From positions 2,864,784 through 2,928,783 of the forward strand of contig OY762227.1 of the NCBI GenBank assembly GCA_963665485.1: a stretch of DNA of 64,000 bases, given 5' to 3'. Each line of letters starts with the position of its first letter. Position 1 is the stretch's first letter. The notes under the pieces are model-generated. The model ran no database searches. It was not told the origin of the DNA and saw only the letters and a list, made by a program, of their open reading frames with translations. The position numbers were made by a program, and so were the translations under genes. This DNA is from Bacteroidales bacterium (GTDB lineage: Bacteria > Bacteroidota > Bacteroidia > Bacteroidales > UBA4417). Positions 1 to 64,000 of the stretch are shown one piece after another.

Positions 1-112
1 AAAATGATAGTTCATTGGTATAAATTACCTCTAACCCCAACAGATTGTTCAGCATAAGTTGCATGGTAAAATGCAGACGGTTAGTTTCTTTTGGAGTCAG
101 GATTAAAAACAT
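1..112 (-). CDS. 5' part of a CDS running off the window; possibly a Bacteroidota polysaccharide deacetylase-like protein
   Basis: Manual translation from ATG at 112 gives MFLILTPKETNRLHFTMQLMLNNLLGLEVIYTNELSF, open to the edge. It resembles the 'MLLIY..T.RL.Y....I...ILG' N-terminus I recall for this family. Confidence 0.45.
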   Translation of the reverse strand, partial: MFLILTPKETNRLHFTMQLMLNNLLGLEVIYTNELSF

Positions 113-473
113 CAGAGCAGAAGATATTAAGCAAAAATACGTTTTTTATCGTACTTCTTCTTCGTAAGAGATTTATTGTCAAAATTTCAATTTAAATGGC
201 ATAGATGTTTCCTGACGTTAATATAGAAATCTTAAATTTAATGAATGATGCAGATTTATTCCTCTTGCCAGTCATACTATAATTACAAAACCAAAAGTAA
301 TTATTGATAAGATTGAAGGAATGTATGAGTTGGTTTTATCTGTTTTCATTTTTATTAACAAAGCGGCTCTCATTAGCCGAATTGTTTTACTTTTGAATTT
401 GTATATTTTTACTTTTTCAGAATATGTATCAATGGTAATAATTCTGGAATAGTAAACTAACCTTCAGTGTAAT

Positions 474-2351
474 ATGGATAATTTTATAGTATCGGCACGA
501 AAATATCGTCCTGTTACCTTCAGCACGGTTGTGGGGCAAATTTCGATTACCGGCACCCTCAAGAATGCTATTCGTAACAACCAGCTCGCGCAAGCCTTTC
601 TTTTCTGCGGACCTCGTGGAGTTGGCAAAACTACTTGTGCCCGCATTCTTGCCAAGACGATAAACTGCCTGCACCCTACTTCCGATACCGAGCCTTGTAA
701 CGAATGTTCTTCCTGTATTGCGTTTAACGATTCAGCCTCATTCAACATTCATGAACTGGATGCCGCATCCAACAACAGTGTTGATGATATCCGCAACCTG
801 GTGGACCAGGTAAGGATACCGCCGCAAATGGGAAAATATAAAGTGTATATCATTGATGAGGTTCATATGCTTTCGTCAGCCGCATTTAACGCATTTCTGA
901 AAACTCTTGAAGAGCCTCCGGCATACGCCAAATTTATCCTTGCCACCACCGAAAAGCACAAAATCATTCCTACAATTCTTTCGCGTTGCCAGATTTTTGA
1001 TTTTAAACGTATTACAGTCGATGATATCGCAAAGCATCTTTTGTTTGTAGCTAATAGTGAGGGAGTTACGGCCGATCCTGAAGCTCTTCACATTATTGCC
1101 CATAAAGCGGATGGCGCACTTCGCGATGCATTGTCAGTTTTTGATCAGATGGTAAATCTTGGTGATCGCAATATCAGCCGTGAGCTTGTGCTCGAAAACC
1201 TGAATGTACTCGATTACGAATATTACTTCCGTATTATGGAGTATATGCGAAATGGAAATTTTAAGGATACTTTGCTGATTATTAACGAGGTAATAGAAAA
1301 GGGATTCGATGGTCAACACTTTATTACCGGAATGGGCGAACATCTGCGTAATTTGCTCATGAGCATTGACGCTGCCACTGTTAAGTTAATAGAAACCAGT
1401 GATGTGATCCGTGCAAAATATTCGAACCAGGCCCGCGCAATACCAATGCAACTTTTGATAGATGCTATGGATATCATCAACAAGTGTGATATTACGTACC
1501 GTACATCGAATAATAAGAGGCTGGCGCTTGAGGTTCCTCTTATCCAGATATGCAAACAGAGCGGTCAAATGTTAATGCAGGCTGGAATTCAACCTGTGGC
1601 ACAAGTTGCAGTGAATACAGAAACTAAACCTGCGCCAACAGGTGTTTCTCAACCCCAGGTAATTGCGGAACCAGTTCCACCAGTTGCAAAACCTGCAGGG
1701 GCAATTGTAGCAGCTATACCAGAACCCGTTCCAACCCCGATTTCTGTTCCGGCTTTACCTGAAACTCCCGTTGCCGAAACTAAGCTTCAGCCTGAAATTA
1801 CAGTTTCCGAGGTTATTGCCCAACCCGAACCCCGGAAAGTATCCGAACCTGAAGTTAGTGAAACACCTGAACATGATGTTCCTGTTCAGTCACATCACAG
1901 GTCAAGTTTTTCGATAAAATCTGTTTTGCAGGCTGATCAGTTAGCCGGTTCAGTAAAAGCTGACCTGGTAAAAGATAGAACCGGAATATTTACTTTTGAG
2001 CAGATTGAAGAAGCACTCTTACGCTTTGCTGAATTAAAGAAATTTGATTCTGCCTTGTTTTATGCAGCTTTAACCTCATATAAAGCCGTATTGCAGCCTG
2101 AGAATGTGCTTCTGCTTACAGTCGGCAATACAGTTCTTGCAAAGGAATTAAATGACCGACGCAACCTGCTTCTCGAATTCCTGCGTGATGAGCTGAAAAA
2201 CGACTTTATCACTTTGCAAATAGTAGTTACTGAGCAGCAGACTGAGACAAAAAAATACATGAACGACCGCGACAAACTGGATGCTATGGCCGCGCAGAAT
2301 CCAAATGTAAACAGGCTCAGAGATCAACTGAACCTGGAATTAGATATTTAA
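474..2351 (+). CDS. dnaX: DNA polymerase III subunit gamma/tau
   Basis: ARKYRP, Walker A GPRGVGKT, Cys4 zinc motif, IDEVHMLS, SRCQ; Pro/Glu-rich linker and C-terminal domain in a single frame. Confidence 0.97.
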   Translation: MDNFIVSARKYRPVTFSTVVGQISITGTLKNAIRNNQLAQAFLFCGPRGVGKTTCARILAKTINCLHPTSDTEPCNECSSCIAFNDSASFNIHELDAASNNSVDDIRNLVDQVRIPPQMGKYKVYIIDEVHMLSSAAFNAFLKTLEEPPAYAKFILATTEKHKIIPTILSRCQIFDFKRITVDDIAKHLLFVANSEGVTADPEALHIIAHKADGALRDALSVFDQMVNLGDRNISRELVLENLNVLDYEYYFRIMEYMRNGNFKDTLLIINEVIEKGFDGQHFITGMGEHLRNLLMSIDAATVKLIETSDVIRAKYSNQARAIPMQLLIDAMDIINKCDITYRTSNNKRLALEVPLIQICKQSGQMLMQAGIQPVAQVAVNTETKPAPTGVSQPQVIAEPVPPVAKPAGAIVAAIPEPVPTPISVPALPETPVAETKLQPEITVSEVIAQPEPRKVSEPEVSETPEHDVPVQSHHRSSFSIKSVLQADQLAGSVKADLVKDRTGIFTFEQIEEALLRFAELKKFDSALFYAALTSYKAVLQPENVLLLTVGNTVLAKELNDRRNLLLEFLRDELKNDFITLQIVVTEQQTETKKYMNDRDKLDAMAAQNPNVNRLRDQLNLELDI

Positions 2352-2447
2352 ATTGCAGATTTCAAACTATAGGCTGGCTCTGCCCTAAATTCTGTACGGA
2401 ATATTTTATTATTTCCTTACATCCTGTTACCATTGAACTTAGTATTT

Positions 2448-3014
2448 ATGAAAAAAAAACTCGCCCGGATTATTTTAAAGCTATTTGGATGGAAAGTTGT
2501 CGTTAAGCTTCCGCCGGATTCAAAAAAAATGGTAGTAATGATGGCTCCTCATACCAGCAACTGGGATTTTTTGATTGGATACCTTGGCTATATGTCAATC
2601 GGTGTGGATTCGAAATATCTGGTAAAAAAGGAAGCATTTGTTTTCCCACTTGGCGGAATGTTAAAAGCTGTTGGCGGAATTCCTGTCGATCGTAAAGCCA
2701 GCACGAACATTGTGTTACAGGTTGGTGAAATGTTTAAAATGTATGATAGCCTTTACATTACAATAACTCCCGAAGGAACCCGAAGCCTGAACCGTAACTG
2801 GAAGCGTGGGTTTTACTATATTGCGGCTAACGCTCATGTTCCTATTGCATTTGGGTTTCTCGACTATAAAAATAAAATTGGCGGAATAGGTGGTTGGTTA
2901 ATCCCAACAGGTGATTACGATACTGATTTAAAGAAAATTGAAGAATTTTATTCGGATAAAAGCGCAAAATATCCCGAAAAATTTAATCTCAGCGTTCACA
3001 ATCTGGCAAAGTAA
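2448..3014 (+). CDS. 1-acyl-sn-glycerol-3-phosphate acyltransferase family (PlsC-like)
   Basis: PHTSNWD (HX4D) and PEGTR motifs; ATG at 2448 preferred as start. Confidence 0.9.
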   Translation: MKKKLARIILKLFGWKVVVKLPPDSKKMVVMMAPHTSNWDFLIGYLGYMSIGVDSKYLVKKEAFVFPLGGMLKAVGGIPVDRKASTNIVLQVGEMFKMYDSLYITITPEGTRSLNRNWKRGFYYIAANAHVPIAFGFLDYKNKIGGIGGWLIPTGDYDTDLKKIEEFYSDKSAKYPEKFNLSVHNLAK

Positions 3015-3122
3015 TTTGTCGAAAGCTGTCTTACCTTAAAATTTTCAGGAATTAGACGATGATAAATTGAATCTAACAACATTCTGCGTATTTCTACCAA
3101 TCCTAAAGCCCCAGATATTACG

Positions 3123-4001
3123 ATGCAACTCCTTACCCCATCTCATTTTACCGATTATGAACTTATTGATTCAGGAGGTTTCGAGAAACTGGAACGTTTC
3201 GGGCAATATGTATTGATCCGTCCTGAGCCGCAAGCTATCTGGAACCGCTCGATGAGTGAAGCTGAGTGGGATAAAATGTCGTCGGCAGCATTCAAACTGG
3301 AGAAAAATGATACCGAAAAAGGACGATGGATACTGAAGAAAAGTATGCCTGAACAGTGGCGTATCAATTATTCGTACAAACAAATGAATTTCAATGCCAG
3401 GCTTGGTCTTACATCTTTTCGGCATATTGGTATTTTCCCTGAACAGGCACCCAATTGGGATTATATTTATGACCAGGTAACGGCTTCAAAAGATCAGCAT
3501 CCGAAAGTACTTAACCTCTTTGCATATACCGGCGCTGCTTCGCTGGCTGCCCGCACGGCAGGAGCTGAGGTGGTTCACGTTGATTCGGTGAAACCTGTCA
3601 TCAGCTGGGCTCGCGAAAATATGGAAAACAGCCAGCTTGAAAATATTCGCTGGGTAGTGGAGGACGCATTGAAGTTTGTGCAACGCGAAGTTCGCCGTGG
3701 CAATACCTATTCGGGAATTATCCTCGATCCGCCGGCATATGGCCGTGGTGCCGATGGAGAAAAATGGATTCTTGACGATAATCTGAATGAAATGATAATG
3801 CTATGCAGTAAACTGCTGCTTCCCCAAAACAGCTTTCTCATCCTGAATATGTATTCAATCGGGTTTTCTGCGTTGGTAGGTAATAATCTGATCAACAGTT
3901 ATTTCAACAGGAAAGAAAAAAATGAATTTGGGGAATTATACCTTGCCGATAAGTTTGGTAAAAAGCTTCCATTGGGAACGTTTCTGCGTTTTAACCGTTA
4001 A
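3123..4001 (+). CDS. Class I SAM-dependent methyltransferase (RlmI/RlmK-like)
   Basis: VLNLFAYTG SAM-binding motif and ILDPPAYG motif. Confidence 0.88.
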   Translation: MQLLTPSHFTDYELIDSGGFEKLERFGQYVLIRPEPQAIWNRSMSEAEWDKMSSAAFKLEKNDTEKGRWILKKSMPEQWRINYSYKQMNFNARLGLTSFRHIGIFPEQAPNWDYIYDQVTASKDQHPKVLNLFAYTGAASLAARTAGAEVVHVDSVKPVISWARENMENSQLENIRWVVEDALKFVQREVRRGNTYSGIILDPPAYGRGADGEKWILDDNLNEMIMLCSKLLLPQNSFLILNMYSIGFSALVGNNLINSYFNRKEKNEFGELYLADKFGKKLPLGTFLRFNR

Positions 4002-4035
4002 AGATTATATCCAGTTTATTTTTCTTTCGAAGGAA

Positions 4036-5364
4036 TTATTTTTTTTCAAAACTTCCTGTCCCTATCAATTCATCATATAATTCGCCTCGCGACCGGTGAT
4101 AGACCAGGATAGTATAGTTGTTTTTCGTTTCCGAATGATTTCCTTCTATCCATGTTGCGTCACCCGCCTTCGAGTTATTAGGAAGCATTACATATAAGTA
4201 ATTATAATATCCTTGCTTGAAAAGTATACTGGCTTCATAGGCTTTTTTTCGGTAATTGTATTCCATCTTGTTTTCAGGCGTGTACTGCCAGCAATTAAAT
4301 CCTCCGGCAACATAAAGGTTTCCTTCAACTATTGGCGCATCGAAAGGAAGAAAAAATTTTACCATAGCGTATTCCCCGTAATTTGAAACAGATGGATAAT
4401 CAGTGGTTTTCAAGAGGAATTTTCCGTTTATATCTTCATCAAATGAATATTCTTTATAGGTTCGTTTTTCACTTTCCCAAAGTTTAGCGTAAAACATTGA
4501 ATCATCAAAAGTTATCTCCCGCACTTTTTCCGAAATCAGTTTAATGCTCGATAAATCAAATCGTCGGAACTCATTAATCCCATCAAACAGATTGGTGCCA
4601 TTATCGAACGAATAATCCAACACATCATTTCGAACCATATAAGGTTTAAGGTTAGTAAGTGCAATATCCCAGCGCCAGTTCTGCAGAATCACAACTTTTA
4701 TATCCTGGTATGGGGCATCAATTCGGAATCCCGCTGCGTTAATTGTAAAATCGACCTCCTGCTTGGTTTCATAATCTTCGGAAGTTCCAGCCCGGCTGAT
4801 AGTTGCATCAATAGAAACCTTAGGATCGACCACCAGGAATCTTCGGGTAAATGCGTTGATTTCGTGTCCTGATGGGTCGCGCGAATACACCCTTACTATA
4901 TAATTTCCTGATTTTTTTAAAATAAACCGATCATTCGGAAAACTGAATTCATAATGAGTATAGATGGTGCGGGTGTTAAATGAAGGTTCGTAGTTTTCAA
5001 CCTGATCTTCCTCAGAGCCCTCGAGGTATTCATTTGTCCAGATTTCCGATTTAGCCCAATCGGCATTGCAATGCTGAACCTGGTAATAGTATTGGGTGAA
5101 ATTTCGGTGTAAATCGTCAAAAACCACATGAAATTGTTCGTCGCTACCTAATGTGATGATGGGATCGGCAAGATCAAATCCTACCCGCGAAAGTTCTACT
5201 GCCTGTATGTATTTCTGGTATACATGATTATCGTTACGCAAATAGTTGTCCGAATAAAAATCAGCTGTATCAGGAACAATTCCTGAAACTGCTCCGGATA
5301 CCTTCAGCCCGGGAAATAGTATAAGGAATAGAACCGGTAAATAAGCAATGAATCGTAGTTTCAT
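4036..5364 (-). CDS. DUF5103 protein (T9SS plug-like)
   Basis: HCNADW, SFNT..YTHY, SGNY, KQGYYNY and ETKNNY motifs; signal peptide follows ATG 5364. Confidence 0.78.
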   Translation of the reverse strand: MKLRFIAYLPVLFLILFPGLKVSGAVSGIVPDTADFYSDNYLRNDNHVYQKYIQAVELSRVGFDLADPIITLGSDEQFHVVFDDLHRNFTQYYYQVQHCNADWAKSEIWTNEYLEGSEEDQVENYEPSFNTRTIYTHYEFSFPNDRFILKKSGNYIVRVYSRDPSGHEINAFTRRFLVVDPKVSIDATISRAGTSEDYETKQEVDFTINAAGFRIDAPYQDIKVVILQNWRWDIALTNLKPYMVRNDVLDYSFDNGTNLFDGINEFRRFDLSSIKLISEKVREITFDDSMFYAKLWESEKRTYKEYSFDEDINGKFLLKTTDYPSVSNYGEYAMVKFFLPFDAPIVEGNLYVAGGFNCWQYTPENKMEYNYRKKAYEASILFKQGYYNYLYVMLPNNSKAGDATWIEGNHSETKNNYTILVYHRSRGELYDELIGTGSFEKK

Positions 5365-5703
5365 ATTTCTTCCAGGAATGAAGTTTCGTTGTGCAAATGT
5401 AAAACATTGCAGGAATACTTTAGTATAACACAAATGATGCCTGAATAGTATATCTGATTTTTTCAATGTTATTTCAATTTTATCATATTCTTGATAAAGA
5501 GGATATTAAATTTGAATTTTATTCCTGCTAACTGATTATTACTCCGGTTTTTTAAAACCTGGACCAGCTTGAAATGTCACCCCAAAAGTAGAGATTGACA
5601 TTTTTGGTTGATAAAAAAAATAACCCTGCCTTTACGCCGTTTTTTTTTATTATTTTCGCTCTTTCAAATAATTTTCAGAAAGATATTCTCAATCTTCATC
5701 CCA

Positions 5704-6726
5704 ATGAATTCATTAACCCGGAAACTTTTTCTGTTTTCTCTGCTGTGTATAATTCTGCTTACATCCTGCAGGCATCGGAAAGAGCCGGTGCTTATTAAAA
5801 TAGGTGGTGAAACCCAGGGAACATACTATACAATTACCTATTATCATGATGATAGCACCAATTTAAAGCCAGCTATTGATTCGCTTTTTCGCAGGTTCGA
5901 TTCCACGGCCTCTGCATATAAGACTAATTCCATAATTTCGAGGATGAATAATAACGATCCTTCCGTAAAAGCTGATGAAATGTTTAGTGCGATTTTTCAG
6001 AAAGCCATGGAAGTTTCAGAAAAAACGCAAGGCGCATTCGATATTACAGTAGGCCCACTGGTTTCGGCCTGGGGATTCGGCCAGGGAAACCGTGTAAAAA
6101 TGAGTCAACGTATTGTCGACAGCCTGATGCCAATGGTTGGATATCACAAAGTAATGCTCGATAATGGTAAACTGGTTAAAACCGATCCACGGATCCGTAT
6201 CGATTATAATGCCATTGCCCAGGGATATGCAGTGGATGTTGTTGCCGGCTTCCTTGATTCAAAGGGAATTCAGTCGTATCTTATCGATATTGGCGGCGAA
6301 GTACTTGCCCGCCGTACAAAACCAGGTGGAGACAAATGGAGTGTAGCTATCGAAATGCCAACCAAAACAGCTGACGATCCTCGTAAAATTCAGACTGTTG
6401 TTTTGCTTCAGGATATGGCTATTTCTACTTCAGGCAGCTACCGAAAATTCTACGAGGAAAATGGAATCAGGTATTCGCATACCATCGATCCCTCAACTGG
6501 CTATCCTGTAAAACATACTACCTTAAGTGTGTCGGTACTCGCCGATGACTGCATGACAGCTGATGCCTATGCCACAGCATTTATGGTGATGGGTGTCGAA
6601 AAAGGCAAAGAGTATCTGAAAAAAAATCCTAAACTTGAAGTGTATTTTATTTACACAGCTCCTGATGGAAGTATGAAATCATATTTTACAAAGGGATTCG
6701 GCAAACATTTACGTAATGACAAATAA
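5704..6726 (+). CDS. apbE: FAD:protein FMN transferase (lipoprotein)
   Basis: Lipobox LTSC; AFDITVGPL, AIAQGYAVD, IGGE, STSGSY, HTIDP, ADAYATA. Confidence 0.92.
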   Translation: MNSLTRKLFLFSLLCIILLTSCRHRKEPVLIKIGGETQGTYYTITYYHDDSTNLKPAIDSLFRRFDSTASAYKTNSIISRMNNNDPSVKADEMFSAIFQKAMEVSEKTQGAFDITVGPLVSAWGFGQGNRVKMSQRIVDSLMPMVGYHKVMLDNGKLVKTDPRIRIDYNAIAQGYAVDVVAGFLDSKGIQSYLIDIGGEVLARRTKPGGDKWSVAIEMPTKTADDPRKIQTVVLLQDMAISTSGSYRKFYEENGIRYSHTIDPSTGYPVKHTTLSVSVLADDCMTADAYATAFMVMGVEKGKEYLKKNPKLEVYFIYTAPDGSMKSYFTKGFGKHLRNDK

Positions 6727-6823
6727 AGTAATAATCACCAATAACTGATTATCAGCCTAATAGAAATTTCAATTACACCCAATCTTAAATTACAAACTTG
6801 AACCATAATTAAATCCTGTCAGC

Positions 6824-8710
6824 ATGAAATTAATTCCATCTTTATTGCTCATCCTGTCCATGAATCTGGTACAGGCACAGACCAGCACTCTAAACCTGAT
6901 ACCGCAACCTGTTGAAATAAAACAGAATAGTGGTTCGTTTACTTTAACAAAATCCGCAACCGTTGGATTTAACAAACCCGAAAGCCGTGAAATCGCCTTA
7001 ATGCTGGTGCAAAAATTAAACCTTTCTACTGGATTTGGAATCAAAGCCATTCAAGGAAATAAATCTGCGATTCAGCTTAATTTAAACGCTGTCCCTGATC
7101 AAGTGCTTGGAAAAGAAGGATATTCCCTGGTTTCGACCTCTAAAGGAGTTACTATCACTGCTAATCAGCCTGCAGGTCTATATTATGGAATGCAGACTTT
7201 GTTTCAACTCTTGCCCAAAGAGATTGAGAGCAAGAATGTTGTGAAAACAAAATGGGTGCTTCCTGCTGTTAAGATTACGGATTATCCTCGTTTTGGCTGG
7301 CGCGGACTTATGTTCGATGTTAGCCGCCATTTCTTTAGTAAAGAAGATGTTAAATCGTATATTAACGAAATGGCTCGTTTGAAATTCAATACATTTCACT
7401 GGCATCTTACTGATGATGAAGGATGGCGCATCGAAATTAAGTCGTTACCTAAATTAACTGAAGTAGGCGCGTGGCGCGTTCAGCGTTATGGACACTTTGG
7501 TGATCGCGATTTTCCCAAGCCAGGTGAAAAAGCTACAGATGGTGGATTCTATACCCAGGATGATATACGTGAGGTGATAAAATACGCTGCAGAGCGAAAC
7601 ATTACCATTGTTCCAGAAATTGACGTTCCCGGTCATAGTATGGCTGCTATAGCATCGTATCCTGAGCTGAGTTGCAAAAAAGACACAAGCACACGCGTAA
7701 ACCCGGGAAGTCCTTTTTCAGATTGGTTTGGAAACGGTACATTTAAAATGAATATCGAAAATGCATTGAATCCTTCAGATGAAAATGTGTATGTTTTTTT
7801 GGATAAAGTTTTTACTGAAGTGGCAGCGCTTTTCCCCGGGCAATATATTCATGTAGGTGGTGATGAATGTTACAAGGGCTACTGGGCCCAGGATGAAGGT
7901 TGCCAGAATTTGATGAAAAAGCTAGGAATCAGGCATGTAGAAGACTTGCAGGGTTATTTTATGAATAGGGTAGAGGCAATACTTAAAGCCAAAGGCAAAA
8001 AGCTAATTGGCTGGGACGAGATACTGGATGGCGGGATTTCGCCCGAAGCTACTGTAATGAGCTGGCGGGGAATTAAAGGAGGAATTGAAGCAGCCAGACT
8101 GGGCCACGATGTTGTAATGACGCCAACAACATTTGCATACCTCGATTATACCCAGGGCGATCGTACTGTTGATCCTCCGATTTATGCCGGTTTACGCTTA
8201 AATAAATGCTATAGTTTTGAACCGGTTCCTGATGGGGTTAATGCAAAATTCATCCTGGGAGGTCAGGGAAATCTATGGACTGAACAAGTGCCTACTCTTC
8301 GTTATGCTCAATATATGATTTTCCCGCGTGCATGGGCCCTGGCAGAGGTTTACTGGTCGCCGAAAGAAAGCAAAAACTGGAACAATTTTACAAAACGTGT
8401 CGAAAATCAATTTGACCGCTCTGATGTGGCTGAAATCAACTATTCAAAAGCCATCTATGACGCTATTATCAAAACCAGCCTTAAAGACGGAAAACTTGAA
8501 GTAACAATGGAATCGGAACTGCCTGATCTCGAAATCTATTATACCCTTGATGACGCAATGCCCGACAAATTTACAGCAAAATATTCACAGCCGATTGAGC
8601 TTCCTCATGGCCCCGTAACTTTGCGCGTTATAACGTATCGCGATGGCAAACCCATTGGTCATCTCATTACTTTGAAAAGAGAAGAACTCGAAAGAAGGGC
8701 CGGGAATTAA
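6824..8710 (+). CDS. GH20 beta-N-acetylhexosaminidase
   Basis: DYPRFGWRGLMFDVSRHF, FHWHLTDDEGWR, EIDVPGH, HVGGDE; signal peptide and C-terminal chitobiase/FN3-like domain. Confidence 0.93.
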   Translation: MKLIPSLLLILSMNLVQAQTSTLNLIPQPVEIKQNSGSFTLTKSATVGFNKPESREIALMLVQKLNLSTGFGIKAIQGNKSAIQLNLNAVPDQVLGKEGYSLVSTSKGVTITANQPAGLYYGMQTLFQLLPKEIESKNVVKTKWVLPAVKITDYPRFGWRGLMFDVSRHFFSKEDVKSYINEMARLKFNTFHWHLTDDEGWRIEIKSLPKLTEVGAWRVQRYGHFGDRDFPKPGEKATDGGFYTQDDIREVIKYAAERNITIVPEIDVPGHSMAAIASYPELSCKKDTSTRVNPGSPFSDWFGNGTFKMNIENALNPSDENVYVFLDKVFTEVAALFPGQYIHVGGDECYKGYWAQDEGCQNLMKKLGIRHVEDLQGYFMNRVEAILKAKGKKLIGWDEILDGGISPEATVMSWRGIKGGIEAARLGHDVVMTPTTFAYLDYTQGDRTVDPPIYAGLRLNKCYSFEPVPDGVNAKFILGGQGNLWTEQVPTLRYAQYMIFPRAWALAEVYWSPKESKNWNNFTKRVENQFDRSDVAEINYSKAIYDAIIKTSLKDGKLEVTMESELPDLEIYYTLDDAMPDKFTAKYSQPIELPHGPVTLRVITYRDGKPIGHLITLKREELERRAGN

Positions 8711-8731
8711 TACGATCTGGCTCGCCCATTG

Positions 8732-8780
8732 TAATCACGCCCTTTCAGACTAATTCAATAATGCTCTGAAAGGGCGATTA
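8732..8780 (+). terminator. Hairpin after the GH20 gene
   Basis: CGCCCTTTCAGA / TCTGAAAGGGCG inverted repeat; weak U-tract. Confidence 0.55.
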
Positions 8781-8828
8781 TAATTTTACATCTGGCAAAT
8801 AAATACTGTAAAATAGAAGAAATAGCAA

Positions 8829-9998
8829 ATGATAATACTCGACAAGCCATACATCTCCGAATTTCTACTCAATACTCTGGAACAAAGTGGAATTCCTGTA
8901 ATTCACACCAATGTGGCTGATGAATATGCTAAAGGCAGGAATTTAAAGTTGCTTTCCCCTGAGGACGCAATTGCTCAGTATGAGGGAAGTGATAATAGTT
9001 TGCTTTACACCAATTCAGAAAATTCAATAAGCTGGATCGAAAATAACCTTCAGCACACAAGTCTGCCAGGGAAAATCAAATTGTTTAAAAACAAAGTTCT
9101 CTTCCGTGACCTTATCAGAGATATTTTTTCCGATTATTTTTATAAAAGCGTCACGGTTGATACTCTTGAAAGCATCGATATTACTGGTTTTCCACTTCCG
9201 TTTATCATAAAACCGGCAGTCGGATTTTTTAGTCTCGGAGTTTACAAAGTAGAGACCACAGAGGATTGGAATGAAACTGTTGAAACGATCAGAAAAGAAA
9301 TTGATCTTATCAAAAATTTATATCCGCCTGAAGTGTTGCATACCGGTGAATTTATTATTGAAGAATGTATTAACGGCGAGGAATTTGCCATAGATTGTTA
9401 TTTTAATGACGTAGGCAAACCTGTGATTTTAAATATAATGAAACACATCTTTTCCTCTGGTACTGATGTAAACGATAGGGTATATATTACTTCGAAAGAA
9501 ATAATCGAAAGCTTTAAAAGTCCACTAACTGCATTCCTTTCTGAAATAGGGAAACGTGCTGAACTTCAAAATTTTCCAGCACATGTTGAAGTGCGTATCG
9601 ATGAAAACGGATTGGTTGCTCCAATCGAAGTTAACCCGCTTCGTTTCGGTGGCTGGTGTTCCACACCCGACCTGGCATGGCATGCTTTCGGAATAAACCT
9701 ATACGAATATTTATTTCAGCACAAAGAACCCGATTGGTCTACAATTCTGAAAGATATGGATGGGGCTGTGTTCAGTAATATAGTTTTGAACAACAGTACC
9801 GGGATTGAGGGTAAGAATATACAATCGTTTGATTATGAAAAACTTCTGGCCGATTTCGAAAAACCGCTCGAATTAAGAAAGGCTGACTTTGGTAAATTTC
9901 CCCTGTTTGGCTTTTTATTCTGTGAAACCCGGAAACAAAATATGCCGGAACTTGATCGGATACTGATGTCGGATTTGAAAGAGTATATTACAATGTAA
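8829..9998 (+). CDS. ATP-grasp domain protein
   Basis: PFIIKPAVGFFS, IIEECINGEE, HVEVR..IEVNPLRFGG. Confidence 0.8.
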   Translation: MIILDKPYISEFLLNTLEQSGIPVIHTNVADEYAKGRNLKLLSPEDAIAQYEGSDNSLLYTNSENSISWIENNLQHTSLPGKIKLFKNKVLFRDLIRDIFSDYFYKSVTVDTLESIDITGFPLPFIIKPAVGFFSLGVYKVETTEDWNETVETIRKEIDLIKNLYPPEVLHTGEFIIEECINGEEFAIDCYFNDVGKPVILNIMKHIFSSGTDVNDRVYITSKEIIESFKSPLTAFLSEIGKRAELQNFPAHVEVRIDENGLVAPIEVNPLRFGGWCSTPDLAWHAFGINLYEYLFQHKEPDWSTILKDMDGAVFSNIVLNNSTGIEGKNIQSFDYEKLLADFEKPLELRKADFGKFPLFGFLFCETRKQNMPELDRILMSDLKEYITM

Positions 9999-10185
9999 AA
10001 AAAATCTTAGGCTGTATAAGGTTGTATTTTTTATAAATAAAGAAAGGGCAAGGGGCGCATCGACTCAGCTCAATGCCGCGAGAGAGGTGAATATTGAAAA
10101 AGACCTGTAAATTGTGCGGTTCGATTTATCTTTCTTCCGTCTTCCAACTTCCGACCTGATGAATCTGGCAAATTTATGCGGGCTA

Positions 10186-11493
10186 TTAGTCACATTCCTC
10201 GATCACAGTCTTCTTGTTTTTAATTTTTTCATCACGGATCACCCGGAGTAATTCCCTTATTTTATTTCGTTTAATAGCAACATACGAAAAGAAATCCTTC
10301 ACTTCAATCAGCCCGATTTCTTCTTTCTTCAGGTTGCCTTTCTGCATAAGAAATCCTACGATATCTACTTTGTTCAGCTTGTCTTTCTTGCCTTTCCCAA
10401 TATATAAAGTTCCCCATAGGGGTTTTATTGGCAATATCCTGGTATCAGGCAATGTAATAGTATTCAGTTCCTCTTTTATAAAAGCCGGCACAGTTTCATC
10501 AGCACTCAAAATCAGGTACGAATCGCCTTCAGCATTCATTCGGGCCGTGCGTCCGTTGCGGTGAATATATACTTCTTCATTTGGCGGCAAATGATAATGT
10601 ATTACATGCTTTATTTCAGGGATATCCAATCCGCGCGAAGCCAGATCGGTACATACCAGGATGTTGCAGCTTCCATTCCTGAATTTCCCCAGCACACGCT
10701 CCCGGATATGCTGCTCCAGTCCACCATGAAAATATTCATTCACAACCAGGCTATCCGTTAACGAATCGCTCACCCTTTGTGCTGCTTCCCTGTGATTGCA
10801 AAACACCAGGGTCTGTTCTCCGCCAAGGTGACACAACAATTGGAACAGGGTAGATAATTTATCTTTATGGTCTGATCGTACTATATTGCACCGAATTCCT
10901 TGTAGCGCCTGGCTTTCGTTTAAATAGTCAATCATATACGGATCAGTAATACCAGTGAATGCAGGGACTTCAAGCGCTTTTGTAGCAGAAGTCAGTATTC
11001 GTTTTTTAATGCCACTGAGGGTGTCAATAATTGCTGACATTTCGGACTGGAAGCCCAGTTCAAGTGATTTGTCGAATTCGTCAAGAATAAGTGTGTGAAT
11101 TCCTTCAGTATTAAAGTTATTACGTGAGATATGGTCTAAAAGACGTCCCGGAGTTCCTACAAGTATAGCTGGTGGCTCCAATAAATTATTCTTCTCAACG
11201 CTCATTTTATGCCCGCCATAGCAACAACTCACTTTAAGCCCGGTATTCATCGATTTAAAAACATCTTCGATCTGTAGCGCTAATTCACGCGATGGTGTAA
11301 TAACCATAGCCTGAACTTTGTTGTTGTCCTTTTCGAGGTTGGTTAAAACGGGTAAAAGAAAGGCAAGCGTTTTTCCTGAACCTGTAGGTGAAAGTAAAAT
11401 TATGTTTTTATGCTTGCTGATGGCCTCAACCGAAGCTAGCTGCATAGTGTTTAGCGCTTCAATATTCAGCTTTTGCAGTATTTTCTTAATCAA
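10186..11493 (-). CDS. dbpA: DEAD-box RNA helicase with DbpA RNA-binding domain
   Basis: SPTGSGKT, PSRELA, TPGR, DEFD, SAT, SRGLD, HRNGRTAR; C-terminal GKKDKL...DIVG domain. Confidence 0.85.
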   Translation of the reverse strand: MIKKILQKLNIEALNTMQLASVEAISKHKNIILLSPTGSGKTLAFLLPVLTNLEKDNNKVQAMVITPSRELALQIEDVFKSMNTGLKVSCCYGGHKMSVEKNNLLEPPAILVGTPGRLLDHISRNNFNTEGIHTLILDEFDKSLELGFQSEMSAIIDTLSGIKKRILTSATKALEVPAFTGITDPYMIDYLNESQALQGIRCNIVRSDHKDKLSTLFQLLCHLGGEQTLVFCNHREAAQRVSDSLTDSLVVNEYFHGGLEQHIRERVLGKFRNGSCNILVCTDLASRGLDIPEIKHVIHYHLPPNEEVYIHRNGRTARMNAEGDSYLILSADETVPAFIKEELNTITLPDTRILPIKPLWGTLYIGKGKKDKLNKVDIVGFLMQKGNLKKEEIGLIEVKDFFSYVAIKRNKIRELLRVIRDEKIKNKKTVIEECD

Positions 11494-11678
11494 TTTGATG
11501 CTTTGTTTAGTATTTGGCGAAGGTACAATAAAACCAGCCGTGAATACAAAATTTAGAAAGGTGACTCAATTAATGCGATATTATATCATTGATAAACAAA
11601 TAAATAACTCAAATTACGGACGTAACTGAATCTTATTTATTTAATAATCCCTGGTCATTACTGATTGGTTTACAGATT

Positions 11679-11706
11679 AAAAAAGAGCTGCCTTACAGCA
11701 GCTCTT
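11679..11706 (-). terminator. Intrinsic terminator
   Basis: AAGAGCTGC/GCAGCTCTT stem with U-tract on the minus strand, downstream of the 11751 ORF. Confidence 0.75.
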
Positions 11707-11750
11707 AATAAAAATATTTTATCCAGTGAAGCTCAAACCAATGTGAAAAG

Positions 11751-13295
11751 CTACAGCAAATTTAATTGGTTATCAGCAGTAGTTTTAGGTTTCCTGCCCC
11801 TGGTTTTCTTATCGCTTTGAATCTGAATGTTTTTATACTGTTTGTATTTCAATCCGATGTAGCCTAGCTTAAAGAATATGTAGGTATTTGTTTTATCAAG
11901 TTTCAGGTTCGAAAGGATGTTCTTATCGGTAGTTCTTCTGAACTTATTTACGTACGAAGCTATTTCTGAAATATGTTTTGGCTCAGCTGTTGATGAAAGG
12001 AATTCTTTAACCAGTTCTTTGATAGTACCTGTTTTTACCATATCCCATTCCTTGAGTGCATAGGTACTGGTTTTACCGATTGCCGCAACCTCATCAATAC
12101 TCAAAATAGATGACCGTAAGGATTCAATATTTGGAGGAATACGCTTTGAGCGGGTTTTCAGCTCTTTACATATTTCGGTAAGTTTCATAGGGCGTCCTAC
12201 GGATTGAAGAATACTTATGATATGTTCGGAAAGTTTTACAAGCGAATTACGTCTGAAAACAATATTGGTCTTATCATATCCGAGACCAAATTCTTCTGTA
12301 GCCATACGTTTACAAATTTGTTTAAGCCTGTCGTTTACAATTTGTCCAGGCAAAACAAAATGGTTAAGATAACCAAGTAAGTCAACAGGCACATCATTGA
12401 CCTTACGGACTGAATTGCGTTCTTCAATGTCATTTATAAATGCCCTGAAGTCGAATACTTCTTTATATTTTCGGCTTACCAGGTAATAATGTTGATAATT
12501 GCTTTCGATGCTTTGGGTGCTGATGAAATAGCGTTGGAAAATTCCTGAAAACACAAGAGAATAAAGTTTGCCTGTATAGGTCAGATTTTCCTTTTTGTTT
12601 ATCTGATCTACCAGTTCCTGGTTTATTACAATAATTTCTTTTTTAAGGTCCAAACCGTAATCAAAGTGCTTGTCAATATTTACAAAACGATGTGAAATCT
12701 TTGTAATTGCATTAAACACCTTATCCGGAACTTTTTGGGAGATTTGACGTACTCTTTCGCGGGTAATGCTGTAGTGGTCTCCTATGGCTTGTAAGGTGCG
12801 TTTCTGTGACTTTTCAACAAAGCCATAGTTGTTATTGAAGATATACTGCTCACGATCGTTTAGGATATATTTGATCATGGTTTGTACATAACTGAATAAA
12901 GGAAAATTCTTCGAAATAAATGCTGCTTTGTATGATTCAGTTACTTCGGAAGGAACTTTAAAGTTTACATAACAGAAAAGTTTAAAATCCTCAAATCCCA
13001 GTAATGGTTCGTTCATTCTCAAATCTTCAAGTGTAAGTCCTGAAATGCTCAGGTACTTCTTTGACAGAGTTATTAATTCAATGTCAGTTTTAAGGCCACA
13101 ATTCCTTATATCGCGGAAAGTATTCCGTTCAAGGAAATAATAGAGGATTTTGAACAATGTATCAAGAGAGCCTTCAACGCATACATTTTTTGTTCTTTCT
13201 GAAAGGTTTTCCATCCTTTTCAGTTCCTCTATATGATAATTTATAAGTTTTGATAATGGGGCCACGATATTTTTGATTTTATGTTTAACATACAA
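11751..13295 (-). CDS. Hypothetical multi-HTH protein (alphaCTD-like HhH + sigma70 region-4 HTH + two winged helices)
   Basis: 514-aa ORF with LSERTKNVC...IRNCGLKTDIEL, RTLQAIGDHYSITRERVRQI and GRPMKLTEI...TYALKEW; start may be GTG at 13265. Confidence 0.75.
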   Translation of the reverse strand: MYVKHKIKNIVAPLSKLINYHIEELKRMENLSERTKNVCVEGSLDTLFKILYYFLERNTFRDIRNCGLKTDIELITLSKKYLSISGLTLEDLRMNEPLLGFEDFKLFCYVNFKVPSEVTESYKAAFISKNFPLFSYVQTMIKYILNDREQYIFNNNYGFVEKSQKRTLQAIGDHYSITRERVRQISQKVPDKVFNAITKISHRFVNIDKHFDYGLDLKKEIIVINQELVDQINKKENLTYTGKLYSLVFSGIFQRYFISTQSIESNYQHYYLVSRKYKEVFDFRAFINDIEERNSVRKVNDVPVDLLGYLNHFVLPGQIVNDRLKQICKRMATEEFGLGYDKTNIVFRRNSLVKLSEHIISILQSVGRPMKLTEICKELKTRSKRIPPNIESLRSSILSIDEVAAIGKTSTYALKEWDMVKTGTIKELVKEFLSSTAEPKHISEIASYVNKFRRTTDKNILSNLKLDKTNTYIFFKLGYIGLKYKQYKNIQIQSDKKTRGRKPKTTADNQLNLL

Positions 13296-13340
13296 ATTTA
13301 AGCAAAAATTTAGTGAATTTTACATAAAATATCTAAGAAA

Positions 13341-14126
13341 TCAAAAATTATTTTTATAAAGCTGTTTGCAAATTTCGTAACATATGATTCCATTGGCTAT
13401 GGAAGCATTTAACGATTCGGCATGATTTTCGGTTCCTGAAACTGAAAAGTGGGGGATATGAATTGGTTCGTTTATGAATGGTGCCAGGCTTCCTGATATT
13501 CCATGCGATTCGCTGCCAATCAGCACTATCCCTGGACGTGTAAATACTTTCTGCGTAATGTCGGGGCCTTCAAGCAAGGCTCCGAATACTGGAATTTCAG
13601 CCGGCAGACTTTTAAAGAAATCAGGAAGATTAAGGTAATAAACCTCAACCCTGCTGAATGATCCCATCGTTGCCTGCACAACTTTTGGATTATACATATC
13701 AACGGAGTCGGTTGAACAAATAATTTTACTGATTCCGAACCAATCGGCTGTGCGGATCATGGTTCCCATGTTTCCTGGATCACGGATACCATCCAGGGCA
13801 AGCGTTATTCCTGTAAAATCATTTGGGGCAGGTAAAATACTCTCAGGTATTTCAGCTAAAGCCAATACCTGGTTTGGATTAATAAGGTCAGTAATTTTAT
13901 TGAGTTCAATTTCGGTGATTTCCTGATGATCAAGGTTCTTCCTTTTCAAAAGGGAGATATTTTTATCAATCCAATCCGGCAAAGCATATATTTTTAAAGT
14001 TTGTAAGGAGCTTCTGAGCAGTTCATCAACACCTTTTTCTCCTTCAACGATAAACGCTTTGTGTAACTGTCTGAATTTCTTTATCTTCAGAGAGTTGATA
14101 TATTTAATCTGGTTGTGTGAAATCAT
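13341..14126 (-). CDS. TrmH/SpoU-family RNA methyltransferase
   Basis: DPGNMGTMIRTADWFG, IGSESHG, ESLNAS. Confidence 0.92.
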   Translation of the reverse strand: MISHNQIKYINSLKIKKFRQLHKAFIVEGEKGVDELLRSSLQTLKIYALPDWIDKNISLLKRKNLDHQEITEIELNKITDLINPNQVLALAEIPESILPAPNDFTGITLALDGIRDPGNMGTMIRTADWFGISKIICSTDSVDMYNPKVVQATMGSFSRVEVYYLNLPDFFKSLPAEIPVFGALLEGPDITQKVFTRPGIVLIGSESHGISGSLAPFINEPIHIPHFSVSGTENHAESLNASIANGIICYEICKQLYKNNF

Positions 14127-14148
14127 ACTTTGCAGGTTAGTTCAGTGC

Positions 14149-14176
14149 AAAAAAAATCCCGGAATAATCCGGGATT
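14149..14176 (-). terminator. Intrinsic terminator of rpsF-rpsR-rplI
   Basis: AATCCCGGA/TCCGGGATT stem plus U8 on the minus strand. Confidence 0.8.
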
Positions 14177-14208
14177 AAATTAACAATAATATTGTTGCAA
14201 GGGTACAA

Positions 14209-14658
14209 TTATTCAGCTATAACCTCGAAATTGACGTTTACAAGCAAATCCTTGTGAAGACGGATACTTGCGGTATAGCTCCCTGTTTCCTTGATTGATT
14301 CGCCATCAACATGGATTTTCTTGCGGTCGATATCAATTTTGAATTGATCGCGAAGTGCATCCGCTATTTGTATAGCATTAACTGATCCGTAAATTTTTCC
14401 GGTTTCAGCAGCTTTAGCTCCGATTTTCACTGTAATGTTCTCAAGTGACTGAGCAACCAATTCAGCTTCTTTCTTTGTTTTCTGAGCTTTGAATGATTTC
14501 TGACGTAGGTCTTCCGCATTAATCTTCCTGTTCGGCACGGTTGCCATTACAGCGTGTCCCTGGGGAATAAGAAAATTGCGGGCAAAGCCGTCTTTAACAT
14601 TTACCACATCGTGTGCGTAACCTAAGTTGGTTACATCCTTTTTGAGTATAATTTCCAT
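14209..14658 (-). CDS. rplI: 50S ribosomal protein bL9
   Basis: VKDGFARNFLIPQG; operon context. Confidence 0.98.
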   Translation of the reverse strand: MEIILKKDVTNLGYAHDVVNVKDGFARNFLIPQGHAVMATVPNRKINAEDLRQKSFKAQKTKKEAELVAQSLENITVKIGAKAAETGKIYGSVNAIQIADALRDQFKIDIDRKKIHVDGESIKETGSYTASIRLHKDLLVNVNFEVIAE

Positions 14659-14663
14659 TGGAG

Positions 14664-14670
14664 CCTCCTA
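14664..14670 (-). promoter_or_regulatory. Shine-Dalgarno sequence of rplI
   Basis: TAGGAGG, 5 nt before the ATG. Confidence 0.7.
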
Positions 14671-14943
14671 CTATTTTAATAAATCTGCAACGTAAGGTAA
14701 TAACGACAAGTGACGGGCACGTTTAACAGCCTGGGCTACTTTGCGCTGGTACTTGGTACTTGTTCCGGTTAACCGGCGTGGTAAAATCTTACCTTGCTCG
14801 TTAATAAACTTGAGCAGGAAGTCTGCATCTTTGTAATCGATGTACTTAATACCGCTCTTTTTGAAACGGCAGTATTTTTTCTTTTTGACGTCAACCGTAA
14901 TGGGAGTCAGGTATTTGATATCCGAATTTCCTTGTGTGGCCAT
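14671..14943 (-). CDS. rpsR: 30S ribosomal protein bS18
   Basis: [23 protein letters not shown]. Confidence 0.98.
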
Positions 14944-14967
14944 TTTTCTGATTTTTTAGGGTTACAA

Positions 14968-15327
14968 TTAAGCCTGTGCTTTTTCTGCAGTTTTTTCTGC
15001 TTTTTTAGCACGACGTTTTGCGCTGTAAGCAACAGCGTGTTTATCGCAAACAACTGTGAGAAAGCGAAGTATCCGCTCGTCACGTTTCAGGGCGATTTCG
15101 AAATCGTTGATCAGTTTACCTTCAGCAAGAAATTCGAACTGGTGATAAAACCCGGTCGATTTTTTCTGAATTGGGTAAGCTAACTTACGTAAACCCCAAT
15201 TGTCGTCGTTAATAATTGTAGCCCCTTTGTCGTTAAGGAACTTCTGGAACTTGCTTACCGTTTCCTTCATCTGTTCATCAGATAAAACGGGAGTCATAAT
15301 GAAAACGGCTTCGTACTGTCTAATCAT
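14968..15327 (-). CDS. rpsF: 30S ribosomal protein bS6
   Basis: [16 protein letters not shown]; start at ATG 15327. Confidence 0.97.
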
Positions 15328-15377
15328 TTGTTTTACTTTAATTTGTGTTTGTACTTTGTGATTTCTACAAATGGAGC

Positions 15378-15408
15378 GCAAAAGTACAAATTCTTTTTAA
15401 GTTACAAA
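15378..15408 (-). promoter_or_regulatory. Housekeeping promoter of the rpsF operon (also copy 1 of a 31-bp direct repeat)
   Basis: TTTG-N18-TACTTTTG matches the Bacteroidota -33/-7 consensus. Confidence 0.75.
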
Positions 15409-15475
15409 CAAATCGTCAAATATATCTTTAGAAAAACTTCGATTTCGGTCACAAAAATAAGAATAGAATAAATTA

Positions 15476-16648
15476 TTAACGCATTCTGTAACCAAGAATA
15501 AGTGAAAATCTCTGATACACTGTGTCCCAATAAACATATTTGTACAATAATTGTCTGTTAGAATAATATCTCATTTCGGTACTTAATTTTTTGTATCCTA
15601 TTCCACCTCCCAATGCAAGGCAATTGCCGCTTGCAATTTCAAGATCCGATATTGTTGAATTAAAATCTATGCTTATGGATGTTATGAACAAAGCATTTAG
15701 GAAAACATTTAAATTTTCGTTTAAGTAGAATCTGTGCTGTAGTCCTATTGGGAATTCAATAGATTGATATTTGATTTTTATTGTTTCCGAACCTCTCTGC
15801 CCGCTGGAATTAAAATACTGATAGCTGGGATCAAACAGGATTCCCCATTTATTTTTGTTAAAGGGAAGTAAATATTCGGCTTGAACTCCTATTCTAAAAT
15901 TTAGTTGATTACCAAAATCTGTGTACAAATTAGGAATATCACCGTTAGAAACCGTTACCCCTGAATAATTTAAACCAGGTGTAATCCTTACCTGTAAGAG
16001 ATTTTGTTTCTTTTTTTCGGTATAGGCCTCTGTATGAGAGTCTTCCACTCCATTATATTTTTTAAAGTATCGTTCAAGTTCAGTTCGGGAATAACGCAAG
16101 TTTTCAACCGAATTCAGCCCCGCATCAGCACATCTTACATTATTCCAGAGTTGCTCGCGAAATTTAAAATTTTCGGCAGTCTGATCGTTTTCAACATAGT
16201 ATTGCTTGTAAATCAATTGATTAATAGTTGAATCTGAAACTGAATAGAAAAAGCGTATTAGTTTATCTTTTTCATAATAATAAAGTTTAGCTTTTCCTTC
16301 AACTAATACTTTTAAAAATATACGCTCCTGCGACCATTCCGGATCGCGCTCTTTTGAGAGGCTAATGAGATCAGCCGGAGAAACATCAATTTTCACATCT
16401 GCCCGTAAATATCTGGAAAACCCGGTAATGCCAAACTCTTTTATCGTAGTAAGTGTACCTGTTTTTTCTTCAACATTCTCTGTCAATTTAAATTTAAATT
16501 CCGTTGGATTGTTTTTCCAATCGTTGTTTTTGATCAGGCATTCAACCCGCTGGTTTTCGTTATTAATAAAATAGCCTTTTTCAAAATTGATTTGACCGAT
16601 AGCGCTTACGCTAATGAGGAGAATTAAAGCAATAAGTTTGGTTTTCAT
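15476..16648 (-). CDS. Hypothetical outer-membrane protein (N-terminal domain plus C-terminal beta-barrel)
   Basis: Signal peptide; alternating beta-strand pattern; terminal FSLILGYRMR. Confidence 0.7.
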   Translation of the reverse strand: MKTKLIALILLISVSAIGQINFEKGYFINNENQRVECLIKNNDWKNNPTEFKFKLTENVEEKTGTLTTIKEFGITGFSRYLRADVKIDVSPADLISLSKERDPEWSQERIFLKVLVEGKAKLYYYEKDKLIRFFYSVSDSTINQLIYKQYYVENDQTAENFKFREQLWNNVRCADAGLNSVENLRYSRTELERYFKKYNGVEDSHTEAYTEKKKQNLLQVRITPGLNYSGVTVSNGDIPNLYTDFGNQLNFRIGVQAEYLLPFNKNKWGILFDPSYQYFNSSGQRGSETIKIKYQSIEFPIGLQHRFYLNENLNVFLNALFITSISIDFNSTISDLEIASGNCLALGGGIGYKKLSTEMRYYSNRQLLYKYVYWDTVYQRFSLILGYRMR

Positions 16649-16704
16649 AAAATGATACTATTAATAGAGAATATTCTGTCAGTAGAAATTTGCCTGAATA
16701 TTAT

Positions 16705-16735
16705 GCATAAGTACAAATTCTTTTTAAATTACAAA
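16705..16735 (-). repeat. Copy 2 of the 31-bp rpsF-promoter direct repeat
   Basis: GCATAAGTACAAATTCTTTTTAAATTACAAA vs GCAAAAGTACAAATTCTTTTTAAGTTACAAA (29/31 identical). Confidence 0.8.
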
Positions 16736-16798
16736 AATATTGACGATACAATTTCAATATAATCGAAATATGCTGAACCGGATTGATTGATGGAAGAA

Positions 16799-17569
16799 TT
16801 ACTTCCTGCCAGGGATCAATTTTGTAAACGGCATAATATCATTCAGGCTATCTTCAATAAAATTTGGTTTTGATCCATTCACAATATAAACCGTGATGTA
16901 TTTCTCAAAACAGATTTTTACAGCATTTATTTTTGACGTCATTCCACCTGTTCCAAGGCCATTATCATTTTCCTCAATAAATTGACTGATCGATCCCAAA
17001 TCTGAAATTTCTGTGATTAACCTGGCATCATCGTGAAGTTTCGGGTTTTTGTCAAATAATCCGTCGATATCGGATGCGATGATCAGCTTGTCTGCGTTTA
17101 TTAAATTTGCCACCATAGCTGATAATTTATCATTATCTCCCAGTATCAGTTCTTCCACGGCAACCGTATCATTTTCATTAATTATGGGAATATAATTATG
17201 AGCTAATAATTCACTGATTGTGTTTGCCGTATTGGTTCTCGAAACCTCGTTTTCAAAATCGCGATAGGTCATTAAACATTGGGCAATTTTAAGATTGAAA
17301 TCACCGAATACTTCGCTGTAAATCTGCATTAATTTGGGCTGTCCAATAGCTGATAAGGCTTGTTTGGATTGAACAATATTTTCCCAACCTTCGATATTTA
17401 CAAATTGCCTGGCGGTAGCAATAGCGCCCGACGAAACTAAAACTATATCGTAATTTTCCTTTAACCTGTCTAATTGTCTGGCTATGTCTTCGATTTTACC
17501 TCTCGAAATTTTATTGGTTCCCGAAGTAAGTGTTGATGTGCCAATCTTTACAACAATAATTCCTTTCAT
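16799..17569 (-). CDS. proB: Glutamate 5-kinase (no PUA domain)
   Basis: VVKIGTS, VSSGA, PIINENDTV, GDNDKL, GTGGMTSK. Confidence 0.95.
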   Translation of the reverse strand: MKGIIVVKIGTSTLTSGTNKISRGKIEDIARQLDRLKENYDIVLVSSGAIATARQFVNIEGWENIVQSKQALSAIGQPKLMQIYSEVFGDFNLKIAQCLMTYRDFENEVSRTNTANTISELLAHNYIPIINENDTVAVEELILGDNDKLSAMVANLINADKLIIASDIDGLFDKNPKLHDDARLITEISDLGSISQFIEENDNGLGTGGMTSKINAVKICFEKYITVYIVNGSKPNFIEDSLNDIMPFTKLIPGRK

Positions 17570-17570
17570 T

Positions 17571-18758
17571 TTATTTCCGTGTTTGTCCATTTCCTGTGAT
17601 ATACCATTTGTTTGTAACGAGTTGCGCTAATCCTACCGGGCCGCGGAAATGAAGTTTTTGGGTGCTGATAGCGATTTCTGCTCCAAATCCAAATTGGCCG
17701 CCATCGGTAAACCTCGAAGATGCATTATGATAAACGGCAGCACAGTCCACGTTGTTCTGGAATTCTTGCGCCACAGTTTTATCATCAGTTACAATTACCG
17801 CTGAGTGACCGCCTGAATATTTATTGATTGTATCAATTGCATTTTCAACTGTTTCAACAAGGCCAAACAGGATTTTTGGAGAAAGAAACTCCTGTTCGTA
17901 CATCAAATGATCTTCCATTTGTTTGATTAAATCAAACGATTTGAAGAAATCCCCATCCCCATAGACATCCAACTTGATTTCTAACGCTTTCGCAAGAACA
18001 AGTTCAACTTTCTGCTTTAAGTTTTCAGTATTTGTGTTAAACAGAACTTTATCAATCGCATTACAAACACTCAGCCTGCTTTTGCCGTTCATAATAATAT
18101 TCTGAGCCATTGTAAAATCAGCATCCGAATGCACATATACAAAATTATTGCCTCTGCCACTGATAATGAGAGGTACAGAAGTGTTTTGTTTAATGTAATC
18201 AATCAACGCTTCGCCTCCTCGTGGAATGATGAGATCTAACCGGAAGTGATTTTCTTTCAATAGTTTTTGGGTTTCCGTCCTGTCAATATCCAGGTAGGTT
18301 ACTATATCCAGAGGTAAATTATTCATTTGTAAGGCTTGTGCCCATAACTTTACCAGGAAGAGATTGGTATTTTTTGATTCTTTTCCTCCTTTTAAGTAGA
18401 TTTTATTTCCTGCCTTAAAGGCATTAATTGCCGCTTCAATGGTTACGTCGGGCCTGGATTCATAAATGATCAGAATACGGCCAAAAGGAACTGATCTGTT
18501 TTCTACTTTCATTCCGTTAGGGTGATCGTAGTGGTGAAGTACCTGTCCTTCAGGATCTTCAAGATTGATTACTTCATTGATTGACGCGATCATGGCTTCA
18601 ACCTTTTTTTCGTCTACTTTTAACCTGTCGAACAGGGTTGGGTCAAGATTATCGGTACCAGCCAGGTCAATTTTATTTTGCCTGATTATTTCAGATTTAT
18701 TTTTTGAAATAAGCTCTGCCAGGTCGAATAAGGTTTTATTCTTTATATCGGTTTGCAT
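17571..18758 (-). CDS. proA: Gamma-glutamyl phosphate reductase
   Basis: IYESRP, PRGG, CNA, NASSRFTDG, ISTQKLHFRGPVGL. Confidence 0.95.
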   Translation of the reverse strand: MQTDIKNKTLFDLAELISKNKSEIIRQNKIDLAGTDNLDPTLFDRLKVDEKKVEAMIASINEVINLEDPEGQVLHHYDHPNGMKVENRSVPFGRILIIYESRPDVTIEAAINAFKAGNKIYLKGGKESKNTNLFLVKLWAQALQMNNLPLDIVTYLDIDRTETQKLLKENHFRLDLIIPRGGEALIDYIKQNTSVPLIISGRGNNFVYVHSDADFTMAQNIIMNGKSRLSVCNAIDKVLFNTNTENLKQKVELVLAKALEIKLDVYGDGDFFKSFDLIKQMEDHLMYEQEFLSPKILFGLVETVENAIDTINKYSGGHSAVIVTDDKTVAQEFQNNVDCAAVYHNASSRFTDGGQFGFGAEIAISTQKLHFRGPVGLAQLVTNKWYITGNGQTRK

Positions 18759-18835
18759 GAAATTCGGAATTTTGTTAGAGATTCGTAAAACCAACGGAAC
18801 AATCTGGCTTCACTCAATGTTTGATCCGGACTTTA

Positions 18836-18843
18836 CAAAAGTA
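18836..18843 (-). promoter_or_regulatory. -7 promoter box upstream of proAB
   Basis: TACTTTTG. Confidence 0.55.
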
Positions 18844-19001
18844 CGAAACAAAAAACAAACTTAAGTTTTCGGGAGAACCGGGTAATGAAAAACTTATGAC
18901 AAGGATGGCGCAGAAGGAATTGAGCCTTACCGTTTTATTCGTAAAGAAATCGGTTATAGGTAAGATATCAGTAATTAAAAATCAGAATCCAGGAACTTGA
19001 T

Positions 19002-19358
19002 TTATTTTGGTTTCCGGTTATATCCTTTGTTATCAAAAGGTTGTAAGTCTTCAATTATCATTTGTTCAAGAGCTTTGATCTCATTCCTGTAATTTAAAGG
19101 CTTATCTTCGGTTTCCTGAATTTCCTCAAGTATTTCATAACTAAAATTATCCTTGCCATATTCTTTCCAGTCTCTTTGCAAATCGCTATTCGGATGAGTT
19201 CCCGTTTCAAGTTGTAATTTTTGAGAAAACCATATTGCCTTTAAATCCAGGCTACTTCCAATAAAAATTTTGTCATTAATTGTGTTCCTGATTTGGAATA
19301 CACCCATTTTATATTTTATCTGTTTATATTCCTCTTTAATTTCCTTTCGAGTCTTCAT
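19002..19358 (-). CDS. Small GIY-YIG nuclease-family protein
   Basis: GVFQIRN...KIFIGSS, H.N..LQ.DW..YG..NF.YEILE, terminal GYN. Confidence 0.85.
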   Translation of the reverse strand: MKTRKEIKEEYKQIKYKMGVFQIRNTINDKIFIGSSLDLKAIWFSQKLQLETGTHPNSDLQRDWKEYGKDNFSYEILEEIQETEDKPLNYRNEIKALEQMIIEDLQPFDNKGYNRKPK

Positions 19359-19393
19359 GTTATTAGTTTTCATTAAGTGCCAGGTGATTTTGC

Positions 19394-20551
19394 TTACACT
19401 GATAAAATCCTTTGCTCAAGCATTGTCCTGCAGATAAATTCAGCCGCATGTCCGTTGCCAAATACATCTGGGAATTCGAGGTCGCCTGCTTCCATAAAAT
19501 ACATCACTGCTTCGATTATTTTGAGTTCATCGGCATCGGCGATAATCCCGGCGCCATTCTCAATAATTTCAACCCATTCGGTTTCGGGGCGGGCAACTAC
19601 CAAAGGTTTTTTAAAAAAGTATGCCTCTTTCTGTACACCTCCTGAATCAGAAAGAATCAGGCAGGAGTTTTTCTCAAGCATAATCATTTCGAAGTACGAA
19701 ACCGGTGGAATAAGATGGATGTGTTTGTTGTCTTTTAACCTGTGATATAAATCTTTGGACAATTTGCTTTCAATAATCTTTGACGTACGTGGATGTAAAG
19801 GAATAACAATCTGCAGATGCAGGTTTTCCTCAATATAACACATGGCGCTGATAATCTGGTTCAGTCGTTCGGGCGAATCGGTATTGTTGTCGCGGTGAAT
19901 GGTACAGAGTACAAATTCATTCTCTTTCAGGTTCAGCGTCTGCATAATGTCTGTCCGTTGCCCTGCTATTTCCGAATAGTGGACCAGGTTATCGAACATA
20001 ATGTCACCACAATGAAAAACTCCCGGATGGTCGGACGTATATGGAGCTGAAGTGCCAATTTTAAAACCTTCCCTTTCAAGGTTTTTTATCCCGGTATCGG
20101 TTGGCACAAATAATAGGGTAGAGGCGTGGTCGCACATAATGCGGTTGATTTCCTCAGGCATGGTTTTGTTATATGAGCGTAAGCCGGCTTCGATATGTAC
20201 AATCGGGATTTGTATTTTGCTGGCGGCAATTGCGCCAGCCAGGGTTGAGTTGGTGTCGCCAAACAGAACAATGTAATCAGGCTTTTCGGCAAGTAAAACC
20301 TTCTCAATTTCCTGTATCATCTGTGCCGTTTGTTTGCCATGCGAAGCGGAACCGATATTGAGGTTACTATGCGGGTTTGGTATGCCAAGTTCCTCAAAAA
20401 ACACCTGCGACATATTGGCGTCGTAATGTTGCCCGGTATGAATTATAATTTCTTCAATCTGATCAGAAAATGAATTCCGGATAGCGCGGCTCAAAGCTGC
20501 TGCTTTAATAATCTGGGGCCTTGCGCCAACAACGGTTACAATTTTTAGCAT
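19394..20551 (-). CDS. wecB: UDP-N-acetylglucosamine 2-epimerase (non-hydrolysing)
   Basis: VGARPQ, HTGQHY, GDTNS, HIEAGLRS, PEEINR, DSGGVQKEA. Confidence 0.95.
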   Translation of the reverse strand: MLKIVTVVGARPQIIKAAALSRAIRNSFSDQIEEIIIHTGQHYDANMSQVFFEELGIPNPHSNLNIGSASHGKQTAQMIQEIEKVLLAEKPDYIVLFGDTNSTLAGAIAASKIQIPIVHIEAGLRSYNKTMPEEINRIMCDHASTLLFVPTDTGIKNLEREGFKIGTSAPYTSDHPGVFHCGDIMFDNLVHYSEIAGQRTDIMQTLNLKENEFVLCTIHRDNNTDSPERLNQIISAMCYIEENLHLQIVIPLHPRTSKIIESKLSKDLYHRLKDNKHIHLIPPVSYFEMIMLEKNSCLILSDSGGVQKEAYFFKKPLVVARPETEWVEIIENGAGIIADADELKIIEAVMYFMEAGDLEFPDVFGNGHAAEFICRTMLEQRILSV

Positions 20552-20659
20552 TATAATTCTGTATTTATCAATTAAATGTTTGTATATCAATTAGTAATAC
20601 TTCAGTTATTATCTTTGAAATCCAACTATCCAATTACTTGTTTTCCCAAATCTTCAAAT

Positions 20660-20721
20660 TCTCTCCATTCCCAACCCCTAAATCCCAATCCCTATATCCT
20701 AACCCCTAAATCCTAATTCTC
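20660..20721. repeat. Degenerate ~7-mer array directly after the radC stop
   Basis: CCCTAAA/TCCCAAT/CCCTATA/TCCTAAC/CCCTAAA/TCCTAAT. Confidence 0.6.
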
Positions 20722-21417
20722 TTACATGATTCCCTCATCGGCAAAACTATAATAATTTCCATCGCCAACAATAATGTGATCGAGAACCGGCAGATCCAGC
20801 GTTTCCCCGGCAGCTTTCATCTTTTTTGTTAATTGGATATCGGCATCACTTGGTGTCAACTGTCCCGAAGGATGGTTGTGCCCCAAAATGATAGAAGTAG
20901 CGTTATTGTCGAGCGCCACTTTAAATACTTTGCGTTGATCGACCACTGTGCCGGTGATACCTCCATCGCTTATCCTAACTGTTTTCAGCACTTTGTTAGC
21001 CCTGTTGAGAAGTAAGATGCAGAAATTTTCATAATTCAGGTCGCCAAGTTCTTTCTGAAACAGGATGAACGCTGTTTTGCTGTCTTTTACCTGGGGTTTT
21101 TCATTAAGCACCGAAGTCCCTCTTCTTCGTCCCAGTTCAAGAGCAGAAGCTATGGTGATGGCTTTTGCCTCACCTATACCCTTGTATTTTTGTAGATCTG
21201 AAATAGTGAGCCTGGCTAATTCGGCAAAATTGTCATTTACCTCATTCATAATTCTTTTTGATAAAGCCACCGCTGATTCCTCATTGTTTCCGGAGCCAAT
21301 AAGGATAGCGATCAGTTCGGCATTGCTGAGCGCTGCAGGTCCTTTGTTAAGGAGTTTTTCCCGTGGTTTATCATCTTCGGCCCAGTCTTTAATGGAAGTT
21401 TTAGCTATTTTGTCCAT
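20722..21417 (-). CDS. radC: RadC / JAB-MPN domain protein
   Basis: PREKL, HhH GIGEAKA, HNHPSG...PS.AD, LDHIIVG. Confidence 0.95.
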   Translation of the reverse strand: MDKIAKTSIKDWAEDDKPREKLLNKGPAALSNAELIAILIGSGNNEESAVALSKRIMNEVNDNFAELARLTISDLQKYKGIGEAKAITIASALELGRRRGTSVLNEKPQVKDSKTAFILFQKELGDLNYENFCILLLNRANKVLKTVRISDGGITGTVVDQRKVFKVALDNNATSIILGHNHPSGQLTPSDADIQLTKKMKAAGETLDLPVLDHIIVGDGNYYSFADEGIM

Positions 21418-21468
21418 CTACAGATTATTTATAATAGGAGATGCTAAAATACAAAACTATCTAAAACG

Positions 21469-21495
21469 AAAAAGCCCCTGAAAATCAGAGGCTTT
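21469..21495 (-). terminator. Intrinsic terminator after rpsT
   Basis: AAAGCCCCTG...CAGAGGCTTT stem with U-tract on the minus strand. Confidence 0.65.
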
Positions 21496-21515
21496 AAACG
21501 AAGTAAAGATTTTGA

Positions 21516-21767
21516 CTAAAGCGCGTTCACTTTTTTTGTAAGCTTCGATTTCAAGTTCGCAGCTTTGTTTTTGTGAATGATGCTTTTCTTAGCAAGTTTA
21601 TCAATAAGAGAAACCAGTGAAGGAAGTTTTTCTGTAGCTACAGCTTTATCCTCTAAATCACGAAAAGCTTTAATTGAATTACGCATTGTTTTTGCATAAT
21701 AGCGGTTGCGAAGCCTTTTCTTGTCGTTTGCTCTGATCCTTTTTAAGGATGATTTGTGATTTGCCAT
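21516..21767 (-). CDS. rpsT: 30S ribosomal protein bS20
   Basis: [12 protein letters not shown]...[14 protein letters not shown]. Confidence 0.98.
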
Positions 21768-21791
21768 TGTTAAACTTTAAAATGTTGTTAG

Positions 21792-21863
21792 TAGTCCGTA
21801 GGGGAATCGAACCCCTGTTACCAGGATGAAAACCTGACGTCCTAACCCCTAGACGAACGGACC
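21792..21863 (-). tRNA. tRNA-Glu(UUC)
   Basis: GGTCCGTTCGTCTAGGGGTTAGGACGTCAGGTTTTCATCCTGGTAACAGGGGTTCGATTCCCCTACGGACTA folds as a cloverleaf; no encoded CCA; TACCTTTG box at 21883-21890. Confidence 0.97.
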
Positions 21864-22407
21864 ATATCGTTTTTTGAGGCTGCAAAGGTAATACTTTTTT
21901 TCAATCGGGCAATAGGAGCGAAAAAAAAATGCAAATATTTCTCTGAAATTCTAAGGAAGTATTTTAAAGTCTTGATTTATAGCAAGTGTACATGTTACAA
22001 ATGCCATATTTTAGTAAATCAGAAAGTAAAATTAGTCATTTGTTAAGTATGTCTGTGAATATTTATATTTTCAAATGATTAAATTTACACCCCGTTTGTA
22101 TTCCTTATGCGGGAAATATTGAATTACTGTACCTCGTATTCGTTTTGAATGTGGTTATTCAGATACTGGTATTTGAATTTTTTAATTGCTTGGCTGCTGA
22201 TCAAATCAGGCACTTCAGTGTTTACCTGATTTAGAATATTAATAAATTGTTAAAAATTAAAACTTGTTAAAACTCACGATTACGTAGGCAAACAGCGTTT
22301 TTAGATTATTCGACCCATCAATTTTATTTGCATGTATGGGAAAAACTATATATTTTGGCTCTTTCAAATTGCCAAAAGAAATTTATTTATTAACCAAAAC
22401 CAGAAAA

Positions 22408-24156
22408 ATGAAAAGAAAACTACTCCTTGCTCTATCAGCAGCATTACTAAGTTCAAGCCTGATGGCTGGTGGTATTATGACTAACTCCAATCAGAGTGCA
22501 TCCTATGCACGTATGCTTGCACGAAATGCTTCTTTGGGTATTGATGCCGTTTATTATAATCCTGCCGGATTAACTAAATTAGGAAAAGGCTTCTACCTTT
22601 CTCTGAACAATCAATCCATTTTTCAAACCAAGGATGTGACTAATAATTACCCTTATTTGCACGGTAATCCAGATGCTAAGTATACCGGAATTGTTAAAGC
22701 TCCTGTATTTCCCGGTGTTTATGCAGTTTATAAACTGAATAAATTAGCCTTTTCGTTTGGGTTTAATCCAGTAGGTGGTGGTGGTGGAGCCAAGTATGAC
22801 ACAGGTTTGCCATCATTTGAAATGCCAATTTCCGATTTGAAGCCTAAGCTGGGTGCAGCATTTGGGGTAACTGACTATAGCGCTGATATCAACTTTGAAG
22901 GTACATCTGTCTTTTTTGGTTACCAGGGTGGTGTTTCGTACGAGATAAGCCCGGAAATTTCTGTATTTGCCGGACTACGTTTTGTAACAGCAAAGAATAC
23001 TTATAAAGGATCAATTTTGAATATTATGATTGATCCTACATATACAGCTCCTACAGTGCCTGGTTCAGGCTTAACAGTTCCTGCTTTTGCCGGAAATTTT
23101 ATAAAAGCACAAGCATTTGGAGTACAAATGAATGATTATTTTACAAAAGGTGCAACCTATTTAACCGGGGTTGCCACCTATTACACAGGCGTTGCTGCGC
23201 AATATACAGGTGCTGCTGCTGCTGCTGCAGGTCTTACAGCCAATAATTTGGGATCATATACATTAGCGCAGGCTCAGGCAGCTGGAGCTATTACAGCAGC
23301 ACAACAAGCTCAGCTTGAAGGAGCTTTAACAGCTGCAGGCCAATCGATATCTACACCGATTGCTCAAGCCCAGGTTGTATATACTACTGTAGCAGGTCAG
23401 GCAACTGCTGGTTCAGCACAAGCTACTCAAGGTGCCGCTCAGTTTACAGGAGGAGCTGCTCAAATGACTACCTTAGCTGCTGGAACCGGAGATGTGGAAG
23501 TTGACGCGGTTCAGAAAGGCACCGGTTATACACCGATTTTGGGTGTAAATCTTACTCTGGCTGAAAAACTTACCCTTGCTATCAAATATGAGTTTCAGAC
23601 TAAAATTGAGCTGACAAACAAAACCAAAATAGATGGTTCAGGTATGTTTCCGGATGGGGAAAAATCACGCAGTGATATGCCGGCAATGCTTTCATTAGGC
23701 GCTTCCTATCCTGTAACCAGCAAACTGACTACTTCTCTCAGTTATATTTTGTATTTCGATAAAAGTGCCAATTACGGTAAGAAAGTCGGACTTGATTATG
23801 TAACTAACAAATCATTAATTGACAAAAACTACTTCGAACTTGCGCTTGGCCTTGAGTACAGTATTACCGATAAATTCCTGGTAAGTGGAGGATATCTTCG
23901 TTCGCAAACAGGTGTTTCGAAAGAATATCAATCTGATCTGAGCTATAGCCTTACTTCAAATTCGGGTGCAATTGGTGGACAGTATAAAATTACTCCTGGT
24001 ATTGCTCTTAACCTGGGAGCTTTAGTTACCAAGTATAATAAGGGAGATAGGCCTTTCACTCATTTACCTGGTACAGCTACAACTGCAGGAGTTGAAAAAT
24101 TAGCTAAAACAACCTGGCTGATGTCTATCGGTTTAGATATTAAAATTGGTAAATAA
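22408..24156 (+). CDS. FadL/OmpP1-family outer-membrane transporter with a large Ala/Gln/Thr-rich insertion
   Basis: Signal peptide; TNSNQS...YYNPAGL hatch motif; barrel strands. Confidence 0.82.
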   Translation: MKRKLLLALSAALLSSSLMAGGIMTNSNQSASYARMLARNASLGIDAVYYNPAGLTKLGKGFYLSLNNQSIFQTKDVTNNYPYLHGNPDAKYTGIVKAPVFPGVYAVYKLNKLAFSFGFNPVGGGGGAKYDTGLPSFEMPISDLKPKLGAAFGVTDYSADINFEGTSVFFGYQGGVSYEISPEISVFAGLRFVTAKNTYKGSILNIMIDPTYTAPTVPGSGLTVPAFAGNFIKAQAFGVQMNDYFTKGATYLTGVATYYTGVAAQYTGAAAAAAGLTANNLGSYTLAQAQAAGAITAAQQAQLEGALTAAGQSISTPIAQAQVVYTTVAGQATAGSAQATQGAAQFTGGAAQMTTLAAGTGDVEVDAVQKGTGYTPILGVNLTLAEKLTLAIKYEFQTKIELTNKTKIDGSGMFPDGEKSRSDMPAMLSLGASYPVTSKLTTSLSYILYFDKSANYGKKVGLDYVTNKSLIDKNYFELALGLEYSITDKFLVSGGYLRSQTGVSKEYQSDLSYSLTSNSGAIGGQYKITPGIALNLGALVTKYNKGDRPFTHLPGTATTAGVEKLAKTTWLMSIGLDIKIGK

Positions 24157-24173
24157 TATTAGTAACAGAGAAT

Positions 24174-24211
24174 AAAAAAAAGTCCCGGTCGTGTGACCGG
24201 GACTTTTTTTT
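24174..24211. terminator. Bidirectional intrinsic terminator
   Basis: A-tract, GTCCCGGTC/GACCGGGAC stem and T-tract between convergent genes. Confidence 0.9.
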
Positions 24212-24225
24212 ATGGCAACTCATTA

Positions 24226-25641
24226 TTACTTCTTTACAAATTTTCCTTCGTATATTTCCTTTTGTGAAACACATTTTACAATGTAAGTTCCAGGTACCAA
24301 ATCCTGAACATCAATGTTATTTCCATAGCGATTTGAAGAGGTTTTCACACGTTGGCCTTTCAAATCTATGATTTGGATAGTATCAAATGCGGTTTTTGAA
24401 TTATATTTTAGTGAAAGAATTTTGTCAACCGGATTAGGGAAGCATTGGATAGTTTTTATCTCTTTTGGGTCTTCAATTGTATTGGTAAAGGAGTCAAACA
24501 GCCAAAGGTAGGCTGCGCCAAAGGCCTCCCGCCAGAGTTTTTCGTTATGCTGGCCCCCAGCTACGACTTTATTGAAGATATTGTTCTGCCCAAAGCCCAA
24601 ACTAACAAGAGAATCATTCATCCGCTTCATATCGTTAACCACATTCTCGCTTTCCGTTAAATTGCTGCCTTCATTCGATCCACATAGTTGATAAAACCAC
24701 ATTTCCTTTTGTTTGCCGGTAGTGTGCGTAAATGACCAAATGTTATCGGAAAACCAATAAGATGGAGAAAATAACCCGGCTTTGCTGAAAACTTCCTGGT
24801 ATTTGACTGAACCGTAGTGCGATATCAATCCTCCCAATGAACTGCCCATTATACCGGTATTTTCCCTATCAGGTAATGTACGGTAATGCTGATCGATATA
24901 CGGTTTGAGCGTTTCCACAATAAATTGAATATACTTATCTCCATCGCCACCACCATACTCGGTATTTGTCCAGGGAGTATATTCGGCTATGCGATCGATT
25001 CCGTTATCGATGCCAATAACAATCGGGACGTGTTTTCCCTGTGCCGCCAGAATATTTAATGTTTCATCCACTTCCCATTCTCCCGCAAATGAGGTTGACG
25101 CGTCAAATAAATTTTGTCCGTCATGCATATAAAGTACCGGATAACTTTTCCCCGAAGTTTCATAATCCGGTGGGAAATAAATCCAAACCCGGCGGGTGCG
25201 CCCTAACTGCGGCATTGCGAAATTATTGCTCATTATTTTCACATTGGAAGCCGCGGTTGAAGTACTTCCCGCTATGTCAGCCCAGTTTGAAATAGTAATT
25301 TCCACTGAACTGTTGCCACCAAAAGTATAGGTACGGTTTGCCATTTCGTTGCCTGCAGCGTCTTTTTCAACGGTTGTCCATGTACCACGTGTGAACTTGA
25401 ATTGGATCACTGTTCCTGCTGCCTGTGCGGGTAAAGTAATACTCCATTTTCCGTTTTCGTTCTTTTGCAACATATATTGGGACAACCCAGGACTCCAGCC
25501 TGTAAAGTCACCGGCAATATACAGATTGTCCTGCGCTGGTGTATTTGCGGGAAGCGACTGAACGATAAATGTTACCTGGGCCATTATCCTGATTGTATTG
25601 ATGCATAAGAATATGGTAATTAATAAAAGGCGATTTTTCAT
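24226..25641 (-). CDS. Alpha/beta-hydrolase esterase with N-terminal CBM20/48-like domain and T9SS C-terminal domain
   Basis: YIAGDFTGW...FKFTRG.W; YPVLYMHDGQN; GSSLGG; FPNP...KFVKK. Confidence 0.87.
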   Translation of the reverse strand: MKNRLLLITIFLCINTIRIMAQVTFIVQSLPANTPAQDNLYIAGDFTGWSPGLSQYMLQKNENGKWSITLPAQAAGTVIQFKFTRGTWTTVEKDAAGNEMANRTYTFGGNSSVEITISNWADIAGSTSTAASNVKIMSNNFAMPQLGRTRRVWIYFPPDYETSGKSYPVLYMHDGQNLFDASTSFAGEWEVDETLNILAAQGKHVPIVIGIDNGIDRIAEYTPWTNTEYGGGDGDKYIQFIVETLKPYIDQHYRTLPDRENTGIMGSSLGGLISHYGSVKYQEVFSKAGLFSPSYWFSDNIWSFTHTTGKQKEMWFYQLCGSNEGSNLTESENVVNDMKRMNDSLVSLGFGQNNIFNKVVAGGQHNEKLWREAFGAAYLWLFDSFTNTIEDPKEIKTIQCFPNPVDKILSLKYNSKTAFDTIQIIDLKGQRVKTSSNRYGNNIDVQDLVPGTYIVKCVSQKEIYEGKFVKK

Positions 25642-25761
25642 GACTTATGGAATATGATATTGAATAGCTGGATTTTTAGTGCAAGTTTACCAAAACTTAA
25701 TACACAAACTAAAATTTATTGTAACTATTCAGCCCTATCAAAGTATTGAAAAACAAAAACA

Positions 25762-25920
25762 TGCCACAGATTACCTTCGGTGAGATCCCTGCTTGCATCA
25801 GGCAAGGCTTCGCTAAGTTTCGCGGATTTCGCAGATTAGGAATGTCAATTCAGCCGATTTTAACATAAAAACCTATAGAAGCTAGTTTAAAATCTGTGCT
25901 AATCTGTGAAATCTGTGGCA
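25762..25920. repeat. MITE/REP-like composite inverted-repeat element
   Basis: Terminal TGCCACAGATT / AATCTGTGGCA; internal CAGATT/AATCTG iterations; nested palindrome at 25788-25807. Confidence 0.7.
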
Positions 25921-25952
25921 ATATGAATTGAATATGAATTGAATATGAATTG
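25920..25952. repeat. Tandem repeat (AATATGAATTG)x3
   Basis: Three perfect 11-bp copies. Confidence 0.85.
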
Positions 25953-26037
25953 AAATATAGTCTGCTGTAATCCTTCGTTTAAAGCATCATATTTTTTCTT
26001 TCTTTTGCAGTTCATATTTTAACCCAAATAAACGCAT

Positions 26038-27339
26038 ATGAAAAATACTTCCTTGCCCGAAAAACAAGGCTTTAGGTCGTTTCCCCGCAGTTTCTGGACT
26101 GTAATTACCATGGAGTTTTTCGAAAGGGGATCCTACTATGGCGTTATGTCGGTGCTTTCGGTTTACCTGGTAATGAGTGTACCCGAAGGCGGATTAGGTT
26201 TTTCGAAAGAAAGCGTGGGCGTGATTAAAAGTACAATTACTCCTTTATTGTATTTTCTGCCAATTCTTGCGGGCGCATTAGCCGACAGGTTCGGATACCG
26301 GCGTACACTGATGATGGCTTTTACTGTAATGAGTACAGGTTACTTTTTTACCAGTCTGTCCACATCGTATGGAATGGTTTTTCTAAGCCTGGTATTGATG
26401 GCAATGGGAGCGGGCTTCTTTAAACCGGTCATTGCCGGGACAATTTCGAGGGTAACCGACGAAGGTACTTCATCACTTGGTTTTGGGATTTACTACTGGA
26501 GTATTAACCTGGGAGCCTTTATTTTTCCTTTGATTTTTGTACCGTATCTTAAAAGTATTGGCTGGAGCTATATTTTCGTGATGGCTGCTATAGGGACAGG
26601 CTCGATGCTGTTACTCAACATTTTTGTGTATCGCGAACCACCAAAACCAAAGAGCACTCAACCATTGCTTGAAGTTTTCAAAGGGATATTCCTGGTGCTG
26701 AAGGATTTTCGATTTGTGCTGATGATAGTAATTTATTCTGGTTTCTGGATCTTGTATTTCCAGATGTTTGATACAGTACTTTGGTACCTGAAAGATTATA
26801 TCGATATGGCACCGGTAAATAAGGTAGTGAATTCCTTTCTGGGTATTTTTATACAGAATCCTTCCTGGAAATTTGATTCGGAACATGTAACAGTAATCAA
26901 CGCTGCTTGTATTATACTTTTGCAATTGGCTGTTTCCAAAATTGTGCGTAAAATTCCAGCATTGCCAACCATGATAGCGGGTATAGCCATGGGAACTATT
27001 GGTATGGCTATACTTTCGATTTCAACATATGCCTGGGTTTTTATTGCGGGAATAGTAATATTCTCCATTGGCGAAATGACTGCGCATCCTAAATTTATCT
27101 CGTATGTTGGTTTGATTGCACCAGCTGATAAAAAAGCATTATACCAGGGCTACGCATTTCTGTATGGTGTAATTGGTAGCGGAATTGGTGGAATCCTTGG
27201 AGCTACGCTCTATGTTCATTTCGTGGATAAGCTTCACCAGCCTGGAGTTTTATGGTTTATTTTCAGCCTGATCGGAGTGGCGACTATAATTGGGTTGCTG
27301 CTTTATAACAGGTTTGTTTTGCCTCGGGAGAGTGCATAG
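26038..27339 (+). CDS. MFS transporter, POT/PTR-like
   Basis: EFFERGSYYG (ExxER), GALADRFGYRR, FGIYYWSINLGA; about 12 TM segments. Confidence 0.88.
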   Translation: MKNTSLPEKQGFRSFPRSFWTVITMEFFERGSYYGVMSVLSVYLVMSVPEGGLGFSKESVGVIKSTITPLLYFLPILAGALADRFGYRRTLMMAFTVMSTGYFFTSLSTSYGMVFLSLVLMAMGAGFFKPVIAGTISRVTDEGTSSLGFGIYYWSINLGAFIFPLIFVPYLKSIGWSYIFVMAAIGTGSMLLLNIFVYREPPKPKSTQPLLEVFKGIFLVLKDFRFVLMIVIYSGFWILYFQMFDTVLWYLKDYIDMAPVNKVVNSFLGIFIQNPSWKFDSEHVTVINAACIILLQLAVSKIVRKIPALPTMIAGIAMGTIGMAILSISTYAWVFIAGIVIFSIGEMTAHPKFISYVGLIAPADKKALYQGYAFLYGVIGSGIGGILGATLYVHFVDKLHQPGVLWFIFSLIGVATIIGLLLYNRFVLPRESA

Positions 27340-27375
27340 AGATGAGTGCTTAGTGCATTGTGCTTAGTGCATAGT
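27331..27375. repeat. 7-mer array overlapping the MFS stop codon
   Basis: AGTGCAT AGAGATG AGTGCTT AGTGCAT TGTGCTT AGTGCAT. Confidence 0.65.
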
Positions 27376-27412
27376 ATGATCTCCTCAATACATAACCTCT
27401 AAAACCCAAATA

Positions 27413-27619
27413 ATGGAATTCGAACTAATTGATCATGAATATATCCAGCTAAACCAACTCCTGAAATTATTAGGCCTTGTTGAAACAGGCGGGGAAGCCA
27501 ACCAACGGATTGTAGATGGGGAAGTAAAGGTGAATAATAAGGTTGAATACCAGAAGCGGAAGAAGCTACATCAGGGAGATGTAGTGCTTTATAACAGGAA
27601 GTTGATCAGGATAGCATAA
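27413..27619 (+). CDS. S4-domain RNA-binding protein (YaaA/YbcJ family)
   Basis: YIQLNQLLK..GL.ETGGEA...I.DGEVKVN...E..KRKKL. Confidence 0.9.
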   Translation: MEFELIDHEYIQLNQLLKLLGLVETGGEANQRIVDGEVKVNNKVEYQKRKKLHQGDVVLYNRKLIRIA

Positions 27620-27665
27620 AATTATTATACACATTCTTGTAGTACAGTGTTGCATCTCAAGTATG

Positions 27666-27777
27666 AAAAAGCCCCGCGTTGCATCGGGGCACGGAAAAAC
27701 TACCATTAAATTAAAGGCTTGAATAACTCAGTTTGTACAAGCCCTTACCCAGCAGAATTTAGAAAATTATTAACTCT
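27666..27777 (-). ncRNA. Candidate small RNA of about 110 nt
   Basis: -7-like CATATTTG at 27784-27791; internal AAGGGCTTG/CAAGCCTTT stem; GCCCCG/CGGGGC-U5 terminator; no convincing ORF. Confidence 0.4.
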
Positions 27778-27911
27778 TTATCGCAAATATGCAATTCTCA
27801 AAACGCAAATTTGAAATCTATCTGAGTTTTTTCTCCCTGTATTTCTAAAAGGACTTTTTCAGTGTCCTTCTTTTCATACCGGGGATTTCTTTCTATACTT
27901 TAAATCTATAT

Positions 27912-28007
27912 CCTAACAGCCTAACAGCCTAACAGTCAAACAGTCAAACAGTCAAACAGTCAAACAGTCAAACAGTCAAACAGTCAAACAGTCAAACAGT
28001 CAAACAG
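27912..28007. repeat. 8-bp tandem array: (CCTAACAG)x3 then (TCAAACAG)x9
   Basis: Read directly; abuts the stop codon at 28009. Confidence 0.95.
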
Positions 28008-28008
28008 C

Positions 28009-29100
28009 TTAACACTCCACCAATTCCCTTTTTAACAGATACACCTGGTATTCCTGCCTGATCGTATCCATAAGTTCTTTTACAGGAATGATTTTATTAG
28101 TTCTCCATACATTGCTGCCGGCAAAAGCATAACCCCTGCGGAAGTTGCCTCTGAGCGCTGATGTTAGCGAAGCAATGATACAATAAGGAGCGGTGCTGAT
28201 ATCGCAGGTGCGGATACAGTTTACCGGGCAGGTCTTTGGCTGACGTTTCCCCGCTATAACTTCATCCAGGAATGGTGATTTAATAGCGCGTCCCGGCATT
28301 CCTACCGGACTCTTTATTATGGTAACATCATCTTTCGTTGCGTTCAGGTAGGCTTGCTTAAACTCAATGGAAGCATCGCATTCATCCGTTGTTACAAAAC
28401 GTGTACCCATCTGAACACCTGAAGCGCCTAACTCAAGAATTTTAACAATATCCGCCCCTGAATATATTCCACCAGCCGCTATTACAGGAATTTCCTTCCC
28501 GTTAAGCAATCCGATAGGGTTAACAACTGAAACCACTTCAGGAATTAGGCTTTCAATGGCAAAATTTTCATCAAAAATCTGCTCCGGCTTAAATCCCAGG
28601 TGCCCACCTGCTTTAGGGCCTTCAACAATTACTGCATCGGGAAGATAATTATAGTTTGCCAACCATTTGTTGCAGATCAATGAAGCCGCCCTTGCCGACG
28701 AAACAATTGGAACCAGGCGTGTTTTACAACCTGGTGTAAGGAATTTAGGCAGATCGAGCGGAAGCCCGGCTCCGGAGATCACAATATCTATACCCTCTTC
28801 AATTGAAGTGTGTACCAGGTCTTCATAATTGGTAAGCGCTACCATTATATTTACACCAAGTATGCCTTTTGTTTTTCTCCTGGCAATCCTGATTTCTTCT
28901 TTCAAGCCATAAATGCAATTGGCTAAATAATCATTTGAATGGGTTTTATATAACATGCCTAATCCTGCTGCTGATATTACACCAACGCCACCCTCGGCAG
29001 CAACCGCTGAAGCAAGCCCCGAAAGAGAGATTCCAACTCCCATTCCTCCTTGAATGATAGGAGTAGGTATAATCAATCCACCGATGTTCAATTCTTTCAT
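28009..29100 (-). CDS. Nitronate monooxygenase / FabK-like flavin oxidoreductase
   Basis: PIIQGGMG, EGPKAGGH, IAAGGI, VQMGTRF; C-terminal Cys cluster; start at 29100 or 29115. Confidence 0.9.
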   Translation of the reverse strand: MKELNIGGLIIPTPIIQGGMGVGISLSGLASAVAAEGGVGVISAAGLGMLYKTHSNDYLANCIYGLKEEIRIARRKTKGILGVNIMVALTNYEDLVHTSIEEGIDIVISGAGLPLDLPKFLTPGCKTRLVPIVSSARAASLICNKWLANYNYLPDAVIVEGPKAGGHLGFKPEQIFDENFAIESLIPEVVSVVNPIGLLNGKEIPVIAAGGIYSGADIVKILELGASGVQMGTRFVTTDECDASIEFKQAYLNATKDDVTIIKSPVGMPGRAIKSPFLDEVIAGKRQPKTCPVNCIRTCDISTAPYCIIASLTSALRGNFRRGYAFAGSNVWRTNKIIPVKELMDTIRQEYQVYLLKRELVEC

Positions 29101-29205
29101 CTTTGTCATTTGCATGAGTTTTTGGAAAAGTAAAAGCCTTGTTTTATGCCAGGAAATAAATCTTTGTTAACGCGCAGAATGCAACTTCCTGAACTTTTAC
29201 TGATA

Positions 29206-29374
29206 CAAAATTACGGCTGATAAGAATATCGAACTGAAAAATGGGCTGCACTGCCTAAAATGGGCGGAAGTGTCAGGTTGAGGGACGAAATGCAGCTTAT
29301 TGAGGGATGAAATGCGGTGTGTTTGGCTGGAAAGTACTGGTTTTTGCTGTTAACAGAGCAGCATATCGGATGAA
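29206..29374 (-). promoter_or_regulatory. Promoter (-7 TAATTTTG) with upstream ~21-bp-periodic direct repeats (putative LytTR operators)
   Basis: TTGAGGGACGAAATGC at 29278 and TTGAGGGATGAAATGC at 29300, with weaker copies in phase. Confidence 0.55.
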
Positions 29375-29403
29375 ATGTCCAAATAATTTTCGGAATAAGG
29401 CTT

Positions 29404-30267
29404 TTATTTGACCGAGATAAGCTTCTTGAACAGAGTCACATTTTGCCTGGAAATGGGAATGCGAAAATCAAGTCCATTGGCTTCGAGTGTATAATTCGGC
29501 GAGATGCCGGTTACCCTCGAAATCTGGTCGATGTTCACCAGGCAGCAACGATGACATTTTTTGATATTTTGAAAACCGGATAAGCTTTTTTCGACATTTG
29601 TCAAGGTTTGACGAATCATTTGTTTGCGGACAGTTACTCCTTCGCGAAAGAAAATTTCGATATAATTACTAGCTGACTGTATAAGAATGATATTTTTCAG
29701 ATCTTCTTCAAAAATTTCCTTGCCATTATCTGATTCAATTTTAATTTGCTCATTTAAAGTAGCAGGATGAATGCTTTTTCGTTCTTCGGCCAACCAATGC
29801 CGCCCACTATCAATAACCTGGGAGACTTTCGATTTCAACGAATTATTATAATTGGCAAGGTTAAAAAGAACTAAAGGTAATAATGCCAGTGCCGCTGAAC
29901 GGAAAAATGTAAGTGATTCCATGCCCGATATTCTGAAAACCTTAGCTATAAGTGTGAATGCAACAATCAAAACAGCAAACATCCAGATATTCCATATCAT
30001 TTCTTTCCTTACAGTCCACAGTTTAGATTCGAATATTTTTGGAAATAATCCAGGTAAGAACAGCGTGTTGAAAAAGAAGTTGGCAGCACTTATCAATCCG
30101 ATTATAAGCACAAAATAACCATCGTTGGGTGAAGCCAGGAAATTTATGCCGAAAGGTTGAAAATACAGCGTAATCAGCATAAATCCCATACATACAAACG
30201 CGATAGTACGAAGGTTATGCTTAAAGTTATTATTGAAAGGATATGGTTGATTCAGATTCTCGAACAT
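29404..30267 (-). CDS. Membrane-anchored LytTR-domain regulator
   Basis: About four N-terminal TM helices; I..IQSASNYIEI, CHRCCLVN..I, IPISRQ; start at ATG 30267. Confidence 0.88.
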   Translation of the reverse strand: MFENLNQPYPFNNNFKHNLRTIAFVCMGFMLITLYFQPFGINFLASPNDGYFVLIIGLISAANFFFNTLFLPGLFPKIFESKLWTVRKEMIWNIWMFAVLIVAFTLIAKVFRISGMESLTFFRSAALALLPLVLFNLANYNNSLKSKVSQVIDSGRHWLAEERKSIHPATLNEQIKIESDNGKEIFEEDLKNIILIQSASNYIEIFFREGVTVRKQMIRQTLTNVEKSLSGFQNIKKCHRCCLVNIDQISRVTGISPNYTLEANGLDFRIPISRQNVTLFKKLISVK

Positions 30268-30495
30268 TATCGCTGTTTTCGTCTGCGAAGGTACAATTAA
30301 TATACACACTTTATAGTTTGTAGCTGATGAAAGTAGTTCTTGAAATTCTGCTTTCATTTTGTAATTTTGTCGGAAATCAATTCGTTGGTGCTCTGAATTA
30401 TGAATGAAGAGAAAGGATTGAAATAATTCCGGAAATGTTTTCAGGAGTGCCTGAAAGTTTTCAGTTCCGGCATAACAACAAGCATAAATATCTCG

Positions 30496-32022
30496 ATGAA
30501 AAATCTCTGCTCCCTGATCTTCCTGGTCTTATTACCTTTCTCCGTATTATTTTCCCAATCCACTCTTTTCGATGAATCCCGTGTTTCATCGGTTTATATT
30601 GAAATTCCGCCTGATTCGCTTAAAGTTATTATGACTGATGTTCTTTCGGAGCATTATTTTTTGGCCAGGTTTGTTTATGACTATGGGACTGGCCGTGATA
30701 CCTTACAGAATGTAGGTTTCAGATTACGTGGAAACACTTCGAGGTATTCAAAAAAGAAATCATTCAAGATCAGTTTTAACGAATATGTTTCCGGCCGTAA
30801 ATATCAGGGTGTTAAGAAAATTAATCTTAACGGGCAGCACAACGATCCGACTTTGATCCGTGAGAAACTATTTTATGATATCTGGAAAAATTCAGGAATG
30901 GTTGAGCGGCGCACTAGTTTTGTTCGGGTTTACATTAACAAGGCTTTTTATGGATTGTATACCAATCTGGAAGAAATGGATAAGGACTGGTTGCAAAGAG
31001 TGTATGGCGAAAAGAGTGGCAATCTGTATAAATGCACTTACCCGGCTGACCTGGTTTACAAGGGAACCGATCAGCAAACCTATAAAAATATAGCAAGTGG
31101 CTCGAGCACGGGTGGCCGTGCCTATGATCTGCAGACAAACGAAGAAGCTGATGATTATACTGACCTGGTTGAATTTATTACTGCTCTTAACCAACCCGTT
31201 GATGCGGCTTTCGCAGCAATGATAGCACAAAAAGTGAATGTTGACGGCTTATTAAAAGCTTTTGCCCTGGATGTAGCTTCCGGTAACTGGGATGATTATA
31301 TATATAACAAGAATAACTATTACTTGTATCATAATAACGGCACCGGCAAGTTTGAATTTATTGCCTATGATGCCGACAATACATTTGGAGTGGATTGGAT
31401 TGGCCGCGACTGGGCTACACGTAATTGTCTTGATTGGTTTACTCACAGTGAATCACGGCCTTTAGCTACAAAACTATTGTCAATACCTGAATTTGATTCA
31501 AAATTTCAGCATTATCTTGATACTATTGCCCGGGAGATCATAAATCCTGATTTTGTTTTTCCACATATCGATTCGCTGAAAACCTTAATAACGCAAGCGG
31601 TAGTTGAAGATACGTACCGAACTCTCGATTTTGGATACTCGGTTTCCGATTTCAATAATGGTTTTACCGGCACAGTGGATGGACATACACCCTATGGGAT
31701 CAAACCATTCCTTACAACACGCTCTGCTTCAATCTTGCAGCAACTTACAATAACTTCGGTTGCTGAAGCAGAATTTGGCAACCTTTCTGTATCTCTTTTC
31801 CCAAATCCTGCAAATGAGCAGATTAATATAAGATGTGAATCTTCTGATACGGAAAGGAAAGGGATGATTCTTGATATGGTTGGCCGGAAACAAAGGTCAT
31901 TTGAGCTGAAAGCTAACCAGGCAGAGAAAATGATCCCTGTTGATGATTTGCAGCCCGGCATTTATGTATTGGTACTTACCGATAATGGGAGCATTACAAC
32001 TATAAGATTTGTGAAAAAGTGA
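30496..32022 (+). CDS. CotH kinase-family protein with T9SS C-terminal domain
   Basis: RLRGNTSR...KKSFKI, GLYTNLE, N.DDY...NNYYLY, YDADNTFG; FPNP...RFVKK. Confidence 0.9.
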   Translation: MKNLCSLIFLVLLPFSVLFSQSTLFDESRVSSVYIEIPPDSLKVIMTDVLSEHYFLARFVYDYGTGRDTLQNVGFRLRGNTSRYSKKKSFKISFNEYVSGRKYQGVKKINLNGQHNDPTLIREKLFYDIWKNSGMVERRTSFVRVYINKAFYGLYTNLEEMDKDWLQRVYGEKSGNLYKCTYPADLVYKGTDQQTYKNIASGSSTGGRAYDLQTNEEADDYTDLVEFITALNQPVDAAFAAMIAQKVNVDGLLKAFALDVASGNWDDYIYNKNNYYLYHNNGTGKFEFIAYDADNTFGVDWIGRDWATRNCLDWFTHSESRPLATKLLSIPEFDSKFQHYLDTIAREIINPDFVFPHIDSLKTLITQAVVEDTYRTLDFGYSVSDFNNGFTGTVDGHTPYGIKPFLTTRSASILQQLTITSVAEAEFGNLSVSLFPNPANEQINIRCESSDTERKGMILDMVGRKQRSFELKANQAEKMIPVDDLQPGIYVLVLTDNGSITTIRFVKK

Positions 32023-32069
32023 TGGAATAAACTTAGATCGAAGTTCAATTTACCCAGGTAGCGAAATAT

Positions 32070-32105
32070 AAGAGCCGTAAAGAAATCATTTCTTTACGGC
32101 TCTTT
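32070..32105 (+). terminator. Intrinsic terminator
   Basis: AAGAGCCGTAAAGAAAT/ATTTCTTTACGGCTCTT stem. Confidence 0.8.
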
Positions 32106-32222
32106 CCACTTTTTTTTAAATAACTTCTTTCGATATTTTTTTAAAACTTAGTGAAACAAACATTAGTCAACGACCAAAAAATCAAGTTTTTTGCTGAAAG
32201 GTATAACTGACGGGAGATGTAG

Positions 32223-32274
32223 CCCCTCTCCTCAAGGAGAGGGGTTGCCTGCCTGCTGCAGGCAGGGGGTGAGG
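32223..32274. repeat. REP-like hairpin with a nested 19-bp palindrome
   Basis: CCCCTCTCC-TCAA-GGAGAGGGG-TTG-[CCTGCCTG-CTG-CAGGCAGG]-GGGTGAGG. Confidence 0.75.
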
Positions 32275-32353
32275 TATTACTTGTATTTCAATCCTTTAAC
32301 TCGTTTTGTCGTTTAGTAATGTAAAGCAAAAACGTCATATCATACTCCATCGC

Positions 32354-32740
32354 CTAAATTTCCCTGAACACTTTTCTTAATTCCTTTGTTACTTCACAGG
32401 CAAAATCTTCAAGCGCTTTATTGTTAAGTGCGCCGGCAGCTGCATCGGCATTAATTATGGTAATCTCAACTTTCCCATCTTCAAGTTGTTGAACAATAAC
32501 ATTACATGGCATCATAATGCCTGCCTTATTATCAACCTGCAACGCATGATGAGCAAAGGAAGGATTACAGGCACCTAATATCCGGTAAGGCCTGAAATCA
32601 ACGTCCAGCTTATTCTTCAGGGTTTCCTGCACATTAATTTCAGTAACAATCCCGAAACCATGTTCCTTCAATAATGCGGTTACATGAATTATCGCATCAT
32701 CAAATGCCAGATCAGTTAATTTTGTGAAGTAGGGATTCAT
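32354..32740 (-). CDS. DUF302 protein
   Basis: GFGIVTEINV..TLK.KL, YRILGACNP, MPCNV. Confidence 0.9.
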   Translation of the reverse strand: MNPYFTKLTDLAFDDAIIHVTALLKEHGFGIVTEINVQETLKNKLDVDFRPYRILGACNPSFAHHALQVDNKAGIMMPCNVIVQQLEDGKVEITIINADAAAGALNNKALEDFACEVTKELRKVFREI

Positions 32741-32935
32741 CTCATTTGTAATTAGAGGATTGTAAAACGGATTTTAAAACAAATATTTAAAACAAACTTC
32801 AGATGTACATTGTTTGATGTTTTATAATTCAAGCAAATAATTAACAAATGGCAAATACGCCATTTTGCATTTCCAAATCAGAATAAAAGGAATGTCAGCT
32901 AAAAACCGCAAAGAACCCTATGGATTTCTATTCCA

Positions 32936-33601
32936 TTATAAATCCTGGGCTTTGTCAGTCAGCATTGGCACAAAACGAAAGGTGCCGAAAGTCTCGGTTT
33001 TAGTTTCTGTTTCTGATAATTTCGTAACAAGGGTCATGATTTGGATATCGTTTTTGCCAACCGGGGCAACAAGCCTTCCTCCGATTTTCAATTGCGAAAC
33101 CAATGCTTCCGGGATAAAAGGCGCGGCAGCTGTGATCAGAATCCTGTCGAAAGGCGCATAAGCTGGTAATCCGGCATAGCCATCTCCATAAAACAAGCGG
33201 ATACGGTAACTAAGAGGTGGGTTCAGCGATTTCAAATTATCGTACAAAAGTTTCTGCCTTTCGATAGTAAAAACTCTGGCTCCCATTTCAGCCAGAACAC
33301 TTGCCTGGTAGCCTGAACCGGTTCCTACTTCGAGCACTCTCATTCCTTTTTCAACTTGTAAAAGTTCACTCTGAAAGGCTACTGTATAAGGTTGCGAAAT
33401 GGTTTGCCCTGATCCTATTGGAAACGCTTTATCTTCGTAAGCGAACTCCAGAAAAGAAGAATCGAAAAAAAAATGCCGTGGAATGGTATTCATGGAACTC
33501 AACACATTTTCATCTGTAATACCCTTGGTGCGTAACAAATCAATGAGTTTTTTGCGTAATCCTTTGTGCCTGAATGTATCGGTGGGTAGTGTTAAAGCCA
33601 T
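32936..33601 (-). CDS. pcm: Protein-L-isoaspartate O-methyltransferase
   Basis: QTISQP, VLEVGTGSGYQ, GDG..G....APFDRI, FVPM. Confidence 0.96.
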   Translation of the reverse strand: MALTLPTDTFRHKGLRKKLIDLLRTKGITDENVLSSMNTIPRHFFFDSSFLEFAYEDKAFPIGSGQTISQPYTVAFQSELLQVEKGMRVLEVGTGSGYQASVLAEMGARVFTIERQKLLYDNLKSLNPPLSYRIRLFYGDGYAGLPAYAPFDRILITAAAPFIPEALVSQLKIGGRLVAPVGKNDIQIMTLVTKLSETETKTETFGTFRFVPMLTDKAQDL

Positions 33602-33906
33602 AAAAAGAATGAGAAATTACAAAGTGCGAATTTAAATAACTAAATGGTCTTTCAGGTAGTGTTCAGGATAAAAATATTTTAAATATTTGAGTATTGAAGA
33701 AAGTTATTAGAGTATACTAGGATACTAGCAGAGTGGAATTAAGTTATTAGCTAAATTATGAATTCGTCTCAATTGACTGTAAAGAATTTAGGTTTTTCGA
33801 TTATCCACCAATAACTTATATTTCCTTCGGCTTTTCCTTTTTCTGCTATTTTTATTCAGAATTAGAATAAATTAGTGATAGTTGGATCAAATCCAAAAAA
33901 CATTCA

Positions 33907-33914
33907 TACATTTG
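33907..33914 (+). promoter_or_regulatory. -7 promoter box of rho
   Basis: TACATTTG, followed by a C-rich, G-poor leader of about 140 nt. Confidence 0.6.
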
Positions 33915-34060
33915 CACAGATTTAATACAACCCACTCTGAATTTTCCTGATTTTTCCCGGTAATTATTCCAAGTATACCTTTTCTCAGGTTTTCACATGA
34001 TAGTATAATTAATTCATACGATTTAAACTCCCAATTATTCTTTAAATCAATCCCATTCGC

Positions 34061-36166
34061 ATGTACGATAAAAGCGAACTCGAAGGTAAGCTGCTCAATG
34101 AATTACGCGACATTGCAAAGCAGTTTAATATCCGCAAGAGCGAAACAATGAAAAAGCAAGACCTGGTTTACCAGATACTTGACCAACAAGCCGCAAACCC
34201 TACTCCCGACATCCTGGAAGCCGAAAAAAAAGCACGTGTTTTCCCCCAAAAAGGCGCACGCCAACGTATTCCGGTCGAAAAGCTAAAAGAAGTCAGGAAG
34301 GTGGAAATCAATCCAAAACAAGAATTGAGTACTGAAAAGGTAGTTGTAGAAAATGTAGTGAATCCTGAGAAAAAGGAAGATAAACCTTTTGTTGCTGATT
34401 CACCCGCAGAAGCAAAGCCTGCTGAAACAAATCGACCACCCAAACGTGTTGTAACTCCTTACGAACCCCGCAGGAGTTTTAACAGGGATGAAAATAAATC
34501 CGATGATGATATTCCCTCGGTTAAATCATTCGAACGCCCTGAATCAACAAATGTTCCGGCGTGGGAACTTCAGGAATTCCATGAACGTCGTCGCAGGGGC
34601 CGCCGTCCCCAGGATAGAGAGGATAATACAACTACTCCTGTTGTTAACGGTACAGATTCACCTGCACCGGTTCAGGAGATTCCTGTGAGGAACAACGATT
34701 GGAAACCTAAACCAAGGGCAGCTACCCAGGAAGATGATGCAGCTTTATTAAGTGAAGAAAAATCTTCGATACACGACGAATTTATTCCTTCATTTGATTT
34801 TAAAGAACCTAATTCTGAAATTCTGAGCCGTCGCGAAATAATAGTTCCTGAAGAAGAAGTGGAAGAAGTGCCTCAGAATAGCAATCTGCAGAGCGAACAA
34901 CCCCTTACCAATGATATCTCAAGGGATATGCAACGCTATGGTCGTGGCGATCGCAATGATCGTAACGATCGTAATGATAGGAACGACCGTAACGATCGCC
35001 GTCAACAACAGCCCCAGCAGCCACCACGCGAAGATTATTCCTGGGAGTTCGAAGGAATTGTAAGCTGCGAAGGTGTACTCGAAATGATGCCTGATGGATA
35101 TGGATTCCTGCGCTCATCGGATTACAACTATTTGAGTTCACCTGATGATGTGTATGTTTCACAATCACAAATTAAACTATTCGGACTCAAAACCGGTGAT
35201 ACCGTTAAAGGCACAATCCGTCCACCGAAAGAAGGCGAAAAATATTTTCCTCTTGTAAAAGTTGAAAATATAAATGGTAAACTTCCTGAAGAAATCCGCG
35301 ACCGTATTCCTTTTGATTACCTCACTCCACTGTTTCCTGAAAAGAAATTCAAACTTACCGGTCATCCGGGTTCGAGTATAAGTACCCGTATTATTGATCT
35401 GTTCAGCCCTATTGGTAAAGGACAACGCGGACTTATTGTAGCGCAACCTAAAACCGGTAAAACTGTATTACTGAAAGAAATTGCCAACGCAATTGCTTAC
35501 AACCATCCGGAAGCATATCTAATTGTATTGCTTATTGACGAACGTCCTGAGGAAGTTACCGATATGGCCCGCAATGTAAAGGCAGAAGTTATTTCTTCAA
35601 CTTTTGACGAACCGGCTGACCGCCATGTACGTATAGCGAATCTGGTTCTCGAAAAAGCCAAACGCTTAACTGAATGCGGTCATGATGTTGTTATTCTTCT
35701 CGACTCAATTACCCGTTTGGCAAGGGCATACAACACTGTTGCTCCTGCTTCGGGAAAAGTGCTTTCAGGTGGTGTGGAAGCTAACGCGCTGCAAAAACCT
35801 AAGAGATTCTTTGGCGCGGCACGGCAGATTGAAAATGGCGGATCGCTTACTATAATTGCAACAGCGCTTACTGAAACAGGTTCGCGTATGGACGAGGTTA
35901 TTTTTGAGGAATTCAAAGGTACCGGTAACATGGAACTCCAGCTCGATCGAAAGCTTTCGAACAAACGTATCTTTCCTGCTATTGATATTGTTGCTTCAAG
36001 TACACGTCGCGATGATCTGCTTCTCGAAAAAGATGTTCTGCAGCGTTTATGGGTTCTCCGCAATCACCTTGCCGATATGAATCCGATCGAAGCCATGGAT
36101 TTCCTGAGAGACAGAATGAAGTTTACAAATACCAACGAGGAATTTTTAATCTCGATGAATAGTTAG
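34061..36166 (+). CDS. rho: Transcription termination factor Rho with long N-terminal insertion
   Basis: [49 protein letters not shown]. Confidence 0.98.
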
Positions 36167-36192
36167 GTTTAACTTTCGACTACTGATTGATA

Positions 36193-36234
36193 ACAAAAAA
36201 GACGGCTGACAGGAATTGTCAGCCGTCTTTTTGT
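36193..36234. terminator. Bidirectional intrinsic terminator
   Basis: AAAAAGACGGCTGACA/TGTCAGCCGTCTTTTT. Confidence 0.9.
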
Positions 36235-36252
36235 ATTTTGAGTCTCCCAGGT

Positions 36253-36858
36253 TTATTTTTTATCAGTAGGAGCGGTCGTTTTTTTATGCTGCCTGATTTT
36301 ATCAATCAGCATTTTCTGAAATTCGCGCTCTGCATCATATAATTTCAAAACTTTAACAGCAGGAAGTACTGATTTGAATTTAGCGTGGTATTCTTTCCTC
36401 AGGTCCAGGTATTTCTGAGCCTCAACAATCTGGTTGTCAAGAATTTGATTTGCTTCTTTATCGGTAAGCTTGTCAAAATCTATTTTGTGAAAATCGCCGG
36501 ATTCTTTAAATGATTTCTTCAATTCATGCCTTTTAGCGTCATATTCGTTGTAAACAGGCCAGAAAACTTTTGCTTCTTCAGGAGTTAATTTGAGTTCCTG
36601 GGTTATAAACGCAATTCGCTGTGCTTCAATATTTTTGTGCTGGTCACCACGTTGTTTTCCCTGGTTAATTTGAGAATTGTATTGAGTCTGCATCTGGTTA
36701 TTTTGAGAACTCATCTCATTCTGCTGCGAAATAAATTGGTTGTCCTTTTGCACAGATTTGAGATTATCCTGTTGCGCATTTACAAGAGTGGGATTTACCA
36801 ATATAGTGGTTGCCAAAAGCAAACCGGCAAATGAAATTTTTACGAAATTTGTTTTCAT
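36253..36858 (-). CDS. Periplasmic Spy/CpxP-like helical protein of the ECF sigma operon
   Basis: Signal peptide; Q/N-rich stretch; IAFITQELKLTPEEAKVFWPVYNEY. Confidence 0.72.
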   Translation of the reverse strand: MKTNFVKISFAGLLLATTILVNPTLVNAQQDNLKSVQKDNQFISQQNEMSSQNNQMQTQYNSQINQGKQRGDQHKNIEAQRIAFITQELKLTPEEAKVFWPVYNEYDAKRHELKKSFKESGDFHKIDFDKLTDKEANQILDNQIVEAQKYLDLRKEYHAKFKSVLPAVKVLKLYDAEREFQKMLIDKIRQHKKTTAPTDKK

Positions 36859-36869
36859 GCTTCTGTGTT

Positions 36870-37379
36870 TTAGTACTCGTTTAAAATGTCAATACCCGTG
36901 TCATGTTCTTTTAGGTACTCATTGATTTCATCTATGCTAAGCTCATTTTGTATAAGAGTTTCAGATCCGATATTACTTACAACTGAGCTTTCAATCTCAT
37001 TATCGTAAGTATAGCTTTCGGCCAGCAATGCTTCTTCGGCATATGACGCGTCGTACGCCATATTGATTTCGGCCCACTCATCAGTTGCCTGTATTTTTGA
37101 TACTTTTTTAGCAGGAATTACAAATATTAGCAATAAAACTACCAACACGGAGGCTATTGAAGGTGCCCAGACTAAGGGTTTCCGAAAAGAGTGAAATAAA
37201 ACCTTTGTAATCGACCGGTTTTCTTGTTTTTTTATACTATCAACAATACGAGGACTCAGCAAATCGAAGTAACCATCAGGAACTTTAAAGCCTTGAATAT
37301 CATTCCTCAGTTTTGTAAGAATCGGGGAAAGATGTTCTGATTCATTAGTTTGTTTTACTATGTTTTGTTTCTGTTTCAT
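36870..37379 (-). CDS. Putative anti-sigma factor (single TM)
   Basis: FKVPDGYF motif, one TM segment, directly downstream of the ECF sigma gene. Confidence 0.7.
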   Translation of the reverse strand: MKQKQNIVKQTNESEHLSPILTKLRNDIQGFKVPDGYFDLLSPRIVDSIKKQENRSITKVLFHSFRKPLVWAPSIASVLVVLLLIFVIPAKKVSKIQATDEWAEINMAYDASYAEEALLAESYTYDNEIESSVVSNIGSETLIQNELSIDEINEYLKEHDTGIDILNEY

Positions 37380-37412
37380 GACATGTATATGACATTAACA
37401 ATTTGTTAAAGT

Positions 37413-37961
37413 TTAATTTGAGGTAACAAAATCTTCAATTTTTTTTGCGGCAAAATGGTATGAGGCTTTCAATGCACCAACTGAAGTACCTAATATTTCT
37501 GAAATCTCATCATAACTCAGATCATCATAAAAGCGCATATTAAAAACCAGTTGCTGTTTTTTAGGAAGCCTGATTATTGCCTCTTTCAGCCGTTTCTGTA
37601 TCTCTTGCCCATCAAAATAAGGGTCATCTTGCAATGATCTTACCATCATTGCTTCAGGTGATGATAATGATAAGTAGGAGCGGAGCTGTTTGCTTTTCAG
37701 GAAACTCAGCGATTCATTTACAGCAATACGATATAACCAGGTAAAAAGTTTGGAATCTTCGCGAAACGAATCAAGGTTATTCCACACTTTAATAAATATG
37801 TTCTGAACGACATCATCTGTATCAGCATGGTCAATCACCATGCGCCTTACAAAATAGTAAATCTTTTCCTGGTGTTTTCGCACCAATAAGTTAAATGCGT
37901 AGTGCTTTTTTTCGGCATCACGAAATAATTCAACAAGTTCAATGTCAGAGTATTCGGGCAT
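37413..37961 (-). CDS. ECF RNA polymerase sigma factor
   Basis: DDVVQNIFIKVW, FTWLYRIAVN, LSYDEISEILGTSVGALKASYH. Confidence 0.94.
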   Translation of the reverse strand: MPEYSDIELVELFRDAEKKHYAFNLLVRKHQEKIYYFVRRMVIDHADTDDVVQNIFIKVWNNLDSFREDSKLFTWLYRIAVNESLSFLKSKQLRSYLSLSSPEAMMVRSLQDDPYFDGQEIQKRLKEAIIRLPKKQQLVFNMRFYDDLSYDEISEILGTSVGALKASYHFAAKKIEDFVTSN

Positions 37962-38045
37962 GAGCAGCAGACAATACTAAGTAGGCATCAATTGTTTTAT
38001 TGGTTGTTGGACCGTTTTTGCAACCAAAGGTTTAATCCTTGTTAT

Positions 38046-38154
38046 AAATCCAATGTTTCAAATTTCAAGCCCCGGAATCCAAATTTCAAACCCCAGTACC
38101 TTCACTGCTATACCTCTTGGAATGTAGTGCTTGGAATTTGTAATTTGGGGGTTT
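38046..38154. repeat. Pair of inverted degenerate 7-mer arrays
   Basis: ATCCAA/TTTCAAA units on the left, TTGGAAT/TTGTAAT units on the right. Confidence 0.5.
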
Positions 38155-38203
38155 ATCAATAACAGTCTTTACGCATTTTTCGGGTATGATAAATAGTTTT
38201 TCT

Positions 38204-39607
38204 CTATTTATAGAGCTGAATATCAGTTGTTTTTCCCGATTCAATCACGAAACTCTGTTCAACTGTATACAAGGTCGAACGTGAGTTTTTTGGTCGGAAA
38301 ACAATACGGTAACTGCCAGGTTGGAGATAAAGGGTTTCGAGCGTCAGGCCTTCATTAAGTTCATAAATCCGGGTAAGCTTGTTTTTATCGTTAAGTAGCA
38401 AAGTGCCGTATCCATTAAATGATTTTCTGAAAACAGCTATTCCTGGTTCAGAAATTTCGATGGTTGTAGTGTGACTTTGGCTGATTTCGATGTCATTTAA
38501 AGAAATCCGTGGTAACGACAGAACTTCCAGGTCGTATTTGCCGGTAATATATTTTTCTGTTTCTCCGAAATTCTGAACATTTAGTGTTTGAGCCGACTTG
38601 CTTTTTCTGACAATTGATTGCAATCCTTTCGACGCATTACTAACGCCGGCCATTTTCAATTGAAGGTATCCTTGAGGCGCGTCGGCTGCAACAACCGTGT
38701 GTTTACCCGGAGTAATCCTAAGTGTATCAATAACTACCGGTGGCAAAGTATGAATATCAACATGATAGGTAATGAGAGGATCAACTATCAACGTATCGGG
38801 TAAACCACGATTATTCATAGTATGGATGTAATTATATTTTATTTTGCCTGAATACAAATCGGTAAAAGTCATACCTGCGTCTGTTTCGGTTGGTCTTCCT
38901 GATTCATCCAGCAGGTTAACCTGCATGGTTGTTGAATTTAGCGCCTGAGATATTACAACGTTTAGTGCTTTTTTTAAGTCCTTTTCGCTTGACGCGTCAA
39001 AATAGGTCCCGATGCAATTGAAAGCCAGGTTAAAATCCTGCCCTATTCCTATTATGAATGGTTTCAGGATGATCCCGTTTTTCTGAAGCATTTTTGATAC
39101 AGCACATGGATCACCGCTGCATTCTTCCATGCCATCGGTAATAAGAACTACAATATTACGGCAGTTGGCGCAAGGTGGAAAATCTTTGGCAGACTGTTCG
39201 AGCGAAAAAGCCAATGGCGTTGTTCCTCTCGCGTTTATGGTCCTCAGACGACTTTTGATCTTTCCTACATTCCCTATCCCAAATGGGACTTCCAGCTTTG
39301 TGTCGCTGCAAACCTGAGGCGGATATTGGAACTGGTGCCCATAAACCCTTAACGCAAATTCCGTATTCTTCAGGTTGGCAACGCTATCGAGCATTTCCGA
39401 CATAATTCGTTTGGCGATATTGAATTTTGTATCACTCTGCCATCGGCCCAGCATACTTTGCGAAGCGTCGAAAATAAACAGGATTCGCGTTGTTTGGGGC
39501 GTTCTCTGTATAATAGGAGGCTGATTCTGAGCTTTAATGCCAGTAGCAATCAACAGTATTATGCCTAAAAAAACATTCCGGATTTTATTGCTGACGAATT
39601 TTTTCAA
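38204..39607 (-). CDS. Secreted von Willebrand factor A domain protein
   Basis: MIDAS DASQSM, G.TPL, LITDG.EEC.GDPC. Confidence 0.87.
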   Translation of the reverse strand: MKKFVSNKIRNVFLGIILLIATGIKAQNQPPIIQRTPQTTRILFIFDASQSMLGRWQSDTKFNIAKRIMSEMLDSVANLKNTEFALRVYGHQFQYPPQVCSDTKLEVPFGIGNVGKIKSRLRTINARGTTPLAFSLEQSAKDFPPCANCRNIVVLITDGMEECSGDPCAVSKMLQKNGIILKPFIIGIGQDFNLAFNCIGTYFDASSEKDLKKALNVVISQALNSTTMQVNLLDESGRPTETDAGMTFTDLYSGKIKYNYIHTMNNRGLPDTLIVDPLITYHVDIHTLPPVVIDTLRITPGKHTVVAADAPQGYLQLKMAGVSNASKGLQSIVRKSKSAQTLNVQNFGETEKYITGKYDLEVLSLPRISLNDIEISQSHTTTIEISEPGIAVFRKSFNGYGTLLLNDKNKLTRIYELNEGLTLETLYLQPGSYRIVFRPKNSRSTLYTVEQSFVIESGKTTDIQLYK

Positions 39608-40111
39608 GTTGATGGTTTTTGTTGTTGAAAGGGCAATAATAAGGGCGAAATTGTAGTGATAGAAAATTTTGTGTAAAGACTTATAATTTCAATTTGTGAA
39701 TTGTGACTCGTGATTTGTGAGTTTGAATTGAAATATGGAAAACTAAATATCCAAATCCCAATTCCCCGACATTTATTAAACGACCATCGAATAACTATTG
39801 AAATACCACGAATAACAACCCGTAAAACTACAATTATCTCCAAACATCACATCACTTTTTACCTAACGCAAATTTCCACGGTTTATGATTCAATTCTTTT
39901 AATTTTTTTGATAAGTTTTTATAAATACTCACCATACATCAATGTTGCTTTGTCAAAGGCTGTTTATAAATAATTCACTAATTTAAACCTTTCATGTGAT
40001 AGCAGTCAGGAATGTTAATAATTTTGGACACAATTCAGCTATCTCATCGTTAGTGTAAAGTACACTGATTTGTAACAAGAAAGCTTAGATTATTTCACCA
40101 AATACCTTTTA

Positions 40112-43105
40112 ATGCTCCTCCCAAAAATATTGATAAACAGATATAAATTCCTGATTCTGATGCACAGTCTGATACTCTGTATGTCAGGCCAGGCGCAGGT
40201 TTCAGTTCAAACGAACAGGGCTGAGCAACATTGGGTTGACTCGGTTTATAATGCACTAACTCCTCAGCAGCGGATTGGCCAGTTGTTTATGTTAAGGGCT
40301 AACTCAGATATTGATTCCCTTGAAATTCATCAACTTACCCGGCTTATCAAAGAGTATGATATAGGCGGATTATGTTTTTTCAAAGGAGGCCCGATAAGGC
40401 AGGCTATTCTTACAAATTACTATCAGAAACTGGCGCCAACACCATTGCTCATTTCGATGGATGCTGAGTGGGGACTTGGAATGCGGCTCGACAGTACCAT
40501 TTCCTTTGCCCGGCAAATGACAATGGGAGCAATAAGGAACGAACAACTTATAACTGAGTATGGACTCGCTATAGCGGCGCAACTTCGCAGAATGGGCGTT
40601 CATATTAGTTTTTCGCCTGTAGCTGATATCAATAGCAATCCGGCGAATCCGGTAATCAACATCAGGTCTTTCGGCGAACATAAGGAAGATGTAGCCCGAA
40701 AATCGGTTTTGTATATGAAAGCGCTTCAGCAGGATGGCATTATTTCGGTTGCCAAACATTTTCCCGGGCATGGTGATACTGACACTGATTCGCACCATGC
40801 TTTGCCTTTCATTGGCCATTCTGCTGCTGTTATTGATTCGTTGGATGTTTACCCATTCCGGGAACTGATTAATGCAGGCATAGATGGGATCATGGTAGCT
40901 CATCTTAATATTCCGGCATTGGACGCAACCAAAGATATTCCTTCAAGTCTTTCGCCGATTGTTATTGATTCGCTTTTGCGTAAAAAATTAGGATTTAATG
41001 GATTAGTATTTTCGGATGCATTGGATATGAAAGGTGTTTCCAATTTTAACGGGCCTGGTTCAGTTGAGTTTAAAGCGTTGAAAGCTGGAAATGATGTGTT
41101 GCTTCTTTCCGTTTCGGTTGAAAAAGCTGTGGCTGAAATTTTGCAGGCCATCGACAGCGGTTTTTACTCGCAGGATGAATTAGCTGTTCATTGTAAAAAG
41201 ATTCTTGCAAGTAAATATCGTTCCGGGCTTAATAAGCTTCAAGCTGTTCAGCTTGCAAATCTTTATAATGATCTTCATTTGCCTGAAGAAGTGAATCTGA
41301 ATATGGAATTGTACAGGAATGCGATTACTGTTTTGAAAAATGAAGGTAACATCCTGCCGATATTAACTACTGATACATTACATATAGCATCCTTAATGAT
41401 AGGTTACCCGGATATCCGAATGTTTCAGCAGCGCATTAATGATTATGCCAGGGTTGACCACTATATGTTACCTCGTGATGTGGATAAAAAAACAATTGAG
41501 GCAACACTCAAATATTTGAAAGACTATAACCTGGTTATTATTGGTATCAATAATACAATTCCGTCACCAGCGCGGAACTTTGGCATTTCTGATGCGACTA
41601 TAAACCTGGTTGATTCGTTGTTGGTTTCCAAACAATGTATTTTGAATTTGTTTACGCTTCCATACAGCATCAATCTTTTTAATAAAATAGATAAGGCAAA
41701 AGCAGTTGTGGTAGCCTATCAGGATAATATGGATGCCTACGATGCAGTTGTACAGATGATGTTTGGAGCAACTGCCGCCGGTAGCACTCTTCCTGTTGGA
41801 GTAAATAATGCTTTTCCAACCCACGCCGGACTTACAACAACCACTTCAGGTCGCTTAAGCTATAATCCTTACCAGGATAAAGGAATACATCCGGAGGACC
41901 TTGATGTAATTGACTCGATTGTTAATATCGGCCTGGATAAGAAAGCATATCCTGGTTGCCAGGTTCTCATAGCTAAAAATGGAAATGTCATTTACAGGAA
42001 GTCATTTGGAAATACTGATTATATTCATAAACAGTCGGTTAAGAATGATGATTTGTACGATATCGCTAGTGTTACCAAAGTTGCGGCTACAACTCTGGCA
42101 GTAATGAAGCTCTATGATGAAGGTAAGGTGAATCTGGACGAACCACTTTCAAAAACCTTGAAATACCTCGAAAACAGCAATAAGAAGAAAATCACTATAC
42201 GCGAAGTAATGACACACCAGTCGGGGCTGGTTGCCTGGATCCCTTTCTATCAGAAGACGCTGAAGAATGGTTATCCGGATAGTTCTATCTACAGAAAAGT
42301 AGTTTCAGATAATTTTCCGTACAGGGTGGCCGAAGGGATGTATCTCAGGAAAGACTACAGGCAGGCCATTCTTGATTCGATCATTCATTCTCCTTTATCG
42401 GAAAAGAAAGAATATAAATATAGTGATCTTGGTTTTATACTTATGCAACAGTTTGTCGAACAGGTTACAGGATGGAGCCTTGATCAGTATGTTGACGAAC
42501 AGTTTTATAAACCACTAGGCTTGAAAACGCTTACTTTCCACCCACGGGATAAATTTCCTTTAGGTCGGATTGTACCAACAGAAAATGACACGCTGTTCAG
42601 GCATCAGCTGGTACAGGGTGATGTGCATGACCAGGCGGCTGCATTGTTGGGTGGTGTTGCAGGGCATGCAGGATTATTCGGTACTTCAAATGATTTGGCT
42701 GTAATTTTGCAAATGTTGGTTCAAAACGGTTCATATGGTGACAGGCAATACATTAAACCTGAAACAGTTGCTCTGTTTACAAAACGGCAGTTTAAAGGAA
42801 ATCGCCGTGGACTCGGATTTGATAAACCTCAACTTGTACCTTCCGAACCAGGACCAGCTTGCGAAGAAGCTTCGAAAAACAGCTTTGGACATACTGGTTT
42901 TACCGGAACGTATATTTGGGCTGATCCGGATAATGATCTTATTATCGTTTTTCTTTCGAACCGCGTAAATCCTGACGCCGAGCCTAATAAACTCGTGCAG
43001 CTGGGCACACGGACCCAAATACAGCAAACTCTTTACCGTGCATTAAATAAAAATCTGAAACCCGGGCAACAATTGCAACGGAAGCCTGTTAATACAACAG
43101 AGTGA
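40112..43105 (+). CDS. GH3 beta-N-acetylglucosaminidase fused to a beta-lactamase-like serine hydrolase
   Basis: DAEWG, RSFGE, KHFPGHGDT..DSH, SDAL.M; SVTK (SxxK), YSD, GHTGFTG. Confidence 0.92.
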   Translation: MLLPKILINRYKFLILMHSLILCMSGQAQVSVQTNRAEQHWVDSVYNALTPQQRIGQLFMLRANSDIDSLEIHQLTRLIKEYDIGGLCFFKGGPIRQAILTNYYQKLAPTPLLISMDAEWGLGMRLDSTISFARQMTMGAIRNEQLITEYGLAIAAQLRRMGVHISFSPVADINSNPANPVINIRSFGEHKEDVARKSVLYMKALQQDGIISVAKHFPGHGDTDTDSHHALPFIGHSAAVIDSLDVYPFRELINAGIDGIMVAHLNIPALDATKDIPSSLSPIVIDSLLRKKLGFNGLVFSDALDMKGVSNFNGPGSVEFKALKAGNDVLLLSVSVEKAVAEILQAIDSGFYSQDELAVHCKKILASKYRSGLNKLQAVQLANLYNDLHLPEEVNLNMELYRNAITVLKNEGNILPILTTDTLHIASLMIGYPDIRMFQQRINDYARVDHYMLPRDVDKKTIEATLKYLKDYNLVIIGINNTIPSPARNFGISDATINLVDSLLVSKQCILNLFTLPYSINLFNKIDKAKAVVVAYQDNMDAYDAVVQMMFGATAAGSTLPVGVNNAFPTHAGLTTTTSGRLSYNPYQDKGIHPEDLDVIDSIVNIGLDKKAYPGCQVLIAKNGNVIYRKSFGNTDYIHKQSVKNDDLYDIASVTKVAATTLAVMKLYDEGKVNLDEPLSKTLKYLENSNKKKITIREVMTHQSGLVAWIPFYQKTLKNGYPDSSIYRKVVSDNFPYRVAEGMYLRKDYRQAILDSIIHSPLSEKKEYKYSDLGFILMQQFVEQVTGWSLDQYVDEQFYKPLGLKTLTFHPRDKFPLGRIVPTENDTLFRHQLVQGDVHDQAAALLGGVAGHAGLFGTSNDLAVILQMLVQNGSYGDRQYIKPETVALFTKRQFKGNRRGLGFDKPQLVPSEPGPACEEASKNSFGHTGFTGTYIWADPDNDLIIVFLSNRVNPDAEPNKLVQLGTRTQIQQTLYRALNKNLKPGQQLQRKPVNTTE

Positions 43106-43216
43106 AAATAGTTATTGGTAAAAGTTAATCGGAAATAGTTAGTCGGAAATGGTTTAAGGTTCAATAGCAGATAATCTAAGGTTATGGTTAAATAGCTTGT
43201 TAACTCAACAATTTAT

Positions 43217-43352
43217 TGACTATCGAATGAGACAACTACATTTTTCCAAAACTCTCCAAAAACTCAATCCTCTACAACTGAATGACTATTGAATGACAAC
43301 TCCTCCTTCCAAAACTCTCCAATAACCCAATCCTCAACAATTGAATGACAAC
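43217..43352. repeat. Imperfect ~63-bp direct repeat upstream of tpx
   Basis: TTCCAAAACTCTCCAA at 43244 and 43307, with similar flanks. Confidence 0.7.
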
Positions 43353-43405
43353 CTAATAATCGCATATTTATAACAATCAATTAATATCATTAAAATTTCA
43401 AAAAC

Positions 43406-43906
43406 ATGTCAAAAGTAACTTTAAAAGGTAGCCCTGTAAACACGATTGGGGAATTACCTGCAGTGGGAACAAAAGCACCTGAATTTTCGCTGGTTGGAAG
43501 CAATTTAGCCGATGTAAAGAACAATGATTTTGCCGGTAAACGAGTGGTTTTAAACATTTTTCCAAGCCTTGATACAGCTACCTGCGCAGCTTCGGTAAGG
43601 CGTTTCAATGTTGAAGCAGCTAAATTAAAAGACGCAGTTGTTGTATGTATTTCAAAAGATCTGCCATTTGCTCACGGTCGTTTCTGTGTTGCCGAAGGAA
43701 TCGCTAACGTGGTTTCAGCATCCGAATTCCGTAGCAATAATTTTGGTAAAAGTTATGGCGTTATGATTACCGATGGTCCTTTGCAAGGATTAATGGCCCG
43801 CGCAGTAGTTGTTCTCGATAAAGATGGCACCGTTTTGTACAATCAGTTGGTACCTGAAATTACAGAAGAACCTGACTATCAGCCTGCATTGGATTCGTTG
43901 AAATAA
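43406..43906 (+). CDS. tpx: Thiol peroxidase
   Basis: FPSLDTATC, SKDLPFA..RFC. Confidence 0.96.
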   Translation: MSKVTLKGSPVNTIGELPAVGTKAPEFSLVGSNLADVKNNDFAGKRVVLNIFPSLDTATCAASVRRFNVEAAKLKDAVVVCISKDLPFAHGRFCVAEGIANVVSASEFRSNNFGKSYGVMITDGPLQGLMARAVVVLDKDGTVLYNQLVPEITEEPDYQPALDSLK

Positions 43907-43920
43907 TCTGGAGCGGATAT

Positions 43921-43950
43921 TTTGACAACCCGAAATTAATTGTACCTTTG
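43921..43950 (+). promoter_or_regulatory. Promoter of tRNA-Leu
   Basis: TTTG-N18-TACCTTTG. Confidence 0.75.
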
Positions 43951-43967
43951 CGCCACAATATGCTTCT

Positions 43968-44049
43968 GCGGATGTGGCGTAATTGGTAGCCGCGCCAGAC
44001 TTAGGATCTGGTGTCGAGAGACGTATGGGTTCGAGTCCCTTCATCCGCA
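43968..44049 (+). tRNA. tRNA-Leu(UAG)
   Basis: GCGGATG/CATCCGC-A acceptor stem, CCAGA-CTTAGGA-TCTGG anticodon arm, long variable arm, TTCGAGT T-loop. Confidence 0.96.
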
Positions 44050-44296
44050 CAAATTTTGATCTAAGCTGCTTTTTTGCAGCTTTTTTCTTTAATAATGGAT
44101 GAAAGGACGAGAAGTTTATCCCGACGCAGGAGGGAAGTCCCTTCATCCGCACAAATTTTGTTTAAAGCTGCTTTTTTGCAGCTTTTTTCATTTAATAATG
44201 GATGAAAGGACGAGAAGTTTATCCCGACGCAGGAGGGAAGTCCCTTCATCCGCACAATTTTTGATTTAAGCTGCTTTTTTGCAGCTTTTTTCATTT
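44034..44296 (+). repeat. tRNA-linked tandem repeat, about 2.6 units of 102-103 bp
   Basis: AGTCCCTTCATCCGCAC at 44034, 44136 and 44239, each followed by an AAGCTGC-T6-GCAGCTT terminator. Confidence 0.95.
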
Positions 44297-44498
44297 TTGG
44301 GCCAAAAAGAGAATTATAAGGGTTCGTATTCTATTCAGGATATAAATAAACTCATTTTGCTATATATTTATACGATTTCGTAGTATAAATCATTAAAAAT
44401 GCTACCTTTGCAGACTTATTTATCATGCTTTAGCAAGGAGAATAAGTCTCAGATAATCAATTTAATACAGAATATTCAAACTCATCTTTTTTAATACA

Positions 44499-45860
44499 AT
44501 GGAAATTACCAGGGAAAATACCGGCGAATTAACCGCTACCATCAAAATGGTGATCAGCCCGGCTGACCACAACGAGAGTGTAACTAAGATTTTAAAAGAT
44601 TATCAGCGCAAAGCAAATGTGCCGGGTTTTCGTCCGGGTCATGTACCTTTCGGAATGATTAAAAAACTTTACGGAGGTGCCGTATTTGCTGACGAAGTAA
44701 ACAAACTGGTTTCCGACAAACTGCATCAGTATATCCAGGACGAAAAACTCGATATTCTTGGACAGCCGTTACCAAACACTTCACTTACTCAGGAATTCGA
44801 CTGGAAAGAAGGAGATGATATAGAATTCTTTTTCGACCTGGGAATGACACCTTCATTTGATTTTGTGCTCGACGAAAATATTGCTGTCGATTACCACGTT
44901 ATTAAAGTTGATGACACTATGGTTGACAAATATCTCGACGATATGCGTCAGCGTTTTGGTACACTCACAAATCCTGACGTTGTTGGTGAAAAAGATGTTG
45001 TTACCGGCGATTTTGTTCAGCTTGATGCTGACGGAAATGAACTTGAAGGTGGAATATCACATGCTTCAAAAGTTACAATCGACCTGATCGCAGATACTGT
45101 TGTGAAAAGCAAATTAGTGGGAGCTAAGGTTGGCGATGTTGTTGTTTTTAACCCGCTGAAAGCAACCGGAAATGCTGTTGAAGCATCTGCTATGCTTGGA
45201 ATTACCAAAGAAGAAGTTGAAGGTCTGGAATCTGATTTTAAATTCGCTATCAGCGAAATCAGCACGATGAGCCCTGCCGAAATGAACGAAGAATTCTTCG
45301 ATAAAGTTTTCCCGGCTGCTGAAATTAAAACGGAAGAAGAGTTCCGTAATCAGGTTCGCAACGAATCGGAAAAAGCATTTGTAGCCGACAGCGATCATTT
45401 ATTTGCGCATCATATGCAGGAAAAACTGGTTGAGTCGGTTTCAGTAAATTTGCCTGACGAATTTATGAAGCGCTGGCTTGTCGAAAGCAACGAAGGTAAA
45501 CTTACTGCCGAAGATATCGAACGCGACTACAGCAAATATGCCGAAGGCATGAAATGGCAACTGATCGAAAACAAGATCATCAAAGAAGCCGGCATCCAGG
45601 TTGAGGACCAGGAAATAAAGGATTATGTAAAAGATTACTACCTGCAAGGCTGGCGTACTCTGCAATTAACTGAGGATCTGCTCGAAAGGCTTGAATCCAT
45701 TGCTGATTCTTTCATTAAAGATAAACCTAATGAAGTACGCCGCATCGTTGATTCGTTATACGGTCAGCGTGTTTCCGCATATGTTAAATCGAAAGTTAAA
45801 CTGGTAAATAAAGAAATCAGTTACGACGAATTTATTAAATTAGATGCCGAAAAACACTAA
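44499..45860 (+). CDS. tig: Trigger factor
   Basis: PGFRPGHVP; position upstream of clpP-clpX; -7 box at 44403-44410. Confidence 0.95.
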   Translation: MEITRENTGELTATIKMVISPADHNESVTKILKDYQRKANVPGFRPGHVPFGMIKKLYGGAVFADEVNKLVSDKLHQYIQDEKLDILGQPLPNTSLTQEFDWKEGDDIEFFFDLGMTPSFDFVLDENIAVDYHVIKVDDTMVDKYLDDMRQRFGTLTNPDVVGEKDVVTGDFVQLDADGNELEGGISHASKVTIDLIADTVVKSKLVGAKVGDVVVFNPLKATGNAVEASAMLGITKEEVEGLESDFKFAISEISTMSPAEMNEEFFDKVFPAAEIKTEEEFRNQVRNESEKAFVADSDHLFAHHMQEKLVESVSVNLPDEFMKRWLVESNEGKLTAEDIERDYSKYAEGMKWQLIENKIIKEAGIQVEDQEIKDYVKDYYLQGWRTLQLTEDLLERLESIADSFIKDKPNEVRRIVDSLYGQRVSAYVKSKVKLVNKEISYDEFIKLDAEKH

Positions 45861-45863
45861 AAT

Positions 45864-46550
45864 ATGAACATGCACAACGAGTTTCGCAAATATGCCGTTC
45901 ATCACCGCGGCATAAGCAGTACCTCACTTAACAGGTACGCTTCTGTAGCACAAGGATATATTTCCCCAACCATTATCGAGGAGCGTCAGCTGAATGTAGC
46001 TACCATGGATGTTTTCTCGCGTTTAATGATGGACCGTATTATTTTCCTTGGTGTTCCGATTGATGATTATGTTGCCAATATTATTCAGGCACAATTGCTC
46101 TTCCTCGAATCGGTAGATTCTAAACGTGATATTCAGATATACCTGAATACTCCCGGAGGCTCTGTTTATGCCGGTTTAGGAATCTACGATACCATGCAAT
46201 ACATTGCTCCCGACGTAGCCACAATCTGTACAGGTATGGCTGCTTCAATGGGCGCCGTTTTACTTTGTGCCGGCGAAAAAGGGAAACGTACAGCATTAAG
46301 GCATTCACGTATCCTTATCCATCAGCCTATGGGTGGTGCCGAAGGACAAGCGTCGGACATTGAGATTACTACCCGTGAAATTCTGAAACTGAAGAAAGAA
46401 CTGTACGACATTATTGCTTCCCATAGTGGCCAGACTTTTAAGAAAATTGAAAAGGATTCGGACCGCGATTACTGGATGACTGCCGAAGAAGCAAAAGCGT
46501 ATGGCATGATTGATGAGTTGTTGGTAAGAGAACCAAAAGAGATAAAATAG
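45864..46550 (+). CDS. clpP: ATP-dependent Clp protease proteolytic subunit
   Basis: DVFSRL, NTPGG, AASMGA, IHQP, DRDYWM. Confidence 0.98.
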   Translation: MNMHNEFRKYAVHHRGISSTSLNRYASVAQGYISPTIIEERQLNVATMDVFSRLMMDRIIFLGVPIDDYVANIIQAQLLFLESVDSKRDIQIYLNTPGGSVYAGLGIYDTMQYIAPDVATICTGMAASMGAVLLCAGEKGKRTALRHSRILIHQPMGGAEGQASDIEITTREILKLKKELYDIIASHSGQTFKKIEKDSDRDYWMTAEEAKAYGMIDELLVREPKEIK

Positions 46551-46566
46551 ACATATATTGGCATTG

Positions 46567-46614
46567 AACTTCCGGCAAGAGTAGAAGAAATTTCAACTTT
46601 TGCCGGAAGTTTTT
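46567..46614 (+). terminator. Terminator-like hairpin between clpP and clpX
   Basis: AACTTCCGGCAA/TTGCCGGAAGTT plus TTT. Confidence 0.65.
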
Positions 46615-46719
46615 GTAACTTTACACCTCAAAGGATATTAATAAGTATGCAGTCTTTTAGTTGACCCTTGCTCTTGACTCAAGGAGGATTTAAGCGGATT
46701 TTATAATTTATTGAAGAAC

Positions 46720-47955
46720 ATGACAAAAAAAGAAGAACGTTGCTCCTTTTGTGGAAGGCCTAAGCGCGAAACAAATATACTTATAGCCGGCCTCGAAGCC
46801 CATATCTGTGATTACTGTATTGACCAGGCTAAGGAGATAATGCGTGAAGAGGTTAAACATACCAAGACAACTGACAATAAACTGCTGGATACTCCTAAAC
46901 CACAGGAAATCAAAGCCTACCTTGACAAGTTTGTTATTGGACAGGATGATTCGAAACGTGTTCTGGCAGTGGCTGTTTACAATCATTTCAAGCGTATAAA
47001 TCAGCCTGCCTCGAAGAGTAAGGATGACGTTGAAATTGATAAATCCAATATTATCCTGGTGGGTGAAACCGGTACCGGAAAAACTTTGCTTGCCCGTACA
47101 ATTGCCCGCTTGCTCCAGGTTCCTTTTTGCATTGCTGATGCGACTGTTTTAACTGAAGCCGGTTATGTAGGTGAAGACGTTGAAAGCATACTCAGCCGCT
47201 TGCTTCAGGCAGCTGATTATAATGTTGCAGCTGCTGAAAGAGGCATTGTGTTTATTGATGAAATTGATAAAATTTCGCGCAAAAGCGACAATCCTTCCAT
47301 TACCCGTGATGTTTCGGGCGAAGGTGTTCAGCAAGCTTTGCTAAAATTACTCGAAGGAACAGATGTAAATGTTCCGCCGCAAGGAGGACGTAAACATCCT
47401 GAACAGAAAATGATCCTGGTTAACACCCGGAATATTTTGTTTATTTCCGGTGGCGCATTCGATGGCATTGACAAAAAAATTGCTGCCCGCATGCAAACTA
47501 ATATAATAGGGTATACTAACGATCGTGAGAAAGATGTTATTGACCGGCACAACCTTCTGCAATATGTTGCGCCCCAGGATTTAAAAAGCTTTGGACTTAT
47601 TCCTGAACTGGTTGGCCGTTTCCCGGTTGTAACTTACCTGAACCCGCTTAGCCGTGAAGTGCTTATCCGTATTCTTACTGAGCCGCAGAATGCTCTTATA
47701 AAACAGTTTGTTCGTTTGTTCGAGATGGATAATGTAACCTTGACATTTACTGATGATGTTTACGAGTACATTGTTGATAAAGCCATCGAGTTCCGGACAG
47801 GTGCACGTGGCTTACGCTCCATACTTGAAGCTATACTCACCGATGCCATGTTCGATATTCCTTCTCAACCTAAACATTCCGATCTGGTGATCGATCGTGC
47901 CTATGCAGCCGAAAAGCTTGGGAAAACCAATATTGCACGACTCAAAGTAGCATAA
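46720..47955 (+). CDS. clpX: ATP-dependent Clp protease ATP-binding subunit
   Basis: CSFC...ICDYC zinc finger, [26 protein letters not shown]. Confidence 0.98.
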
Positions 47956-48070
47956 CTGTTCTTCTTTAATCGTTGAATCATATTTTCTTTTTGGGTTATC
48001 CAATAAAAATGCCTTTTCAATTGTTATAACAACGGCACAATTATTGAATCATTTCAAAAAAAACTGTTCC

Positions 48071-48667
48071 ATGAAGTTCTTTTTGCTTGGTTTACTGGCA
48101 ATGGTACCATTCCTTATTTCTGCTCAGGGCATTCTTAATCCGCATGATGCCGAAGGGTATCACGTTGCCGGAATTGTAGATAAGGGTGATACTATGGCTA
48201 TAATGAACCTGGCCGAAGTACAGATCTGGGGGAATAAAGCAATGCGTAATCCGGCCGAAGCAAGGCAGTGGGAACGTCTGGTACGGAATGTTAAAAAAGC
48301 ATATCCTTACGCCAAACTGGCTGGCATCAAATTTATAGAGTATAACCAGAAAATTGCAAGCATTAAAAGCGAAAAGGTTCAGAAAGCCATGATGAAACAG
48401 GCTGAGGATGAAATTGAGGCTCAGTTTGGTAATGAATTAAAGGATTTAACCATTACGCAAGGAAAGATTTTATTGAAACTAATTGACAGGCAGACTAACA
48501 ATTGCTCTTACGATATTGTTGTAGACTTCAGGGGACGTTTCAGGGCCTTCTTCTACCAATCTTTCGCCCGCTTATTTGGTTACAACCTGAAAGTAAAATA
48601 CGATCCGCTCGGAACTGATGCCGATATTGAGCGGATAGTTCTCATGATTGAGAATGGAACTATTTAA
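48071..48667 (+). CDS. DUF4294 family protein
   Basis: LVRNVKKAYPYA, LTITQGKILLKLIDRQT, ARLFGYNLK. Confidence 0.85.
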   Translation: MKFFLLGLLAMVPFLISAQGILNPHDAEGYHVAGIVDKGDTMAIMNLAEVQIWGNKAMRNPAEARQWERLVRNVKKAYPYAKLAGIKFIEYNQKIASIKSEKVQKAMMKQAEDEIEAQFGNELKDLTITQGKILLKLIDRQTNNCSYDIVVDFRGRFRAFFYQSFARLFGYNLKVKYDPLGTDADIERIVLMIENGTI

Positions 48668-48844
48668 GAAATCCTCAGCATTTTTTAATCTGTAACTGCC
48701 GTAAAAATGGCGATCAGGTTCTCGGTACCTGGTAGTTTAAATTGATTGAATCCTGTTTTCACCCGGGTCTCATTTTCGAAGAATCCTCTCCATATGATTC
48801 CGGAAAAATAAGTTGAAAAAGCTCAATTTCTGAGATATTCTGGC

Positions 48845-49375
48845 CTAAGCCATTACAATTTCTCTCTGGAATCTTGCAAATTGGAGATACTTGATTTCAC
48901 TGATCCTATCCGGATAAGAAAGTATTTTCATTGCGACTGGTTCATCGCCTGCATGATATGCCGGCTGATAATGATTATGCTCATTCACCTTAAAATTAAG
49001 TGATTCGTAAAAACGTAACCGGCTACGTGAAATATCATCAACTGGTAGATCAATCTCCAGAATAACTGAAATAGGGTTACTTTCAATAAAGGATTTTAAA
49101 ATAGTATTTCCAAGCCCCTGATTTCTGAATTCAGGAGCAATAGCCAGGTGCTCTATAAAAATGAATTCCTTTGTTGCCCAGAAAGAAATAAATCCAATAA
49201 ACAGATGGCCAGAAACATACGTATAGAGGAAGTAGTCTGGTTTATTGAAAATATCGGATTGCTGAGCGCTTATCCTTCTTTCATTAAGCGGAAAACTTGA
49301 TGTATATACACTCCAGAATTCAGCATTAAACTGATCGTCAGGATTCTTTATCTGTTGAATCTTAAGTTGATGCAT
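48845..49375 (-). CDS. GNAT family N-acetyltransferase
   Basis: IEHLAIAPEFRNQGLG, RLRFYE, YQP. Confidence 0.88.
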   Translation of the reverse strand: MHQLKIQQIKNPDDQFNAEFWSVYTSSFPLNERRISAQQSDIFNKPDYFLYTYVSGHLFIGFISFWATKEFIFIEHLAIAPEFRNQGLGNTILKSFIESNPISVILEIDLPVDDISRSRLRFYESLNFKVNEHNHYQPAYHAGDEPVAMKILSYPDRISEIKYLQFARFQREIVMA

Positions 49376-49495
49376 GGCAATTAACTGGTGTAAGCAGGGT
49401 ATTACAACTTAAAAGACTGAGATTACTCCATCTCCATGAATTGCGCTTCCCCTATTCGTCTCTCGTTATGCCTTCCCTTGCCACGTCTTCCGGAC

Positions 49496-50911
49496 CTACT
49501 GCCCGCTACCCCTTATCACGGTTAACAATGTGTAAGCCATAATTTTAATGTCCATGGCAATTGACATATTTTCGATATAAAGAATATCATATTTCAGACG
49601 CTCAATCATTTGATCCACGTTTTCGGCATATCCATATTTCACTTGTCCCCACGATGTGATACCAGGCTTAACCTTTAAAAGTAAGCGGTAGTGCGGAGCA
49701 CGCTGCGTTATCTGGTCAATAAAATACTGTCGTTCGGGTCTTGGGCCAACCAGCGACATGTCGCCTTTTAGAACCGAGAAAAACTGAGGAATCTCATCGA
49801 GTCGTGTCCGGCGCATAAATTTACCGAAAGAAGTCACCCTGGGATCATCTTTTGAGGAGAGAACAGGAGTGCCATTCTCAGCGCCGACTTCCATCGAGCG
49901 GAATTTCGGAATCATAAAAGCTTTGCCATTAATACCAATACGCTCCTGGAAATAGAAAGCAGGACCTTTGGAGGACATTTTAATTCCAATGATACAAGCC
50001 AGGTAAACGGGTGATAATATGACGATTGCAATGACCGATAGCACTATGTCTAAAAATCTTTTCAGGTTGAACTGCCAGGGAGGCATAAAGTCGAATGACA
50101 CCTGGATGAGCGGTGTCTGGAAAAGAGATGTGGTTTTCACCGTTCCCAGCACAAAATCCTGCATATCAGGAATCACTTTTATCAGCACATCAGAATCTTC
50201 TATGGTGGAGATAATCTGCTCTATGGTATTATGTTCCGATCGTTCGGTTGCAATTATAACTTCTTCAATATCCATCTTGCTGATGAGATGCCGAAGGTTG
50301 GAGAAATGACCAAGGTTAGGAATGAACTTTTCCAGTTTATAACTTGGATATTTGGCAGCGTGAACAAATCCCACGAAACTGTTGAAGGCAGCTTTAGGCT
50401 GGCTTTCTATTTCGTTAAATATGGAAACAGCATTGCCGTTACTTCCAACAATAATGGTGTTAAAGCCGATGATTCGGTTTTTAAGTTTATAAAGGTTTCG
50501 TGAGGTGAGTATGAGTCTGAAGGTTACTGTTAACAGGAAATGCAGGAGAAACAGAGTTATAAATAAATGATAATAGCTTCTATAGCTTTGGATAACATCG
50601 TCGAGTATGAGTGCGAAAAAAATAATTATGACTCCAATAATTGAAATAAGCAGGGTTTGCCCTAATTCGCGCATTCGCGCTTTACGATAAACCTTGTGGT
50701 AAGCACCAGATAAGGCATACAAAAAAAGCCAGAAAACCGGTATGGCTATTATTCCGATATAAAATTTCCGGTCATTGAGTACAAACTGCAATGAATCGTT
50801 CATCTCCTGCAATTCAGCTGATTTGCGTAGGAAGAAAAAAATACTCCATGCTAAAGAAGCCGAAAAAAGATCGGCAATCACAAATTTAGCAGTTTGTACT
50901 TTTTTGTTCAT
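49496..50911 (-). CDS. Polyprenyl-phosphate glycosylphosphotransferase (bacterial sugar transferase)
   Basis: N-terminal TMs; KRFLD, KFRSM, DDPRVT, LDEIPQ, MSLVGPRPE, KPGIT.W.Q. Confidence 0.93.
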   Translation of the reverse strand: MNKKVQTAKFVIADLFSASLAWSIFFFLRKSAELQEMNDSLQFVLNDRKFYIGIIAIPVFWLFLYALSGAYHKVYRKARMRELGQTLLISIIGVIIIFFALILDDVIQSYRSYYHLFITLFLLHFLLTVTFRLILTSRNLYKLKNRIIGFNTIIVGSNGNAVSIFNEIESQPKAAFNSFVGFVHAAKYPSYKLEKFIPNLGHFSNLRHLISKMDIEEVIIATERSEHNTIEQIISTIEDSDVLIKVIPDMQDFVLGTVKTTSLFQTPLIQVSFDFMPPWQFNLKRFLDIVLSVIAIVILSPVYLACIIGIKMSSKGPAFYFQERIGINGKAFMIPKFRSMEVGAENGTPVLSSKDDPRVTSFGKFMRRTRLDEIPQFFSVLKGDMSLVGPRPERQYFIDQITQRAPHYRLLLKVKPGITSWGQVKYGYAENVDQMIERLKYDILYIENMSIAMDIKIMAYTLLTVIRGSGQ

Positions 50912-51108
50912 TACAAATTAAATAACCGTCGGATATGTATGTACTTCAAATGGAAACAAAGAAGATTTAGCAGTGTATTTTTATGAAATTTCCGGCAATT
51001 CTACCTGTCCAAATTGAGACTGTTCAAACCGGACAAAGGTTTAAGGAAAAATTGTCGGCCGGAGATTTGAAGTGAGCTGAAAAGTTTCTCAGATTAATTT
51101 CCTTTTTT

Positions 51109-52110
51109 TCAATCCGGATCAGGATTGAATTTATTTAAACCATATTCTACCTTTTCGAGTATCTGGTGAGCTACTTTCAATGCCAGGTATCCATCGTTAA
51201 TAGTAACGTCAGGGGTAGTATTTCCAATTATTGCATGGGCAAAACTCGACAACTCGGATTGAATGGCATTGGTGTGCTTAATTTCAGGTCTTTCAAAATG
51301 GATCTGCTTAGCTTCTTTGCCATTTCCGGGATCCCAGATAGGAATAAAAGGATTTGTGTTCTCTTTATCAATATTTTTCAAAAAAGTTACTTCTGCTTTT
51401 TTATTCAGAAAATCAACAGCGATGTACGCATCACGTTTAAAAAACCTTGCTTTGCGCATGGGATTTAATGATATGCGGCTGGCTGTAAGATTGGCAACAC
51501 ATCCATTATCAAATTCAAGGCGGGCGTTTACAATATCCGGTGTATCAGTCATTACAGCAACACCGCTGGCGCTTATTTTCTTGAGGTTGGCACGAACCGT
51601 ATGTAAAACAATGTCGATATCATGAATCATCAGATCCAGGATAACCGGTACATCGGTACCACGAGGGTTGAAATTAGCCAGCCTATGCACTTCAATAAAC
51701 ATCGGGTTATCGATAAAAGGTGCCGCTGCAATAAATGCCGGGTTATACCTTTCAACATGTCCAACCTGGACTTTAACATTTGCCTCACCGGCTATTTCAA
51801 TCAGCTTCAACGCTTCTTCGGGTGAGGCTACAATTGGTTTTTCAATAAATACGTGCCTGAATTGTTTTAACGCATGAGCAGCATGTTCAAAATGGGCAAT
51901 TGTAGGAGTTACAATATCTATTACATCCACTTCTTTTATCAATGCGTCGATTGAGCCGAAATTCCTGATCCCGAATTCCTTTGACACTGCTTTGGCATTT
52001 GACTCATCATTATCAAAGAAACCAATTAGTTCATATTCAGGAATTTCGTTAATACATTTAATGTGAATTTTACCCAGATGGCCCGCGCCAATAACTCCAA
52101 TTTTAAGCAT
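51109..52110 (-). CDS. Gfo/Idh/MocA family oxidoreductase
   Basis: GAGHLG, EKP, GHVERYNPA, DLMIHDID; start at ATG 52110. Confidence 0.92.
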   Translation of the reverse strand: MLKIGVIGAGHLGKIHIKCINEIPEYELIGFFDNDESNAKAVSKEFGIRNFGSIDALIKEVDVIDIVTPTIAHFEHAAHALKQFRHVFIEKPIVASPEEALKLIEIAGEANVKVQVGHVERYNPAFIAAAPFIDNPMFIEVHRLANFNPRGTDVPVILDLMIHDIDIVLHTVRANLKKISASGVAVMTDTPDIVNARLEFDNGCVANLTASRISLNPMRKARFFKRDAYIAVDFLNKKAEVTFLKNIDKENTNPFIPIWDPGNGKEAKQIHFERPEIKHTNAIQSELSSFAHAIIGNTTPDVTINDGYLALKVAHQILEKVEYGLNKFNPDPD

Positions 52111-52453
52111 AATTAAATATTTTGTGCAAAAGTAGAGAAAAGCCACCCGGAAATAATAGTAATTTTTATCAGTATCTGAAAAAAATGAAAAATTAATTAT
52201 TCTTAGGTTTTCGAAAAGGCAGTTAAATGCAAGTTTCAGACGAATTTTAGCTTTTTTATTTAAGTATTTCAATGGAAAAATAAAGTTCAAATATTTCTCA
52301 CACTTATTCTGTCAATTTGGTTCTGTATGTTTCCAATTTCTTACTTTTGCCTCATGTAAAACTCTTTTGGGGAATATCTTCCTTACTTTTATACAGTCAC
52401 GAAAATTGGCTATTCTCCCGATACTATTTATCCACCAAATTAATTCTGAATTA

Positions 52454-53542
52454 ATGAAAAATACAGCGTTTACACAAATTCATGAGGCTTTAGGCGCAAA
52501 AATGCTTCCTTTTGCAGGTTACAATATGCCGATTCAATTTTCGGGCATTAATGATGAGCATGAAACTGTGCGCACCAAACTCGGCGTTTTTGATGTTTCA
52601 CATATGGGCGAAATTTGGGTGAAAGGACCGAATGCTTTGGCTTTTATCCAGTACGTAACTACCAATGATGCATCAGTACTTACTGATGGTAAAGTTCAGT
52701 ACTCATGTCTGCCAAACGGTAAAGGTGGAATTGTAGATGATTTACTTGTATATCGGGTTGATGCCGAAACATACCTGCTGGTGGTAAATGCATCGAATAT
52801 GCAGAAGGATTGGGAATGGATGCTGAGCCAGAATAAGGTTGGCGCGATTCTGTATAATGCCTCCGACGAAATAGCTCAGCTTGCCGTACAGGGACCACTT
52901 GCGTTGAAAGCTATGCAAAAGCTTACAACCACCAATGTTACCGATATGGAATACTATACTTTCAAAAAACTCGATTTTGCCGGTGTAAAGGACGTGATTT
53001 TTGCTACAACGGGTTATACCGGTTCAGGCGGTTGCGAAATTTATATGGCAAATGAAGACGCAGTTAAGATTTATGAAGCTGTAATGGAAGCCGGTGCTGA
53101 ATATGGAATAAAACCTATAGGGCTGGCTGCCCGCGATACCTTGCGCCTCGAAATGGGTTTCTGCTTATATGGCAATGATATTGATGATACTACTTCCCCG
53201 ATTGAAGCAGGCTTAGGTTGGATTACCAAGTTTACTGATTCCAAGGATTTTATAAACAAAGACATTTTCCTGAAACAAAAAACGGAAGGAATATCGCGTC
53301 GCCTGGTTGGATTTGAACTGATTGATAAAGGCGTTCCCCGCCATGGATACGATGTAATTGACGCTGCCGGCGCTAAAATTGGTATTGTAACCAGCGGAAC
53401 TATGGGCCCATCGGTTAAAAAAGGAATTGGAATGGCATATGTATCAATTGCTTACGCGAAATCAGGTAGCGAAATATTTATCAGTATACGTGACAAAGCG
53501 ATTAGAGCACAGGTTGTTAAGATGCCTTTTTATAAAGGGTAG
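52454..53542 (+). CDS. gcvT: Glycine cleavage system aminomethyltransferase T
   Basis: [30 protein letters not shown]; start at ATG 52454. Confidence 0.97.
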
Positions 53543-53670
53543 TGAATAGAAAATAGTGAGTGGTGAATAGAAAATAGTTTAAGTCGTTTATTCAAAATTT
53601 AAAATACAATTGCTTGTAAAAGCCGAATTCTGAATAACCATTAACTATTTTCTATTAACCATTAACCATA
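53540..53670. repeat. Pair of inverted 7-mer arrays
   Basis: TAGTGAA TAGAAAA TAGTGAG TGGTGAA TAGAAAA ... TAACCAT TAACTAT TTTCTAT TAACCAT TAACCAT. Confidence 0.7.
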
Positions 53671-53688
53671 AACTTTTTATTTTATGAA

Positions 53689-54402
53689 ATGAACAGTATA
53701 GAAGTTTGTTTATCACCCGCATTATATAAATATAAAACTACTACTGACAATTTCATTGTTGTGATTATTGATGTATTACGCGCAACTACTGCCTTTTGCG
53801 CGGCATTCGACAGCGGTGTAAGTGCCGTTATCCCGGTTTCGGGACTCGAAGAATTACTTGTATACAAAAACAAAGGTTATCTCACAGCCGCTGAGCGTGA
53901 TGGGAATAAAGTTGATTTTGCCGACTTTGGAAATTCACCAACTGTATTTTTAGAAAGTGACCTAAACGGGAAAGAGCTGGCCTATTCAACCACTAACGGA
54001 ACACAGGCAGTTGAAATGGCAAAAAGCTCCGGTAATATTGCTGTGGCTGCATTTGTAAATCTCAAAGCTGGGAGCGGATGGCTTATTGAACAGCAAAAGA
54101 ATATTGTGATCCTATGCTCGGGATGGAAGAACACCTTTAGCCTCGAAGATACACTTTGCGCTGGTGCTCTTGTCGAAATCCTGGAACAGTCAGGTAAGTT
54201 TAACCCGATTTGTGATGCTTCGGGAATGGCCCTTTCGTTATGGCAATCTTCAAAAAATGATTTACAGGAAGTGGTAAAAAAAGCCAGTCATTATCAACGT
54301 CTGGTTAAGCTGGGTCAACTTGTTGATTTGCAACACTGTTTCCAGCTTAATACCTCTATGGCAGTTCCTGTTTGGAATGGAAAAGCATTCCTGAACCGGT
54401 AA
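53689..54402 (+). CDS. comB: 2-phosphosulfolactate phosphatase family
   Basis: IDVLRATT, AERDG, FGNSP, TTNGT, EDTLCAG. Confidence 0.9.
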   Translation: MNSIEVCLSPALYKYKTTTDNFIVVIIDVLRATTAFCAAFDSGVSAVIPVSGLEELLVYKNKGYLTAAERDGNKVDFADFGNSPTVFLESDLNGKELAYSTTNGTQAVEMAKSSGNIAVAAFVNLKAGSGWLIEQQKNIVILCSGWKNTFSLEDTLCAGALVEILEQSGKFNPICDASGMALSLWQSSKNDLQEVVKKASHYQRLVKLGQLVDLQHCFQLNTSMAVPVWNGKAFLNR

Positions 54403-54660
54403 TTTTTTTAGTAAGTTGAGCTATAATTAATGTTTTGTATATGGATTTCGAAAAACTAAAGTTTGTTTTCTGCTTTTATTAAAATGAGATGGTTAATTCA
54501 ATACTGAATTATTCGATAGGAATAAAGTTGTATGAATCCATCAATGCAAACCTACAAATAAGAATCAAAATCATCCCGTTTAGTATACTTCAACTACCTT
54601 TGACGTGCCAATTAAATTTCACATTCCGTGAAATCAGCTTAATTAATTATTGCTATTCTT

Positions 54661-56682
54661 ATGAGTATTGTTCAGTTTTCCTCTGCCACCAAAAACGAAA
54701 AGCCCAAATCTGAAGGCCCTTCAGATTTTAAATTCCTGGTTGAGCAGTTTGCCGACCTTAAAATTATGCGTTACCAGGTTCCTGGATTTGAGGAACTTAC
54801 TCTTGAACAGAAGGAACTTGTTTATTATCTGAGTCAGGCAGCGCTTTGCGGTCGCGATATAATTTTTGATCAGAACGGGAAATACAACCTGGCTATCCGC
54901 CGCACCTTGGAAAATATATACCTTTCCTACAATGGGAGTAGGGACGGTTCCGGTTGGCTGGCATTCGAGGTGTATCTCAAAAGGATTTGGTTCTCAAATG
55001 GCATTCATCATCATTATGCTTCTGAGAAGTTTTTGCCTGGCATAAGCATTGCATATTTTAATGAGTTGGTCCAAAATAGCGACCAGGCGAAGTTTCCGCT
55101 TAAGGATGGACAAGCTGTTGGTCAATTGGTTACAGAACTTATTCCAGTGATGTTCGATCCCGAAATTATGCCTAAAAAAGTGAATCTTGATGCTGATGCT
55201 GACCTTGTGCTTACATCGGCGGTTAATTTTTATGAAGGAGTCAATGAATCGGAAGTTGAAGCTTTTTATAAAAACCTGGAACAAACTGATCCTGAGCATC
55301 CGCTCTCGTTTGGCCTCAACTCAACCCTGGTTAAAGAGAATGGTAAAATAGTTGAAAAAACATGGAAGATTGGAGGTGGTTACTCTGAAGCAATTGAAAA
55401 AATAGTATTCTGGCTCGAAAAGGCAGTTGCTGTTGCGGAGAACCCTGAACAGAAAGCTACCCTGGCAAAACTGGTTGAGTATTATAATACCGGTAACTTG
55501 AAAACCTGGGACGAATACAATGTACTATGGGTCAAAGATTTGAAAAGTGATATTGATGTTGTGAATGGATTTATCGAAAGCTACGAGGATCCGCTTGGCC
55601 GCAAGGCTACATGGGAATCCGTGGTTAATTTTAAAGATAAAGAAGGTACAAAACGGGCCGAGATTATAAGCGGTAACGCGCAGTGGTTTGAGGATAACTC
55701 GCCGGTTGACATCCGGTTCAAGAAGTTACAGGTAAAAGGTGTTACAGCGAAAGTTATTACAGTAGCTCAGCTCGCAGGTGATTGCTACCCGTCGACACCT
55801 ATCGGCATAAACCTGCCGAATGCGGACTGGATCAGGAAGGAACATGGTTCTAAATCTGTAACCATCGATAATATTACATATGCTTATGACCAGGCCGCAT
55901 TGGGAAATGGAATGCTCGAAGAGTTCGTTCTTACGGAAGAAGAACGGGAACTTTCGAAAAAATATGGTTCCCTGGCAGGAAATGTACATACTGATTTGCA
56001 CGAATGCCTTGGCCATGGTTCGGGGCAATTGCTGCCAGTTACCAGCAGTGAAGCGCTACGCAATTACCAGAGCACGCTCGAAGAAGCCCGCGCCGACCTT
56101 TTTGCTTTATATTATATAATGGATCCGAAAATGGTTGAACTCAAAGTTCTGCCTTCGGAAGATGCCGCCAAAGCCGAATACAATTCGTATATCTGCAATG
56201 GCTTGCTGACCCAGCTAACCCGTATTGAAGCTGGCAAAAACATAGAGGAATCACATATGCGCAACCGCCAGCTGATCGCGGCATGGTGTTTTGAGCAGGG
56301 AGCTGCCTCCAATGTAATTGAATTTGTAAAACAGGAAAGTAAGACCTACGTAAAGATTAACGATTACGCTAAGCTTCGTGAATTTTTTGGCAAACTTTTA
56401 GCTGAAATTCAACGGATTAAATCGGAAGGTGATTATAATGCGGGAAAAGCCCTGGTTGAAACCTACGGTGTAAAAATTGACCTGGTTTTGCACGAAGAAG
56501 TACTTGCCAGGTTTAAGAAACTGAATGTGGCGCCATACGGCGGATTCTTGAATCCCGTTTTCACTATGGTTCAGGAAAATGGGAAAATCACTAACGTAAA
56601 GGTTGAATATCCTGATGATTTTACCCTGCAGATGTTGGATTATTCAGCTAATTATTCCTTTCTCCCAACCTGGAAATATTGA
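54661..56682 (+). CDS. Dipeptidyl peptidase III (family M49)
   Basis: HECLGHG and EEARAD motifs; GINLPN. Confidence 0.93.
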   Translation: MSIVQFSSATKNEKPKSEGPSDFKFLVEQFADLKIMRYQVPGFEELTLEQKELVYYLSQAALCGRDIIFDQNGKYNLAIRRTLENIYLSYNGSRDGSGWLAFEVYLKRIWFSNGIHHHYASEKFLPGISIAYFNELVQNSDQAKFPLKDGQAVGQLVTELIPVMFDPEIMPKKVNLDADADLVLTSAVNFYEGVNESEVEAFYKNLEQTDPEHPLSFGLNSTLVKENGKIVEKTWKIGGGYSEAIEKIVFWLEKAVAVAENPEQKATLAKLVEYYNTGNLKTWDEYNVLWVKDLKSDIDVVNGFIESYEDPLGRKATWESVVNFKDKEGTKRAEIISGNAQWFEDNSPVDIRFKKLQVKGVTAKVITVAQLAGDCYPSTPIGINLPNADWIRKEHGSKSVTIDNITYAYDQAALGNGMLEEFVLTEEERELSKKYGSLAGNVHTDLHECLGHGSGQLLPVTSSEALRNYQSTLEEARADLFALYYIMDPKMVELKVLPSEDAAKAEYNSYICNGLLTQLTRIEAGKNIEESHMRNRQLIAAWCFEQGAASNVIEFVKQESKTYVKINDYAKLREFFGKLLAEIQRIKSEGDYNAGKALVETYGVKIDLVLHEEVLARFKKLNVAPYGGFLNPVFTMVQENGKITNVKVEYPDDFTLQMLDYSANYSFLPTWKY

Positions 56683-56984
56683 TACTTTAATGAAATTTTA
56701 AGTGATGATCAGGTTATGGCGAAACCTGTTTATTCACTTTCTGTCATTTCTGAGCTTTTTAATTTTAGTTCAAAACAACATAATAATCCTGCCGGTTCGA
56801 CAGGATTATATTTTTTTTTCGATGCTGGAAATGAGAAGAATTTTATTTCTGAAAACAATAATGAAATGGTCAGGAATGTAATTAAACGTTTAAATTGAAT
56901 TAATTAGACCACATCTATCCCTAAGTTTGTTTTCTTTGCACTCCATTACAAACTTTTAAAGTAAGACAGCAGTAGCAATAAAAA

Positions 56985-58241
56985 ATGACAGAAAACTTAT
57001 ATACACGGAATAGCGCTTATGCGGTATGGCATCTGAAGGACTTTCGTAAATTTATTACCGGACGTTTTTTTCTCACATTTGCTATCCAGATGCAGAGTGT
57101 AATAGTGGGCTGGCAGGTTTACGGTCTTACTCACGACGCGTTTTCGCTTGGATTGATCGGGCTTTCAGAAGCAATACCTTTCCTGGTTGTAGCCTTATTT
57201 GCGGGTCATGTTGCTGACATGGTGAACAGGAAATCCATCATTGTACTTACCGCCACTGTTTATGTGATATCCGCCATGGTATTGCTGTATATGAGTTATA
57301 TTATGCCAGAATTGTATAAAACAGCAGGAGTGTTACCCTTATACTTTATAATTGCATTTACAGGGCTGGCACGAGCTTTCTTTTATCCCGCCCAAACCGC
57401 GTATATGGCTCAGATTGTTCCTCGTAACCTATACGCCAATTCTTCAACATGGAACAGTACAATCTGGCATATTGCCGCTGTTTCCGGTCCGGCTGCCGGG
57501 GGATTGATTTTTGGTTTTTGGGGTATACATGCAGCATTTATGTGTGTGGTATTCTTTTCGGCATTTAGCCTGATATTTTTTTATACCACGATTTCGGTTC
57601 CAATTCCTGCCCGAATTGCCAAAGAAGGAATATTTACCAGCCTGGTTACAGGGATAAAATTTGTCTTTAATCACCAGGTCCTGCTGGGAGCACTGGCTCT
57701 TGATATGTTTGGAGTTTTGTTTGGTGGCGCTGTTGCGTTGCTTCCGGTTTTTGCATCCGAGATTTTGCATACAGGTCCGCAGGGATTGGGCTTTCTGCGT
57801 GCAGCTCCCGCATTAGGAGCTATTTTAATGGCACTATTCCTTGCCTATCACCCGCCGGTACATCGCTCTGGTAAAAAAATGCTCTTGGCAGTAGGTGGGT
57901 TTGGAACCTGCATCATATTGTTTGCTTTGTCAGGAAATATTTGGTTGTCGATTGGTTTACTTGCGCTTAGCGGGATGTTCGACAATGTAAGTGTGATTAT
58001 CCGCTCTACTATTCTACAAATGTATACTCCCGATGAAATGAGGGGCCGTGTTGCTTCGGTAAACAGCATTTTTGTAGGCTCTTCGAACGAACTTGGTTCT
58101 TTCGAATCCGGATTGGCAGCAAGATTATTGGGACTAGTACCATCGGTAGTTTTCGGAGGTGGCATGACAGTCATGATTGTTTTGGCAACTGCCGGTTTTG
58201 CGCCTAAACTGAGGAAGATGGAGATTAAGGGAATGAAGTAG
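56985..58241 (+). CDS. MFS transporter (EntS/MFS_3-like)
   Basis: AGHVAD..NRK, LDMFGVLFGGA.ALLP, PDEMRGRV. Confidence 0.9.
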   Translation: MTENLYTRNSAYAVWHLKDFRKFITGRFFLTFAIQMQSVIVGWQVYGLTHDAFSLGLIGLSEAIPFLVVALFAGHVADMVNRKSIIVLTATVYVISAMVLLYMSYIMPELYKTAGVLPLYFIIAFTGLARAFFYPAQTAYMAQIVPRNLYANSSTWNSTIWHIAAVSGPAAGGLIFGFWGIHAAFMCVVFFSAFSLIFFYTTISVPIPARIAKEGIFTSLVTGIKFVFNHQVLLGALALDMFGVLFGGAVALLPVFASEILHTGPQGLGFLRAAPALGAILMALFLAYHPPVHRSGKKMLLAVGGFGTCIILFALSGNIWLSIGLLALSGMFDNVSVIIRSTILQMYTPDEMRGRVASVNSIFVGSSNELGSFESGLAARLLGLVPSVVFGGGMTVMIVLATAGFAPKLRKMEIKGMK

Positions 58242-58243
58242 GA

Positions 58244-58339
58244 GTGAGGATGTGAGGATGTGAGGATGTGATGATTTGATGATGAGAGGATGAGAGGATG
58301 AGAAGATGAGAAGATGAGAAGATGAGAAGATGAGAAGAA
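58244..58339. repeat. Drifting 8-bp tandem array, 12 units
   Basis: GTGAGGAT x3, GTGATGAT, TTGATGAT, GAGAGGAT x2, GAGAAGAT x4, GAGAAGAA. Confidence 0.92.
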
Positions 58340-58508
58340 TGTACTTTTAATTAAGAGACACGGCAATAGAAGAAGATGTTACAAAGAGGAATCTAAAGCT
58401 GTAAACAACCAGTATTCAAAACAGAAAACAGAAAATTAGCGGAATCTTCCTTCATCAGTTTGATAGGTTTATGGAAGTCTTCACATGAATGAAAATTTAA
58501 AGATCGGG

Positions 58509-59363
58509 CTAATTATATCGTTTTCCCAGGTGGAAACTCAGGTAACCGGTTATAAAAAAATAGTTTGCTTTTTTAAACGCCATTATAGGTACAGGATTCG
58601 GAAATACATCAACGGTTGCTCCTATTTCCACCGCTTTTATCCTGTCATTTGCCGCACTAAATTCAAAATTAAAACCTCCTTTGAAATACAAGCCAGGGTA
58701 GAGCTTAATTTTATTAAAGCCACTCAACATTGGCCCACGGCCATAAATATTACACAATGTGGTTGAATTTGTACCTATATCCGGAAAATGTTTTTCAGGA
58801 TCGTAACGTTCAAGTTTAGTCTGATCAAGTATTATGACACCAGGATTAATAGAATCAGTGATCCAGTAAGCGATATATAAATAGTTCGGTTTTGCTAATC
58901 CTAAATCAATACCTCCATAATAAAATGCCCTCAATTCAACTCCTCCCCAATAGGGTTTACGGTTCATTAAGTGTTGTTGCCCGACACCTGCCCGGATGAT
59001 ATAGAGGTTATTAAGTTTGCCATAAAAATAGCTTCGTGTGTTTGGCAAATTTGTATTCCAACTACGTGCCTGGGTCGGAGATCGCATTTCGAGCAGATCA
59101 AATTCGAACATGCGGTTCTTGTAATACGTTTTGTTGGTGCCGAAACGTAACCCAAGTCCGTAACCTAGGGTGTGCAACATAATATTTGCTGATTTCTCCC
59201 GAAGTAAGAGAATGCCCATATCCACAGTATCAGCTTCAGCAACATCCTGAGCCTTGACTATTGACGGTAAAATTATTGTAAGTAAGGAAACGGTAATTAC
59301 CAGTAGTAACCGCATAAGCTTTGCCTTTGATCTAATAACAACTAAGCTACGGTTTGGTTTCAT
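58509..59363 (-). CDS. Hypothetical outer-membrane protein
   Basis: Signal-like N-terminus; beta-strand pattern; terminal LSFHLGKRYN. Confidence 0.7.
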   Translation of the reverse strand: MKPNRSLVVIRSKAKLMRLLLVITVSLLTIILPSIVKAQDVAEADTVDMGILLLREKSANIMLHTLGYGLGLRFGTNKTYYKNRMFEFDLLEMRSPTQARSWNTNLPNTRSYFYGKLNNLYIIRAGVGQQHLMNRKPYWGGVELRAFYYGGIDLGLAKPNYLYIAYWITDSINPGVIILDQTKLERYDPEKHFPDIGTNSTTLCNIYGRGPMLSGFNKIKLYPGLYFKGGFNFEFSAANDRIKAVEIGATVDVFPNPVPIMAFKKANYFFITGYLSFHLGKRYN

Positions 59364-59400
59364 TTAAAAGATGAACTAATTATGCCAAAAACCGGATAAG

Positions 59401-59526
59401 TTATTTAGTTTCAACACGATAATCTTTGTATTCTCCATAGGCAGCACATTTTTCCGATGAGCCACAGGACGAAAGCAATATCGTAAGAATTACTATTGTT
59501 GCCAGAAATGCTGCTATTTTCTTCAT
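59401..59526 (-). CDS. Small (41 aa) lipoprotein, not in the ORF track
   Basis: MKKIAAFLATIVILTILLSSCGSSEKCAAYGEYKDYRVETK*; lipobox LSSC; TACTTTTG box at 59571-59578. Confidence 0.78.
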   Translation of the reverse strand: MKKIAAFLATIVILTILLSSCGSSEKCAAYGEYKDYRVETK

Positions 59527-59854
59527 ATTATACAGGTAGTGATTTCTATTTGCTTAAATTTTTCTATTTACAAAAGTATTCACAATTTGCTTAAGTATAA
59601 CATACTAAATTGATATTTATTGTATTTCCCTGCTCGTTAACGCTTAAAAAACCTCATCACACTTGTATTACAATTCTCTATGTTCAACGCTACAAAGCGT
59701 TTCATGCTGTGTTCCAAAATGATTTGTAATGAAAATTGTTTTTTAAAATACACATTGTTTGGTATTTACACCAAAATCAGGACGCGTTTCAGGTTTAAAA
59801 AGTTTTACACCTGGAATTTAATCTTCTTCGCTACTCATAATTTTAAGCCCTTAG

Positions 59855-60241
59855 TTACTTTCCTTTTACTTTGGTAAACTCTGCTTCTGAAACAATTATT
59901 CCTTGGCTGACCAGTGATATTTTTATTCGTTCCGGATTAATAATCACCAACTTGCTCTGAGTATTTCCTGCTCTTGGATTTCCATATATTATCAGGTTGT
60001 TTCCTTCCGCTAATGGATTATAACTATACATATCCCTGATTGTATCATCAACTAAAAGTCGCTCTCCGTTTATTCTCAGGTAATACTCGCCTTCAGGTGT
60101 AAATTCAATTGCAGCATTGGGGGTAGTGGTATTTTGCCAGATTCCGATAATAGGTGATTTATCCACTTTCGTTTGCTTGTTAGTGCATCCAGCCAGGATG
60201 GCGACGATGAGACCAACCAATAAAAATTTTGAAATTTTCAT
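59855..60241 (-). CDS. Hypothetical lipoprotein (lipocalin-like)
   Basis: Lipobox LAGC; IIGIW motif. Confidence 0.7.
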   Translation of the reverse strand: MKISKFLLVGLIVAILAGCTNKQTKVDKSPIIGIWQNTTTPNAAIEFTPEGEYYLRINGERLLVDDTIRDMYSYNPLAEGNNLIIYGNPRAGNTQSKLVIINPERIKISLVSQGIIVSEAEFTKVKGK

Positions 60242-60416
60242 ATTTAATGGATATTAAAAGCAAAAGTGAAAATCGAACGGATATTCTCTCTTTATATTTT
60301 ACTTAACTGCTTGAAATCAGATAACTAACTGGCATCCAGTTTGGAATTTATGCATCTGGCTTAATTAAGGTAAATTCATTCCTGTTTTTGTCAGATTTTA
60401 ATCCAGCCGGGATTTT

Positions 60417-61184
60417 CTAATAACTTAACCCCCAAAACCAGGGTTCCTCCGCGGCTTTTCGCTCTTTTATCTGCTTGGCAACCAGATTAGTATATTCGGC
60501 CTTGTTGATTTTTTTACCTTTAATTTTTACAGGTACATCAAGTTCGGTGGTTAAAGGCTTAATGTCAATTTTATCGGCGGTCATAATAAGAGCACCATTG
60601 TTTATGTCAACTTCAAGTATGATTCCCGGCAGGCCGATAAAGCGGTCGGGGCCGGTACTTACGGGCATATCAAGCGCGAACCATGCAAAGATATTCTGGT
60701 TTCTCAGTGTGTCGCTCATCGAAGCATTCATACAGATATGGCCGGCCACTTCCTTCATGTCATTCAATATTTTCCACGCCGGAGGTACTATGGAATCGTG
60801 TACTAGGTATGTTTTCCCCATTAGAGTAATACCATCATAAAGGGTATAATCTTTGAAATTGCACTTCATAAAAAAGGTCTCCTTACGGTTGCTCCAGCCT
60901 TCGTTTCCGGGTTCGGCTTCTTCTTCTGAATTTTCGTATTTCGATTCGCTAGTATTAAAATGTAAAAGTGTATAACTCTTCCATTCCGAACGGTTTCCCC
61001 ACATATACATCATGCGGTCACGCTGTTGTTTGCTTAAATATTCAACCGAAGCCATCATTTTTGCCCAGTTTTGTGTCCGCAGGTATCTTATATTTCCTTC
61101 CAGGGTTTGAGCTTTGAGTTGAATGGCTTGAAAACTCATTAGAAATAGTATTGCTATAAAATAAACCTGTATTTTCCTTTTCAT
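60417..61184 (-). CDS. GLPGLI family protein
   Basis: WKI....KEVAGH.C..A, AWFA...P...GP..F.GLPGII. Confidence 0.9.
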   Translation of the reverse strand: MKRKIQVYFIAILFLMSFQAIQLKAQTLEGNIRYLRTQNWAKMMASVEYLSKQQRDRMMYMWGNRSEWKSYTLLHFNTSESKYENSEEEAEPGNEGWSNRKETFFMKCNFKDYTLYDGITLMGKTYLVHDSIVPPAWKILNDMKEVAGHICMNASMSDTLRNQNIFAWFALDMPVSTGPDRFIGLPGIILEVDINNGALIMTADKIDIKPLTTELDVPVKIKGKKINKAEYTNLVAKQIKERKAAEEPWFWGLSY

Positions 61185-61258
61185 ACTATACGTATTTTGA
61201 CTTAAAGTTAATTGTACTGAGATTTTGACTGATAATCCGGAAACTTGCCAGGATGTTT

Positions 61259-64000
61259 TTACATGAAACGGTTTTTCTGGATTTTATTCTCAAAGCCTTT
61301 CATGTTGTAGGTTAAACTCAACATAAAGTAACGTGCTAATGTGTTGGTTTTAGTAGTTTGAATATAATTACTTGCCGCATATTGGCTAATGTTTATATTT
61401 TTATCAAAAATGTCGAATGCGGCAATACGCATTTCAAATTTATTTTTCTTGCCCATAATCCGCCTCACTGATGCATTCCATAAAGGGAAAGACTGGTCGA
61501 AACCGTATTTTTCATTCTTAAATATGGAATAATTGAAATTACTTTCGAAAAACATCCGTTTTATGAATTGCCATTTCACAGAGGATTGCAGCGTGTAATT
61601 GTAAAAATCCTGGTTATATTCTTCAAGGATATTGTACTTTATTTTGTTGAGAGAGCCATCGAAACCTGCAGTGAGAACAAGTTTTGTACCTGGAGTAAAA
61701 TTAATATTGCTTCCAAAATTATACCCTTTTGACATTGTATGGTCCAGGGTTTCTATTATACGGATGGGCGAATTATCATAGGTAACTCCTCCGTTAAAAT
61801 CGATGGTCAGCTTGGTTTTGATGATGGGTACATTTGCCCATATCCATGAACTTAGATTATTGCTGTTGTCCATGTTTTCGGGCGTTGAAATGGTAACAAT
61901 ACTCTTTCCCGGTTCATTAAGAATAATCTGGTTATAAATTATTGGGTTTTCAGTTAAACCAATATTAACACTCAACCCTACATTGGCAAATGATGAAGGA
62001 TTCCAATAATATAGTCCTGTGTTAATATTATGTGAACGTACAGGAACCAGGTCAGGGTTTCCCACAACCTGGTACGCCGGATTCCGCATGTTTTTAATCG
62101 GCTGCAGGTCACTGAATTCGGGCGCTGATATGTTATTTGCGTATCCAACCTCCAATCTCAAATGGTTCTTGAATTCATAATTTAAATTGAGATTGGGTGT
62201 TAAATTGGGGTAGTTTTTGGCTACGCCTATGGAATCCCACTGCTCACCTTTGGCAAGTGAATATTTCCCGTTAAGCTTTAACTGTTGGGCGGCAAAACCA
62301 ATGGAGGCATTAATCCCGTTAAACGAGTATCTCAGAACAGTACCCAGCCTGTTGTACTGTGTTACCTGCTCATAATAATTACTCAGGCTGTCGATATGTT
62401 GTACAGATCCAAATGGATAAGTCTGTGTATTACTATTGTTGGTCAGGGTACTGAAATTATAGAAAAACTCAAGATAGAGTTTTTTGGACAAAGGTTCGGT
62501 ATAAAGCGCGCTGGATTTAATTTCTCTCGCATTCTTGTTGTTATCGACAAACTGCCTGATTTGCCCTGTAGGTGTAAGTGCATCGAAAAACTTGTTGATT
62601 GAACTATAATTCTCGGTTCCATCATATACATTGGCATTATAACCACCACTTATTGCAAAGGACCGGCCTTTCTTTTTGAAAAGATGTCGGTAAATGGCTG
62701 CAGACGTTATTTTATAGGATGCCAGATCCGAATTATTGTCAAGGTTAAGTGAGTTAGAAGGTTGAAGTTGATAATCAGTAAACTGCTGGCTGTTTATATT
62801 ATGATTAGTATTGGACGAGAACCTCAGATTTGCTTTTACGATAAGCCTGTTACTTGAGTCGAATTCCTGCTCAAACCGGGTTCCAATGCTGTGGCTCGAC
62901 CTGAAATCGGAATTATTTAACGTGTCTTGTTTTGCAAATGTTGAATCTTTACCAACAAAAGTTTGCCTTAAACTGGTTTGGAGGAAATCGAGCTGAGTCT
63001 GGTTGAAAAAGTAGCTGGAGTTAAATTTGGTCTTTTTATTATCATAATTAAAGTTGGTTCCGGCGCCGAAATTCTTTGTCAAACCTTTTCCATCGTAATT
63101 ATTTAGCGGAGAACCGTCGCTGCTAAAATAATAAAATCCACGGCCATAACTATTAAACCCGAAGTCGCCGTTATCAAATTCGTTGAAAGAGTTGTTGCCT
63201 TTAAATTCGCCATAATCTTCCCAGTTTACACCGGTTTGATTAATATTATTGCCGTAGCCTATAACAGAGAATTGAGTTTTGTCGTTAAAACGGTTGTAGT
63301 TGGCACGGCCGGCCCAACGTTCCTCGTTGCCGGCAGCTACCGAAACTTTTCCGAAAGCGCCTTTCTTGAATTCTTCTTTCAACTCCAGATTCATGGCTTT
63401 TTCTTTTGAGCCATCATCCACACCTGTAAGTTTCGACTGTTCGGATTTTTCGTTATAAACCTGTACTTTCGAAATAGCTTCGGCTCCCAGGTTTTTGGTA
63501 ATACTTTTAGGGTCATCGCCAAAAAATGTTTTTCCATCTACATACAATCGCTTTACATCCTTGCCTTGTGTGCTTATATTTCCATCAGCGTCAACATCTA
63601 TTCCGGGTAACCTGCGCAGCAAGTCTTCAACTGTTGATCCAGTCGGAATTTTGAAAGTTGAAGCATCATATTCAACTGTATCGCCTTTGATACGCAAAGG
63701 TGCTTTGGCTGCCCGTATAACCACTTCCATCAGCATCTGGGAAATTGGTTTCATGGTAATAACAGGCAAATTATTGATGTTAGTTGAAGATGGCTCTAAA
63801 AGTTTCTGCACAGGCAAAAAACTCATATGCTGAACTTTCAGCAGGTAAGTACTGTTTTTTACATTGTTGAATGCAAACTCACCCTTGTCGTTACTCGACA
63901 GGAAATTAACCAGGGAAGAGTCGGCATGGTTGAGCAACATTACAGTTGCAAATGGAATAGCTACATGCATTGTATCCTGCAAAGTTCCTTTGATAGAAGT
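61259..64000 (-). CDS. Large outer-membrane beta-barrel / TonB-receptor-like protein with carboxypeptidase-regulatory-like N-domain (5' truncated)
   Basis: KGDTVEYDA..F, EDLLRRLPG, VDGK.FFG.DP, GNPDL.P, RYFMLSLTYN; frame open to the window edge. Confidence 0.85.
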   Translation of the reverse strand, partial: TSIKGTLQDTMHVAIPFATVMLLNHADSSLVNFLSSNDKGEFAFNNVKNSTYLLKVQHMSFLPVQKLLEPSSTNINNLPVITMKPISQMLMEVVIRAAKAPLRIKGDTVEYDASTFKIPTGSTVEDLLRRLPGIDVDADGNISTQGKDVKRLYVDGKTFFGDDPKSITKNLGAEAISKVQVYNEKSEQSKLTGVDDGSKEKAMNLELKEEFKKGAFGKVSVAAGNEERWAGRANYNRFNDKTQFSVIGYGNNINQTGVNWEDYGEFKGNNSFNEFDNGDFGFNSYGRGFYYFSSDGSPLNNYDGKGLTKNFGAGTNFNYDNKKTKFNSSYFFNQTQLDFLQTSLRQTFVGKDSTFAKQDTLNNSDFRSSHSIGTRFEQEFDSSNRLIVKANLRFSSNTNHNINSQQFTDYQLQPSNSLNLDNNSDLASYKITSAAIYRHLFKKKGRSFAISGGYNANVYDGTENYSSINKFFDALTPTGQIRQFVDNNKNAREIKSSALYTEPLSKKLYLEFFYNFSTLTNNSNTQTYPFGSVQHIDSLSNYYEQVTQYNRLGTVLRYSFNGINASIGFAAQQLKLNGKYSLAKGEQWDSIGVAKNYPNLTPNLNLNYEFKNHLRLEVGYANNISAPEFSDLQPIKNMRNPAYQVVGNPDLVPVRSHNINTGLYYWNPSSFANVGLSVNIGLTENPIIYNQIILNEPGKSIVTISTPENMDNSNNLSSWIWANVPIIKTKLTIDFNGGVTYDNSPIRIIETLDHTMSKGYNFGSNINFTPGTKLVLTAGFDGSLNKIKYNILEEYNQDFYNYTLQSSVKWQFIKRMFFESNFNYSIFKNEKYGFDQSFPLWNASVRRIMGKKNKFEMRIAAFDIFDKNINISQYAASNYIQTTKTNTLARYFMLSLTYNMKGFENKIQKNRFM

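Follow-up and report, generated by a model that had tools for sequence, protein, structure and literature searches.

The gene on the minus strand at 11751..13265 of the window (the whole stretch of 64,000 nucleotides that was analysed) encodes a protein in which an alpha-CTD-like module, a sigma-70 region 4 helix-turn-helix (HTH), a middle domain and two HARE-type winged helices are followed by a disordered basic linker and the C-terminal pentapeptide QLNLL, which resembles the bacterial beta-clamp-binding motif. The reading preferred here, held tentatively and at clearly less than an even chance, is that of a binder of promoter-like DNA tethered to the sliding clamp and acting on newly replicated DNA. 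The product appears to be a non-enzymatic, basic (pI 9.5), multi-headed DNA-binding protein, and the AF2 model of the whole protein has a pLDDT of 86.9 and a pTM of 0.72. The gene, its parts and the features beside it are as follows.

11751..13265, minus strand: coding sequence, probably 504 aa from GTG 13265, stop codon TAG at 11751-11753
13020..13253, minus strand: alpha-CTD-like helix-hairpin-helix module, residues 5-82 of the 504-aa form (module HMM, VIA)
12894..13019, minus strand: helical linker, residues 83-124 (AF2 secondary structure, pLDDT mostly >76)
12696..12893, minus strand: sigma-70 region 4 HTH, residues about 125-190 (Pfam match 135-178)
12240..12695, minus strand: middle domain, residues 191-342, the second half weakly winged-helix-like
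12033..12239, minus strand: winged helix 3 (WH3), HARE-type, residues 343-411 (VIA and HMM)
11838..12032, minus strand: winged helix 4 (WH4), a paralogous HARE-type repeat, residues 412-476 (VIA and HMM)
11769..11837, minus strand: disordered basic linker, residues 477-499, with the AT-hook-like RGRKPK at 11784-11801
11754..11768, minus strand: C-terminal pentapeptide QLNLL, beta-clamp-binding-motif-like, the last five residues
11683..11706, minus strand: intrinsic terminator 3' of the gene (10-pair stem, 5 GC pairs, T-run)
13341..14126, minus strand: SpoU-family RNA 2'-O-methyltransferase, the upstream neighbour (Pfam SpoU_methylase, E 4e-27)

The mechanical open reading frame in the ORF listing extends over 11751..13295 on the minus strand and comprises 514 aa opening at TTG 13295, and each of the strings quoted in the earlier note is present in its translation. 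The start codon is likely to be GTG 13265, as judged from the conserved N-terminus and the start sites of relatives: V11 of the 514-aa form is the position where relatives begin, and GTG-started ORFs of 505 aa are present in the relatives L003 and L004. Met28 has been ruled out as the start because the conserved LINYHIEEL is encoded upstream of it. Three RNA-library runs have yielded only short contigs (85-277 nt) within the gene body at 11863-13256, where one run is probably DNA, DNA carry-over is possible in the other two, and absent cover over the methylase gene carries no information.

The N-terminal module has been compared with the alpha subunit by profile and by fold. An HMM of the module built from 46 relatives and searched against the 3937 ORFs of the same genome has the RpoA C-terminal domain as its top non-self match (E 1e-5, 23.0 bits), with the runner-up at only E 0.021. 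The AF2 model superposes by VIA on the Bacillus subtilis alpha-CTD 1z3e_B with Z 8.3 and an rmsd of 2.0 A (64 of 67 residues aligned, 22% identity) and on 4mex_A with Z 7.8, so that the suggestion of an alpha-CTD-like N-terminus, made in the earlier note from sequence patterns, has held up in both comparisons. Aligned with R, N, G, K, S/T and E in the RpoA CTD (LSVRALN...RNFGKKSLTEL) are module residues that either do not vary or are conserved to 90% or more, and both the R/N and the G-K-S/T-x-x-E positions are matched. These positions are what we take to be the '265 determinant' for the UP element. The module differs from the RpoA CTD in that it stands without the alpha N-terminal domain, bears the conserved N-terminal extension LINYHIEEL and by itself escapes Pfam detection. 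Pfam RNA_pol_A_CTD gives no match on the protein or at the locus in its own genome and matches 10 of 50 aligned relatives. Support for the alpha-CTD and HARE domains thus comes through profile, fold and transitive homology, since the Pfam models give no direct match. The helical linker that follows the module (residues 83-124) has no Pfam family match.

The sigma-70 region 4 module is recognised directly. PF04545 matches the protein at 27.3 bits against a cut-off of 24.1 (E 2.5e-6) and is found in 43 of the 50 aligned relatives as well; NCBIfam RpoD_Cterm matches at E 2.1e-9, and a PDB profile search gives RpoD region 4 at E 6e-9, in agreement with the HTH proposed earlier. The recognition helix, TRERVRQI, has the same letters in both sigA-like factors of the genome, and the helix following it is divergent from theirs. 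E170, R171, R173 and Q174 are at least 90% conserved over 50 relatives reaching down to 26% identity, where the mean column identity is 34%. Retention of the contact residues of both the sigma-4 and the alpha-CTD-like modules favours, as far as residue conservation can indicate, a reader of promoter-like DNA. Likeness to the group-1 sigma-70 factors (RpoD/SigA) is confined to region 4. All NCBIfam sigma matches fall on region-4 positions, and neither sigma region 2, region 3 nor any enzyme family is among the just four Pfam families matched at E<=10, as had been anticipated for region 2 and for a catalytic domain. In contrast to those factors the protein is without regions 1.2-3, and therefore unable to open promoters or to bind core in the manner of a sigma factor. 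Assignment as a sigma-70 family sigma factor has been rejected because region 2, with its core binding and -10 recognition, is absent. A broken or truncated sigma factor has likewise been rejected, since hundreds of relatives are conserved over the full length and the multi-domain model is confident.

The middle domain, modelled separately by AF2, has a pLDDT of 95.4 and a pTM of 0.88. Its best VIA matches reach Z 6.5 and are winged-helix parts throughout (fragment residues 85-157), which points weakly to a winged-helix-like second half. Foldseek returned nothing at E<=0.001; its best rows are weak and belong to tandem-winged-helix proteins, and no enzyme fold was found in a test that barely covered fragment residues 26-79. 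The domain, lying between sigma-4 and the HARE pair, is absent from the earlier account. WH3 matches 2od5_A (Z 9.7), 8x6g_E (Z 8.3) and 7f75_L (Z 8.1) by VIA, and WH4 matches MarR, Fur and Z-alpha winged helices at Z 8-9. The chains 8x6g_E and 7f75_L are small chains from Gram-positive RNAP complexes and are presumably delta; when a Patescibacteria relative was searched by sequence against PDB to identify them as such, only sigma-4 matches came back. The WH3 HMM maps to residues 220-280 of the Patescibacteria relative L013, which is the Pfam HARE-HTH segment there (54.5 bits), and the WH3 and WH4 HMMs give reciprocal cross-matches at each other's positions in Patescibacteria relatives. HARE membership is by transitive homology because PF05066 (HARE-HTH) has no direct match to the protein or its genome. 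By these routes the two C-terminal winged helices of HARE/delta type predicted in the earlier note are recovered. The sigma-4 module, WH3, WH4 and the tail are all basic, with pI 9.5-10.3.

All the recognisable modules are RNAP-subunit-derived, and the protein could accordingly be pictured as an RNAP-associated accessory factor, either delta-like or a competitor or decoy of sigma, that tunes how the holoenzyme forms, which promoters are selected or how RNAP is recycled, instead of binding DNA independently. We regard this as rather unlikely. Equally low is the probability given to the docking it would involve, with sigma-4 on the beta-flap tip helix and HARE on beta' like the delta N-terminal domain, and we are no less doubtful that the alpha-CTD-like module offers, or competes for, activator contacts. 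On its side are the likeness of WH3 to the small Gram-positive chains (Z 8.1-8.3), a match of TIGR04567 (RNAP delta) to a Patescibacteria relative at E 6.2e-6, and the occurrence in Patescibacteria of a sigma-4 plus HARE form of 342-384 aa in a conserved housekeeping neighbourhood, whose conserved downstream neighbour has no NCBIfam or Pfam match. In the holoenzyme, sigma region 4 touches the flap tip helix (PMC7892883), and the partner of the delta N-terminal domain is RNAP, not DNA (PMC7749165). Modules of these kinds could, by the same token, bind protein instead of DNA. Against an RNAP factor, the most conserved sigma-4 residues are those of the recognition helix that are solvent-exposed and read DNA in sigma factors, and without sigma region 2 the protein has no core-binding module of the sigma type. 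The RNAP delta subunit (RpoE) of Firmicutes shares a HARE-type winged helix with the protein, but measures about 170 aa, has a single winged helix and carries an acidic tail whose net charge is -47 (PMC7749165), whereas the present protein combines two HARE-type winged helices with a weakly winged-helix-like middle domain and a tail that is basic. Delta itself has been rejected as an identity, TIGR04567 reaching only 15 bits against a cut-off of 42 (E 0.021, at WH4) and the tail being basic rather than long and acidic.

The tail has a pI of 10.3 with seven K+R against two D+E, and residues 483-504 have a pLDDT <50 in the AF2 model. The linker before the pentapeptide varies in length and sequence among relatives. 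An ending of the form Q[LM]x[LMF][LFIM] is nevertheless present in 94 of the 120 close homologues listed, and it is missing in the other 26, one whole clade stopping just past RGRKPK. The syntenic orthologue L101 (43% identity) has a different C-terminal ending, and the tail is therefore not indispensable; in the wider family only 11 of 150 representatives have a QLxLL-type ending. The bacterial consensus for beta-clamp binding is given as QL[SD]LF in PMC12867686. QLNLL, placed in a disordered segment, fits a clamp motif of this type, and clamp binding is predicted. The MutS, DinB-family and DnaE ORFs of the same genome have QLSFF, QIDLF and QLKLI close to their C-termini. Five of the 3937 ORFs have such an ending, against 0.48 expected (Poisson P 1.4e-4); the other four are Cas2, a gyrase/topo IV A-family protein, an MBL-fold protein and one unknown, which are not textbook clamp clients. 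Co-folding of the genome's own DnaN with residues 465-504 has given weak support, with a score of 0.51 against 0.00 for the best of three controls, the runs sharing at least 43% of contacts with a partner pLDDT of at least 38 and no interface given; of 157 solved complexes 116 reach the mark, as do 2 of 215 mismatched pairs, only 18 of those complexes and both passing mismatches reach it with a score <=0.60, and a pass at such a score is more often wrong than right if the pair was not already a likely one. Clamp-peptide complexes have already been solved, so that the pass may reflect likeness only. The earlier note made no mention of the QLxLL tail.

The same DNA-reading evidence would be shared by an ordinary nucleoid-associated protein or global transcription factor on promoter-like or A/T-rich DNA, with the clamp uninvolved and QLxLL serving as a degradation tag or other contact. 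This has a modest probability, on the unlikely side, and draws on the homologues and the syntenic orthologue that end otherwise and on the weakness of the co-fold support. It is less easily squared with the Q-L-x-L-L register, which is strictly kept at the extreme C-terminus behind linkers of no shared sequence, with the five ORFs counted for such endings against 0.48 expected, or with the co-fold controls, none of which rose above zero.

The clamp-tethered binder remains the preferred reading, and the clamp-like tail changes the most likely mechanism relative to the three candidate functions of the earlier note, namely a promoter-mimicking regulator, an RNAP decoy and a reader of modified DNA. 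The alpha-CTD-like module would contact the A/T-rich minor groove, as the RNAP alpha-CTD does at UP elements, and sigma-4 would read a -35/-33-type hexamer, while further DNA contact may come from the winged helices and from the basic, AT-hook-like tail. The disordered C-terminus would dock on the beta sliding clamp (DnaN) through the QLxLL peptide, by which the protein would be brought to, or retained on, newly replicated DNA. Promoter-like sites there would be occupied or marked, coupling promoter occupancy to replication, with an effect that could be either the blocking of RNAP or the handing over of the promoter to it. Precedents come from phages. T4 gp33 and gp55 are transcription proteins with a flexible linker and a short clamp-binding peptide for gp45 (PMC7892883), and Mu MuC is a clamp-dependent transcription factor using host DnaN (PMC12867686). 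The likeness lies in the proposed working only, and no relation of sequence or fold is claimed; clamp dependence has been demonstrated for the phage factors, whereas the gene here is chromosomal and clamp binding is predicted. That the protein is a chromosomal housekeeping counterpart of this use of the clamp as a transcription cofactor, riding on, or recruited by, beta clamps that remain on new DNA so that replication sets promoter occupancy, is an idea of fairly low probability. The Bacteroidales branch offers a cheaply testable handle in its five-residue tail, for which docking on DnaN is predicted. Should the tail bind the clamp, replication would be linked to promoter occupancy in cells, a link demonstrated to date in phages T4 and Mu only (PMC7892883 and PMC12867686), and such a clamp-riding protein would give the Bacteroidales a cellular factor that couples replication to transcription. 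Should it not bind, the protein would still be a good entry to a family that copies the DNA-contact residues of sigma and alpha.

The protein had been called an orphan, which does not stand. It has 274 close homologues, and the wider family comprises 1738 representative clusters, 228 of them at E<=1e-30 by phmmer and many with alignments running from about residue 16 to residue 492 of the query. In its abstract, the 2012 computational work of Aravind & Iyer (Cell Cycle 11:119, PMID 22186017) reportedly describes bacterial proteins in which features of the alpha subunit of RNAP are merged with those of sigma factors. Relatives in the family carry Pfam RNA_pol_A_CTD, Sigma70_r4 and HARE-HTH, and the protein shares with the (alpha-CTD)n - sigma-4 - HARE-HTH family an N-terminal alpha-CTD-like unit, sigma-4 and C-terminal HARE-type winged helices in identical order, together with near-full-length homology. 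The Bacteroidales branch differs from the wider family in being short (about 490-505 aa) with one alpha-CTD-like unit, in having none of the HA or HNH repeats with which the long forms end, in terminating in the clamp-binding-like QLxLL peptide and in its ribosomal-protein/SpoU context, as against a defence island. Conservation of the QLxLL tail, within a known family, is what appears to be new here. Full-text searches have found no functional study of the alpha-CTD/sigma-4/HARE family, and papers beyond those searched may exist; by its size the family is one of the larger 'RNA-polymerase-part' groups without experimental function, and the conserved housekeeping members in Patescibacteria belong to it too. 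Its study could reveal how promoter elements are recognised by proteins other than the holoenzyme. A search of PHROGs has given sigma-4-level matches only, and the ESM Atlas has given only unnamed or domain-named clusters from the same family.

The setting of the gene is that of a single-copy housekeeping context. The gene order is rpsF-rpsR-rplI, the SpoU methylase, the gene and then a DbpA helicase, and synteny with rpsF-rpsR-rplI-SpoU holds down to 43% identity, the SpoU linkage being preserved in L003, L004, L101, L103 and L109. Both the core-chromosome location and the gene's own terminator (11706-11683), as asserted in the earlier note, are confirmed, and a Bacteroidales affiliation is upheld as well. 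A scan for sigma-70-type promoters has given 14 sites against 18.6 expected, and a scan of the window for a Bacteroidetes -33/-7 pattern 16 against 17.2; TAAATTTG at 13300-13293 and a match at 13372-13342 are not promoter evidence because these scans are no richer than expected. No terminator-like site was found in the 45-75 nt gap from the methylase to the gene, and one is present at 14176-14155, upstream of the methylase gene. A reader of modified or foreign DNA serving a defence or mobile-element system is very improbable for this copy: among long paralogues from other Bacteroidota, L104 and L105 do adjoin an SMC-like AAA_23 ATPase, a DndE-HerA-type ATPase, an SF1 helicase and an integrase, L108 and L107 adjoin an SRA-HNH nuclease and a PIN protein, respectively, and the HARE-HTH literature suggests discrimination of modified DNA (PMC10853773), but PADLOC turns up nothing beyond MzaA, at E 4e-4 and confined to residues 134-182 in sigma-4, the copy has ribosomal-protein and SpoU genes before it and DbpA after it in place of an effector, a DNA-defence methylase or an ATPase, and it occurs once in its genome, and in 22 of 24 genomes of its genus, with unremarkable GC content. 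MzaA, a known anti-phage component, has been rejected as an identity, with NF041931 at 27.4 bits against a cut-off of 800 and the match limited to sigma-4.

The gene is a 514-codon open reading frame (ORF) on the minus strand, and every sequence string quoted for it in the earlier note is present in its translation. An alignment with 20 homologues showed that LINYHIEEL is conserved upstream of Met28, with N19, H21 and L25 invariant, and that most aligned relatives start at the position of Val11. Because, in addition, the Val11 codon is a GTG (13265) and the orthologous ORFs of two close relatives (loci L003 and L004) encode 505 aa from GTG starts, we take the protein, on these sequence comparisons, to be 504 aa long (11751-13265), and residues below are numbered on this form. 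The features of the locus are as follows.

14968-15381, minus: rpsF
between rpsF and rplI, minus: rpsR
14209-14658, minus: rplI
14176-14155, minus: terminator-like hairpin between rplI and the SpoU gene
13341-14126, minus: SpoU-family RNA methyltransferase, then the gene
11751..13295, minus: the gene (514-codon ORF)
11784-11801, minus: AT-hook-like RGRKPK, within the disordered tail
11706-11683, minus: strong terminator-like hairpin, 3' of the stop codon
10186-11493, minus: DbpA-type DEAD-box helicase, after the gene's terminator

The strong hairpin after the stop agrees with the terminator of its own that the earlier note had ascribed to the gene. Synteny, which that note had proposed to compare, is kept down to 43% identity: the rpsF-rpsR-rplI-SpoU-gene linkage is present in three loci of relatives with 88-90% identity (L003, L004 and L109), persists in L103 at 50% and, in another family of the order, in L101 at 43%, and is lost in L102 (30%). 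In L003 (7894-11607) and L004 (7738-11598) the gene and the DbpA helicase are separated by three opposite-strand genes, which encode a radical SAM protein, an unknown protein of some 550 aa and a DUF3575-like protein, so linkage on the downstream side is not constant. Between rpsF and the genes farther upstream there is a 390-aa ORF without a Pfam match (15476-16648, minus); its identity in close relatives is 48-60%, versus 74-92% for its neighbours.

The protein had been called an orphan, a description that does not hold. A word-indexed search, in which 8000 candidates were scored, returned 274 proteins at E<=1e-3, and an exhaustive phmmer search over 1.84 billion representatives returned 1738 clusters at E<=1e-3, of which 820 reach <=1e-10 and 228 reach <=1e-30; many clusters are of 600-950 aa and aligned to query residues about 16-492. 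The best 120 of the 274 homologues are 93% to 43% identical, mostly 488-505 aa long and derived from Bacteroidales/Bacteroidota metagenome bins, and the fullest name among them is 'sigma factor-like helix-turn-helix DNA-binding protein'. The nearest public loci belong to MAGs that carry the label Bacteroidales or Lentimicrobiaceae. One copy of the gene exists in its own genome (5.47 Mb, one contig). Of 24 other genomes in the genus, 22 have the gene, as do 3 of the order's 16 other families; a phylum-wide sample of 300 other genomes gave 4 with it at E<=1e-10, all four being long forms. A full-text literature search found no functional study of the family; the architecture is said to have been noted already in the 2012 abstract of Aravind and Iyer.

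Each of the domains recognised earlier from the sequence was recovered. Residues 135-178 match Pfam Sigma70_r4 (27.3 bits; gathering score 24.1), NCBIfam RpoD_Cterm (E 2.1e-9) and, with a 50-sequence profile, PDB chains of RpoD region 4 (E 6e-9), as expected for the proposed sigma70 region-4 helix-turn-helix. BLASTP against the two sigA-like factors of the same genome (287 and 288 aa) gave E 2e-5, the recognition helix TRERVRQI is the same in all three proteins, and E170, R171, R173 and Q174 are conserved at >=90% in an alignment with a mean column identity of 34%. These two short primary-like factors (L115 and L116) score about 250-258 bits on RpoD_Cterm, under the model cut-off of 354.

The Pfam alpha-CTD model has no match on the protein. 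A 46-relative HMM of residues 5-82, run against 3937 ORFs of the genome, had as its best non-self match the organism's own RpoA C-terminal domain (E 1e-5, 23.0 bits), with the runner-up at only 0.021. The aligned correspondences, LS-R--N and RN-G-K(S/T)--EL, cover what we take to be the E. coli alpha DNA-binding determinant, R265/N268/G296/K298/S299. In an AF2 model of the whole protein (pLDDT 86.9, pTM 0.72), residues 5-79 superpose on two PDB chains, 1z3e_B of B. subtilis alpha-CTD (64 residues aligned at 22% identity, rmsd 2.0 A, Z 8.3) and 4mex_A of E. coli RpoA (Z 7.8), which bears out the parallel drawn earlier with the RpoA helix-hairpin-helix.

The two C-terminal HARE/delta-type winged helices claimed earlier lie at residues 343-411 and 412-476 (Z 8-9.7), and their matches include 8x6g_E and 7f75_L, chains of 84 and 92 residues in Gram-positive RNAP complexes that are presumably delta. 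The HMM of 343-411 lands on residues 220-280 of a Patescibacteria relative, its Pfam HARE-HTH segment (54.5 bits). Because the HMMs of 343-411 and 412-476 hit each other's positions, the two are paralogous repeats. Foldseek with the whole model matched arrays of tandem winged helices (SelB, E 4.9e-4) as well as sigma-4 chimeras. The middle stretch, 186-342, modelled separately with pLDDT 95.4, had no Foldseek match at E<=0.001, and its second half gave weak winged-helix-like matches (best Z 6.5). Neither an enzyme fold nor sigma region 2 was found, as the earlier note had stated.

Domain matches among relatives of the protein
50 aligned relatives: Sigma70_r4 43; RNA_pol_A_CTD 10; HARE-HTH 8; HA and HNH repeats, no figure
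16 mostly long relatives: Sigma70_r4 11; RNA_pol_A_CTD 8; HARE-HTH 7; HA repeats 8; HNH repeats 1

The final 22 residues are basic and disordered in the AF2 model. Among the best 120 of the 274 homologues, Q[LM]x[LMF][LFIM] is the exact C-terminal end in 94, most commonly as QLSLL (29), QLKLL (28) or QLNLL (9), and the linkers before it have no sequence in common. The 26 motif-less homologues include one clade ending W-x-[RK]-K and another, about 70% identical, in which QLxLL has been lost and the stop comes directly after RGRKPK; the syntenic orthologue in L101 is also without the motif, which occurs in only 11 of 150 representatives of the wider family. The clamp-binding-like tail and the ribosomal-operon/SpoU setting are specific to this branch. 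In two relatives the AT-hook-like element has a canonical RGRP core.

For the conserved and disordered QLxLL at the terminus, the best explanation is a docking peptide. The published bacterial clamp-binding consensus is QL[SD]LF (PMC12867686), and the clamp is the predicted partner because QLxLL fits this known motif. MutS, DinB-family and DnaE ORFs of the same genome carry QLSFF, QIDLF and QLKLI close to their C-termini. In a crude set of 3937 ORFs >=100 aa, five have the motif ending versus 0.48 expected from its overall rate (Poisson P 1.4e-4). The other four of these five, all outside the window and possibly further clamp clients by their endings, are a 273-aa protein without an assigned family (L111:1-822, NQLNLF), Cas2 (L112:1-348, QQLELF), a 981-aa gyrase/topo IV subunit-A family protein (L113:1-2949, QMSLF) and an MBL-fold protein (L114:1-891, QMSLF). 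Co-folding of residues 465-504 (alignment of 30 rows, picked for carrying the tail) with the organism's own DnaN (alignment of 25 rows) scored 0.51 versus 0.00 for the best of three controls and was graded 'weak support', with at least 43% of contacts agreeing between runs and partner pLDDT of at least 38. Of 157 solved complexes, 116 attain the mark, against 2 of 215 mismatched pairs; at <=0.60 only 18 of those 157 and both passing mismatches do so, and the pass may show likeness only since clamp-peptide complexes are already solved.

These sequence and model data tentatively suggest that the protein binds promoter-like DNA while tethered to DnaN, the favoured reading, although at less than even odds. 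The sigma-4 and alpha-CTD-like modules would contact the DNA, since conservation is strictest at residues that touch DNA in sigma-4 and alpha-CTD and since the modules concerned are basic, and the terminal QLxLL would tether the protein to the clamp. Clamp-binding peptides on transcription factors, similar in working and with no kinship, are described for T4 gp33/gp55-gp45 and Mu MuC-DnaN (PMC7892883 and PMC12867686, respectively). An RNAP-bound accessory factor is the first rival, given that sigma-4 binds the flap (PMC7892883) and the delta N-terminal domain binds beta' (PMC7749165); a nucleoid or transcription factor acting independently of the clamp is another. A defence-linked reader agrees with the settings of the paralogues but does not fit this locus.

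Those settings, elsewhere in the phylum, are distinct. In L104 (9123-12798) and L105 (202-7035), long HA-repeat paralogues of 734 and 746 aa precede two conserved neighbours, an AAA_23 SMC-like ATPase and a HerA/FtsK-type ATPase with a DndE domain; nearby lie an integrase in L104 and an SF1 helicase in L105. The set looks like a phosphorothioate-related defence cassette. Other long paralogues adjoin an SRA-HNH nuclease (L108) and a PIN protein (L107). Among the 80 public loci listed, 21 with a match reaching past sigma-4 were kept and the others dropped as probable ordinary sigma factors. In these Patescibacteria loci, a sigma-4 + HARE protein of 342-384 aa is encoded in 20 of the 21 and split in L029, with a conserved unknown downstream gene in 17, YceG/MltG in 12, MnmA in 11 and a large upstream gene in 11 (leuS in both loci scanned, L011 and L019). 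By these neighbourhoods, Patescibacteria keep the core of sigma-4 and winged helices as a housekeeping gene, and elsewhere it is a passenger in defence islands. The downstream gene (L011:7194-8417, L019:7048-8376, L013:5715-6977) encodes a protein of 407-442 aa that matches nothing in Pfam or NCBIfam and is a candidate partner of the sigma-4 + HARE protein.

Follow-up and report, generated by a model that had tools for sequence, protein, structure and literature searches.

Directly behind a tRNA-Leu gene of a Bacteroidales bacterium, the tRNA's 3' end recurs in tandem, and ahead of each further copy stands a short antisense strand able to pair with it. The question that this locus raises is what such an array is: a source of RNA, a piece of DNA that moves, or a by-product of termination, gene decay or island integration. 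We took up this question in a window of 64,000 nucleotides (the whole stretch of DNA that was analysed; contig OY762227.1 of assembly GCA_963665485.1) and in genomes of the same genus, the same order, the same phylum and beyond. We conclude that the array is a member of a compact, widespread and apparently undescribed variant of the tRNA-linked repeat (TLR) kind, and we discuss below how such units could be made, moved and maintained.

Layout of the array behind tRNA-Leu(TAG)

The host gene, tRNA-Leu(TAG), is called on the + strand by both ARAGORN and Rfam (tRNA model, 56 bits; end at 44050 or 44049). About 20 nt upstream lies a box, TACCTTTG, which we take to be a promoter element of the TAnnTTTG-like type. 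The gene is preceded by a thiol-peroxidase-like gene (43406-43906) and followed by the gene for trigger factor (tig, from 44499), on an orthologue of which the Trigger_N domain was found. Tandem Repeats Finder reports a tandem array at 44034-44296 with a period of 103, 2.6 copies, 95% matches and no indels, the unit length being 102-103 bp, and direct reading gives the order of its parts as A-B-A-B-A. The A part is the final 16 nt of tRNA-Leu from the T-loop A58 (at 44034-44049, 44136-44151 and 44239-44254), followed by the trailer and a terminator-like hairpin, and the B part is an arm, GGATGAAAGGAC (starting at 44097 and 44200), followed by GAGAAGTTTAT, CCCGACGCAGGAGGG and AA (Table 1). The arm complements GTCCCTTCATCC at 11 of 12 positions, with a single A.C mismatch. 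Both the tRNA-linked array with its parts and the 11/12 antisense arm had been claimed in a preliminary description of this DNA made from the sequence alone, and both were confirmed, with every coordinate correct. On the + strand, three terminator-like hairpins lie within the array and four in the scanned region as a whole, against 0.6 expected from shuffles.

An assembly artefact, which the preliminary description had named as grounds for refuting it, is ruled out by the assemblies of relatives: many of them, independently assembled, carry this array too, the number of units being 0 to at least 5, and exact short-read unitigs, from runs that are possibly the assembly's own source data, tile the window's array including its copy-specific differences. 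We therefore treat the array as real. Elsewhere in the window, a 14-nt tandem repeat of 3.6 copies (43106-43154) directly follows a long ORF that ends at 43105.

Table 1. Features of the tRNA-Leu(TAG) locus, in positions of the 64,000-nt window.
Feature	Position	Strand	Basis
tRNA-Leu(TAG), host gene	43968-44050	+	ARAGORN; Rfam tRNA; CCA not encoded
Repeated 3' end, copy 0 (A58 to discriminator A73 of the tRNA itself)	44034-44049	+	sequence; start of the Tandem Repeats Finder array
Terminator-like hairpin 1, followed by a T run	44063-44082	+	-12.1 kcal/mol, z -4.3
Unit 1, 5' arm GGATGAAAGGAC, complement of tRNA positions 59-70 (11/12)	44097-44108	+	sequence
Unit 1, conserved unpaired core GAGAAGTTTAT	44109-44119	+	invariant alignment columns; 19-nt core matched exactly in at least 120 genomes
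Unit 1, inner hairpin P2 (CCCGACGCAGGAGGG) and AA, of which the second A is A58	44120-44136	+	covariation in 3/6 P2 pairs
Unit 1, copy of the tRNA 3' end, GTCCCTTCATCCGCA	44137-44151	+	sequence
Terminator-like hairpin 2	44164-44185	+	terminator scan
Unit 2, identical to unit 1	44200-44254	+	covariance model, 71.6 bits
Unit 2, parts	arm 44200-44211, core 44212-44222, P2 and AA 44223-44239, 3' copy 44240-44254	+	
Terminator-like hairpin 3	44268-44287	+	terminator scan; array end at 44296

Distribution, host genes and fold of the unit

A search of the genome for the core, as the preliminary description had proposed, led to this locus only in the genome itself and to many carriers among relatives and in other phyla. 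In the window's own genome, pattern search, BLAST and the covariance model found no further copies beyond the two units of the window; pattern matches with one or two mismatches are unrelated, and a third exact match to the 13-mer GAGAAGTTTATCC lies inside a protein-coding gene. That the unit is part of a family, as had been supposed, is borne out by the covariance model (R1, built from curated units of relatives, with 59 model positions), which gives 69 hits in 23 of the 45 genomes of the genus (22 of 44 apart from the window's own genome), and hits in 10 of 150 other genomes in a sample of the order and in 9 of 150 in a sample of the phylum. The 13-mer itself has 77 matches in the 45 genus genomes, while its reversed counterpart, used as a control, has 2. 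Some 29 of these matches are unrelated to the units, 21 of them falling within two conserved coding genes and 8 elsewhere; the remainder are units. At the widest scale, at least 120 public genomes contain an exact match to the 19-mer GGACGAGAAGTTTATCCCG, with about 4 matches expected by chance. Its carriers among the matches listed are mostly Bacteroidota, including Flavobacterium, Saprospiraceae, Chitinophaga, Lentimicrobiaceae, Prolixibacteraceae, Paludibacter and Porphyromonas, and a unit behind a tRNA is also present in records labelled Chlorobiota, Patescibacteria, Fidelibacterota and Balneolales, where misassignment of MAG contigs is possible. The unit family is absent from Rfam 15, and a literature search found no paper with the core motif string and no account of such repeats in Bacteroidota.

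Copy number per locus ranges from 0 to 7 among the loci seen. Behind tRNA-Leu in species of the genus, the same module occurs in 0 to at least 5 copies with an arm that is usually a perfect GGATGAAGGGAC, and the inner hairpin keeps its pairing despite sequence changes (CCCGCTGAAAGCGGG, CCGCCTCAGGCGG, CCCGCTGTGCGGG); one species carries a 56-nt insertion in it. The terminators that follow the copies are similar inside one genome and dissimilar between species, which points to homogenisation within arrays.

Wherever the context is readable, a tRNA or tmRNA gene on the same strand stands directly 5' of the module, with more than 19 host species, and the same is true of all 11 newly fetched genus loci hit by the model. 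Of the 80 exact 19-nt core loci listed, a tRNA on the same strand precedes the core by no more than 200 nt in 65 (19 tRNA species), and in 12 of these 65 the core begins less than 20 nt after the tRNA, which leaves no space for a terminator. The genus units found with the 13-mer have tRNA-Leu(TAG), Thr(CGT), Gln(TTG), Gln(CTG) and tmRNA as hosts, to which the model searches added His, Asp, Leu(CAG), Met, Gly(CCC), Gly(TCC) and Pro(GGG). At the 13-mer-found hosts the arm complements that gene's own 3' end (e.g., arm GTCCGACAGGAT and 3' end ATCCTGGTCGGAC for Gln(TTG), GTCCGATCAGGGC and GCCCTGGTCGGAC for Gln(CTG), GCAGCCGGGAG and CTCCCGGCAGC for tmRNA), and the identity between unit and host starts at A58 in every case. 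Copies at other tRNAs, with arms matched to their own host, were what the preliminary description had regarded as decisive, and relatives have them. Two arrangements bear on how units could be expressed: in two genomes the order within a tRNA operon is Thr-Tyr-Gly(TCC)-unit-Thr(GGT), with about 5 nt between the unit and the tRNA that comes after it, and the tRNA-Thr array of another genome (G023) consists of 56-nt units without terminators.

The exact-core loci allow arm matching to be assessed without bias, since they were picked by the core alone. For the 59 of the 65 listed loci that could be scored, the arm fits its own host at 4.47 of the 8 positions scored beyond the fixed GGAC; with other hosts the figure is 3.35 +/- 0.17 (2000 permutations, maximum 3.84). 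Across phyla, still among the listed exact-core loci, the arm pairs at positions 63-65 with values of 0.83, 0.80 and 0.58, and further along it drops to background. Reliable pairing at this distance thus involves the T-stem strand only, so that the feature of the family is a T-arm-like helix, and the 12-14 bp acceptor-like extension is a feature of the window's lineage rather than of the family as a whole. The likeness to an acceptor/T minihelix, proposed for the window's units in the preliminary description, therefore holds in the window's lineage and gives way to the T-stem strand alone across phyla.

Each unit of the window is predicted to fold so that the arm and the 3' copy form a helix with the inner hairpin inside it (-19.4 kcal/mol, z -2.4); the minus strand folds slightly better (-22.0 kcal/mol), owing to the A.C mismatch in the arm helix. 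In the genus, arm and 3' copy make a 12-bp helix that ends in the tRNA's own 3' tail, and the conserved unpaired loop, GAGAAGUUUAU, contains GAGAAG, which is present in 73 of 90 distinct units. A curated alignment kept 27 units of 77 candidate strings pre-filtered at 9 or more of 13 arm pairs, with coding matches, degenerate copies and units longer than 72 nt dropped. In these 27 units the two-helix structure has 91.6% of its cells paired, against 70.5% in shuffles and at most 54% in slid controls, and changes on both sides are found in 3 of 6 inner pairs and in 10 of 12 arm pairs, a figure that the arm-pairing pre-filter biases. G.U and A.C mismatches number 42 and 35 in the arm helix and 15 and 5 in the inner hairpin, a distribution that favours the tRNA strand only mildly in the inner hairpin and does not favour it in the arm helix. 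We also considered a coding reading of the unit, which was rejected because the inner-hairpin length differs among species by non-multiples of three, and a hammerhead-like or other known ribozyme, for which Rfam had no match. An Rfam scan of the window region at E up to 10 returned, besides the tRNA, noise only.

Relation to the tRNA-linked repeats of E. coli

The closest known parallel lies in another phylum. According to a paper on these repeats (PMC8144298), TLRs were first described in E. coli in 1978, ten loci of that species have 22 of them, each sharing 18-19 identical bp with the end of the RNA upstream of it (its 3' end), and most are without known function. The same paper singles out as an exception RrA/RrB/RrF, which lie between the dual terminators of rrnA/B/D, are made by read-through and are reported to bind Hfq and CsrA, and there the authors suggest the repeated 3' end as a processing signal (PMC8144298). 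As described there, RrA/RrB/RrF share with the window's units the terminator-unit-terminator layout and a unit that ends in a copy of the upstream RNA's 3' end, but their host is 5S rRNA. A preprint (10.1101/2024.07.17.603846) mentions rttR in a passage that adds no mechanism.

Set against the marks of the TLR class, the window's units lie immediately 3' of the host gene (a tRNA or rRNA gene in the class) and on the same strand, their 3' end is that of the upstream RNA (16 nt, A58-A73, plus trailer), and there are one to several tandem copies per locus (2.6 in the window). The likeness to the E. coli TLR/RtT family (RF00391) goes further: in both, tandem copies stand directly 3' of a tRNA on the same strand, the unit ends with the host 3' end from A58, a 5' arm pairs with that copy, and GAGAA(G/C) follows immediately after the arm. 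At tyrT/tyrV of E. coli K-12, the 178-bp repeat is made up of GGGGAAGGAT, GAGAAGCTTCGA, a middle part that ends in GAGT, and AATCCTTCCCCCACCACCA. The tyrT arm GGGGAAGGAT is the complement of ATCCTTCCCC, the 3' end of tRNA-Tyr, GAGAAG comes next, and the identity again starts at A58; the repeated end is 19 nt including CCA, against 16 nt in the window's units. Other E. coli TLRs have the arm and then GAGAA(G/C) as well (GGGGGGAT before GAGAAGCCCCGA, GAGGAT before GAGAACCTCCGG), and in the RF00391 consensus arm and 3' copy are paired, with GAGAA just after the arm, as in window-type units. This makes one statement of the preliminary description wrong, namely that the built-in antisense arm was not known to it as part of the enterobacterial repeats: the arm itself is an already known TLR feature, and it is the compact Bacteroidota version that is apparently undescribed. 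In the 3' part, E. coli units carry CGAGCGAAGCGAG, to be compared with CCCGAT-GAGCGAAGCGAA-ATCGGG in long-form Bacteroidota hairpins, and a GCGAAGC-type motif in mid-unit is common to the E. coli TLR and the long forms of Bacteroidota units.

The differences are of several kinds. Bacteroidota units, unlike RtT, belong to a different phylum and have tmRNA among their hosts, their inner part is a single variable hairpin, and an exact 19-nt core is common to several phyla. Their model has 59 positions against 130 for RF00391, and their 3' copy lacks the CCA of E. coli because the host genes do not encode it. RF00391 gave no match to the window region at E up to 10 and none to five unit loci at E up to 1, and none of these reaches its gathering threshold of 45 bits, compared with 133-137 bits for E. 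coli in the same search. In the opposite direction, three of the tyrT units head the matches of the Bacteroidota model when it is run with filters off, and they are aligned in register (13.6 bits, E 0.03), a cross-family match that is marginal and confined to tyrT. On the strength of the same arm-GAGAA-3' copy plan in both groups we regard the architecture as shared, and common descent of RtT and the Bacteroidota units is plausible.

An important aspect of this comparison is what it says about the TLR kind in general. The building plan is now seen outside enterobacteria and at half the size, which reduces what is essential to a T-arm-like helix formed with the host 3'-end copy, a GAGAAG loop and one hairpin. 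With a 19-nt core that is identical across several phyla and an arm that tracks each host tRNA or tmRNA, there are many natural variants to compare, and among the carriers are culturable strains of Flavobacterium, Salinimicrobium and Arenibacter.

The acceptor/T-arm minihelix of tRNA, which RNase P, RNase Z and the CCA-adding enzyme accept as a substrate, offers a second point of comparison. The 12-bp helix of the genus with the tRNA's 3' tail is shared with it. On the other hand, the unit is without the first two acceptor pairs, has a 28-nt module in place of the T loop, and across phyla pairs only in its T-stem part.

Processed RNA, mobile DNA and other readings

Given this likeness, we lean, with moderate confidence, towards reading the array as the Bacteroidota counterpart of TLR/RtT, probably transcribed together with the tRNA, folded, and cut by way of its tRNA-like end. 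The module comprises a 5' arm that pairs with the host 3'-end copy, an unpaired GAGAAG loop, a variable inner hairpin and the host copy itself, which runs from T-loop A58 through the discriminator, trailer and terminator. Transcription could reach it by read-through of the terminator or, where the module lies within the tRNA trailer, directly. The RNA would then fold into a T-arm-like hairpin (one that resembles an acceptor/T minihelix in the window's lineage), and, as the unit carries the tRNA's own 3' end and trailer, the tRNA end-processing enzymes could cleave it and free an RNA of about 55-100 nt, with the conserved loop as its presumed working surface. Unequal recombination between the repeated segments of 3' end plus terminator would change the copy number (0 to 7), and the same process would keep the copies within a genome alike.

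Co-transcription of unit and tRNA is hard to avoid at some loci, namely that of the operon unit, those with a spacing of less than 20 nt and that of the G023 array. In the window, a good terminator-like hairpin stands before each unit, so that read-through may be rare; these terminators, the mismatch counts of the arm helix and the better fold of the minus strand are among the points that we count against the RNA reading. Two metatranscriptome runs gave cover on the tRNA only, plus one 133-nt contig (X2, 11 differences) over 44136-44263, and since DNA can occur in metatranscriptome libraries this contig is not evidence of transcription. A search of sequencing runs for RNA runs that contain the stretch found none, the RNA matches being small shares only.

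The first alternative places the action at the level of DNA. The core cassette would install itself at the T-loop position of tRNA genes as a selfish micro-element or recombination site, bringing or copying the 3' part of its target so that the host gene survives; a nuclease or recombinase encoded elsewhere would act in trans on the hairpin as a site of folded single-strand DNA, and derivatives without an ORF would account for the short units. We consider this unlikely, even though several observations fit it. The spread is patchy, with carriers making up 22 of the 44 other genus genomes, 10 of 150 of the order and 9 of 150 of the phylum, copy number at one locus varies from 0 to 7, the same 19-nt core stands behind at least 19 different tRNAs in several phyla, and arm, 3' copy and trailer are all derived from the target, which leaves the core alone as foreign; nor do the mismatch counts of the arm helix have a strand bias. 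In addition, G067 and G115 have tandem modules in which Pro(GGG)-type units and small GIY-YIG ORFs alternate, small GIY-YIG ORFs adjoin tRNAs and partial tRNA copies in 8 of 13 further loci, and the window's own genome has one such ORF beside tRNA-Arg(CCT). Yet the 13 further GIY-YIG loci are without a unit by the covariance model, and the 1.5 kb around 45 unit loci contain no transposase, no integrase and no other mobility gene that recurs. Neither the mobile micro-element nor the spare att sites that the preliminary description had envisaged are supported in view of this last result. The neighbours that recur are housekeeping genes only (tpx, tig, glnS, rimP, TonB receptors), as judged from 157 flank ORFs of the 45 loci, with the Pfam scan applied to recurring clusters. 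Inner hairpins are unlike between loci of the same genome (e.g., G011) and thus give no sign of recent intragenomic copying, and the core was never seen away from a tRNA or tmRNA 3' end where the context could be read. The duplicated target segment measures 15 to about 60 nt, unlike a fixed target-site duplication, and this range, together with the single locus in the own genome and the host-dependent arms, also sets the units apart from a MITE or insertion sequence.

The units may resemble folded single-strand recombination sites such as integron attC or the attP of CTX phage, which would likewise have two inverted arms enclosing a variable terminal structure, be conserved in shape and occur in tandem arrays. 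They differ from such sites in that their conserved sequence lies in an internal loop and their arms are host tRNA sequence, and an integron or Xer-type context was not found at the units. A broader and still less likely form of the mobile reading would join all TLR/RtT modules into one superfamily, in which a GAGAAG-hairpin cassette retargets itself by means of a target-matched arm, possibly moved by small GIY-YIG nucleases. It would span Proteobacteria, Bacteroidota and other phyla, the cassette replacing the T loop of a partial tRNA copy, and, if true, would amount to a programmable selfish element specific to tRNA genes or to an RNA-guided system.

The remaining alternatives, terminator duplication, tRNA pseudogenes and att relics, each fail on the conserved non-tRNA core and on covariation. 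Fail-safe termination, by which the tRNA 3' end and terminator would have been duplicated in tandem to keep transcription from running on into trigger factor, with the hairpin as a by-product and no separate RNA product, seems improbable to us: three near-identical terminator-like hairpins do stand in a row before tig, and terminators are indeed similar within a genome and dissimilar between species, but many units have no terminator at all, the part best conserved across phyla is the non-terminator core, and both arm and inner hairpin covary. We give equally little credence to decaying partial pseudogenes, that is, tandem duplicates of the host minus positions 8-48 and the T loop. The arms of Gln and Pro units do equal the 5' strand of the acceptor plus that of the T stem, and a longer tRNA-Pro copy in G067 has the core in place of the T loop; against this, a non-tRNA core (GAGAAGTTTATCCCG...GGGAA) is common to units of unrelated tRNAs, of tmRNA and of several phyla, His and Leu arms are often better complements than the tRNA's own strands, and the units are called neither by ARAGORN nor by the Rfam tRNA model. 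Relics of integrase att sites, left by genomic islands integrated at the tRNA 3' end, are hardly credible as the source, since no integrase lies near the units (45 loci), the island end in G005 is without arm and core, units of 56-103 bp carry at most a terminator, and neither the inner-hairpin covariation nor a unit inside a tRNA operon would be expected, for all that tRNA and tmRNA genes are classic integration targets, that the tRNA-Leu-to-tig interval varies from 0.45 to 18.5 kb among relatives and that in G005 a 49-kb segment separates tmRNA from the 3'-end copy preceding the unit.

Apart from the units, we observed several other oddities next to tRNA and tmRNA genes. In G005 (C1:1751228-1800673), the roughly 49 kb between the tmRNA gene and the second 3'-end copy look like an island integrated into tmRNA upstream of the unit, and the tRNA-Leu-to-tig interval of another relative (G008) holds a 1136-aa Peptidase_C10 protein with a Por secretion tail. 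Outside the window, its genome (G000) has a second TLR-like locus, without the GAGAAG core, on the minus strand at C1:1672200-1672700: behind tRNA-Met(CAT) stands a repeat of another type, about 172 nt long, which ends with the tRNA's last 17 nt and a terminator and has a short arm, CAGGAT, facing ATCCTG. Also outside the window and on the minus strand of G000 (C1:345700-346750), a small GIY-YIG-like ORF immediately precedes tRNA-Arg(CCT); its flanks carry a duplicate of the promoter and an incomplete 5' tRNA copy that ends at the T stem and has a 25-nt hairpin insertion. Tandem modules of about 380-580 bp stand behind tRNA-Pro(GGG) or tRNA-Val(TAC) at four loci (L127, G058:C3; L128, G058:C3; L112, G067:C31; L103, G115:C3), each with a small GIY-YIG ORF and then a partial tRNA copy in which a GC-rich hairpin replaces the anticodon arm, and in some of them the stop codon of the ORF falls within D-loop sequence. 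Finally, an 18-nt palindrome, TCCCGATAGCTATCGGGA, occurs in the D-loop region of tRNA or tRNA-like sequences at three loci (L029, about 900-960; L098, about 1330-1370; L119, G017:C6), and two 93-nt tRNA-Leu(CAG) genes that contain it are still called by ARAGORN.
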